DNA from: Hydrolagus colliei
Lineage: Eukaryota
Reading direction: 5' to 3'
DNA length: 64,000 nucleotides
Assembly: GCA_035084275.1 (NCBI GenBank)
Contig: CM068747.1
Coordinates: forward strand, 7,316,001 to 7,380,000
Position 1 is the stretch's first letter; each line of letters starts with the position of its first letter. Shown in pieces: positions 1-64,000 of the stretch. A program made the translations under genes and the position numbers. The notes beneath the pieces were generated by a model. That model ran no database searches. It was given only the letters and a program-made list of their open reading frames with translations, and was not told the DNA's origin.

Positions 1-481
1 GGGTTTGAAAGTCAAGAGAGGTCAAGGTAAATTTGGGGGGTCAGTGGAGGGATTTTGGCAAATGGCTGAAAGCTTGTTTTCAAGTAGTAAATAAAGTGGT
101 GAGCAAGGTAGAAAGCAAAAGATCATAGATGTAGAATGGGCAACACCATGTATGCATTGCAAGCTATAAATCTTAAAGTAATATTTAAATTAATCTGCTG
201 GGGGCTAGGGAAATCCCATTAGAGATTAGTGTGAGAGACAATGAGATACTTCAGAGTTCTGCAACTTTTGAAGGGTAGATATTTGTAAATCATTATTGGG
301 CATTGGAAAAGTTTAGTCCACTCATCAACTGGCCTTGAGTTGGAGGTTCAACAAAATTCTGTGGTTCTGCACAGGCTCTGATTTTGTATTGAAAGTTTAG
401 GAAGACTGATACAGTCAATGCTTGAGATGAGCAGGCAATGGAGGGAACCAAAGAGGATAATCTTAGTTTTGTTGGCATTCT

Positions 482-830
482 TGGAGTCCTGCAGCTCAGT
501 TAGAGCACTTGCTTCATAAACAAGAGAACTGGGTTCTATTCCTGTTTGGGAAAGTTTCCCTACTTCACACGCCTCTGTTTACCTAGCAGTAAGTAGGAAC
601 CCAGTTGTTAGTCGATTGGCGGTTCGCTTTTTCGGAGGTAATAATTCCCTCAAAACAAAATAATAATAAATATTGGTCACTTCAATCTACAACTGTGGGA
701 CATTGCTGTGTGCAATTGGCTGCTGCATTTTGCCCACAAAATATACAATCAATTCACTTTACATTATATATTTTTTGAGATGTCTCGAAAAAGTAATAAG
801 GAGCAATATCAAATGCAAGGATTATTATTC
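482..830 (+). mobile_element. tRNA-derived CORE-like SINE, long form
   Basis: A-box/B-box-like head, GGGNAAGTTTCC..CCTCTGTTTACCTAGCAGTAAGTAGG body, tail ATATCAAATGCAAGGATTATTATT. Confidence 0.8.
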
Positions 831-849
831 TGCTTGAGATGCTTACAGC

Positions 850-1170
850 ATATCTACGATTTGAGAACAAGGAGTGTGTATGATTGGAGGCAGGAAGATA
901 GAGCTGGGTGCATTCACGTACTTGTGGGAGTGACTCAATGTCTGTGGATGACGTTGAGAGGAGGTTGTAGAGGAAAATGAGAGGACTGAAGATAGAGCCC
1001 TGACTATACCAGATGCGGAAACGGTTAGAGAAGATGGATGAAGAAGGGATAGGTAGGAGTGAAAGTAGGAAAGTGCATAGCCACATAGGCACATCAGGGA
1101 GGAGAGACTGGAGAAGAATGGAGTAGTTGGAAGACAGATCAGGTAGGTACACGGACTCCTGGTCACAGAT
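850..1170 (-). mobile_element. Degenerate L2-type LINE reverse-transcriptase fragment
   Basis: Minus-strand translation YSQGSIFSPLIF resembles the RT PQGSxLxPLLF motif. Confidence 0.6.
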
Positions 1171-3620
1171 GGGGAATATGGGAAAGTATTTCTTGTTTAA
1201 GCAGACAGCTATCTGCCATTCTTGTCACGGCCATGGTGCTCTTGACACATGAGAATATACATCACCTCTCATTGTAACGAGAATACCTTCCTCCCTAAAA
1301 ACAATTATCCGGAAACTTTTTCAATATCTATAATATACATTCTAAAAACATTTTATAAATGAATTTATAGAACATCTAGAAAAATAAAATTATTTCTTGA
1401 ATCCGCCAGATATTCACTGAATGACCTAACAAATTTTAGCCTATTTATTTTTCATTTGGCGTGAAATTTCTGTGGAATCATTACATTTAAAGAAAAACTT
1501 TTTACCTCACTTATCTCTTTTGGTAAATTTTAATATTGCTTGACATAATGATCTTTCCCCCAGTAGAAAATAAGTGACATAAGAAATCACTACATCAAAA
1601 TTCTAATGAAGTTTCATAACAGATCTTGCTGTAATTTTGCACGTTTTACCAGTTTCCTCTAGTTGACTCAGGTAACTGAACACATCATATATTTAATTGA
1701 AGAAAGTGAACATGGGCATACTGGTTAAAATGAGTTGTCAGGGATAAATTATGTATATTTACAGATGAGACCTCAGACCAACTCATTTGTATACCATCTG
1801 TTATACTGAACAAGATCCATGAAAGGGAAGCAGTCAACTAAAATCATTTGATACTGTTCGTGAGACACCATTGAGATTAGACAATCTTAATGACATAAAT
1901 TGAAAAGTAGAGTGAAAATGTTAATTTAATTTACTCCATACAGATCCCCAGTCATAATAAAAAATAGTAATTTGAGCGCATACTATTAATGACCCTTTTT
2001 TAGAAAAAACAGTGATCTGCTTGTTGCATTATGAAGAAAGCTACTGCAGGCAAATTTTTATTATTTTGGATGTCATAGCAGTAATACAATTGTATATTTT
2101 AGCTGTTACACGCTTCCTTCAATGTAATTTTGAGAAATGTCATGATATTGACATATTGACATAGATAAAGGCATATTCAACTTACCAAGCCGTGGAAATA
2201 TGCTGCCTGATGTAGCTGTCTCTACTTCAAAGCCACTACATTTTGCCCACAAGATATACAGTCAATCCACTTTACAGAATATTCTGCGAAGTGTTTTGAG
2301 ATTTCTCAAATACTTGTTAAGATGCTATATCAAATCAAAGAATGATTATTATTTTACTCCTAAAATACAAATCTTTTGTTCCAATGTTTTAAGTGTTAAT
2401 GTTACATGTTAATGTTACATCAGTCTCCATATTGGACAGCAGTATTTTTGTGTTGAATGGGAATGTCATTTAACCATAACTGAGCTATGTTCATGCACTC
2501 CCAAAACACATAGATGTTATGGTTTATCACTGGTGTAATGGTATTTGGGTGAAATTATTGCCTGTATACATTCCCCATCATGATGATCAGAGGGTAGGAC
2601 AACATCAAGCCTGAATCTGTCTATATGAATGCAAACCCATGCCCCAACTTCATCCATAAATGTGTACTATTCATTGTAAGGTGACCAGTGTGCATGAGTG
2701 CAATACTGTACATGCAATACCAATCTCCTGTTAGATATCTGCAGATGTATGGGCCAGGTCCTCACTCCATTTTCTATTACCATTCCCTAAGTATAATGAC
2801 AGCATAAGCTTCAAAAATATATTTAAAACCAAGGCCAGATTAAAAGAGTGCCATAGCACTAAACCAGCAGATGTACATTGGAAGATTAGGCTCAAATAAA
2901 CACTTTATCCACACAAGTTTGTAGAAGATTTTATTCAAAGATTACACCGTAATTCTAAAGGTTGTGGTTTCAAGCTGCTGATGCCATGTTAGTTATTACT
3001 TTTCCATGATTGTAAAAATGTTGCCATTTGAACTATTAACATCACTGTTTCTTTCTGGGAATTTACAGAGTATGGCATATTCTCGAGTCCACATTTGTCA
3101 TTCTATTTCTTTCCTTTCATCTCCTCTTTCCAGAGAAAACTAACCTCAGAGCAAAGCAATGTCCTCTGAACTAATAGCTATGGTCTGTGCATTCATGTGC
3201 ATTCAGTGATCTCCAATTTCAATGGGTGACTACAGATCTGAAGAGCCGGATCCTGAAAGGTTTATTCAACATTGTTTAAAGACAACTAAAATAACTTCTC
3301 GTGCTGCATTTTACCCTAATGGAACAAATCAGGGTTGCAAGAGTGGACCAAAATTTAAATAAAGTTTGTGAAAATCATGGAAAAACAAGGCTGGTGTACA
3401 TGATCACACATTCCTTTAACATTTTGATAACATCTTGATAGTCATGCCACCACATAAATTCACCGTGGATCAGTTTAGCAGAATGTGAGTAAATGAAGAG
3501 GCTTGGCTGTAGGGTGAAACTGAGCACTAATTATGTTGTAGAAGTGGAAAGGATTGCTCTGTGGATCTCACACACCTATTGCTGCACACTGCTAATCACT
3601 TATTCCTCATATTTACACAG

Positions 3621-11542
<7,922 letters not shown>

Positions 11543-11898
11543 ACACCTTTCTCTGCTATTCAAGTCATGTGACCATTCTACGTAAAACATAAGCATCTGC
11601 TTTCACACCCTGTTTGTAAAATTTGTATATGAAGTCCTGCCTCATAGACAATACTTAGAATGGTTGATTTTCAAAAAATTATAAAGTTGTTTCCAATTCT
11701 GATCCGTGGTTCCTTTCTTAATTCAGCAATGGAATTGATGCCAGGCTCTCCATTCCTCACCAATCCGTGCTTTAATATAGTTTTTCTCTTCCACATTTAC
11801 TTAAAATTAACTTGCTTGCAAAAATGTATTTGCATTTCCTCTGTATACTTTTAGTTAAGTCATTACAGGTGACATGATTGCAGCCTCTTTTTATAAAA

Positions 11899-11917
11899 AA
11901 TAAAAATAATTAATAAA
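11899..11917 (+). terminator. Candidate polyadenylation signals of the PCBP3-like gene
   Basis: Two AATAAA hexamers (11899-11904, 11912-11917) about 360 bp after the stop, followed by a T/GT-rich tract. Confidence 0.5.
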
Positions 11918-14835
11918 CCTTGATGTAACCCAATTACTTTGGTTTGGTGGTCATTTTGTTGGAGCTGATGGAAAAGAGGAAAAGTCGAGGAAGTGCAACT
12001 TTTACAAAACACATGTTCCCTTACTGTGTCTTTATGATTAGTTGTATTATCCTACAATTTACCATTAAACTCTGTGTACGGCACGCTGCGTGCTGCTGTA
12101 GTGTGTCTTGATTAAACCTTGACAAGCATCTGTCTCTTTAGACGATATGAAGAGTGGAACCAATCTGTTCCCACTCAAATAAAGCAAAAGGGTTGAAGCC
12201 ACTAAATGTTATAAGTAACTTGCCTCAAACGGGCCAAAACCGTGGGCAAGTTTCCTTACTCCATAAGTCAGATTGGTCATTTTCAATCCACAACTGTTTG
12301 TGGGATACTGCTGTACGCAATTGGCTGCTGCATTTCACCCACAAATACGGTCAATTCTCTTTTACAGTATATTCTGTGAAGCGCTTTGAGACGTCTAGAA
12401 GACGTGAAAAGTGCTATATCAAATGCAAGTATTTTCTTCGAAATGGAAATTGATTTTAATACCTATGAATTAAACTTATTTATATGGCAGTTGATTTATA
12501 AGAGTTATGGCAATCGTGGATTTGACTCGGGTTCGGTGCAAGTTATCAGAAAGGATCCATTTACATGCTTTGAATTTCTTATTGATGGAATCCATTAATA
12601 AATAATGTAATTAAAATTGCATTATGACTAGGGATGTATTTTGGGAACACACCAAAAGATAAATTGATATTTATTGAAGATGTGTAGAATGATGGCAAGA
12701 AAGGCAGTCAGTCAGGCCAGAGTGTAAATGGAAAGTAACAATCTAGTTAAGAGAAATACATATCTGGATCAAGCATAGTCAAGTAAAAAAATACTCAATT
12801 AATACTCTTGATTCATCCAGCAACTGCTGTGAACTCTTACTTATTGACTGCTTTTTATTTTTCTATACGATTCAACTGGTTTCACATCTGGTTTATACAT
12901 AACTTCAGATTGATGCCTTTAAGTGTGTACTAAGCATGCTGGTAATTCTGTATCTACTTGGATGCAAGAGGATATGGAGTTCTACAGGGCATATGCTGCA
13001 ATTCTGTAATAGCCAGCTGTATAAAACTAATATATAGATAGATAAAATATATATAGATATATATATATATAATACAACTGTTTGTGGTATAACGTGTTGT
13101 TTGGACCTGCAGAAACCAAGCATATACAATTAATATTATTGTCTCATATCCACCTCTACCCAGAAACTAACATTACTATCATAGCAGCTATGCTTGCTCA
13201 CTTTCAGCTTCTCTACCACTAACCTTTCACCTCTACTTCAATGAACATGCTGTTGCATAGTTAGTATCTTTGTTTACACAAAAGTCTTTACTGCACCAAT
13301 ACAAGTAGAATCAGAATGTTCAAACACAGACTCACTGATATAATATTTTTGCATTGTAAGGGTTGATTTAAATTGGTGACCCTGCGGTGAAGTAAGGACT
13401 GACACAAATTTGTACAATTAATATGCATGTTTATTAATTCAGGTTAGTAATAGTTATAAGTATTTAAAAGTATCACCACAACAATCCTTACGTATTGACG
13501 CATAGCTCACAATGGAAGTTGACCAAACCAACTGCTGTGGGTGAGATAGAGTAGCAAAGTCCAATTTAATCTCTGTATTAATCCAAATATAAGTCCTCAA
13601 AGGGTATCCCAAGTATTGTTGTACGGTTTCTAGTTCGACATCCAAAAGTATCCAGGTATTATTGTACCGATCCCTGTTCGATATACAAGTACCACTGTAC
13701 GTCTAGAGTTGCTCCACTCATAGTCTTGATCTTCCCTTTCTTCTGAAGCTGGAACATAGATTCGCAGTTCCAATTTCTCCTTTCTCCAACTTCTTCCTCG
13801 TTTTTAAAGACTTACTACTATAAAAAAACATATTCTAATGTAGAAGAAAGCAGCTGATATAACTCAGATTTCGATAATCAGTAGGTCAATCCCAGAATTT
13901 AGAATGCCATTCCCAGATGTTCCCATTGAAGATTTAATAACTGCATTTGACTGTAACCTTCTGGTGTTTATTCAGCCCAGTTTTTCAATGGCTCTTACAT
14001 TCTCACATTCCTCAATATCTGTACCCAGAAAAACAAGTTGGCTCGAACTCCCATTGTCTCCCCAACATCTGAATGGTTTAACAAACTTGTATTCGTTTAG
14101 CCTGGTCAGTTAAAACTGTTATCTGTTTAACTCTGGAAGTGAGGATTTTTATCATTTTAAGATTCAGGACTTACACAACATTGCTGAGTTTGTGGAATCT
14201 TTCTTGTAAATTTCTGGATATTTAATGTGTCTTCCAAGTAACCAAATCACCTTGCTTGTAGTTGCAAGCATTCTCATAATGTTGAGCTATAATATGCTGA
14301 GTTATGAAATCAGCTAAAGACTCTTCAAATTCCTTTGGCTGTCAAGTAAAAATTTCCGCTGGCATCTGTTTAAGCAGGGTAATCATTTGTCTTCCGTTTT
14401 TTCTGCTTGTCTCTAGCAGCCTCTTTGACGCCTGCCTTAAAAAAGCTGGGGATTTGGCCAAGGCTGGGCTTCAGATTTCGGAACAGTTGGCAACCTTAGC
14501 TGCAATGTTCCAATGCCATGGTGCTTTATTTGCTGTTAGTTACTGTGAAACAGACTGGATCGATTTATTATTTAGTAATGCCCAAACCACACAGATTTTA
14601 TTTAGGCCGAGTTTAGATATTCAACATCAACAGACACGATGGGCCGAATGGCCTCGTTTTGTGCTTTAAAATTCTATGAATCTAAGATGCTTAAAGATGT
14701 TTAAAATATTTAAAGCTACCTAGGCAGGTTTGGGCTAAAGTCTGTTGGAAAAGTTCACACCGTGGTTGCTAAGCTATTTTTGTTATTCCTTTGTTATTTC
14801 TGCCCACTCCATTGACAGTAAAATATTTGCAACAT

Positions 14836-14848
14836 CGCCATCTACTGG
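14836..14848 (-). promoter_or_regulatory. CTCF core motif
   Basis: Minus strand CCAGTAGATGGCG matches the CCASYAGRKGGCR consensus at all 13 positions; intergenic between the PCBP and PARP genes. Confidence 0.55.
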
Positions 14849-14917
14849 GAAAATGCAAGTCTTTCTTGCTTGATTACTCTGGACTTTCTACCTCTCTAAC
14901 CTTGGAGCAAGCATAGT

Positions 14918-15362
14918 GCAACAACAACAAAATTGCACTTATATAGCGACTTTCACATCGGGAGGACGTCCCAAAGTGCTGAACAGTCTGGTCAGGACCT
15001 GGGAGGGGGGGGTGTGGGGGGGGGGGGGGTGGAGGATGATCAAAGAAGGGGGAAGGAGAGTGGGAGAGGGGGGGGAAGAGTAGTGGCGCAGCCGAAAGCG
15101 CGGTCGAAGAGGAAGATCTTGAGACCGGCCTTGAAGAAGAAAAGGGAGGAAGCGAGGCGGAGGGGCTGCGGGATGAAGTCCCACAGTGTGGGAGCAGAGA
15201 GGATGAAAGCCCGGCCGCCGATGGTTGGGCAGTTAGGGCGGTGGACGCGGAGCAGGCCTGAGTCTGCTGAACGGAGGGTGCGAACAGGCTGGTAGGGAGA
15301 CAGTAGGTCAGAGAGATAGGTGGGGGCAAGGCCGTGAATGGCCTTGAAAGTGAGGATTAGCA
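14918..15362 (-). mobile_element. L2-type LINE 3' fragment, (TTG)n tail family, with poly-C tract
   Basis: Tail GCACTTTGGGACGTCCTCCCGATGTGAAAGTCGCTATATAAGTGCAATTTTGTTGTTG on the minus strand; ORF2 C-terminal remnant. Confidence 0.8.
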
Positions 15363-15740
15363 GGGATGTCAGCTGTAATTGCTTTCAGAAGTCCAATGGT
15401 GTTCTTTGCACATGTCTGGATGTCAGATGAGGAACAGAATGTGTCCATGCTGAGATTCCCCCTATCCCCGTTGATCAAAACACCAATTCTCACCATCTGG
15501 GATTAAACACGAGGTAGTGGTTTGCTATTCTCCTGCTTAGTGAATGGCCGGAGTTTGAAGCACCATAATCCCAGCAAAGAGTTTTAAGAAAAGAAGAGGG
15601 AATGGAGAGAAATTGCAAGAGAAATGTTGTGAACATTTGTACATGTACACCTAAACAGTTAAAGTGAAGCCTCATTATGGAGAGCTGCTGAGTAATGATT
15701 TTCAAACCATGAGAGCCCGGAGACTAATTGGCCAGTCACA

Positions 15741-15754
15741 AGTTTCAGTTTCAT
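15741..15754 (+). promoter_or_regulatory. Interferon-stimulated response element (ISRE)
   Basis: AGTTTCAGTTTCAT fits AGTTTCNNTTTCNY (reverse GAAACTGAAACT), 78-91 bp upstream of the PARP ATG; inverted CCAAT (ATTGG) just upstream near 15727. Confidence 0.7.
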
Positions 15755-15831
15755 TTCCTTGTTTCTGTGTCTTCCAGAAGCTTTGCTAAACCCAGCTGCA
15801 TTTAAACAGGAAAAGAGACAAATCCTAAGCA

Positions 15832-16163
15832 ATGTCTCAAGTGACGGATCTCACAGAGGTTTGTATAAAGACCCTGTGCTCTAATCAGGGAGCTCTGGAG
15901 TATGGTACACTCTATTCAATACTCAGCACAGATTTCAAAGTTTCTGAAACCGAACTGAGTCGGGTCTTAGGAAATACTGAGGCCTTTGTTGCAGTGAACA
16001 AAACCAAGTCAGCGGGATCAAACATTGCTCCAGGTAATGTGATCATCGCCCTGACCTCGGTTAGGCTGTGCAGGAGGTATTCTAAGGCCAACTGCAACAA
16101 TTGTGGATTTCTGCACCTCTGCCGTCGCTTTGTCTATGATGACTGCAAACCAACCAATGCCAA
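15832..16163 (+). CDS. PARP12: PARP12/ZAP-like exon 1 (N-terminal helical domain, ZnF1, part of ZnF2)
   Basis: [24 protein letters not shown]...[27 protein letters not shown]; donor gtaagt at 16164. Confidence 0.9.
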
Positions 16164-19100
16164 GTAAGTCACTCACTCGTACGATAACTAGCATAGTTAC
16201 CGCAGTGTTTTTAGAGAGTTATTGATGTGGGCTTTAGACACAGGCATCTGAAACGGGCACAGAGGGAAAAGAAACAGGAGGGGGGCCCCTCAACCCCCAC
16301 CTCCCCTCCTCCCCCTTTGCAGTATTGTTGTTAGTTGGAAGCTTTGTTAAACCCAGCTCAGATCCGGAATAGTGACTACAACAACAATAACAACTTTGAT
16401 TTATATCGCGCCCTCCATGCTGGACGGCTTCACAGAGCGCTTCAAAACAACGGATGCCGGGACCGAGCCAGGGGCAGGGGTAGAAAGGTGACCAAAGGCA
16501 CGGTTGAATAGAAAGGTCTCTAGCTGGGACCTATCCAGCACCTTGGGACGTCTTCCTGATGTGAAAGACGCTATACAAATGTAATTTTGTTGTTGTTGTA
16601 GAAGTACTTAATAATAATAATAATAATCTTTGCATTTGATATAGCCCTATTCACGTCTTCTAGACATTTCAAAGCACTTCACAGAAGATACTCTGAAGTG
16701 AATTGACTTTGTGTGAGAAACATACTTTAATTGCATAATAGTTAAACAGTATCAGGGTTTAACTGTAGTTAGATGCCCAGAGGATGGGTGTGAGTGCCAT
16801 GATTTTCATAGATGATGAAATGTTGCGGCAGAAAATGGTGTGTTGCCAAGTTGATATGATATTTTCCGACAGGGATGGAGTGGTGAGGAAGTTATCACTG
16901 TCAGACATTGTTACTTGACTAAGATAACGACAATTCCTTATAAGAAAAAACACAGCGGTTAATAGGACTTGGTGAATAAGTATTAGTACTGAGTATTATT
17001 GACTGGCATTCTCAATGCATGTGTACATCACCACACCCCAATCAGATATGCACTCGCCTTTGTGATTGTGATTGTTTCATGCTTAGCAACTAACAAAAAG
17101 ATTCTTGAAAAAGTTCAAATATTTACTTCTGGGATTGTTGTTTTTCCATTTTAGGAAAATCTGCCCACAATCTCACGACACCCATTCCCCCCACAACTCT
17201 GCCATCCTGACTGCTAATGGGCTAGGAAACCTGAATACAGTGGAACTACGCCAGCTACTGCTACAGAATGATCCCGTCTTGTTGCCCGAGGTAGAAGGCC
17301 TGGATTTATGCTGAGAAATGTTAAAATCTGTACCAAATGGCAAAAAAAATTCTCTTCAAATTCAGTCCTGTTACTGATTTCCAGCTAATCGTTACGTGTC
17401 AAACACTTAAAAAGTTTAAAAAGGGCTGATGGAATGAATAGAGATTGGAGGTAATTCATTCTTAGCCGTTCTTGCAGTCAAGTGGGAAGAGAGAAGGTGG
17501 TAATGACCAAGTTGGATGATTTTTGGTTGTTTTTCTGATTTTTTTTTACCAAGGTTTGTCCATTTTACAACAAAGGAAGTGGTCCAGACGGAGCCTGTAG
17601 CTTCAAGCAAACCTGCAAAAATATTCATATCTGCCTTCCATTTATTCTGGACGTCTGTCATCTTGGCAGCCAGTGTGTACGATCGCACAGTTTCCTGGAG
17701 AGCCGGACTCTCTTCGAGAGCCGCCGATTAAACATAGAGTTGGTGTGTGATTTACCATCAGTTTATTTCAACATCTGTGGAATTAAAAGATCAAAATCTG
17801 TCAATGTCAAAGGTGGAGTTTTTTTTTCTCATTTCAATATTTTTCGTTAATAATAATTCTTGTATCGATATGCTGCATATAAAGTATGCCACAAAGTCTT
17901 TGTATAGTATGTATTTGTGGGTGAAAGCGACAGGCAATCATTGTTGTGAATTCATCAATCCTTGGCCAAGGAAGGAGAGGATTTCTCCTCTCTGGAAAAA
18001 CATATCTGAAATGTACTCGTTTCAAATATCTACCAGTTTTTATTTGGGGGAAGAGAGAAATGTCAGTGTTTGTGTGTATCTGAATCCTGTTGGCATCACT
18101 GCCTGTGATGGATATGGCAGTATTATTATTGCTCAGTTTTGACCCTGAGTTTTTATTTTTTCTCTCTGTTCAGTTCCAGAGAAGAGTACCAAAGTCAGAA
18201 AGCCTTCCAGCGATCGCAAGAGTGACTTGGACAGTGAGGAGATTTGCTTATTCTTTCTCAGGAAGCATTGTTCCTATAAAGGTACCAAATCCCCCCCCCC
18301 CCCCCCCATGTGCTGTGCCTTGTTCTTTAAGATTCACCAATTATAAATGAGTTGCAATTAGAGAGGACAGTTTGTTTTCATCAATGGCTTAATGTGAATA
18401 AATATATCTTCAATAACCTTCTGCTTCTCAGACACTGAGCACTCTCTGTGTCCTGATAAAACTCCAGGAGTGGGTCTGACTGTAGGGACATGTTTCTGCC
18501 ACTCATTGAAGTCTAAAGATCACTCACTTATCGAAAGTATTAGATCATTGACTCCTTTGGTTAATCAATAACAGGCTATGTGGCTGGATATCAGGCCATA
18601 AACAGGACTAGATATTTGAAGAAAAACACAAAATACTACTTGTAGAGTTGCTGCTGGAAATCTGAAACAAAAACAGTCACTTGGAATAATCAGCAGGTCA
18701 GGCAGCATTTATGGAGAAAGGAAAGTGGGTCAACGTTTTGGGTCCTCTGTCAGAACTGGAGCATTTTTCTTTTCACCGTTTCCTCCTCTTGCTGCCAACA
18801 TGCCCCAGTTCTGAAGAAGAGTCATGGATCCAAACCCATCCATTGACTCACTTTCTTTCTCCATAGATGCTGCCTGACCTGCTGAATGTTCCCAACGACT
18901 TCGGTTTTTGCTGGAGACTTGAAAATTCTTTTACCTCCCCCTCCGCTCACACTCCCCCCAAAAGAGGGGCACAGAAAAGTCAATGTATATAACAGACACC
19001 AAACTAAACTAATTTATAATGTTAATCAGAAGGATATTAGGATAATAGGAGTCCTGTAGCTCAATGGTTGGAGCACATGCCTTGCAAGAGACCTGGTTTG

Positions 19101-20169
19101 ATTCCAGGCAGGGTGAAACCTTGGGCAAATTTCCTTTCTCCACAATAATCCCTGATAATAATCCCTTGAGAAAAACAATTTAAAAAATTGGTCGTCTCAG
19201 TTCGCGACTGTTTGCGAGACACTGCTGTGTGCAACTGGCTGCCGTGTTTTGCCCACAAAATACACAGTCAATTAACTTTACAGTATATTCCGTGAAGCGC
19301 TTTGAGACTCTAGAAGACATGAAAAGCGATATATCAAATGCCACGATTATTATTAATATTATATTGGAAGAACTCCACTTAACGGGTAAAGGCAAATCCT
19401 GAGCAGCAATTTGGCTGGAATCTATGGTCCTGACTTGTGCAGTCCTGATTAGTTAGAGCACTCGCCTCACAAGAACAGGAGCTGGGCTTGATTGCCAGGC
19501 AGGGCAAAATGTTAGGCAAGTTTCCTTACTCCATACACCTCTGTTTCCCTAGCAGTAAGTAGGAACCCAGTTGTTAGTCAATTCATCGCTTTTCCTTGGG
19601 TAATAATCCCTTCAAAATTATTCTTAATAAATATTTATTAAAATTAATAATTTAGTCCTTCAATCCACCACTGTTTGTGGGATACTGCTGCAGGTGTAAT
19701 TGGCTGCCGTGTTTCTCCGACAAAATATATGATCAATTCATTTTATATTATATGAAGCACTTTGTGGCGTGTCAAAGACTTGATAAGGCCCTATATCAAA
19801 TACTATTGCATTTGAAATAGTATTATTATTCTACAGAATAGGCAATAGTAGTTAAGTGGAAGGCTGACTCCAAAGTATGGTGTGTGTGAAATAACCCTTG
19901 TGAAATAACCCAAATTATTTTCTAATCAGATGCGTGTAAACTGGTACATTGCAAGCTCCCCTACCAATGGCAATTTTATGAAGGACAGTGGAAGGATTTC
20001 CCAAACACGGAGGAGATAGAAAAGGACTTCTGTGATCCGTCAAACATGGTCAGGTTGGTTCTGCATGTATTTACCAGGGGAACTGAATTGTGGTTGATCG
20101 TTCTAAACTTTCAATTATTCAGTTATAATTGGCAGTTTCTGATAGATTAGTTCATGACAGTGAAAATAA

Positions 20170-20207
<38 letters not shown>

Positions 20208-23200
20208 GTTGGAAACCAAAGGTAAGAAATGAGAGAAGGATCATTTTTCGGATGATGAGCTTTCAATCAATCAATCAATCAAAACTTACATTTATATAGC
20301 GCATTTCACGTCGAGAGGACGTCCCAAGGCGCTGTACAGTCAGGTAGGGACAAGAGCAGGGATGGAGGGGTCCAGGATGAAGAAGAGTAGGAAAATTGAC
20401 TGTATATTTGAGGGCGAAACGCGGCAGCCAAATTGCGCACCGCAGTGTCCCACAAACAGTTGTGGAAATGGGGCCAGGGGAGAAAGGGGGAAAAGAGGGT
20501 AAGGGGGAAGAGGGAGGGAAAGGTTGGGTGGCGTAAAGTCAGGGAGAATGTGAGGTAAGGGGGGAGAGGGAGGGAAAGGTCGGTTGGGGTAAAGTCAGGG
20601 AGAATGTGGGGTAAGGGGGGAGAGGGAGGGAAAGATGGGTGGGGGACAAAATCAGAGAGAAATGGAGAGAAAGGGTGGTAAGAGGGAAGGGGGAAAGAAA
20701 GTAGGGAAGGGGAGGGAGGGAAAAAGAAGAAAAGGGGGGAAAGGTTAGGGGGCAGGTGGGGGATCAAACAACAAACATTAACAGAGGAAATATTCTGAGA
20801 ACCTTCATTAAAGATCAAAACTAAATACAGTCCCATGTAGCTGACTGAGATCATAGAGATTAAGAGTTTGGCATTGCTTTATACGGTATGCTATTGCTGT
20901 GAACCTGGAGCATTATCCAATGCTGTTTTTTTCTATCTTTTTACCTATCCTTTGAACCTTGTGTTATAGCTATCTTATAAGCGTTTTTGCACCTGTTTAT
21001 TTCTTGTTACAGAGGTGGATCCCCACATATTAATTTCATGACAATGACTAGCAACTCCTGCAAAGTGAGACGCCTCTCCACAGTCTCCTCCGTCACCAAA
21101 CCTGAAAGCTACATCCTCACCACAAAGTGGCTCTGGTACTGGCAGGCTGATTCTATAAAATGGATTGAATTTGGAACACAGGTGAGTTTGTGTGCTTTCT
21201 CTCTCTCTTTCACTCCTTCTCATGTCCTTTCTCCAGGAAACCAGTGGACTCCTGGGTATTGAACCCAGACCAGCGTGGGCAGCAAATAGAACTATACGAC
21301 TGCTGAGGTGTACGGATAGATAGGAAAGGGATGGATGCCATCAGTTGAACAGCTTATTAATCCACTATGTTGCTAAGTCATTTAAATGAGGAGGATGCCA
21401 AGTAGAAAACTGGTTCGAGTTTTAAAGATGGGGCGTAATGAAGGTGAGACTTCGTGGAGGTGCTTTCATTGCCTCGATTATTGGTCACACATGATGAACA
21501 TGCCCTCGTGCTGCAGTTGGACCAAAAGACCATTACCAGGTGATCAGACCAAATGATTACAGGACTTCGCCCAAAGACCCGAAGTGTCTCATGATCTTGG
21601 TAAGACTAAGAAAATGCAAGATTGGGCACAAGTTAGGAAAATTCTTAAATTTTGGAAATTCAATTTTGGAACAAGGAAATAACTTGGAAGCCAGTGATCT
21701 CAGTTTCCAAAATATTTTCAAGAAAGGCAGAATTTAATAATTTTCCAGGTTATGTGATGAACATCAGAAGTTTGTGGTCGCTAACTTAAGTTCATTAACA
21801 GTGATTGTGGGTATTTTGTCTGTCCTCGGTCAAAGTCCTTTCATATGAAAACACAGTTCCTGATCGAGACAGTTGTCCCTGCTCAGTTCACTGCTAACAC
21901 TAGTTTTGTGACTTTTACTTGACAGGAAGAGGTGTACGGAGTTTCCTCGATCACCTCTACAGACCTGGAGTGTTTGTATTTGGCTCAGAGCACAGAAACA
22001 TCGGATTTCAAAGCTGGACAATACTATTACAGATTGAACTTTAACAGTACGTTTACAGGAACCTGGGAATGCGAGCAGAGAAAATGATTTGCTTTAATCT
22101 TAGCTTTTTTTGTGAAGGGGGTGGTTAGCGGTTCATCTTTGGTCCCGGTGAGACCACCTCAGTCCTTCAACCATTAAGGTGTACCTAAACATATCCTCAG
22201 GTTGAGGAAAGTGGAGTCACTATAGAGTTTAACTTATTCCACGTTCCAGCGGTATAAGCGAGATGTTTCAAACGGGCCAGTAGAAAATTTAGCCAAAGGT
22301 TAAACATTATAAATTAGTCTGAAGAAGATCTGGGAAGAGCTATGTGAGCAGCACCTCAGGGAGGATTGTGGGGGTGGGGGAGGGGGGATTTTGGCCAAGT
22401 TTTACAAGAGGGGTGGAGGGGGTATAGTGCTGTGCATAGCACCTGCAGAGTGGGATAGGATACGGGTTTTGGGTGTGAAATCTCATGGTTTAACTTTTCA
22501 CTTTTGTGTAGAAATGGTGCAAACAAATCTGCATCTTGGAACATGCAGAGGCATCCGAAGGAGACCAAAATTTATTTCAGAACAACAAATGACAAGAGAG
22601 ATGTACAGGTATTTTCTTTCCAAATTCCCACCTGCAAGTTTTAGGAAAGGATAGAGACTGACTTTTAAAACAGCTTCTACAGTAACAATCGAAAAAGTAA
22701 GGCTCTGACTTTGGTAACTGTCCTCTGAATGAAAGGAGTTATTATTGTTGGTTATCCATCACTCAGTACTGAAATTCACATTAGGAAAGTTTTTTTTAAT
22801 TGAATTTGAGAGATGTACAGCACATTTATTAATCTGTTTGTGTTGAGATCCATCTTATGGTCAGATAGCATGCTAAGATTCTGTGATCTGTCACACATGA
22901 AGATTGTCACTGACGATCGAAGACTGCAACATTGCTGATCCAGTGAAATCATACCCCATCGCTGCCTCCTGCTTGTGATCTATGGCTCCTGCCTCCTGAG
23001 TGTTGCTTGGGCCCCCCCCGCTCCACCATCGGTGGAAAACTCTTTAAGCCACTACGCCCCAAAACTCTGCAACATTCTTCCTCTATCCCTGCACCTTGCC
23101 CCTTCTTTCACCATCTTCAGGTTGCGCGTAAAGACCTTATTCAACCGCGCCTATGGTCCCCCTGACTCGGCATTGTGCTCTGCCACTGTCCAGTGCTCTG

Positions 23201-25290
23201 GAACGCTACCCTGCATGAGAGACGCCATATAAATGCGAGTTGTTGTTTAACAACTCTCCTTTTACAGCAAAGACCTGCCTGGACAAGTCAAGGACAACTC
23301 CAAGACAAAACAAAGCAAGACACCTCCAACATACTGGGAACTGAAAGATCAGCCTGACAATGGATATAAGGTAAAGTACTTTAGTTGCTTAAATATCAGA
23401 ATTTATACAATAGCTACTGTTCCAAGGAGATCAAATGAGTTCCAAACAACTGGGTTCTTAATTATGCTCCTATGTGAGCCTCCTTCCATTAAATTTTTTA
23501 ATTATTTTGTATCTTCACATGAGACCTTTCACAAATGAACACCATGTGTTTTCACCCGGTAGCTATAAAACTCTCTAGTAGAGTTCTTTAAAGTGAGCCA
23601 AATTTGTACCTCAAGCTGAATTTGTTCTTCCCCCCACCCCCCACAACCCTAACCCATAAATACTGAGACCAATTGATTGTCACCACCACATTGACACTCT
23701 GACACTCATTACAACATGGAGCTTCCTGGTCTGTTTGAGTTGGTACCACATCATATTGCACTTTCACATTGTCAGCCAGACAAATTACACTCATTTTATG
23801 TATGATTTAGTGCAGTACTGATCCATACAATCAGGAAAGTCGTTTAGAAAAAAAGAGATTTGGGTTTAATTTACTCCAGTTATTTTTTCACATTTGGTAT
23901 GTTTTGAACATTCTTGACAATGCTGGGTAATTGTAACTGAGCTGGTCTCTCTGCAGCTCGTTCAGCTCCAGGCGTCTTCGGACGAATACACCCAAGTGGA
24001 GTCTCTCTTCAAGAGGTCTATGAGCGACTGCGCCATCCGAAAAATTGAAAGAATCCAAAACTTGTCTCTTTGGGAAGTTTATCAATGGTTTGTAGTCTTC
24101 ACATCGTAAGGAAATTGCTTTTTTTTTGTCTCTCCAAAAAAGGTGAAGTGGTGCATGTTCGTAGATCTGTTGGAAGAAGAGCAGAGGAACTGAAATGGTC
24201 TCTTGTCCAAATAACCTAATTATAGATTCATGCAACTCAGTTAGGATCAAGTCACTTCAAGTTAATTCAAAATAAGAAGAGATTGATGTAAAAAGCTTCT
24301 TTATACTATAGAACCTCAGGTAAGGGAACATGGTTGAAAGATTTGACAGGGAAGAACTAGGTGCAGAATGGCAGTGACGCCAGTGACCTTCCCTCCATGG
24401 TGTAGAGGCAGCTTTGCGTTGATAAAAAGTCAAAATCAGCAATTAAACCGTTACATGAGATGAAGTACTGCACTACAAAGGAGGTATTGGAGAAGCCCAG
24501 AAATGTTTTCAACTGGAAAAGAGATGATTGAGGGTTAAGCAATGGACCAAATGACCTCCTATGCTGGAATTTTTAAAATGTGTTGTATTTTGCATGAGTT
24601 TTATTTTGTTGCTGACTGTGAGTACATAGAGCAGTCACCATATTGTCCATTTGTTCTATAAACACAGGCAGAAGGAGCAGATGAAGAAGAAGAGTGGGAA
24701 AGAGGTGGCTGAGCAAATGCTTTTCCATGGCACAAAGGACTCACCTCTCACTGTGGTCTGCAAGGAGAACTTTGACTGGAGAACCTGTGGAATGCATGGG
24801 GACGGATTTGGAAAAGGTACCAAATGTGTGAATGAAATAGTCAATAAAAAAAAATTCTTGGGAGATTCAAGCTAAAATTAAAATAGCCAATTAATTTCTA
24901 AAATTAATTATTTATCAGTTAAAGCTACAGTTTGACTGAGAACGCCTATTTACCAGTTTATTTTGTGCATTTCTACGCAAATTTAAAAATAAGTTTTTTT
25001 TGCCCTTAGGAAACTACTTTGCCGTGAATGCGCTACATGCTGATAAGAATTCCCTGTCTCTGGCATCCTCAAAGACCATGTATCTTGCAAAGGTTTTGGT
25101 TGGAGAGTATACCCAGGGAAAGGTGACCTTCTGCCGGCCTCCTTCAAAAGATGGTACACTCATCAACTTGTACGACAGTTGCACTGACAATGTGGCTGTG
25201 CCATCTCTCTTTGTCATATTTGATAAACACCAGATCTACCCTGAGTATGTAATAGAATATTATGGTTCACAAAAATGCATAATTATTTGA
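15832..25290 (+). CDS. PARP12: PARP12/ZC3HAV1(ZAP)-family CCCH zinc-finger, WWE, ADP-ribosyltransferase-domain protein, 669 aa: join(15832..16163,17155..17290,17554..17812,18174..18281,19930..20053,21013..21181,21926..22046,22512..22608,23268..23370,23957..24087,24668..24816,25010..25290)
   Basis: 12 exons with GT-AG introns sum to 2010 nt with consistent phases and no internal stop. Motifs: CCCH fingers, [20 protein letters not shown]1, [16 protein letters not shown]2, [50 protein letters not shown]. The symbol denotes the family; PARP12 versus ZC3HAV1 orthology is uncertain. Confidence 0.92.
17155..17290 (+). CDS. PARP12: PARP12/ZAP-like exon 2
   Basis: [45 protein letters not shown]. Confidence 0.88.
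17554..17812 (+). CDS. PARP12: PARP12/ZAP-like exon 3 (ZnF3, ZnF4)
   Basis: [45 protein letters not shown]... Confidence 0.88.
18174..18281 (+). CDS. PARP12: PARP12/ZAP-like exon 4 (linker, start of ZnF5)
   Basis: [36 protein letters not shown]. Confidence 0.85.
18650..18910. mobile_element. Penelope-type inverted-repeat element in PARP intron 4
   Basis: Arms about 18668-18759 and 18805-18910 are reverse complements (CAGCAGGTCAGGCAGCAT / ATGCTGCCTGACCTGCTG). Family assignment is from recalled shark Penelope terminal sequences. Confidence 0.6.
19048..19355 (+). mobile_element. tRNA-derived SINE, short form
   Basis: GGAGTCCTGTAGCTCAATGGTT head; tail GCGCTTTGAGACTCTAGAAGACATGAAAAGCG. Confidence 0.8.
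19441..19830 (+). mobile_element. tRNA-derived SINE, long form
   Basis: Same family body and tail. Confidence 0.75.
19930..20053 (+). CDS. PARP12: PARP12/ZAP-like exon 5 (end of ZnF5, WWE1)
   Basis: [42 protein letters not shown]. Confidence 0.88.
20172..20201. repeat. (GA)n microsatellite
   Basis: Direct observation. Confidence 0.9.
20264..20765 (-). mobile_element. Chimeric L2-tail/SINE-body fragment with a (TTGA)n end and an adjacent G-rich purine tandem array
   Basis: (TCAA)n, then B-family tail, then SINE body (20390-20470), then roughly 55-bp repeats GGGAGGGAAAGGT..GTAAAGTCAGGGAGAATGTG..GTAAGGGGGGAGA. Confidence 0.65.
21013..21181 (+). CDS. PARP12: PARP12/ZAP-like exon 6 (WWE1 to WWE2)
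   Basis: [56 protein letters not shown]; donor gtgagt. Confidence 0.9.
21926..22046 (+). CDS. PARP12: PARP12/ZAP-like exon 7 (WWE2)
   Basis: [40 protein letters not shown]. Confidence 0.88.
22512..22608 (+). CDS. PARP12: PARP12/ZAP-like exon 8 (end of WWE2)
   Basis: [32 protein letters not shown]. Confidence 0.88.
22930..23248 (+). mobile_element. L2-type LINE 3' fragment just upstream of PARP exon 9
   Basis: Tail GTGCTCTGGAACGCTACCCTGCATGAGAGACGCCATATAAATGCGAGTTGTTG. Confidence 0.7.
23268..23370 (+). CDS. PARP12: PARP12/ZAP-like exon 9
   Basis: [34 protein letters not shown]; the PxxW motif precedes the ART domain. Confidence 0.82.
23957..24087 (+). CDS. PARP12: PARP12/ZAP-like exon 10 (ART domain)
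   Basis: [44 protein letters not shown]. Confidence 0.9.
24668..24816 (+). CDS. PARP12: PARP12/ZAP-like exon 11 (ART domain, HGT motif)
   Basis: [49 protein letters not shown]. Confidence 0.92.
25010..25290 (+). CDS. PARP12: PARP12/ZAP-like exon 12 (end of ART domain, CaaX)
   Basis: [15 protein letters not shown]...[11 protein letters not shown]...[39 protein letters not shown]. Confidence 0.93.
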
Positions 25291-25653
25291 AAGTGGACAA
25301 TAGGTCAGTGTTTTGGATGGGCTGCTGCTTTACCTAAATTTCCAGTATATCCAACTCGCATTTCTTTTTTTTTTAACCCATGGATCTATGACTAGGAGTG
25401 TTCGTTATCACTTGTATTTGCCCCGGATCGGTTCCTTTACTTTAAAGAATGGGATCTGGTCTGTAGCTGCTAGACTCTAGATGATCACTGCTGCAAATTA
25501 TGAACCGGTGCCCAACCATTGCTAGGTATTGGTTGAGTTAGGAGACTGGCCCCCCCATTGACATGAATGGAACAACACTACCACGTATCATGAGACAGCA
25601 CTGGACTGTCTTACAACAGGACCCATTCTTTTGATCCTCAAAGTACAATGAAC

Positions 25654-25659
25654 AATAAA
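25654..25659 (+). terminator. Candidate polyadenylation signal of the PARP gene
   Basis: AATAAA about 365 bp after the TGA, followed by T-rich sequence. Confidence 0.55.
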
Positions 25660-26969
25660 CTAATTTTCATAATTATCAATAATTTTGTTCCAAAGAAAAG
25701 AGGAAGAGGTACGACAGAAACTTTTGTTTAGTAACAATCCTTTAGTGTCAGGAGATTGTGGGTTCAAGCTGGGATGCTGGGCTATTGAGCTCACATTGCT
25801 GATGTTCTGTTGTATAGCTGGGAGAACACTGTACTGTCAGAGGTGCTGTCCTTTAGGTGAAATGTTAAACCTAGGTCGTGTTTGCTTGTTACTCCAGTGG
25901 ACATTTATAAAAACCTCATAACACTTCCAAAGGACATGGGAATTTCTCCCATTATCCTGGTCATGGCTGTTTGTGAGACCTTACTCTTTCCAAATAGCCT
26001 GCCACATTTTGAGACATTTTGACATTGTGATGGTTACATGTACGGTACTTGTGATGGTAGTTTACCTGCTGGGAGATGAGTTTACAAACTGGGGTGCATG
26101 ACAAGGTTATCAGGGATTCCACCAGTTTGATTTTAACTAGCCTGGCTGGCTTCATACTCCCTGACTGTTTACTGGCTGCTTACAGTCCCAGGATGCATAT
26201 GATACGAGAGAAAGAAAGCGTACCTGGGACCGAGAAACATGATGAGAATACAGGTGCAGGGTTGGGTTGCAGCATGCAACACGAGACTGGGAGAGAATCC
26301 ACAACTTTTTTTTGGCCTTTTCTCAAAAAGATAAGCATGACACTTTAGACCATGTGGCATAGATCTTATGCAAACATGAAAAGTACTATTGTAAAACAGC
26401 TTCAATAAAGTCTGCTGAGTTGTCCACAGTTCCTGTTTCCTTCTGTTCTTATGCAAACTAGTTGCCATCATGTAACTTACCAGGCTGTGAAATTCCTTTT
26501 ATTTACACAGCAGGAATGATCCTTTAGCACCGAGGGCAAAAGGTGAACGGATAAACCAACATACACACAAGCAACAGGTGAACCCCACTGTCCATCTGTG
26601 TGAACAGTGGAATCCTTCCTGTTTCTATAGGAACCTTAAAACGTGTGTGTATCTGACTCTGTTGGTGTCTCTGAGTCAAAAAGTTGTGAGTTCGAACCAG
26701 CTAAACCCTCATAGATTACCATTGATATTGAAGTCTGGCAAGCTTTCCCGCTGCTTGTCCAGTTGGGACCACCCTACCCATTAGGGCTTTGGCTTGCAGG
26801 GTTTACAGGAGCTTAGTGGGATGACTCCCTGCCACCAATGTTTGCTTTTCCGGGTCCTGTTGATGAGCCAGGCTGGCTATGCCGTTATCAGCACCGCCCT
26901 GGAATTCTGCAAACCCACCTCACTCAGGAACCGGAATACCAGGACTACCACAGAGGCTCGATTCCAATA

Positions 26970-27345
26970 TTCAAAGCCCTCCAACAGCCTCCCTCCCCTC
27001 TACCTCTGTGACCTCCTAACCTCCTGCCGCTGCCTCTGCTCATTAGGCTCCTTCACATCCCCCACCTCACCCGCTCCACCATTGGTGAACGAGCCTTCTG
27101 CCATTCTGCCCCCACCCACTGGAATTCCATCCCACAGTCCCTTCGCCTCATCCCATCCCTCGCCTCCTTCAAGACTCATCTCAAGGCCCTTCCCTCTGGC
27201 TGTTCATTTTATCAACCTACTTCACCCGTGTCCTCCACCCTCCCCAATCCCTGCCCCCAGCTCGGGTCCAGAATACCATCTTTCCAGCGCCTTGGCACCT
27301 CCTTCCGACGTAAAACAAATACAAATGTAATTTTATTGTTGTTGG
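26970..27345 (+). mobile_element. L2-type LINE 3' fragment
   Basis: TTCAAAGCCCTCC...TGGAATTCCATCCCACAGTCCCTTCGCC...GCGCCTTGG...AAATGTAATTTTATTGTTGTT. Confidence 0.75.
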
Positions 27346-28859
27346 CAGCTCATGATGTGCCAGCCAGCTTGATGTTTTTGAGTTCCAAGTCCAATCCTGT
27401 GTAACAGGCTTATGCAGCTGCTTAATCATTGCTATTGCGAAAGAGGGACCAATGGTGATTCACCAATGGGAGGGATCACATTCCTCTAATTCTAAGGAGG
27501 AGTATTACAATTTGTCACGGACATTGAAACACAAGCTGGTCTTGTTCACAGTTATCCGTGCAGATAGCTGATTAAATGTCACTGCAAATATCTTTGTGTA
27601 AATATGCCATGAGCTCCAAAATAAACAAGTGGAATCTTGCTCAATATATCATCTGTGCCCTTGCCTTCTGCCAGTACACCTCGATACTCTGGAACTCACT
27701 TCCCTCAATCTCTCCACCTTGCCTCCTTCCTCCCCACTTTCAAATCCTGCCTGAAGACTTTACTTTTTGATGGAACTCACAGTCACCTCTCCCCCTCCCT
27801 CTGCCCCCCGGCTTTAGCTCAGACTCCACCTCTGTCAAGTACTCCGCGATGCTACTTGGTGTGAAGGGTGCTACATAAATACAGGTTGTAAAATATAAAA
27901 TTAGGAAATGTAAAGGAATGAATCAGTCACAAGAGGTATAATACAAATAACCATAAAAATTTCATTCTATACTGGAGGGAGAAAGTGCTTCAGGAAAAAT
28001 TCACTTTCAACTAACTGGCTGGCTCAGTGGTAGCACTGGCCTCCAAGTCAAAAGGTTGTGGGTTCAAATTCCATGTTGTGGCTTGGCATCAAATTGGATC
28101 AGCCAATACACTCTTGACCCGTCTGCCAGGTGGACGTAAAAGAGAAGGGAGTTTACCCTGGCGTAATCCATAATCTCCCAAATATAATTGGTCATTCACT
28201 ACATAGCTGTTTATAGGATATTATTGCGCACAATCTCAAAACCACTTTATGGTATATCCTGTAAAGTGCTTTGAGGCATCTCAATTACCTAATAAGGCAC
28301 AAGGATTATTATAATAATTTTCTGTCTAGGGTTTGATGGCCTATTGATGCTTCATCTTTTCCTGCTCAGGAAATAGTCATATTCCGCACAGAAAGGTTCA
28401 AAGACCAAACAAGAGACTTGAACCCACAACCATCTAACCCAGAATAAGGTTAGCTGACATCCAAAACAGCCTCTGGGAAAATAGGGGGATATGGGGAACA
28501 GAGGTTTGATCATTTGGGGTATATTTTTCAGCATGACCTTTCATCAGACTGCCAGTGTTCTGATAAATTATCAAACCCCAAATTTAATGTGTGCTTTTTT
28601 GAGATCCTATTTGACCTGTTATGGATTTCTTGTACCTCTGCTTTTATTCCAGATATTTAATCATTTGTGCCACAATCAATTCCTTTCTTTGCACATCCTA
28701 TGGCACAGCCATAGGATGGAGCTGTTGGATGGCTTATCAGAAGCCAGTTCACCAGACACAATGGGAGTATGAACTGCTGATGAAGTGTTCTCTTTCATGT
28801 CTTCAGTCAATTAAACCTACTTGTTCTATTTCCCACTGTGCCCATGTTTCCACTCTGTT

Positions 28860-29080
28860 TCAACAACAACAAATTACATTTGTATAGCACCTTTCACATC
28901 GAGAGGACTTCCCAAGGTGCTGAACAGTCCGGAATTTGAACCCAAGCAATGGGTTGGGATCAGAGGAGGTTGTAGGGTTGAGGGGAAGAGGGCAGGGAGG
29001 GTTGAGGTAGGAGTTTGGCCGAATGAGTGGTCGAAAAGGAAAGTCTTGAGACATGCTTTAAAGGTGGCAAAGGGAGAGAG
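28860..29080 (-). mobile_element. L2-type LINE 3' fragment
   Basis: (CAA)n plus reverse-complement B-family tail. Confidence 0.75.
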
Positions 29081-31047
29081 CAAAGGAAAAAGATTCCTCC
29101 TGAACAGTTTTCACCAAAGATAATAAGAAAATGATAACATGCAACTCTTTCCGTAATTTATTGCTTGTGAGACATTGTTGACACGCATTAGCTGGTTCAT
29201 TTGCCACTATTTATGTAAAGTGCACTGAGATCTTTCTTCTCTTCAAAAGTTGCTACTGAAATACAATCTGTTGCTTTCCTTCCACAATGACCGTCAGGCT
29301 GAATCTCGTGTCTGCTCTAAATCCAATTTCCATTGTATCAGTGGTTAGCTCCAGGTCGGTGTTACCTGTAGCAAATGCTTTGAACACAATTTGATCTTTT
29401 TCGTATTGATGCATATGATCTCATAACTTGAAAGAACAAGTATTAACGTAAACATAGGCAGTGACTCAATCTTGTTGCAGCGTAGTTGTAAAAGGTGGCA
29501 GCAGCAAATTGGTTGGCAACAGTGGAGCTTTTCATTCCAATCAGCCTTCAGTTTAGGTTGTGTGAGTTAGAGCACTGTTAGACCATGTAGGAGACAATAA
29601 ACGTCTTCGCATTGTATCAGCCTTTGAACAGAAACACACGTACCTTTCGGCTAGGAAAAGTCTTCACAGAGAGAGTCGGAGAGAGGGAAAGTGCAAGTGG
29701 AGGAATGTAAGGAGAGAATTCCACAGAGAGAGACCACACAGTGATTGAAAGCTCACACACCAATGAAAGGCAGAGAAGATGGGACGTGGAGCAGGCATGA
29801 CTTAGCAAAATGGAGGGAGTTCAATGTTGGGTATGAAGCAGATGTGATTAGTGAGGTGAAGGGACGCAGTGGGGATGCGCGGTAGGTTTGTGTTAGCTGT
29901 GAAATAGGTGGGGTGAGGGGTGTGGAACAAGCCTAACAGCGGAGCAGATGAAGCATGATTAGTTCACCTGCAATACACACAGTTACTACACTTTACCATG
30001 TATCCTGCAAAGGTGTTTAGAGACGTTCTTCTGATGTGAAAGACACGTTATCAAATGAGGGATTAGCATTCTTCAAAAAATGCTATTGATTCAACAATAG
30101 CAAAGTCTGTGAGAGTTTCATGCATAGGAGTCTCGCTGCCATCTTCCATCTTTTGATCTTCAGTCTGTGCCTCTTTGATCTATCAAAAATAACAAGGCAA
30201 ATGAATGAGGCAAGATGACATTGCAATGAAATGGGATACAATATACCTCCATGGTACACTACAGGCTTTCATCATAACCATGTCATGTTGCCCTCTGCAC
30301 TACAGCAACTTGCAATAAAACTGCATCTGCCACATTTTAACATCTCACAAACGGTATCTTTCCTTCACATTCTTGTTGTAGAAGTGTTTTCCATTGCTAC
30401 AATTTATACATATTTAATAATAATTCTTGATATAATGCCTTTAATGCCAAACATTTCAAAGCACTACACAAAACATTTGCATAGTGTAGTGACTCTGTTT
30501 TTGTAAGCAAATTAGGAGCTGAATGACTAAAAGAGTAGATGATAGATTTTTCAAACACATGATGTTACAATTACAATCTAAAATATTACAATCATTCTAA
30601 AAGAAACCCTGGTCTACATTGTAACATTTCTTGCTGGCTCCAAGGTAATGGGTTGTTGGTAAAGCAATGAGTTATTCCCACTCAGCTGCAGTCAATCCTT
30701 GCAAACCAACATAGTATTCAATTTGCAATGTCCCACAAACAGTAATGAAGTGAATGAATATTTTTATTTGGGAGATTGTTTGTCAGGACACTGGGAGAAA
30801 CTTCTCTTTTTTTTGAATATTGCCATGAACAGACAGGTATCGGTGTAATGTCTCAAATGCTCCAGAATGCTACCCCACGTGAAGGGTGTGATATTAATGT
30901 TGTTGTTAGCATCCAAATGATTCTTGGCTTCTGACCTTCCCACTGCCTAACATTCACTTTCTTGCTCTACTATCCTAGCATATCTAAAAGTGTGATTCTG
31001 GTTTTGATTTCTCTATTTTGGTATCCATCTTATACGTTATATATAAT

Positions 31048-31376
31048 GGAGCTTCTGTAGCTCAGTGGTTAGAGCACTCACCTTACAAGCGTGAGACCTG
31101 TGTTCAAATCCAGGCAGATTAGGGCGAAACCTTGGGCAAGTTTCCTTACTCCACACACCTAATAATAATCCATCCCCCAAAAAACACAATAATAAAACTG
31201 GTCATTTCAATGCACGACTGTTTCTGGGGCACTGTTGTGCGCAATTGACTGCCGTGTTTTGCCCACAAAATATACAGTCAATTCACTTCACAGTATATTC
31301 TGTGAAGTGCTTTGAGACGTCGATAAGATGTGAAAAGCGCTATATCAAATGCAAGGATTATTACTATTATTATTAT
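31048..31376 (+). mobile_element. tRNA-derived SINE, short form, near-intact
   Basis: A box TAGCTCAGTGG, B box GTTCAAATCC, body, hairpin tail, (TAT)n. Confidence 0.88.
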
Positions 31377-33754
31377 ATATCTCTTTAAGATACAATTCTT
31401 TCCCCATGCACTGTGTTATGGAATCATAGAACATATTAGATAATTATTTGGGGAGGACAAGTTTGCAGGGTTATGCGGAGAGAGCAGAAGGATTGATTTG
31501 GAAAGCTCTTTTCAAAGAGCTGGCACAGATGGGTGGAATGGCCTCTTCTGTGCTGTATAATTCTATCCTTCTATGTTTACAGTCATAATCCTCCACTTGC
31601 TATCTGTGTTGATAGGTGAAATACAGGCCAGGATTTTTCTTCTTAAGAGCCAAACTGGGAGTCATTCAAGATTATTAGACCTGCGTTGGCTGCTGTTTGT
31701 ATACAATGCTTCAGTCTCATTTAGTTTTAATAATATCAGACCAGTAGTCAACAATAGGAGGCATTTTGCTTACAATTCCTTCATCGAGATTGATCAGGAA
31801 AATTAAGAAATGTAGAGCTCCTAGCAATAATTTTTCCCTGGGGTAAAAATTGCACTCAGTGTTAATGCCTTTGGCGATGTGAGCCACTAATAGGGTTTCC
31901 TCCATTATATTCACACATTGCCAAGCACATTACAGATAATACTCAGCGCCTTGGGACTCCTCCCAATGTGAAAGGCGCTCTATAAATGTAATTTTGCTGT
32001 TATTGTTGTGTTTTGTTGTTGTACTCGATGGAATTTTTCCCCCTTTGGGACTGCATCAGGATGCACATTTCACCTTCACTAATAGGCTTCAGTGCACACG
32101 TTGTGAGTGGAACAATGTTAATACATTGAATGTAATTTCAGAGAATGTCAGATATTTTACAGAGGTGAAAAAGTTAGATTCAACAAACATCAGTGAAATT
32201 GGCCATTCTCTTGGCCATGGGGAGCCCTGTGCTGCTCGAATGAAATGTTACATTCTCAACCAATGTTCACACATGTTCAGGAGTGGAAGGTTAATACTAG
32301 ATCGCATTTAGGATGCAATACTATGGTAATCTTAACAACACAATACACTTCTCCCTCCACTGAACTCTTCATTGCCTGAGGGCACCACCTCTAGGTCTCA
32401 TGCCGTTCGGTAGCTTTGGCTTTATTATGGATCCTATGGGGGTAGACACTCGGGCAATGAGATCTCACCCTTTCTCTTTTATCTTCCTGAGGTGAAGGGC
32501 GCTCTATTTATGTGATTTTATTGTTATTGTTTTATGTTGTCTAGTTTGTCATCTACTCTAGGAAGTGACTGGCACTAGGAGAGATGTGTGGAATTAGAGT
32601 GGGCGGAATTTCCTGACAAATACCTAGTCACTACAATTTACAGTAAATACAGTGAACGCTTTGAAGTATTCTCCTGACATGAATGGTGCTATATTTAATA
32701 CAAGGATTATTATTATTATTTTTCTCTCTGGAATGGACTTAGAATACAAACTTAGACTACATGATACAGTGCCTTTCACAATGAGAGAGCTTGATGAGGC
32801 TCTGAGACTTCCATTCGCTCTTTCAAAATATGATATATGTTCTTCCTCTTCAAATATTTATTCATTTCCCTTTTGTGTTGGGATTGTACATTAGAAGTGC
32901 TCTCACAGTTTGGGTCACATCTATAAACCACTTGTGTCATTTAAAAAATATATTAATGATCCTTTCATGTGTTGCAGCCTTATAGCACTCTGTCCACACC
33001 AGCCATTGCCTATTCCTCCATCTACACTGTAGCCTTGGTTACCGTTGCCATGTATACGTGATAAAGAGAAACTGGCCTATATCCTTTTATTCATTCAGTG
33101 AAGAGGAATCAATTACTGATTGCTGACCTTAGTTTTTATTGTTGGTCTTGCTTCACCTAATCTCCATGATCTCCAGTGGTGCTAATGCAATCCAGGCCTG
33201 CTTCATGTCTTCCATGGCCTCTGCCCCTGTTGGATTACCCTGCGATTAGAGTATCCAGATAGTCTAAGACTTCCATGTATGTCTGATAATTTCCCTGTGT
33301 CCAGAATGGATTGCGCTCACCTCATCCCAGAAAGTATTAAGGGGAAAGTTGGCAAGGCTTGAGGAGCCAGAATGGGAATTGGTGCAGCTGTTGGGAGTTT
33401 AACATTGATTTCTAAAATCACATTGATTTCTCTTGTGAACATTGTTTGGAAAGCTTCCTGTTGCTTGTCCACACCACTCATTAGGGCTTTGGTTTGTGGA
33501 GTTAAGAGTATTTGAGTGTTCACGCATTTCTAGTGCCAATCCAGGCCTATGATACCACTCTGAATGTTAAGTGTAGAAGCCTGGCTGGAGGTTATATTAA
33601 GACTGAGATGGTGTGGGTTGCCTGAGGAACCAGCATTTATATTGCACCACAAGCTTCAAAATAGTGACACCGACTGCAGCAGCTTTTTGAAAACCATAAG
33701 GGTGAAGAGAAAATGAGCTCAACAAAAAATATTGGAGAACCAGCACAGTGTACA

Positions 33755-33941
33755 ACAGTCCCACAAACAGTCATGAATCGAAATGACCAATTTTATTATT
33801 GCGGTTTTGTTTGGATGGATAATTATTAGGCATGTGGAGTAAGGAAACCTGCACAGGATTTCGCCCTGATCTGACTGGATTCGAAACACGGGTTTCACGC
33901 TTATAAGGTGAGCGCTCTAACCACTGAGCTACAGGAGCTCC
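33755..33941 (-). mobile_element. tRNA-derived SINE, 5' part
   Basis: Reverse complement GGAGCTCCTGTAGCTCAGTGGTTAGAGCG...TTCGAATCC. Confidence 0.8.
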
Positions 33942-34639
33942 ACAATGAGATACTGCTGGAGTATAACCATCGTAAACACAGACAACCTCCTGACATGAAA
34001 GGCGCTCTATAAATGTAATTTTGTTATTGTCGGATTGTTGTTTTGCTTGTCCAGTTAGGACCACCTCTGCCTGTTGGGGATTTCATTTGCAGGATTAACA
34101 GCAGCCAAATGGAAAGAATTCCTACCCAAAGGGATTTGATTAAAATGAATTGGAGTATGAGATAGAGTAATTGGGTTTTTATCATAGCTGAGTGAGGACA
34201 CAGAGGGAAGGAAGCACGTGGAGCTTGAGAAGAAAGTTGGGAGACACAATGACGCAATGTCGATAAAGCAGGGACAGGAAAGGTAATGAAGGAGAGAGAG
34301 AGGGAAGATGCTTCCTCACAAGTGACCATCTGTCAATGTTAAGGTTGTCAGAACCTTAACATTAGTGTTGGGTTATAAATGAACCGAACTGCACTGTCCT
34401 CTGAAATGACATCTCACCACAGCTTTATACTATTCTTTATGGGAGTATGGGAGTATGTATTAACTCAGTTAATACGTACTCATTAGTTTCTAAAAGACGA
34501 TTAGCTTTCAGATTAATACATGGTGATACTGGATGAGACTGATGGATTAGATGCAAATATATTGGAAATGTCTCGTCCCACTCTATTTCATCAATATTCA
34601 GAGTGGACAACTCTCTTCCAAAATAGCTGTCATTACAAC

Positions 34640-35120
34640 AACAATGCACCTATACAGTGTGGATCACTTAGGGGGAAGAGTCTCAGAACAAAGATAGAGT
34701 GGAAGCTGATTGCAATTTGCCCAATTTACTTAATTGCTCCTCATACTCTACTCTTTTAAATAATTCCCTCAATTATTTTTGTTGCGTTCCTCTGGATCTT
34801 CTTGATTTCTTCAATGTCCTTTTTGTACAGAACTGTGCAAGATACTATTAAGTATGGTCTCACCAATGATTTATACAGTGGCAGAATTACTGCACTATTT
34901 TGGCTTGCTATTGATCTTTTGATACATCACACCATCTGGTTTGCTTTAATCACTGCCACAGAGCATATTTGGAAGAGCTTCAATTTATTGTCAATCAGGA
35001 ACCCCCTCCCCACCCCCCAGGTCCTTTTCATTTTCCATACATATTATTTTCTCTCCATTGAAATAATAGTTTCTTCTAAGATTTTTTGTCTCCATGTGAA
35101 GTACTTAAGATTTCTCCACA
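34640..35120 (-). mobile_element. Degenerate CR1 LINE ORF2 fragment
   Basis: Minus strand CCACTGTATAAATCATTGGTGAGACCATACTTA resembles the CR1 PLYxxLVRPHLEY motif. Confidence 0.65.
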
Positions 35121-36259
35121 TTGAGGAGAATGTAAAGTACTGAGTTAAGGACGAATATGGAGGAGAGGAATTGCAATTAGAAAAATAGAGTTGGCATGAA
35201 CCATTGAAATAAGAAATGGGGCTGAATGACGTACAGTACTTCTGTTCCTGACACAACTTGTGTTCCACTATTTGCTTTTGAGCTACAGCTCAAAGTAAGC
35301 ATTGAAAGTATCTGTATAGTGAAAGATGTCACACCTAAAGACTCCTCACGCCAGGTTGTTTTGGAGTGGAGATGCTGCACCACAGAGCTTTCCCAGTGAG
35401 CAACAAATGTAAACACTGGCTGCATGCCAGCAATTTGAATTAGAAAGATAGGTCAATGCCGCCCTCAGATAATTGGAAAGGGATTTTTTTTTCATCAGCC
35501 AGGAGTCTTGCATACGTGTGGAAACTAATCATCTTACATAAGACTCTCCAAACCAAACTGCTAGATCTTCACATATAAATAGAAATGAGCCATTCTCCAG
35601 AAATATGTGCGCACTCCCACCTTGGAGAAATTTACTTACCGAATCCCAGAACGTATGAGGCGCAGGTTGAAAAGAACCAAGGTTTGGGGAACCGATAGTA
35701 GGCACTGGGGTAACTACTGGAGTTTAACCAGCTGAGACTTTACCATTGAGAACACTGAGAGACAAGTTTAAAGCTGAATGTCCAGACGGGACCCAACTGC
35801 CAGAGCTTCACATATTAATGCAAATAAGCCTTTCTCCAAAATCCTGTGCATATTCTTATATCAGAGAAATATACTTTCCAGCTATTAGGGTTTACTGACT
35901 GGCTGTTAGGGTTTGGCTTTTGCAGGGTTAAAAACTACTGGACTACAAGGCAGCATTTTGCAACAAACTCAGATTAATATGAACACATGGTTAGTTTGCA
36001 TTAATTCCTATAGAATTCTATCTGCACGCAATGAAAGGCTGATTAAATCTTTGTTTAAATGATGCCTCTAAATTAAACATTTTTAATTTATTCAGTCATC
36101 TGTAACTGCCAGGTCGAGCCGGTCAGTGCTGCCTCTCATGTTAAATTGTGGGCTGAGGTGGTGGTGTAGCCAGACAGAGGCATAGAAACAGAAATGAAAG
36201 CTTCTGGAGTCTGGTGTGTAACAAGGATGTTGGGTATCAGGTTGGCTGTATATTTGTGG

Positions 36260-36555
36260 GTGAAACAAATGAGAGGCCTGGGTGTGATTCCTGGCAGGGT
36301 GAAACTGCGCGTAAGTTTCCTTACTCCACAAACCTGACAATAATCCCTCACGAAAAAAAACAATAATAAATTGGTCACTTTAATCCACGAATGTTTGTAC
36401 GACACTGCTGTGTGCAATTGGCTGCTGGGTTTTGCCCACAAATATACAGTCAATTCATTTTTACAGTATATTCTGTGAAGTGCTTCGAGACATCTAGAAG
36501 ACATGAAATATCAATACTGTATATCAAATGCAAGGATTATTATTATATTATTATT
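36260..36555 (+). mobile_element. tRNA-derived SINE, short form
   Basis: Family body and tail. Confidence 0.75.
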
Positions 36556-36809
36556 AAAAGTAATCTGAGTCCCTCAATAAATTACAATAGAATAATATCA
36601 TTGTTACATATAGTGGCTATACATTGAGAACATCTCAAAGCTCTTCAGAAAGTTTCTGTGAAGTGATTGTGTATTTGTAGAGGAACATGGCAGCCGATTA
36701 GCATGCAGTAATATTTTATCTTGGGGTCTGTTAGCCAGTACTCCGGGAGTCACTCCTCTCTTTGAATAAAACCATGGGATCTTTAATGACAATAATCTTT
36801 GAGCTGCAG

Positions 36810-37120
36810 TGGAGTCCTGTAGCTCAGTGGTTAGAGCACTCGCCTTACAAGCGTGAGACCTGTGCTCGAATCCTGGCAGGTCAAGGCAAAACCTTGGGCA
36901 AGTTTCCCTACTCCACACGCTTAATAATAATCCCTCCAAAAAAATAATGAATAAAATTGGTCATTTCAATCCACGACTGTTTGTGGGACACTACTGTGCA
37001 CAATTGGCTGCCGCGTTTCTACCACAAATATACACTTTACAGTATATATTCTGTGAAGTGCTTTGAGACGTCTAGAAGATGTGAAAAGCGCTATATCAAA
37101 TGCAAGGATTATTATTATAT
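36810..37120 (+). mobile_element. tRNA-derived SINE, short form, near-intact
   Basis: GGAGTCCTGTAGCTCAGTGGTTAGAGCACTCGCCTTACAAGCGTGAGACC...CTCGAATCC; hairpin tail; (TAT)n. Confidence 0.88.
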
Positions 37121-40100
37121 TATTCGCACCTTATTACAGTATATTGAAGAGCCACAAAGTGCTTCACTTAAACTGTTTGAAATGTAGTGACTCTGTCATA
37201 TGGCAGCATTTAATGGCTGTTTGTGGGAAACTGCTGTGTGCAAAATTGTCTGCTGCATTTGCCTACAAAATACTGTCAGTACATTAAATGGAAAATCTTG
37301 TGAAGCACTTTGAGATGATGTAGTCTCACAGGCTAAAACAATGTGGAATTTTAGGAGTTGTTCTCTCTATTATTTGACTCTCCATCAGGCTGGCAGACTT
37401 TGCCAAGTGAATCAATACATCTAACCATCTGTTATGATACAACTTGATGATATAATTTAGCAGTGTACAAACGCTGGAAACCTAAATTATAAGCAATTGA
37501 GCAATTTCCATTATCGGGTTTCAGTCAAACAGACAAGAAAAGTGGAGATGCAGAATTCATACAAGGTAGGGAACCAACAACAACAACAAATTGCATTTAT
37601 ATATCACCTTTCACATCAGGAGGATTCCACAAGTGCTAACCAGTTGAGGTGTTGTTGGGGTTGGATACCAGTGGGCTGGAGGCTGAGGGGTTTGGGCTGA
37701 GAAGATGACTAAAGAGATGCGTTCAAAGAGGAAGGTCTTTGGTTGGAACTTGAAGGAGGCAAGTGAAGCGAAGGGGCTCCTGGAAAGAGTTCCTCGATAT
37801 GGTTTGTGGGAGCAAAAAGGCTGAAGGGCCGCCCACTGTTGGTGGAGCGCGTCGGGTGGGTTACATGGTAAGGTTTTAACGGGTCACAGAGATACCGGGG
37901 AGCAACACATTGGAGGAAAAAAACAATGCCTCCTTTACAGCATTTGCAAACAGTGCCTGTCATGTCAGTTTATTTTCAGTTATACTGTACTGACTTTCTA
38001 TTTTTTTTAAAAACAAATCTAATCTTTCTGTGTATCACTCATGCTGACAAAAATAGCCAGAGCTCCCTTCAATGATAGGTTTGTGATGTATAAGGCAATA
38101 ATATTGTAGTCAGGAATCTCAAATGAGTGGGGGAAGAGAGGGGAGGTCACCTGAAAGTAATCTTCATTTAATGAATTTATTTGGTGATTTTTTGTGCTGA
38201 TCAAACTATGTTGGTGCTGGGGGTTGAAACAATTTCAGGAACTTAGCAGCTTGTACAAATGCGAATAGAGTCTTTGGAATGTTGTCCTAAATACCCTTCT
38301 AAAATATACAGACTTGGTCAAACAATTTGGGGAGAGAGCATATATGCTCATCACCCAGTGATGAGAGAATTATGATCTAGGCTAAGCCAAGGTTTCAGTC
38401 TCTGACCCTTATTAATGACACACCACAGTACAAATTTACATTTATATAGCACATATATAGATCCCAAGAAACTCAATAATGCAATCTTAGTACCTGAGCT
38501 GGGGAGGAATTCTGAGAAGGTGGGGACGGGAAGGGTGAGAGTGGTGGCAGATAAGATAAAAGATCACAAGAGATGTTTAAATGAAGAAAATCCATTGCCT
38601 ATTTGATGTCATCCTTCCAGTCTACCGACCCTATCATTCTCCCAATACAGCACCAAGCTGTTTCTTAAATGAGCCCAGTATTCTGGTTTTAACCTCCCTT
38701 CCTGTTCATCATTAATGACCCTTTCAGTAAATATAATATAATACACAGCAATGTCTCTTTTCAAATAGTGCCATGGGATCTCTAACGACCACCTGAACAG
38801 GCAGACTAAACATCAGTTTCATGTTTCATCCTGCAATGGAGTGTCAGGCTCGACTGTGAGCACAAGTCTAGAAATTGGAACTACTTTTTTAGCACTGTTA
38901 TTCTATTCATAATTAGGTAATCCCACAACAACAAATCAATGAACATGCAATCCCTTCCAGTTATTTGGAAGTAATGCCACCTTTGCACTGACCATAATAT
39001 ATATTCATGGCAGATGCCTGTGGATCAGCATTGGCATCAATTCAATGCTGGGGAATTTATTGTATAGTTCGCATATTTATTAGAACTGATTAATATTGAA
39101 AGCAGAATCATTCCTTTACACCTTCTGTCTTTATAATATTAACTAACCATCTGGTGTATTCCACATTGTGCCACTGACACACTTGAATTATTCATCTGGA
39201 TTCTCAAGGAAAAACTGCACACACACTACTTGCCAATTGTGCACAGGGATTTTGAAGGACCAGGGCTGCCATTTACACACTGAAATTAATGCTCAATGCT
39301 TGTCTTAACTCTACTGTCTTGCTATTCACAGAACAAATCTGCAGGGTGTCAGCTTCTTATGTACAAGGACCAGGGTAAAACTCTGACCAGTAACAAGGCC
39401 ACTAACATAATGACTGGGAAAGATGATCCCATACTGGTCACTTAACAGGCCAAACTGCCCCTCTTCATTTGTGCCCCTAAAGCTCCCTCTCATTAATATT
39501 CTAATACACCCCTCCCCCCTGCCCTGTCCCTTTCCCTTGCTCGGGTCCCGTCCTGACTGTTCAGCGCCTTGGGACGTCCTCCCGATGTGAAAGGCGCTCT
39601 ATAAATGTAATTTGGTTGTTGTTGTTGTATTATCTCCCTCCACTTACCCCCATTAGGTTCACCAACTCTTATAAAGGGGCTTTCAGAAATCACAAAGTCT
39701 ATATAAAACGGTCACAGATGTGTTTGAATATAATATGTTAGCCAGGCTCAGCTGGTGGCAATCTCTCTTACCCATATGTCAGAATGTTGTGAGTTCAAGC
39801 CCAATGCCTAGACATTGAGCTCCTGGTTTAACGTAATGTTGCATTGCAGCACTGCCTGAACACGGCGTTGTCAGACATGTAGTCATTTGGATAAAATGTA
39901 AAACTGAAGTCCCCCCTTCAACAACACCAAAAATTTTACATTGATATAGCATTTGTTATGATGGGAGGACATCTCAAAGTCCTTCATTCAGGCAGATATA
40001 ACATTCTATGGAAGGGAATTTTCCCCTGTTACCCAGCCAATAATCCTCCAGATAAAATTAGCCCTTCACTTTGTAGCTGTTTGTGAGACATGCTCTGTGC

Positions 40101-41132
40101 AAATTGCCTGCCGTGTTTACTTACAATAACAGTTATTACGCTTTACAGATGTTCTGAGTCTTCTGTATCGTCTTCTGCATTAATAACTATTGTATTATTG
40201 ATAAAATCTACCACTCACTGCACATTGAATCTGTTTAGTCTCTGCTCAAAATGCTTTCAATAATGACAAAGTTACAAGCAACTTAATCTGGCCTAGCTCT
40301 CCACATACATTTCGATGCATCTTCGAAATGACTCTTTTGGCATGTTCAAACATCCTGTGCTAATTTCAATAATCCTTTTTTCTCCCCAGTCCTACAAATC
40401 AATCAAATGCAAATAAAATGCCATAGTCTGTTACATATTTAATCTGATATGATGTCACCCTAAAGAAATTTCACCTCAGAGAACCCAAATAATTTATTTG
40501 AAACTGTTCAAAGGCTCTCAGTGCTGGTCGAAAATTGAATCGCTTTGCAGAATTGCACAAGGAATTGTCCCACTGGGGTCTGGCAGGCATCCAATCTGAC
40601 TCAAGCTTTGTATAACATCATTTTTTATCACCATCACGCAATGCCTGGTGGTGTGAAGATGCAGTTTATTTAAGATTTCACGCTCTATATCCAAGTGAGT
40701 AGAACATGGGTCTTCAGTACAAAAACACAAGGATGTTATGGATTTGGTCAAGTGTCTGTAAAACTGAAACACATATTTAGCAGCAAATTGTAGTGATTGT
40801 ATTTGTAGGTAAATGAGGTTGTGGCAGACCATTGGTACACAGCTAGAAGTAAATGAACAATTTATCTCCTCCTTTCTCTTTCAAATATTGGCATATGTTC
40901 ACCTGAACAGCAAGGAGCTCAGTTTAACGTCTAACTTGAAGGACGTCACATGCAACAATGAAGTGCTTCTTCAGCAATCTGCACTATGAGCTCAAATCCT
41001 CATATGAGCTAAAGATGAAGGAACTACCAATTTACGGTTGATCAGGTCACGGATAAATGGGCTTTTACTGTACAATGGTCTTATAGGCTGAGACTAGGTG
41101 ACATTTCTGGGCTTGGATGTGTGATGGCGCAG

Positions 41133-41301
41133 GAAAATATCAGTTACACTGATTGTCCACTAGCAGCCTTAGTGATACCTGGAGTTAATAATGTGTTCAT
41201 TGATACAACAAATTACTGAAAATATCAGTTACACTGATTGTCCACTAGCAGGCTGGGTGATACCTGGAGTTAATAATGTGTTCATTGATACAACAAATTA
41301 C
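41133..41301. repeat. Two-copy tandem duplication, 85-bp unit
   Basis: GAAAATATCAGTTACACTGATTGTCCACTAGCAG...GATACAACAAATTAC starts at 41133 and again at 41218. Confidence 0.9.
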
Positions 41302-42589
41302 ATATAGAGCCTTTCACGCCAAGAGGATGTCTCAAGGCACTGATACATCCAAACATCACAGAATATACCCCAAAGTTCATCTATGAAATCATCATCAAAT
41401 GAATATTATATAGGTTTGGATAGAAAGCTATATGTCTATTAGCTATGTCATTCGTTTTGTGGGTAAAAATAGCTTTTAACATTTGGGTTAACTTCAAATG
41501 TTTATGTGGTACATTGCTATGTGCAAATCGGCTACAAATACACACTCCACTTCACAGAAGTGAAACATCATATTGTCATCTTTCACTGACTCAATGAATG
41601 AGTCCCTCCCCTGTAAAACATGCAGTTGGATTGGTCAATGAACAAACCTTGATTTAATTTAGAAGTTGACTTTATTTGTATTCATATTTTGGCTTGAAAT
41701 TCTACCTACCAATGTTAGCCTGTGAAAACTTTTTGCCTGATTAAAGATTGTGCAAAAATTGTGGAAAAATCGTTATAAATTTAGTCTTAATTTAGAAGCT
41801 GTTTTACTCCAGTTCTTAAAAGGAAACAACTTACAATACAATAATACAATTTATAGATTTACATTTAAACATTTGTGCAGTTGTCGCAAGTGTGAGGACC
41901 TGGGTTTGATTCCCGGGGAGGTCGAAATCTTACTATGTTTTCTTACTCCACACACCTCTGTTTACCTAACAGTAAGTAGGAATCTGGTTGTTAGTGAATT
42001 GGTAGATTGCTTTTCCGGGGGTAATTTCCACATGAGAATAAAGGTTAGTTCCAGGGGACGTCAACCCAACACGAAAGGCGCTCTACAAATGTAATTTTGT
42101 TGTATTTTGTTGTTTGTGATAAGAATTCCCTCAAAATAAAATATGCGTAATTGGCTGTTGTGATTTGTCAACAAAATACAGTCAATTCACTTTATTCAGT
42201 GAGGTGCTTTGAGACGTTGAAGACTTGATGAGGTGCTATATCAAATGTAAGGATGATTATTATTATTGTTATTCGGTGTGTGAATGTGGTACCCATTGGA
42301 GAAAAATATTAGTTACATTTATCATCCACTGGAGGACATAAATTTCTGCTCTTTGACCTTCTTAGTGAGTCAATGAAATTAACCTTTATTCTCAAGTGGA
42401 AATTTTATCTTAATTTAGAAGCTGCTTTACTACAGTTATTAAAAGGAAACAATTTACAACACAATTACAATAACGTTTACATTTCTAAAGAGGATTTTGT
42501 GTCAGACGGGTGTCTCAAAGAGATTAAGAACTAAATTGAGAATTTTCCACAATTTTGTGCAATTTGCTGGAATCCTGTATTTTGATATA

Positions 42590-42809
42590 CAGTAAAAGCC
42601 TGTTTATCCGTCACGCTCAGGACCTGGCCAATCCCGGTTAAAGTCCCTGCCGGATATTCGGCCGAAAATGCAAAAAAATAAATAATAAATAATAAAAATA
42701 ATGCAGTTTTCTGGATAAATTCCGGTTAATTGAATGCGGACCTTTTTTTGCGGTGCCGGTTAAACGGAAGTTATGGTTGATCAGGTTACGGATAAATGGG
42801 CTTTTACTG
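42590..42809. mobile_element. Tc1/mariner (Tigger/pogo-like) MITE, 220 bp
   Basis: TIRs CAGTAAAAGCCTGTTTATCCGTCAC and GTTACGGATAAATGGGCTTTTACTG; TA target duplication at 42588-89 and 42810-11; CpG-rich interior. Confidence 0.85.
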
Positions 42810-43034
42810 TACACTGGTATTGTAAACTGAGACTAGGTGACATTTCTGGCCTTGGATGTGTGATGGCACAGGAAAATATCAGTTACACTGATTGTCCACT
42901 AGCAGGCTGCTGTTTGTCCTTCAAAGAGTCATTGACACTAAATTTACCACAATATTCTCATGTGTTTGGTAGTGAGGCGGATTGGAGTTTTGCATGTGAA
43001 TGTAATTTTTGTTAATTTTGCACGGAAGTCATGT

Positions 43035-43405
43035 GGAGTCCCGTAGCTCAGTGGTTAGAGCATTTGCCTCACAAACAAGTGGACATGGGTCCTATTCCCA
43101 GGTGGGGCAAAACATTGGGCAAGTTTCCTTACTCCAGAAGCCTCTGTTTACCTAGCAGTTTGTAGGAAACCGGGTATTAATCAAGTGGCAGATCGCTTTT
43201 CCGGGGATAATAATCTCTCCAAAAAGAATTCATAATAATTTGGTCACTCAATCCATGGGTTTGTGGGACATTGTTGTGCACATTAGCTGCTGCGTTTTGC
43301 CCACAAAATATACACTCAATTCACTTTACAATATATTCTGTGAAGCGCTTTGAGACGTCTCAAAGACATGAAAAGGCATTATATCAAATTTAAGTATAAT
43401 TATTA
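43035..43405 (+). mobile_element. tRNA-derived SINE, long form
   Basis: GGAGTCCCGTAGCTCAGTGGTTAGAGC head through (TAT)n tail. Confidence 0.85.
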
Positions 43406-44426
43406 TGTAATTTAACGTTAATGATCGGCATACAAATATAAATTTGAATTGTAAACTCCTCGAAATAAGTATACAACCTCAATATCCCACAAACAGCCAG
43501 GACACTGGTAGAAACATGTTTCTCTTTTCAAAGAGGGTTCTTCAATCCCACCTCAAATACGGAGCTTCCCCAAAAGTAGCCTTAACTGAGAGCGCAAAGC
43601 CTCCTGCTGTGGGCATTGAACCTACAACCTTCTGATTCCCAGGCAGGTTTGCCTGGCTGATGTTCAAAGCATTGCTTTGAAATGAGCAGGTCAGTAAACC
43701 TGTACGCAATTCAATCTGCTTCAAGCATTGGAAAAACATGCATTCCTCAGCAAAAATATATTGCCTCAGCTTAATCACTCATTCATTGTATATCACTTTC
43801 AGCAATGAAGGCTGACAAGTGAGGCATTATTAATGAACGGACATATCATTTTCGAGAGAACTCCAGCCCTTGACAGGTGAAGCTGCAGTGGGATTTGCAC
43901 TCCCTCATAGTCTCTTTATTTCATTTGACAAGGCAAAAAAAATTAAAGGGAAATTATAATCTTTTATGTTTTACGTTAACAGGAGCAGAAGGTGACCTTG
44001 ACTGATCATAGAGAAATTGTGCAGGGTATTATTTACTTTTACTCTGTGTGTTAGAGCTAAAAGCAGCTAAAAGCATGGGATGATTCAGACTCTAAAATGA
44101 CTGCAGAACGAGGAGTACAGACCAGGAAGGCTATCATTTGAGGTAGAGACCTTCCTATCAGTGGGATAGGGATATTAGCATTCTGATAAGCACTGAATTC
44201 TAAACTCTGGTTAAAAGAGCTTTCCTTTCCTCCTGCCTGAATTGGTTTTCACATAAGCTTCCAACAGTACAAAGAGCAGGAATCTGACATTGTACATCAC
44301 TCTATCACAGAGAAGGCCTTCATTCCAATGTTCTGAAGCTGGACTGCAGCCCAGGATTCTCAGAGTTCATACAGCAATAACACACCATCAAACATCACAG
44401 GCAGTCATATAATTTGTTCAGACAGC

Positions 44427-44432
44427 TTTATT
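44427..44432 (-). terminator. Candidate polyadenylation signal of LRRC3
   Basis: AATAAA on the minus strand about 150 bp after the stop; an alternative lies at 43915-43920. Confidence 0.35.
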
Positions 44433-44581
44433 AGGAACTATAATGCACGAAAAAAAATCATAGAAAAGTCAAAGATTATACAATCTCTAATTAGCAAATG
44501 AGGCACTTGTGCTTGAGCCAGAATCTCACTGACTCATCCAGCATTAAGGTTGAATAGGTGTCACTGTGCTGGGGAAGCAGC

Positions 44582-45412
44582 TCAAAGTACAGTACTGATA
44601 GTGTCAAACTCCTTGGTGATTTGCGTACTGGGCAGTGACTTAAGGTACTCTAGGTGGCGTCTGGCATCCTCCTGGTTCTGACGCACATAGTACACAATGT
44701 AGGAGATGACCATAGTAAACCAGCCAAACATGGTGATGAACATGGCTATGTCCGTTGTCTTCTGGTGAATGTTGCAGAAGTTGATCCCTGAGTTGAGCAC
44801 CTGGATCAGGGGTTTGCCTGTGTACTCATCCTGCACGGAGGACTGACAGATAAACTCATTGACGGTTTCTGGGTCCAGGGTCAATTCCTCAATGACCTGT
44901 TGGAGCAAACACTCACAGTGCCATGGATTGTCAGAGAGTCGGATCTTTGCTTTAATTTTACTGAAGACTTCCTTTGGTACACTCTGGATGTTATTACTCG
45001 AAAGATCCAGCATTTTAAGACCCTCGGAGATTCCTCGAAATGCTCCAATATCAATTAACTCAATGGCGTTCTTAGACAAATCCAGTTCTTTGAGTAAGTA
45101 CAGGTCCTTGAAGGCATTGTTGGGTATTTTGGTTATCATGTTGGAGTCCAGGCGCAGTGTCACGGTGTCCGCTGGGATGTCTGCTGGAATTTCCTTCAAA
45201 TTTTTATCAGTGCACTGCACAAACTTCATCCCATTTTTATCCAGACACTTACAGCTTTTGGGGCATGAAGCGGTGACCACCTGAAGGAAAGGGAGGAGGA
45301 GCAGCAAAGTGCCCAAAGCCATCGAGTGGGCAACCTTCAGCCGTATCCATGTCAAGCCTGTCCACAACATGGTAAAACACTTCTCAGTCCTGCCCACAGA
45401 ATGACTGTCCAT
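44582..45412 (-). CDS. LRRC3: Leucine-rich repeat-containing protein 3 (signal peptide, LRRNT, LRRs, LRRCT, TM, short tail); single coding exon
   Basis: 276-aa ORF with CPKSCKC, LxLxxN repeats, KIRLSDNPWHCEC, TTDIAMFITMFGWFTMVISYIVYYVRQNQEDARRHLEYLKSLPS. KIRLS and LDPETV resemble LRRC3 more than LRRC3B. A splice acceptor (ttcacag) lies at 45469-45470. The true start may be a downstream Met. Confidence 0.9.
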   Translation of the reverse strand: MDSHSVGRTEKCFTMLWTGLTWIRLKVAHSMALGTLLLLLPFLQVVTASCPKSCKCLDKNGMKFVQCTDKNLKEIPADIPADTVTLRLDSNMITKIPNNAFKDLYLLKELDLSKNAIELIDIGAFRGISEGLKMLDLSSNNIQSVPKEVFSKIKAKIRLSDNPWHCECLLQQVIEELTLDPETVNEFICQSSVQDEYTGKPLIQVLNSGINFCNIHQKTTDIAMFITMFGWFTMVISYIVYYVRQNQEDARRHLEYLKSLPSTQITKEFDTISTVL

Positions 45413-46034
45413 TTGGCAAGTAGCTTCTCATTTCATGTGGTTGAGATGATTTTCCAACCCCAGCAGATCTGTGAATGGAAAGAAAGGTGAGATGCACAAA
45501 GTCACACCAATAGTGCTTTGGCTGTTGTTATATGTACAAGCTTGAAGGGTTGACAGAGATAGAGTTCTATTCCAGCATCGGTGGCCAGGCTTTCAGCCAC
45601 AATGCTCTCCCCTCTACTGAAAGGAACTTTCTGTAAAAAATTATGCCCTGTTCTCTGCTTTTCAGTGCCTTGGGACATCCTCCTGACATGAAAGGCACTC
45701 TATAGATGTAATTTTGTTGTTGTTGGTATTTAGTTTGACCATCAGCTATCTTCTAACTACACATTTGACCCTTGACCAAACCACTTGATCCACCATTCGA
45801 AAAAGCTCACCTTGCCTCCACCTCACACCCAATAAAGTTGATAAAATTGACACCGTTACCCATGTCTTTATCATCTCCAGACTATAGATTTTAAACTCGC
45901 CTCCACTAGCCTCTAGCCACCACCAGCTCCCATAGAAATCCATAGCTTGTATCCTCGCCCATACTAAGCTCCAAATGTTCATGACTACCATCTTTACCAG
46001 GCTTCACAGCTTACAGACTGCCAGTGAATCAATT

Positions 46035-46960
46035 CAACAACAACAACTTGGATTTATATAGCGCCCTCCACGCCAGATGGCGTCTCAGAACGCTTCCCAA
46101 TAAAGAATCCAGAGGCCGAGACAGGGGGAGGGGGAAGGTGACCGAAAGCATGGTTGAAACGAAAGCTCTTTAACCACTATCTAAAAGTAAGAAGAAAGGG
46201 GGCAAGGTGAAGGGAGTGAGGAAGGGAGTTCCAGAGCCTCGGGGCATAGTGGCCGAAGGCACAGCTGCTGATGGTGGAGTGGAGGATTCAGGGGACAAGG
46301 AGGAGGCCAGACCCGGTGGAGCGAAGGCAACAGTTAGTGTTGTGAAGAGAGAGGTCAGAGAGGCAGAGGAGTAGATGGATTTGAAAACAAGAGTCAAGAT
46401 CTTGAAATCGTCCTCTCTGGGACAGGCAGCCAGTGCAGTCTGGCAAGGATTGAGGTAATCGGGGAGTGGAGTTTGGTATGGGTAAGAATGTGGACGCCAG
46501 AATTCTGGATGACCTGGATTTTATGAATGGTAGAGGAGGGGAGATCGGCGAGGAGGACACTTGAATAATCCAGCCGAGAAGTGACAAAGGCGGTGACAAA
46601 ACCAGTGTTTCAGCGGCTTTTGGGGTGAGATATTGCTGGAGACGGGCAATGCATCGGAGGTGGAAGAAAGCAGTGTTGGTGAGAGACTGGATGTTGGAGA
46701 GGAAAAATAATTGGGGGTTGAACCTGCTGCCTTGGGTGCGTACATGTTCTGAGAGTTTTCGGGTAGATGGAGGAGGTGAGAACCATGCGATTGAAGACGT
46801 TGATGAGAGCCAAAGAGTATGGCTTCCGTCTTGTCAACATTTAGCTGAAAGATATTTGTGCTCATTCAACTCCTGATGTGTGACAGGCAGGCTAACAGAA
46901 CATCAGGAGTCTGGGGGGGTCGCAAAGTGAGGTGGAAAAATAGATTTGGGTGACATCCAC
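46035..46960 (-). mobile_element. L2-type LINE 3' portion (ORF2 remnant, C-family tail)
   Basis: Minus-strand FQLNVDKTEAILFGS (L2 LNxxKTE motif); tail GCGTTCTGAGACGCCATCTGGCGTGGAGGGCGCTATATAAATCCAAG(TTG)n. Confidence 0.8.
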
Positions 46961-47099
46961 AATAACTTTGTTCTGATTTTTAAGTGTTAGGACCTGATAT
47001 TTCTCATGTTCTTAGGCTCAGGACTAATGTTTAAAATCTTAATGTCATGCAAACTTTGAAATAAACTCTGTATCATAAATCTATTTTTTGATATTGCAG

Positions 47100-48180
47100 A
47101 AATCCCATTTAAAATCTTAGTACTGTATGTCTTTATAACATCCCCTCTGAGACATCTCTTTGCAAGGCTGAGGAGCCCTACCTTATTTATTTGTTATTCA
47201 TAGGTCATTCTTCACTGCAAAATAATCCCCTTTGCTCTTTTCTACTTCCAGGCCTCATAACTCTGTCACATGAACTATGTGTTGTCTGGCCAGATAACTG
47301 TATGATTTCTGAGATCTGAACATAACTGATTTGGCATTGATGCCCAGCATTCTGTCTTGTCTTGTTTATTGCTGCCTGACACTGTTTGACAAAGTGAGCA
47401 ATGAGTAAACTAACATCCCTTGCTTTCCTTCTTCCATCCTGTGCATCGAGAACATGTACCCCTTGTTCTTATTTTCCATATGCATAAACTCTCTTTTTAA
47501 GATCCTTGCTGCCACTTCTAATTCCAGACTCCCACTCCTCCCAACTTGGTGTCAGCTATAAATTTAACTATAATTGAGCCTGCTAATCCAGGTCATTAGT
47601 ATCCACAAGAAATAAGACACGGTCCCAGTACAGACCCCTTAACACCACCTCCTATTTTGACTCAGCTTCTCCCAAAATATCCTCTCCTTCCAATCCCTTC
47701 AACCAATTTCAAACTTATGCTCTTGTCCGTAATAATATTAATATAAATAATTATAATAGTCCTTACATTTTGATACTGATTTTTCACATTCGAAGAATGT
47801 CTCAAAGCACTTCACATGATATACAGTACTGTGAAGTGGAATGACAGTGATTTGCCCATAAAATACAGTTGTGGTAATTTGCCGAATGCTTTTTGGAAGT
47901 CTAGAAAACACTGCAGATTCCCACAGTAAATTTGGGATGTCACCTCCTCAAAACGACAAGATTTACTCCTCCTGAACCCATGCTGCTGTAAATTATTAAT
48001 TTATTACATTATTTTTATATAAGTCATTTTCTTTTTTTTCTGATGATTTACTAAATTTTTCCAATTATTGAGGTCACGCTACTGATTCTATAGGTGCTCG
48101 GTGTGGTTCTGTGACCTTTCTTGAATATGGAACCACATTGTGTGGTTGCTTGCTTCCAGTCTGTTGGTATAGTCTGTGGC
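47100..48180 (-). mobile_element. Degenerate CR1 LINE RT fragments interrupted by a SINE tail
   Basis: GGGTCTGTACTGGGACC (GSVLGP), GACTTCCAAAAAGCATTC (DFQKAF) and IPTDWKQA...IFKKG on the minus strand. Confidence 0.7.
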
Positions 48181-49853
48181 TTTGTGGATTCCTGCAGCTT
48201 AGTGGTTAGAGTACTTGCCTCGCAAAGGATAGGACCTGGGTTTGATTTTGGGCAGGGCGAAACATTGGGCAAATTTCCTTACTCCACACGCACCTAGCAG
48301 TGAGTAGAAACTCGGTTGTTAGGAGGATTGTTTTTCCCGCGGGTAATAATCCCTCAAATAAATAAAAATGATAATTTAGTCACTCAATCCACAACTGTTT
48401 ATGGGAGACCGCTGTGGTAATTAGCCCCCATAGCCTTAAAGTTTGCAAGTTGAACACTCGAGTTTGGTTACCTGCTTGTGTCAATTTCCCAAGTTAAAAT
48501 GAATGTTATTGAACTGTGGTCACTGTGACTGAAGTAAGGCAAGTGCTGGAAAGAGCAACTAAACTACTTTGTACATAACAGCACCCAAACTAGACATAGC
48601 ATGACTATTCAAAACATTACTGCTATTTCACTCATGCTTCAACAGTAACCACAGAGTGAGGGCGAGTCCTTTACAGTTTCACTGTCTGAAACATTTGGTT
48701 CAGGTCACAGAAGTGAAAGGGCAGCAATTTGTAAAAAGAAGCCAGCTCCCAAATAATGCTTCAATTGGCAAATTTTGCACAAATCTGCAACAACCTTAAA
48801 TTTTAACGTAAAAAACATTTCACAGGCTAAGTAACACCAGATGGAATATCAGCCCCACTACACCACTCAATCCTTTTCTTCCCAAGCTCAATTATCTTTA
48901 TCTGGATTGAAATGGTAATAAGTCTTGGGAGTAAAAGGACAAATACTCAAACATGCTCATTATAGAGAGAGGAACTGCATTGTGCCCTCAGGTTCAGGTT
49001 CCAACTCAAGTCTCATTAGTCAGACATTTCAAACTCAGTGCATGTTATTCTAGTGTGAATCATTGAATTAATAGACCTGATCGCGTTTTAGTATTGGGTG
49101 CATGCGACAGCTTGTTCTGATGATCTGAAATTATTAGACACCAATACTTAAATTGAGACCTATTCAATTGACATGTTCCCTTTTCAGTAAGATGAATTAA
49201 TCCAAATTCAATTCAGGAGGAAAACATATTTTCACTTTTTGTGGAATGCAATTTAATTAACCTCCATCTTTTGGCAAATTAAATAACAGCCTCTCTGAAT
49301 AAAACTTGAGAAATAGAAAAAAAAAAGGGTCAGACATTGTTTATGTCCATCTTGGATTTATTTCAGGTTTATTCAAACCCCGTCTTTGCAATTTAAATGA
49401 ATGCAGCATGGATCAGAACATAATTAGTCACATTTGGCTTGACTAACTCCTTCCACCCTGGAGGCAAGCCACTAGTTGATGATATAATAATAATTGCACT
49501 TGATATAGTATCTATCAAAATTAAAGTATCTGCTTTGGATGGAATTGATTATGGATTTTGCAGGGCAATGCAGTAGGAGGTTTAGCAGCAGCAATGTCCC
49601 ACAAATAGCCATCAAGTGAATGACCGATTAATCTGGAGGATTGTTGACCAAGACATAAGGAGAATCTCCACTCTCATTTCAAATAATACCACAGGAACTT
49701 TTCTGAGAACAGGTAGGCAGGACTGCAGTTTAAGACCTCATTTGAAGGATGCCACATCAGATAATACAGAACTTCCCCCAATACTGCAATGGGTGAATGT
49801 AGGGGGACCTATTCTATTTATAATAATTATCCTTGCATTTGATATAGTGCTTT

Positions 49854-50705
49854 CATAAGAACATAAGAAAATATCAAATAGGAACAGGAGTAGGCTATTT
49901 GGCCCCTCAAGCCTGCCCCACCATTTAATAAATGCCTGATCTTCTAACCTAATTCCATTTACCCGCCCTATTCCCATATCCCTTAATCTGTCTATGCTTT
50001 AGAAATCTATCAATCTCAGCCTTGGATATGTTCACGTACTGAGCATCCAGAGCCTTCTGGGGTAGAGAATTCCATAAATTCACTCTGAGTGAAGAAATGT
50101 TTCCTCAACTCTGATCGAAAAGGTTGAGCATTAATCTTGAGACTATGACCGCTTGTTTTAGTTTCTCCTATCAAGGGAAACAGTCTCACACTGTCTACTT
50201 GCTCAAGTCTCTTAAGAATCTTATAGGTTTCTATAAGATCACCCCTAATTCTTCTATATTCAAGAGAATATAGGTCTAGTTTACTCAACCTTTCCTCATA
50301 GGTCAAATTCCTCATCCCAGGAACCAACCTAGTGAATCTACGCTGCACACCTTCTAAGGCGAGTATGTCCTTTCTTAAATAAGGAGACCAAAACTGCACA
50401 CAATGTTCTAGGTGCGGTCTCACCAAGGCCCTGTACAATTGCAGCAAGAGTTCCCTACTCTTGTACTCTAATCCTTTTGCAATGAACGCCAATATGCCAT
50501 TAGTCTTCCCAGTTGCTTGCTGTACCTGCATACTAACTTTTTGTGACTGGTGTACAAGAACACCCAAATCTCTCTGAACACTAACACTACCTTGTCTCTC
50601 CCCCTCTAGAAAATAATCCGCTTTTCTATTTTTACTACCCAGGTGAACAACTTCACACTTCCCCACATTATACTCCATCTGCCGTCTACTTTCCCACTCA
50701 CTTAG
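49854..50705 (-). mobile_element. Relatively young 5'-truncated CR1 LINE
   Basis: 220-aa ORF 50016-50678 (KCEVVHLG, RDLGVLV, LYRALVRPHLEHCVQFWSP, RRIRGDLIETYKI); 3' (TTCTTATG)n terminal repeat. Confidence 0.92.
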
Positions 50706-51800
50706 TCACTCACACACTGAACAATCAGGACGGGAGAGGGGCAGGCAGGGGTTAGAGGCAGGAGAGAGTTAGGAGGGGAGGGAGAGAGTTGGGAGTGCAG
50801 CAGAAGGCATGGTCTAGGAGGAGGGTCTTGAGACCGACATAGACATCTCAAAGAGCTTCACAGAATATATTATAAAGTGAATTGACTATATATTTGTGCA
50901 CGAAACGCTGCAGCATTTTGTACACAAACAGTTGTGGATTGAAGTGACCAATTTATTATTTGTTTCTTGAGGGATTATTATGAGGTGTGTGGAGTAAGGA
51001 AACTTGCCCAATCTTTCACGCTGCTGCGAACCCAGGTCTCTTGCCTGTGACGCAAGTGCTTCAACAACTGAGTAATTGGTTATTAGTCCTGATGTGGGAT
51101 TTGAACCTGCAACTTTCTGACTCAGAAAACCAACTGAGCTACTGGCACAGCAGACTGAGCTGCACCATTTATTAAAACACAGAGGGTAGTGACTTTCATT
51201 TTTATGAAATTATTTTAAGAAACAATGCCAGATCATTTCTTTCACATCAGTTTCCTGTTCCACATTATGTAGAACTGTACCTCCGTAAATAAAGGGTAGT
51301 CATGTTACCATGGTATTTACTACACAGCATCCTACAATCAGAAAGTGTCCAGATTAGATTACAAGGCTGTTCAGTCTCAAAGCAACTCCACTCTAACACC
51401 TTCTAAAGATGATCAGGCTTTAAGGTTAATTATACTGTTAAATCTGTGAGTTTTACCCTTTAAGCCTGTTGAAACCTGCAGCTTTTCCACAAGTTGACAC
51501 TTTTCATTAGTATTAGTTTGCTTACTGTCATGGATGTTGTAGCTATCTCATATCCCCAGGAGTATGTGGGGAGGTGGGAGATATGATATGATGGGAGGGT
51601 GTGTGGAACAACTACATTCTCGGGATTTACAGTATTTAAAACACAGCCTCAAGCCCGGTGACTTCACTGACAGAGTGGGATTAGTTTACACTTAGTCTTG
51701 TAACATTTCATACCCTCTCTGCACTCTCCCACATCGGTCCTGTTCACAGCAGAATAATGGACATCATTAACTGCTTCAACATTACTATAGACTGTACAGT

Positions 51801-52138
51801 GGAGTCCTGTAGCTCAGTGATTAGCGCACTCGCCTTGCAAGTGATTGGCCTGGGTTCAAATCCCGGCTGCGGGAAAACTTGGGCAAGCTTCCTTACTCTA
51901 CCTATCTAATAATAATCCCTTCAAAAAAATTGCCACTTCAATCCATGACTGTTTATGGGGCACTGCTGTGTGCAATTAGCTGCTGCATTTCGCACATAAA
52001 TATATCAACTCACTTTACCCGACATGAAAGGCTCTCTATAAATGTAATTTTGTTGTTGTTGTACAGTATATTCTGTGAAGTGCTTTGAGACATCTAGATG
52101 ACATGAAAAGCGCTATATCAAATGCAAGAATGATTAAT
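51801..52138 (+). mobile_element. tRNA-derived SINE with a nested L2-tail mini-insertion
   Basis: Head and tail intact; about 45 bp CCGACATGAAAGGCTCTCTATAAATGTAATTTTGTTGTTGTTG inserted at about 52019-52061. Confidence 0.8.
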
Positions 52139-52269
52139 ATATATATTGCTCACTTTGAATGTCAGTGCTAAAGCATCATCTTAAAAAAAAACCCTCTCTC
52201 TCTCCAAACACAGAATAATAATACTGTAATTGCAATTGTTGTAGCGCTGTAACACTTCGGAAGGACGTC

Positions 52270-52655
52270 TCACAGTGCTTCACAGGAACTCCTGGGAAAT
52301 GGGAGCGACTTTATTTCTAACGAAAAGTGGCAGTAAAATTATGCACAGAGATGTCCCACAAAAAGCCATGAATTGAATACACCAATTTTCTTTTATTTGG
52401 GGGGGAATTGTTTGCCAGGCTACCAGGAGAAACTTTCTTCTCTTTTCGAATAGTGCCATGGGATCTTTAACGTAGATCAAGGCAGGCAGGACCTTGGTTT
52501 TATGTCTCCTGTGAAGGATGGCACCTCTGACAATGCAACACCCCCACCAAGTACTGCATTGGAAAGTCGCCTTAGATTCTGTGAGTTTAAGTCCTAATGT
52601 AGAATTTTGAACAACTTCTGACTCAGAAGTGAGCGTACTACCACTGAGCCAAGGT
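52270..52655 (-). mobile_element. Deu-domain SINE (AmnSINE1/SacSINE1-related)
   Basis: Reverse complement contains GAGGTGCCATCCTTCACAGGAGACATAAAACCAAGGTCC...TTAAAGATCCCATGGCACTATTCGAA. Other degenerate copies near 25760, 28015, 38740, 39745, 43480, 49580, 55000 and 59150. Confidence 0.7.
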
Positions 52656-54429
52656 GATATGTGTATGTGTTTGGAAATATATCAGTGTTTAGCCTTATAC
52701 TAGGATTGGTGCCACAGACCACAGAATTCATCACACTGGCTCCACTAATCCACTCACTTTATTCTGAATAATTAAAATTTCTTCTGGGGCCAGACAGTCA
52801 CAAGTGAACACTATAGTCGCTTGATGTACCTATCTCTAAATGTAGAAGCCAGTTTCTGTCTCCCAGGTGCAGTGACTAATACTTCAGAGAAGCAACTCTC
52901 CAGACATCTCCCAGTTTCTAGGGGGCTCAATTAAGTACTCACTTTTACTGGCCTTTTCGGTAAACTGACAGAGGAAAAGTTTTGATGGTGAATTTTACTT
53001 GTGGTGAACGACATTAATGTGGGAAAGGAACATTTTCTAATGTGAAGCAACCAATGTAGGCATCAGACTCTCTAGCACAGGTCGAGTGTTCTCCATATTC
53101 TATGCATGTGTTAATGCCTCAACTATCACAGTCTAATAAGTGATGCTACTTTATAGCAAATCTTATGAATTACTCTGAGACGTCCTCCTGATGTGAAAGG
53201 AACTGTATCAAACGTAAGGATTATTTTATTAAAAAGATAAATGGCAGAGAACGAGAGCCAGAGTGAAGCTGGCTGAATCCCTAATTGTCAATCACACTGA
53301 AGCACACAGGTACATTACTGATTCAGCAATTACTCTCTTTCCAAGTGAGGTACTGGACTTATGCCAGCATAGAGAGAGAGGACTGGGCAGTTCCTTAGTA
53401 ATGTTATAATAACCAATTCCCTGGTACTAAAATCAGTAAAGTGATGCTGTTTATAAAGGACTAATCCTTTCTAGGATTATGTGAATCAAGTTCCCCGCCT
53501 CTGGAGCATATGAAGCGGAATATGTTTTGGCACAAAATAGACTGGCCACCAGGCAAGATACTCATGTTCAACAGTTAATTTTGATCCTTTATTTGTAGAA
53601 GTGACCGATGCATGACTATCCTCTGTAGGTAGGGAACATGGGTCTCCTTGGAGCTGACCTGGCTCTATGTTGATGTGCCCAACAATGGAATGTTAAAATC
53701 AGCTCAACCTTCTTTGGTGGACTTGGTAGTACGATTTCTGAGCCAGGCAAGTTTGCAGTGCTCCAGGGCACTGCTGATGACAGACCAACCAGCCAAACTC
53801 ATTGGCAGGAATTGGAGGGGCAAACTAGTCATTGGAGATAGAGATTCTTCTGACTCAGCTATTATTAACCCTACAACCCTAATAGGTAGGGTGGTCCTAG
53901 CTGGGAAAGCAAGGGGCAGCTTGCCAGACAGCACTCTTAATTGCAAACTATGCCATTTTAACTCTAGTGCTCAACATCCCCAAACCTTGGCTCTCACCAA
54001 CCTGCACTTAATACTTTATGGAATTAAATAAGCAAGGTACATGACTTTGGGGAGAGAAGGCTCATTCCATACACAGGGACATTACTATGTGGAGATGTTT
54101 GTATATGTATAACTCAGTCTGATTTGGATACTCTTCAGCATGGTAATGGCTTTCCATGTGTGTTAGACACCCAGGCGACCAAAGGAAAACATACAGAGGA
54201 ATACAGCAATCAATAATCCCGAAGGCTAATGCACCTTCTTAATGGATTCCTGTTATTGCAATAAATGTAATAGATTTATGGAAATTACAGCACTATACAA
54301 AAGGAAGGTAGCCATTTGCCCATTGTGCCTGTTAGTTCCTCCAGTCGGGTTATGTACCAGACTATATTTTAATGACACTCTGTCCAACAATGACTCAGAG
54401 GCAACGGAACTAGAACATGGCCTCCTAAT

Positions 54430-54752
54430 AATAATAATTATTATTATTATTATTATACTAAGCCTTGTATTTGATTTAGATCTTTTTGCATCTTCTAAAT
54501 GTCGCAAAGTGCTTCACAGAATATACTGTAAAATGAATTGACTGTCTATTTGTGGGCGAAACGAGGCAGTCAATTGCACACAGAGGTATCCCACAAACAG
54601 TCGTGGATTGAGTGACCAAATTATTATTTTAGCTTTTTCTTGAGGGATTATTATCAGGTGCATGCAGTAAGGAAACGTGCCTAAGGTTTTGCCCTGCAAG
54701 GAATCAAACTTTCTTGAAAGGCAAATGCTCTAACCCATTAACGACAGGATTC
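54430..54752 (-). mobile_element. tRNA-derived SINE, short form
   Basis: Reverse-complement body and tail with (ATA/TAT)n. Confidence 0.75.
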
Positions 54753-57639
54753 CCCTGATTTTCTCCTAGGATTATCTCTACTATATTCTTGTAGAACCAA
54801 TTGTAGCGCTTGCTCTGAGTCAACAAATAGCAGGAATATTTTTACACCACTTAATAACGAGTTGGTTTGTCAAATTGCAATGTTGGTGGGGAATGTTCCA
54901 TTGTTGGAGATGCATTTTTCAGCTGAGCTCCTGCCCGCATGATTTCTAGTGGACATTAAAGTGTGCACTCCTTTTACATTGAAAGGCACCTTAAAGTGCC
55001 TCACAGAATTGTATTTTGAAGTGCAGTGATGGTGTTTTGAAAGCAAAGACGCCAGCAAATTTGCACTCAGCAAGTGTCTCATAGACAGCTATTGAGTGAA
55101 TGACCAATTTTATTTGGGGGCTTGTTGGGGTGACTGGGAGAAACTCCCATCTCAATTTGAATATGAGATTGTTGGTATCCACCCGAATAGCGCATTGGGA
55201 CGCCCTCCCAACGTGATTTTTATGCTGTTTTGTTGTTGAACAGGCAGACGGGACCTCAGTTTAATGTCTCACCCGAAGGATGGTACATCTGAGCTTCCAC
55301 CCACATGCTGTTAAGACTCAGGGGCAAAAATGCTACCAACTGTGTGTTTGTATGTACATGAGTGTGTTTGTGTGTAGCATCTATGTGGGAGTGTGTATAA
55401 CATGTTACATGTAGGGTATGGGCAAATGGGTTTATATAAGCCCTGGAGTAAACTGACTCCACTTTAGTCCCTGTTTGTCAGTTCCTGATGATGACACTCT
55501 GAGCCAGCCAGAAAAGAACGCACTTACTCAGCACCATGTTGCCTGGTTACCAGCAGACTACAGACCCCGCTGCAGAAACAAGGTTTTATTTTGTTCTCTC
55601 CCATGTTCAATCTAGAATTAAATTGACTGTCTGGGGAGAGAAGTGTTTCCACTCCTATACTAACCAGCTGATACTCCAGATTCCTGTGACAGCCTGTATT
55701 TCCTGCAGAGCAGAATCGGATCTGGGCTTCATTCAAGAATTTAAAAGTAGAGTAGAATGATGGTAAATTCAATTCACTTGGATTTGTGCTCCCAATCCCA
55801 ACATGGCAATGTGGATCTAATCCCATTTCAGCCTCTGGCGAACTTTGTATTTCCCTTCCATTGCTCAGAATACTGTGGTTTTAGATGCCAGCCTGGCTCA
55901 GTTGATACCACTGTCACCTCAGAGTCAGAAGGTTGTGGATTCTAACTGCACATCAGGACTTTGAACTCATGATACAGATTGGGGTGCACTGTTGGAGCAG
56001 TATATATTATACCGTGAGCTCTGGGATGTTATCCTTCGTGACGGACGCTATACAAACGCAAGTTGTTGTCATATGCAAGTATATGCATCAATGTGTGTCT
56101 GTGAGGATACATCTATTTGTGAGTATGTGTGTGTGTCTCTCTCACTCACTAATCAGACCACGACAGAAAGAAATGGCAACAAAAAGTAGAATTGTGACTC
56201 TGGGAGGAGAAGACAGAAATTGACGAAAATGAACCAGAGAAAGAGTAAGTGAATGCTCCTAAACGTAGATCTATTCTCCCCCCACACAGTCTCCTAAGAG
56301 GACACAACCTCTGGCCTGGCTCCACTCAGCCACTTCCCACAGCAGCTCTTTCACATCTGTAACTCACTGTGCGAAGATTATTTGTCCACACCAGTCACTA
56401 CATATCAGTATATTAAATCACACTGAATCATTGTACTGGACTATTAGTGTGAGTGATACCACAAGTCAGTGCCCTGTCCTCACCAGCCTTTTCCTCCCTA
56501 CCAAATACATATGCAGATAGGTACTGAGGTACACACAAGCCCTACTGTACCATACACAAGTAAATCATCACCTCGTAATGAGTGTACAGCGCACAGGAGT
56601 GAGTATTGTTGCACATGCCAGCCAAACTAGTTCAAGATGTGAATGAGTTTCTGAGTGATACTCTGTGTGCATTGTGGCTTGAATTGTCTCTGAGCCGTGC
56701 ACTCCAAGCCTCGACACCCCACTAGCCATTAGTTACCTTGATCAATAACATCTCCTGCCTGAAATTAAATACAGATGAAATTAAGTGAAGGTAATGATCA
56801 GATTTGTGTGAAGCCATCGCCATCTGTGTTAGCTCCTAGAATAAAACATCTCGGTGTCAACAACAACAGTGTACACATACACAGGCACCTTTCACATTGG
56901 CAGGATGTCTCAAAAGAGCTTCACACCTCTGGCTGGGTTCCATGGGGTGGGAGGGGGAGGTGGCCATAAAGCATGTTTGAAACCATGGTTCTTAAGGACC
57001 GATAATAGGTCTTAAAGAGATGTTTTGAAGATGGGGAGGGTCATACAGAGAGGGACTCCAGGATGGAGTTCCAGACAGTGGAGCAGAATGATTGAGAGCT
57101 TGCACAAATGGTGGAGGGACATGAAGCAGACTTTGCTGAGGAGAGAGAGAGAGAGAGCTGCTGGGGCAACAAGTGTCACAGAGGTACAGAGAGGTAACCA
57201 ATCACTGTTTATTGATAACCACATTTCATAAAGAACCCATATCGACCTCCATGTCTGTGAGGTTTATTTCCCAGTCCTGTATAAACTGTCTGCCTGCAAA
57301 ACAGCCGCTTAAAAACCCTCTCACTCCATTATGGTTCCCCCCCCCCACCTCTCCCTTCCCACCCCCCCCCACCCCCACCTCCACCCCTCGCATCACTTAA
57401 AACAGTGTAACAAGAGGTGAGATGTATAATATCACAGCTTCTCATCTGACAGCACTGGACTGAGAAGCCAAAGCAAGTACACAGACAGAGGTCACACACA
57501 AATCTACAGCCTTTGAAGAAGACGAGGAGTTTCTGTGCTCTCCCCCCCCCCCCCCCCCACACACCCACCCCCCCCACCAACTAAACTGATCCCAAGAGTC
57601 CCTGACACCAACTCGGCTCAAACCATAAAATAAATCAAT

Positions 57640-58290
57640 GGGACTTTTTTGTGTAAAAAAAAACTATTGCCCACAGCGACTGCCCGAACCGACTTTGATT
57701 CCCGACGCAAGACTTCAACGCCCAAAAGCCGGAGATAATAACAGTGTTAAGTTACTTACATCCATCAGCGGGGGTGGGGGGAGGGGGGGGATTAATCATT
57801 GTAACACCGAGCTGTGGCCGAGCCCTCACAGTTTGTGTTTTGTGCTCTGGGCTGAGGCAGATCAATATCTTACAGTACCTGGGGTCCCGCAGTCTCCAGT
57901 CCTCTTAATCTCTATGTGTTGCCAATGCAACGTTCAACGTAAATCCTTGTTCCCCGCTCTCCTTTCCCCATCCCCTCGCCACTCCCTGTGTCGAATAGTC
58001 CCTCACCTGGATCTCCCTCTCCCACACTCTGGTCCAACACCGAACAACGCCTTGCGAATCTCTCCCTCTTCCCACCCAATGTCAGTGGACCTGACTCCAG
58101 ATTGGCCCTCCTTCGTGTCAGTGAAACACAGCGGGAGCAATCAGAGGAGGGGAGAGAAAGCTCCACGTTTACCGTCTGTATAATCAGAGATGCCCGTGGA
58201 GACTGTTCACTTATCTGTCCCCCTGAGCTCCTGCAGTTTGTGTTGTTGCTGAGGTCCTGGTCCATTTACGCTCCGGAGTCAGCCCGCTAA
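57640..58290 (-). promoter_or_regulatory. CpG-enriched unique segment; candidate promoter and non-coding first exon(s) of LRRC3
   Basis: Visibly more CG dinucleotides than the flanks; several minus-strand donor-like sites (GTAAGT near 57755, CAG|GTACTG near 57877, CAG|GTGAGG near 58005); the LRRC3 coding exon has an acceptor needing an upstream exon. Confidence 0.35.
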
Positions 58291-58299
58291 TGGCTAATG

Positions 58300-58756
58300 G
58301 GGGGGGGGGAGTGTGGCCTGGCTTCCCTGTCAGAACCACGACCCCGACCCCCCCCTCTCTGTTTGTTTCCCCCTCCTCCACCAGCTCTGGAACTCCATCC
58401 CACGGTCCCTTCGCCTCGCTTCCTCCCTTGCCTCCTTCAAGACCCTCCTTCTCGATCCCATGTGCCTCTCTCCCTCTTCTCTCCCTACCCTCCCCTCTCT
58501 CCCTCTTCTCTCCCTACCCTCCCCTCCCTCCCTCTTCTCTCCCTACCCTCCCCTCCCTCCCTCTTCTCTCCCTACCCTCCCCTCCCTCTTCTCTCCCTAC
58601 CCTCCCCTCCCCCTTCTCTCCCTCCCCTCCCCTCCCTCTTCTCTCCCTACCCTCCCCTCCCCTCCCCCATACTCGGGTCCTGGCCCCTGACTGTTCAGCA
58701 CCTTGGAAAGTCCTCCCGACATGAAAGGCGTTCTATAAATGTCATTTTGTTGTTGT
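58300..58756 (+). mobile_element. L2-type LINE 3' fragment with an expanded polypyrimidine minisatellite
   Basis: TGGAACTCCATCCC...CCTTCAAGACC, repeat array, then GCACCTTGGAAAGTCCTCCCGACATGAAAGGCG tail. Confidence 0.8.
58465..58668. repeat. C/T-rich minisatellite with core CCCTCTTCTCTCCCTACCCTCCCCT
   Basis: About seven variable-length units seen directly. Confidence 0.9.
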
Positions 58757-60564
58757 CAACTGAGGTCCTGTTTGCCTATTCAGGTGGAAGTTAAGAATCA
58801 TGTGGCTTTATTAAGATTATTAATAATATTTGGTTTGCTCTCTTGGTCTTGAACCTCTAACAGTTTGATCTAGTCTCCCACTGACCGACTCGGATTGAGA
58901 TTTTAACAGTTGCACTCTCCCCTCTAAGCCAGAAGATTTGAGGTTTAAGGCCAACATCAGAACTTTTAATTGGGTGTCCAGACTGACAATTGAGTTCAAT
59001 GCTGGGAGGTCTGCCTCTAAACCATCCTCTTCGACCATGTTTACGGTCACTCCCCCCGCCCCCACACCAGCTCGAAGTTATGCTCCGGCAATGTTAAGGG
59101 CTATGAGATTCTACCCTCCCTATGGGGTGCGATATAAGTGCAAATTGTTGTTGTTGTTGTCGGAGATATTGTCCTTCACATGCAACATTAAATCACGGTC
59201 CCATTTTTGCCTTTTTAGATACGCGTTGCAAATCCCATGATACTATTTAAAAAGAGAAGCGAGTTTCTCCCAGTCTCATAGCCAACAATCCCCCAGATAA
59301 AATTAGTTGTTCACTTTGTGGTACTTTGTGGAACATTGCAATGGCAAATTGGCTGCTGTGTTTGCTTACTATAGCCATTACAGTAAAAAAAATTCAAAGT
59401 GCTTTTTAACAATTTAATGTGAAAAAGCATTAACTACCGTACAGGAATCCCTCCATCTAATACCTCTTCCCTCTGCTTTGAAAACCCTACTAACAATCTT
59501 CCTCCTGCTCCCCACCAATTTCCCATCTTGCTCAAGCTCCATATGATCTCGGCAAAGAGCTTTAAGATATTTATCTACACGAAAGGTGCTATATAAATTC
59601 AAGCTATTGTTTTTCAAGCATCTTCTAACTCCCTTTTAGAAAGCCATGTGAGGATTCTACTTCATTCGATTGAACTGAACACCTTTAAAGGAGCAATTGA
59701 GTTTGTACAAGTATTGATGTATATTTGTTAGTGAAGATTGTCGCCAGTGTGAAATCGCACAAATTGATGTGATGCATTTTCAAAGTAGTCCAGTAGCACT
59801 TAAGAGTCTTTGACGCCCACATTGTGGTGAATCATCTGCTACAGATTATAGACTGTTACATTGAGAAAACTATAGAATCAGTTTCAAGATTAGAGCAGCC
59901 CATTCCATGCAGAAACAGAGCATCTCTAACCCAGCCGCACATTGGTATTCCCACTTGGAATACATTCGCATAACTTCATACTGTGATTCCCACTCAGCCT
60001 ATACTAACACATTCTAACCTTACACTGCCATTTAAATTGTAAATGAGATTGAAAATGTCAACCCGAAACAACACCTTAGGATGCATGGAGACGGTAGAAC
60101 AAGAGGACATCGATTTGGAGTTGACACTGCAAAGCGCAATTTTAGGTCAGATACTGGGAAGATTTTCTTTACCCTGAAGCTAATTAACAATTAGAACAGA
60201 TTGTCAAGAAGGATGGTTGAGGCCAGTACACTGGACTCGTTTAAAAAGCATCTTAATGCTGTGATGAGAAGTTGGGAGGGTGGGTGTCCTGGAGGGATGA
60301 GATCACATGAGCCAAATGACCTTCTTCATTCAAATTGATCTTGTGAGAATACGCTCAACAAAACTATTGAAGAAAAACAACGTTGAGGATAAATGTCAAC
60401 GATAAATGCTATTAATTTAGTGGACAAGCTAAATTTATAGACCAAGGGAAATTTCCATCTTATATGAAACTCTCAATCTGATTTAGAGAATCTGAAGCAT
60501 GGTAAAAGATAAAGAAATCACAAAATATGTTCAAACAAATTGACTAATTTAATTAATCACAAGT

Positions 60565-60950
60565 TACAACAACAACAAAATTACAGTTGTATAGCGCCTT
60601 TCACGTAAGGAGGAAGTCCCAAGGGGCTGGACAGTCATTGTTTCAGATCTAAGCTGGGGACGGGGGTGGAGGGAAAGGGGGGTGGATTTGGGGTGACCAA
60701 TGGGACTGTCGAAGAGAAGGGTCTTGAGATGGGATTTGAAGGAGGCTACGGAGGGGGCAAGGTGGAGGGACTGCAGAATGGAGTTCCAGAGGTTGGAGGC
60801 AGAGTGGCTGAATGTTTGCCCGCCAATGGGTGGTTCGGGGGATGTGGAGCTGGCCGGAGCCTGCTGAGCAGAGCCTGCTGTGTAGGAGGTTTGGAGGTCA
60901 CAGAGGTAGAGTGGGGTGAGACCATGGAGGGCTTTGAAGGTGAGACCCAA
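60565..60950 (-). mobile_element. L2-type LINE 3' fragment
   Basis: LTFKALHGLTPLYLCDL...FSHSASNLWNS...FKSHLKT, a typical L2 ORF2 end, plus B-family tail. Confidence 0.85.
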
Positions 60951-62899
60951 TAAAAGATAGATTAAAAGAGTGATAGGATAGATGAATGCTTTATGGTTAA
61001 TGGAAAGCATGATTCCCAGCGCAGCACAGTGAATGTGGGCTTGGGTGAGAGGAGGACCATTGACCTGGCAATGCTTTCACAGTAGAGTAACTTCAATCTC
61101 CCTCCCATGCTTTTGGTCATCTAGCCGGTCAGAAGGAACTTGATGTGGCTCAGTTATAAACGTCCTCCCGATGTGAAAGGCGCTCTATAAATCTAATTTT
61201 CTTGTTGTTGGTGTCTCAATGATATGTTAAGGTGATACTGTATATCTAGTGCAAGGCTTATGCAATCCTTGCATTTGATATAGCGCCTTTTTATGTCTTC
61301 GATAATACATAATAATAATTAACCTTGAAGAGAAGTCACACCAAGCTATCTCCAGGTGGGGAGAATCAATGGTCATGCAGGACCATCAGCAGCACCTATT
61401 TTTGGAGGACCAAGCTTTGTGATTTGAAAGGAGTTGAGTCTAATTGGGAAGCAACGGCTCCTTGGCCATAGACATTTTGCTCGGGAAAATTTCCACAATG
61501 CTGTAAGATTCTTTTAAGAACTAAACAACATCTGATATTATATAGTGCCTTTCATGTTTACAAAGCATCTCAAATCACAGGATTTTACTGTAAAGTGGAG
61601 TGACTATGTTTTTATAGGTGACTTTGAAGTTAAGACTAAATTCAACAGTTTGCCAAATTCTAAACACTCTGAATTTCCAAGTGTGTCAAGTAAATCTAAA
61701 CCTGGATGGAATTCCTCCACCATTTGCATCACAATATGATAGACTAGAGCAGACTTCTGCCAGAGAGTTTGCATACTAATTAGAGCATAAAGGGCAGGGG
61801 TGAGAGGCCATCTGCAAAATGCCAGAGATACAGAACGCAAAAGCAGCAGGCAGCGTTCCTCATTACCACATTATAATCTAGTCTGTGCAAGCGCTGACAA
61901 CACTGTTGCTATGACAACTTAGTTGCACATCCATAATGCACAGCGTAGCTGAAATCAGACATTGGGTTTGGCAGAGGATAAGTGTTGTAAAATCTGATAA
62001 ATATCTTAATAATTTCTAATCAAACCAGATTAGAAATCGGAGTCTTCTAATCAGATTTTGAACAGGTTGGTTTGGCAGCCTATAAACTCGCAGTAAGTAC
62101 TCAGTTTAGTTTCCTGAGCTCTGCTTAATCCAATGTGAATGTTTCGACAGTGTCCTCAAACATAAATGCAAGGTTCACTCAAAGCACTATGCAACACTCA
62201 TAGCTTTGATATGCCTTTATAATAAGGCATGCTTTTGAAATCTTTTGATGCAACTGAGTTCCAGGTGCAAGAGACACAAAGTGCGGAATAATTTGGCACA
62301 GGCTCAAAATGAATAAACCTCAAAGTGAGACGGCAATTACGAGACTTGATTTGTTAAAAATTCACACCGCATACGGGATATGCGAAACAGGCACCCAACC
62401 AAGTGAGTACGGAGAATGTCTGTAAGTATGGTGGGGTGCCCAATAGTTAGAGAAACACATTCAGGAGCTTCACTCGTTGACCAATTATTAGATGTTTTCT
62501 TTCGGAATACAACATCTGGGGATACTGCAAACAGCTTATGGAAGGAACTGACTTTTTGAGCCTAATATCTTGTTCTTGTTTTCTTTTTACCAATCAAAAT
62601 TTAACGATAATAATAATCCTCACATTTCATATAGCGCTTTTCATGTTGTCTAGTTGTCTCAAAGCACTTCACAGAATATACTGTCAAGTGAATAATAATC
62701 CTTGGGGTAGAAATTCTACCTGGTTCTAGATTTACTTTATTAATGCAGCAGGCAAGCTGTCAGTTTGATTTACCTCTGTGTCAGAAGATGGTGGTTTAAG
62801 ACTCAGGTCACGATGTTAAACTCACATTCCAATGCAGTGCTAGGGGTGCATTATTGGATGTGGGGGTGCATTATTAAAAGAAATTCATGTTTTTTAGAT

Positions 62900-63420
62900 G
62901 TATTGCAATATGAAGCAAGGGAAGGAGGCAAAGGTTATGTGGGATGGTGTTCCAGAGGGTGGGGTAAGAGAGGCTGAAGGCCCGACCACCAATGGTGGGG
63001 TGGGCCGGGCGAGGGACATAAGGCAGGCCTGCTGAACAGAGGGAGCAGATAGGTTGATATGGAGTCACAGGTCACAGAGGTATGAAGGGGCAAGGCCGTG
63101 GAGGGACTTGAAGACAAGGGTTTTGAACTCTATTCTCTTTGGGATGGGGAGGCAATGGAGCCGATGTGGGTGATGGGGTCATGGAGCCTGCTCAGGGAGA
63201 GGACAGAGTTCTGGATGAGATGTAGTTTGTGGAGGGAAAAGTTGGGAAAGCCGACATTCAGGGAGTTGGCATAGTCAAGCCTAGATATGATGAACGCGTG
63301 GATGAGGGTTTCAGGGGCACTTGTCTGTAGATGTCACCAAGAGGACGCATGTACAAATTGAAGAGGAAAGCACCAAGGACAAATCCTGAGGAATAGCACA
63401 AGAGACTGTGTGGGGGCTGG
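62900..63420 (-). mobile_element. Degenerate L2-type LINE ORF2 fragments
   Basis: SSGFVLGAFLFNLYMRPLG (RT motif relic) and TIGGRAFS...LWN. Confidence 0.7.
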
Positions 63421-63784
63421 AGAAGCTTTTTGTAATAGTAATCCTTGCATTTGATATAGTGATTTTTACGTCTTCTAGACGTCTCACAGTGCTTCACAGT
63501 GGATACAAAGTGGAGGCATTGTAATAGATAGAATCTGAACTACTAAAGAACATTGTGTATTTTTAAGCGAAATATTTTGCACCCAGTAAGAGCCCACGAA
63601 CAGCCAACAGTGAATAACCAGTTTATTTGGAGGATTGTTGCCTTGGATACGAGAGGGACATCAGTTATAGTAAAACTAAATCCATGCAGTTAATGTAGAG
63701 CCTATAAAATTGACCATCTCAAAGTGCTTCACAAGGTTTCTGTATTGTGTACTGTATTGTGTATAGATGTGCCAATTTGCATAC

Positions 63785-64000
63785 AACAACAAAATTACAT
63801 TTGTATAGCGCTTTTCACATCACGGGGATGTCCCAAAGTGCTGGACAGTCAATGTTTCAGACCCGAGTTGGGGTTGGAATCGGGAAGGGTGGAGGGAAAG
63901 GGGTGGATTTGGGGTGATCGATGGGACCGTCAAAGAGGAGGATCTTCAGGTGGGACCTGAAGGAGGCTAGGGATGGGGTGAGGTGGACGGACTGCTGGAT
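63785..64000 (-). mobile_element. L2-type LINE 3' end (runs off the window)
   Basis: (CAA)n plus reverse-complement B-family tail. Confidence 0.75.

Follow-up and report, generated by a model that had tools for sequence, protein, structure and literature searches.

A PARP12 paralogue from a chimaera with a probable prenylation signal in place of a hydrophobic tail

Introduction

A gene from the chimaera Hydrolagus colliei raises the question of whether the antiviral protein ZAP is older than is usually assumed. Like human ZAP-L (ZC3HAV1/PARP13), its predicted protein ends in a CaaX motif, has Asn at the position of human ZAP N830 in the nicotinamide pocket of its ART domain, and is preceded by a promoter of the ISG type. 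The original prediction, which was made from the sequence of a 64,000-nucleotide stretch of contig CM068747.1 (the window), offered two readings: either the ZAP branch is older than assumed, or this lineage converged on ZAP from a copy of PARP12. We asked which of these the gene's structure, relatives, and key residues favor.

Results

The gene is intact and has the architecture of PARP12

Once spliced, the gene encodes 669 amino acids without an internal stop, in 12 exons (Table 1), and all 11 introns are GT-AG. The exon chain is inferred from homology: the elephant-shark orthologue XP_007889001 (P0001) matches all 12 exons in tblastn, with 78% identity over 660 amino acids and the same domain layout, which is also that of the whale shark protein XP_048454865. 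The zinc ligands of five CCCH fingers can be read from the translation (C80/C88/C91/H95, C97/C105/C114/H118, C158/C171/C177/H181, C183/C191/C197/H201, and C267/C275/C281/H285). In the orthologue, Pfam identifies WH_PARP12, zf-CCCH_PARP12, WWE_4, WWE, and PARP. So the architecture that had been read from the letters, with five CCCH fingers, two WWE domains, and an ART domain, is borne out by the exon chain, tblastn, and Pfam. Members of the PARP12/ZAP family have five CCCH fingers, WWE domains, and a PARP-like domain (PMC8102003), as does the Hydrolagus protein.

Human PARP12 (ARTD12) is the best sequence match of the last exon (89.6 bits) and the best fold match of the orthologue's model. It shares the five CCCH fingers, two WWE domains, and ART domain, the short linker, a triad of the H-Y-hydrophobic type, and membership in an interferon-inducible family. 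Unlike human PARP12, the Hydrolagus protein has a CaaX, has lost the pocket Ser and Tyr, and has no aromatic residue at the position equivalent to Y108 of ZAP.

Table 1. Features of the Hydrolagus colliei gene, in window positions
Feature	Position	Strand	Evidence or remark
Triple GAAA-repeat ISRE-type element	15741..15758	+	74-91 nt upstream of ATG
Exon 1: PARP12-type winged helix, ZnF1, first half of ZnF2	15832..16163	+	WH_PARP12 E=1.5e-13
Exon 2: end of ZnF2; P115/Q116 at ZAP K107/Y108, V152 at ZAP F144	17155..17290	+	
Exon 3: ZnF3, ZnF4	17554..17812	+	Exon chain, tblastn, Pfam
Exon 4: short linker, start of ZnF5	18174..18281	+	Exon chain, tblastn
Exon 5: end of ZnF5, WWE1	19930..20053	+	Exon chain, tblastn
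Exon 6: end of WWE1, start of WWE2	21013..21181	+	Exon chain, tblastn
Exon 7: WWE2	21926..22046	+	Exon chain, tblastn
Exon 8: end of WWE2	22512..22608	+	Exon chain, tblastn
Exon 9: linker to ART domain	23268..23370	+	Exon chain, tblastn
Exon 10: ART domain	23957..24087	+	Exon chain, tblastn
Exon 11: ART domain, intact triad His (H547, FHGT)	24668..24816	+	
Exon 12, coding part: triad Y579 and L643; altered pocket A587 and N590; C-terminal CIII (C666), stop	25010..25290	+	
AATAAA, candidate polyadenylation signal	25654..25659	+	364 nt past stop; putative function

The gene groups with cartilaginous-fish PARP12

In an IQ-TREE analysis (LG+G4, 37 rows) with hagfish and lamprey PARP12 as the outgroup, and with PARP11 and TIPARP left out, the Hydrolagus gene is sister to XP_007889001 (100/100). 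Both belong to a chondrichthyan PARP12 clade (clade A, 100/100), which joins the canonical paralogue B (96/94). FastTree (65 rows) and a quick C20 mixture tree place the gene identically. The deep nodes among the PARP12 and ZAP groups are weakly supported in the IQ-TREE and C20 trees, but membership in the ZAP clade was rejected by AU tests, both for clade A (p=0.0014) and for the Hydrolagus gene alone (p=1e-69). A separate canonical PARP12, whose presence the original prediction proposed to check, does exist in the genome (paralogue B, C14:7.674-7.687 Mb, FHGT...SHKY), and there is a third copy as well (paralogue C, C13:33.34-33.36 Mb). XP_007889001 and XP_048454865 appear as PARP12 in a published alignment, and the three cartilaginous-fish copies are described as lineage-specific duplicates (Simon et al. 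2025, PMC12204182). These trees and alignments identify the gene as the chimaera member of a known group of cartilaginous-fish PARP12 orthologues, and not as ZAP.

Other features of ZAP are absent. At E<=0.05, exon 1 matched only WH_PARP12 and not HTH_53, while the ZAPs of a turtle and a bat score 9e-17 and 3e-31 against HTH_53. In the alignment, the Hydrolagus protein has R, P, P, Q, and V at the columns of ZAP K89, Y98, K107, Y108, and F144, the last of which we take to be, like the others, a CpG-contact residue. If an aberrant Sarcophilus model is set aside, then all 7 well-aligned ZAP rows have Tyr or Phe at the Y108 position. K89, Y98, K107, and Y108 of ZAP contact CpG (PMC8102003). The neighbors of the Hydrolagus gene are KH, LRR, UCH, and Milton/HAP1 genes. 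It is paralogue C, on C13, that is surrounded by DENND11, MKRN1_C, and KIAA1549-family genes (matched as families, not as particular paralogues), and DENND11, MKRN1, and KIAA1549 presumably mark the neighborhood of human ZAP and PARP12 (the KIAA1549-PARP12-MKRN1 type). Searches with UBN_AB (matches on C25 and C43) and JHD (matches at C13:42.2 Mb and on C20) identified no further ZAP-neighbor gene near any of the PARP12 paralogues.

The ISRE is shared by all three paralogues

The ISRE reported in the original prediction is present and is beyond chance: ISRE-type triple GAAA repeats occur at 6 sites in 464 kb of DNA, which corresponds to an expectation of about 0.002 per 150 nt. In this genome, 3 of 3 PARP12 paralogue promoters carry the element, 83-122 nt upstream of the gene, so it is not diagnostic of ZAP. 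Also, parp12 is an ancestral ISG, as judged from zebrafish and human (10.1101/693333).

The ART pocket has decayed, but not in the way of mammalian ZAP

The pocket of the Hydrolagus protein (ADKN) aligns with YFAKDAIYSHKN of human ZAP and YFARDAAYSHHY of human PARP12, and the human motifs given for this pocket in the original prediction are correct. Its triad is H547-Y579-L643. H-Y-L is the active mono-ART type, as in PARP14 and PARP15, and human ZAP has Y-Y-V (PMC9189837). The inactive triad of mammalian ZAP is thus absent, and the changes are confined to the second-shell Ser and Tyr. Compared to active mono-ARTs of the PARP12 type, the triad is intact but two residues are lost, the Ser that binds nicotinamide and the stacking Tyr; these roles are taken from a review (PMC9189837), a PDB title, and general background. 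ART activity is probably weak or none, although this is not certain, because H-Y-L is the active type. A text search of the literature on the N830 position of ZAP gave no match.

Within clade A, the pocket Ser is Ala in all 10 rows. The pocket Tyr is Asn in both chimaeras (Hydrolagus and the elephant shark, the only clade A rows with this Asn) and is Tyr or Phe in all 8 sharks. Conversely, both chimaeras keep the triad His, which is Tyr or Cys in all 8 sharks. As judged from these residues, the pocket of this paralogue decayed differently in the two groups, with the His lost in sharks and the Tyr in chimaeras. Further changes beside the pocket, such as Tyr to His before A587, are private to the Hydrolagus protein. 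Sauropsid ZAPs mostly keep the His (117/120) and the Tyr (113/120), and none of the 120 has Asn, so the KN pocket is not ancestral to ZAP. An Asn at this position should not be considered diagnostic of ZAP. The Hydrolagus protein also keeps the acceptor-side loop that is missing in human ZAP.

A CaaX replaces the amphipathic tail

The protein ends in YGSQKCIII, so the CaaX-type end that was predicted is real, with CIII as the motif. One contig from a second public data set spans the entire last exon, with no listed difference in the coding part, so this end of the protein is not an assembly error. (The second data set may represent the other haplotype of the same animal.) All 10 orthologue representatives end instead in a conserved amphipathic tail, KVGF(F/L/M)xW...SG, of 22 residues, and none has a CaaX. 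The hydrophobic moments of these tails are 0.30-0.59 (9 computed), and AlphaFold places a helix at 662-670 of the elephant-shark protein with modest confidence (pLDDT ~64). That the ancestral tail binds membranes is predicted from its composition only. The original prediction had also considered that the protein might nest with PARP12 orthologues that share the CaaX and the KN change. It does nest with PARP12 orthologues of other cartilaginous fish, but these share the CaaX in 0 of 10 cases and the Asn only in the elephant shark.

We looked for remnants of the old tail. In a six-frame profile scan, KVGFxxW was found neither in the last exon nor in 224 kb around the gene; the best downstream score on the plus strand was 24.5, as compared to 53-76 for true tails. 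A short-word tblastn search for a tail exon within the window gave only chance matches. Nor did the back-translated elephant-shark tail reveal a frameshifted remnant in the 80 nt that follow IEY (p=0.215 for 400 windows and 0.20 for 300 shuffles).

Across the family, 47 of the 109 representatives that reach the end of the ART domain end in C-x-[VIL]-X, and the CaaX changed at least 4 times on the 37-row tree. CaaX ends are found in ray-finned fish (reedfish XP_051785376, mormyrid XP_023671068, paddlefish P0084, and milkfish P0110), in a starfish (Acanthaster XP_022087972), and in a coral (Montipora XP_068694759). These proteins belong to other branches of the tree, and the majority have an intact pocket and a long extension at the C terminus. 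A C-terminal CaaX is neither diagnostic of ZAP nor confined to tetrapods. Because the motif is absent from all shark and elephant-shark counterparts, it is likely a late acquisition, a substitute membrane tether that appeared in one chimaera lineage, where "one lineage" is judged with a single other chimaera protein and could mean a family or just one species.

Discussion

Given the observed gene structure, orthology, residue states, and difference in the tail, we think it probable that this orthologue of XP_007889001 is interferon-induced and membrane-tethered, has weak or no ART activity, and has, in this lineage only, a prenylation signal in place of the ancestral hydrophobic tail. IRF or ISGF3 would bind the ISRE and induce the gene, as for the two other paralogues. 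C666 would be prenylated. CVIS of human ZAP is farnesylated; in the Hydrolagus protein, X=I suggests a geranylgeranyl group instead, as it fits the GGTase-I consensus Caa[L/F/I/M/V] (PMC11304957). The prenyl anchor would keep the protein on endomembranes, a tethering that the amphipathic helix probably provides in sharks and the elephant shark. Because its ART pocket no longer has the Ser that binds nicotinamide or the Tyr that stacks, the protein may be more of a scaffold than an enzyme, and it may bind ADP-ribose via ZnF5-WWE1-WWE2. Unlike human ZAP, it would not select CpG-rich RNA.

Of the alternatives, the most serious is that the CaaX is an accident: the tail was recently lost, CIII arose by chance and is not under selection, and we are looking at a PARP12 duplicate that is either ordinary or in slow decay. 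The absence of the motif from all 10 orthologue representatives, the private Tyr to His change, and a moderately longer end branch than that of the elephant shark (0.15 vs. 0.10) fit this idea. But C[VIL][VIL]X is found at just 95 of 38,790 random frame ends (0.24%; the Hydrolagus end was tested because it had been flagged beforehand), the family has used CaaX repeatedly, and the 12 exons, splice sites, zinc ligands, and ISRE are all intact. So we consider an accident to be unlikely, but not negligible. It is much harder to believe that the real mRNA ends otherwise, with the tail in a distant or diverged last exon and CIII arising from intron read-through. Although the splicing was deduced from homology rather than RNA, no strong donor lies where the sequence diverges, an AATAAA follows the stop, and 155 kb downstream, a span that runs through further genes, contains no tail-like exon.

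The two readings of the original prediction fared differently. The idea of true orthology to ZAP, with ZAP as old as the jawed vertebrates, draws on the weak deep nodes and on a superficial resemblance to human ZAP in the last residues and the KN pocket. It is already largely refuted, and we give it almost no credence: it is contradicted by the phylogeny (tree and AU tests), by the type of N-terminal domain, by the RNA-contact residues, by the gene neighborhood, and by the sauropsid pockets. Convergence from a PARP12 copy does fit, but more weakly than was framed, as no orthologue has the CaaX, the triad is still H-Y-L, the Asn is shared with the elephant shark, and the ISRE is common to three paralogues. 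Its full form, in which the protein became a restriction factor that is prenylated, has no catalytic activity, binds RNA, and causes decay or a translational block of viral RNA, seems improbable to us. The CaaX, the Asn, five intact fingers, and the ISRE are consistent with it, as is the independent His-to-Tyr change in sharks, which is that of human ZAP's triad. However, the CpG-contact residues are missing, including the aromatic at the Y108 position. Also, adding a CaaX to PARP12 in human cells did not confer ZAP-like activity, and the fusion was inactive against HIV-1 unless it was given ZAP's RNA-binding domain (PMC8568172).

The origin of ZAP is not moved by this gene. What it adds is modest but real: apparently in one lineage only, a hydrophobic tail was exchanged for a probable geranylgeranylation signal. 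There is also a caution, which is that neither a CaaX nor an ISRE nor an Asn in the pocket of the ART domain can diagnose ZAP. If CIII is prenylated and under selection, then the helix-tailed elephant-shark protein and this CaaX-tailed one, which are otherwise 78% identical, would directly test tethering as a conserved antiviral requirement of the PARP12 family. More speculatively, and we doubt it more than we believe it, the C-terminal anchor of the family might be an exchangeable module, so that this chimaera lineage independently built a prenylated, dead, interferon-induced, CpG-independent restriction factor of endomembranes, while sharks reached a pseudo-enzyme by a different mutation and tethered it through an amphipathic helix. 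Such a case would amount to a natural experiment on why membrane tethering is selected jointly with a dead ART domain. The milkfish protein P0110, which ends in a CaaX, keeps the His.

An intact copy of a known PARP12 paralogue

The window gene is real and intact. Its 12 exons, joined by introns that are all GT-AG, encode an open protein of 669 aa with C-terminus [12 protein letters not shown], and tblastn with the closest database protein recovered 12 of the 12, so the intact gene with PARP12 architecture that had been predicted is borne out. The splicing and expression that we presume for it rest on homology. In a second data set, possibly sequenced from the same animal, a single contig spans 24860-25900, and because the differences listed (6 of 7 substitutions and 2 of 2 indels) all lie outside the coding exon, the CIII end is not an assembly slip. 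Of the differences listed for run X1, at least four lie in exons, at window positions 17677, 19958, 20034, and 23334 (V198I, D314N, and two silent changes).

A search with the last exon found two relatives, "PARP12-like" proteins from Callorhinchus milii and the white shark. The C. milii orthologue (P0001, XP_007889001), which is 78% identical to the window protein, gave 900 matches, of which 120 were listed; the top ten chondrichthyan proteins among those listed make up a single orthologue group, clade A. The clade-A gene is already known: it is annotated in 14 named cartilaginous-fish species among the matches listed. Simon et al. 2025 (PMC12204182) described three PARP12 paralogues as lineage-specific to cartilaginous fish; their alignment includes both XP_007889001 and XP_048454865. 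The Hydrolagus genome also has a separate canonical PARP12, copy B (FHGT, SHKY, C-terminus IEYIAK), which lies on the same contig at a distance of 330 kb. A third, divergent copy, C, is on another contig; in both chimaeras this copy carries Cys where the triad His would be. Clade A has no ray or skate protein among the 120 matches listed, though rays carry B and C copies, and it is possible that the gene was lost in batoids.

Position relative to ZAP

The original prediction offered two readings, an older membrane-anchored ZAP branch or convergence from a PARP12 copy. A FastTree of 65 rows, an IQ-TREE LG+G4 analysis of 37 of these, and a C20 mixture tree of those 37 from a quick search all place the window protein as sister to C. 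milii A (100/100). This position and the 78% identity point to a chimaera other than C. milii as the host. (The smaller set omits 28 rows: additional sequences from groups that it still samples, an unassigned protein from a toad, and a long-branched starfish.) Clade A (100/100) joins copy B (96/94), and the tetrapod ZAPs form a clade of their own (100/99). A tree constrained to group clade A with ZAP is rejected (p-AU 0.0014), as is one that groups the window gene alone with ZAP (1e-69). The reading of this gene as an old ZAP is refuted. The deeper PARP12/ZAP nodes are weakly supported: the published grouping of ZAP, tetrapod PARP12, and lungfish is not rejected (p 0.335), and neither is copy C with ZAP and lungfish (p 0.108). 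The lungfish protein that Simon et al. called ZAP falls with clade C in the LG+G4 and C20 trees and with ZAP in FastTree.

A ray-finned PARP12 lineage with CaaX (reedfish P0139, mormyrid P0143) is weakly sister to tetrapod ZAP (84/60; 82) in the LG+G4 and C20 trees, a grouping absent from the 65-row FastTree. Since the lineage is present in reedfish, it is older than teleosts. This lineage is a better candidate than the window gene for an older membrane-anchored ZAP branch, if there is one.

The hallmarks shared with ZAP are real, but they do not mark ZAP. The CIII end is present, and yet 0 of 10 clade-A representatives have CaaX. These ten share a conserved C-terminal tail, KVGFxxW...SG, which also terminates 11 of 13 other members of the clusters; of the remaining two, one is a truncated isoform and one a 40-aa fragment that is unrelated. 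The tail is computed to be amphipathic and is modelled as a helix in P0001. We found no exon for it in 224 kb around the window gene and no detectable frameshift remnant of it at the gene's end. Elsewhere CaaX occurs across the family: in 2 of 116 complete proteins among the matches listed for P0001 and in 47 of 109 complete 50%-representatives, many being ZAPs. Non-tetrapod carriers are reedfish, mormyrid, spiny eel, paddlefish, milkfish, a starfish, and a coral, and the 37-row tree requires at least four changes. Because the coral (Montipora P0221) and starfish (Acanthaster P0205) proteins end CSVM and CSIQ, the motif may have been there ancestrally or have arisen repeatedly in the family, rather than having been gained in tetrapods.

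Alignment confirms the predicted pocket motifs (HADKN in the window protein, YSHKN in human ZAP, YSHHY in human PARP12); the PDB title of 4x52 names the Asn position of human ZAP N830. But among 120 sauropsid ZAPs, His is kept in 117, Tyr in 113, and a CaaX end in 85, with Asn in none, so the "KN" match to human ZAP is convergent. Only two therian ZAPs in our set have Asn at the pocket Tyr position. As for the upstream ISRE, a triple GAAA repeat is indeed present (the 464 kb of DNA examined has 6 such repeats), but each of the three copies, A, B, and C, has such an element 83-122 nt upstream. The parp12 gene is an ancestral interferon-stimulated gene (10.1101/693333).

Tail swap and pocket decay

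What is new is a tail swap and differing pocket decay on a known PARP12 paralogue, not an old ZAP. All 10 clade-A rows carry Ala for the pocket Ser, a fixed change. The triad His survives in the two chimaeras, where Asn replaces the stacking Tyr, whereas all 8 sharks keep Tyr or Phe at the stacking position and have lost the triad His. Shark proteins P0002-P0010 have FYGW (FCGW in Mustelus) instead of FHGT, and the His-to-Tyr change in FYGW is the same as human ZAP's. The shark protein, whose amphipathic tail is conserved, is likely a pseudo-enzyme of the PARP12 type. The novelty, a lineage-private tail swap and pocket decay by two routes, is modest; our literature search, weak on subscription journals, found no published description of a CaaX-bearing chondrichthyan PARP12.

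We suggest the following working of the protein. The gene would be induced by interferon. CIII is probably geranylgeranylated because it matches the Caa[L/F/I/M/V] consensus of GGTase-I (PMC11304957), and this anchor would probably hold the protein on endomembranes, in place of a helix that probably served membrane tethering earlier. H-Y-L is a triad of an active type; mono-ART pockets rely on Ser and a second Tyr (PMC9189837), and because both are lost here, activity is probably low despite the triad. CpG-directed restriction seems unlikely, as human PARP12 with CaaX was inactive on HIV-1 unless it also carried ZAP's RNA-binding domain (PMC8568172).

Domains and neighbourhood

Exon 1 scored WH_PARP12 and not HTH_53, which scores strongly in turtle and bat ZAP; because newt ZAP scores weakly (E 9e-4), HTH_53 is a less sharp marker for amphibian ZAP. 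At the columns of human ZAP K89, Y98, K107, Y108, and F144, the window protein has R, P, P, Q, and V. F144 is likewise a CpG-contact position; the other four are contacts described in PMC8102003. By domain, the window protein is 37/44/49% identical to bat PARP12, 29/42/38% to bat ZAP, and 33/48/53% to turtle ZAP, and given the turtle values, PARP12 and ZAP cannot be told apart by raw identity over the two C-terminal parts. In the clade-A orthologue the positions of the WWE2 motif, which presumably include ADP-ribose pocket residues, align with the central domain of human ZAP, and this resemblance suggests that WWE2 binds ADP-ribose.

The window gene's neighbours are KH-, LRR-, UCH-, and Milton/HAP1-family genes, and a 5MP/BZW gene adjoins copy B. 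Copy C is surrounded by IQSEC, DENND11, and SLC13 genes, and lies 0.45 Mb from the sole MKRN1_C match and 1.2 Mb from the sole KIAA1549-family locus found (KIAA1549 or KIAA1549L). MKRN1 and KIAA1549 genes flank human ZAP and PARP12, and it is copy C, not the window gene, that sits in this type of neighbourhood.

Locations of the features discussed (G000, the genome; C13 and C14, contigs; L016, L017, and L039, DNA loci)
Feature	Location	Strand	Remarks
Triple GAAA repeat	window 15741-15758		upstream of window gene
Window gene	window 15832-25290	+	copy A
LRRC3-type single-exon gene	window 44582-45412	-	276 aa; signal peptide, LRRNT, LRRs, one membrane span
229-aa open frame	window 50019-50705	-	presumably resembles C-terminal part of CR1/L2-type LINE ORF2
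Histone H2B-like, split over several frames	L039:2226-2761	-	probable pseudogene between UCH and Milton/HAP1 genes
Copy C	G000:C13:33343621-33356218		L016, L017
Further PARP last exons, two clusters of three	G000:C14:13.10-13.14 Mb and 20.12-20.18 Mb		PARP14/15/9-like; same contig as window gene
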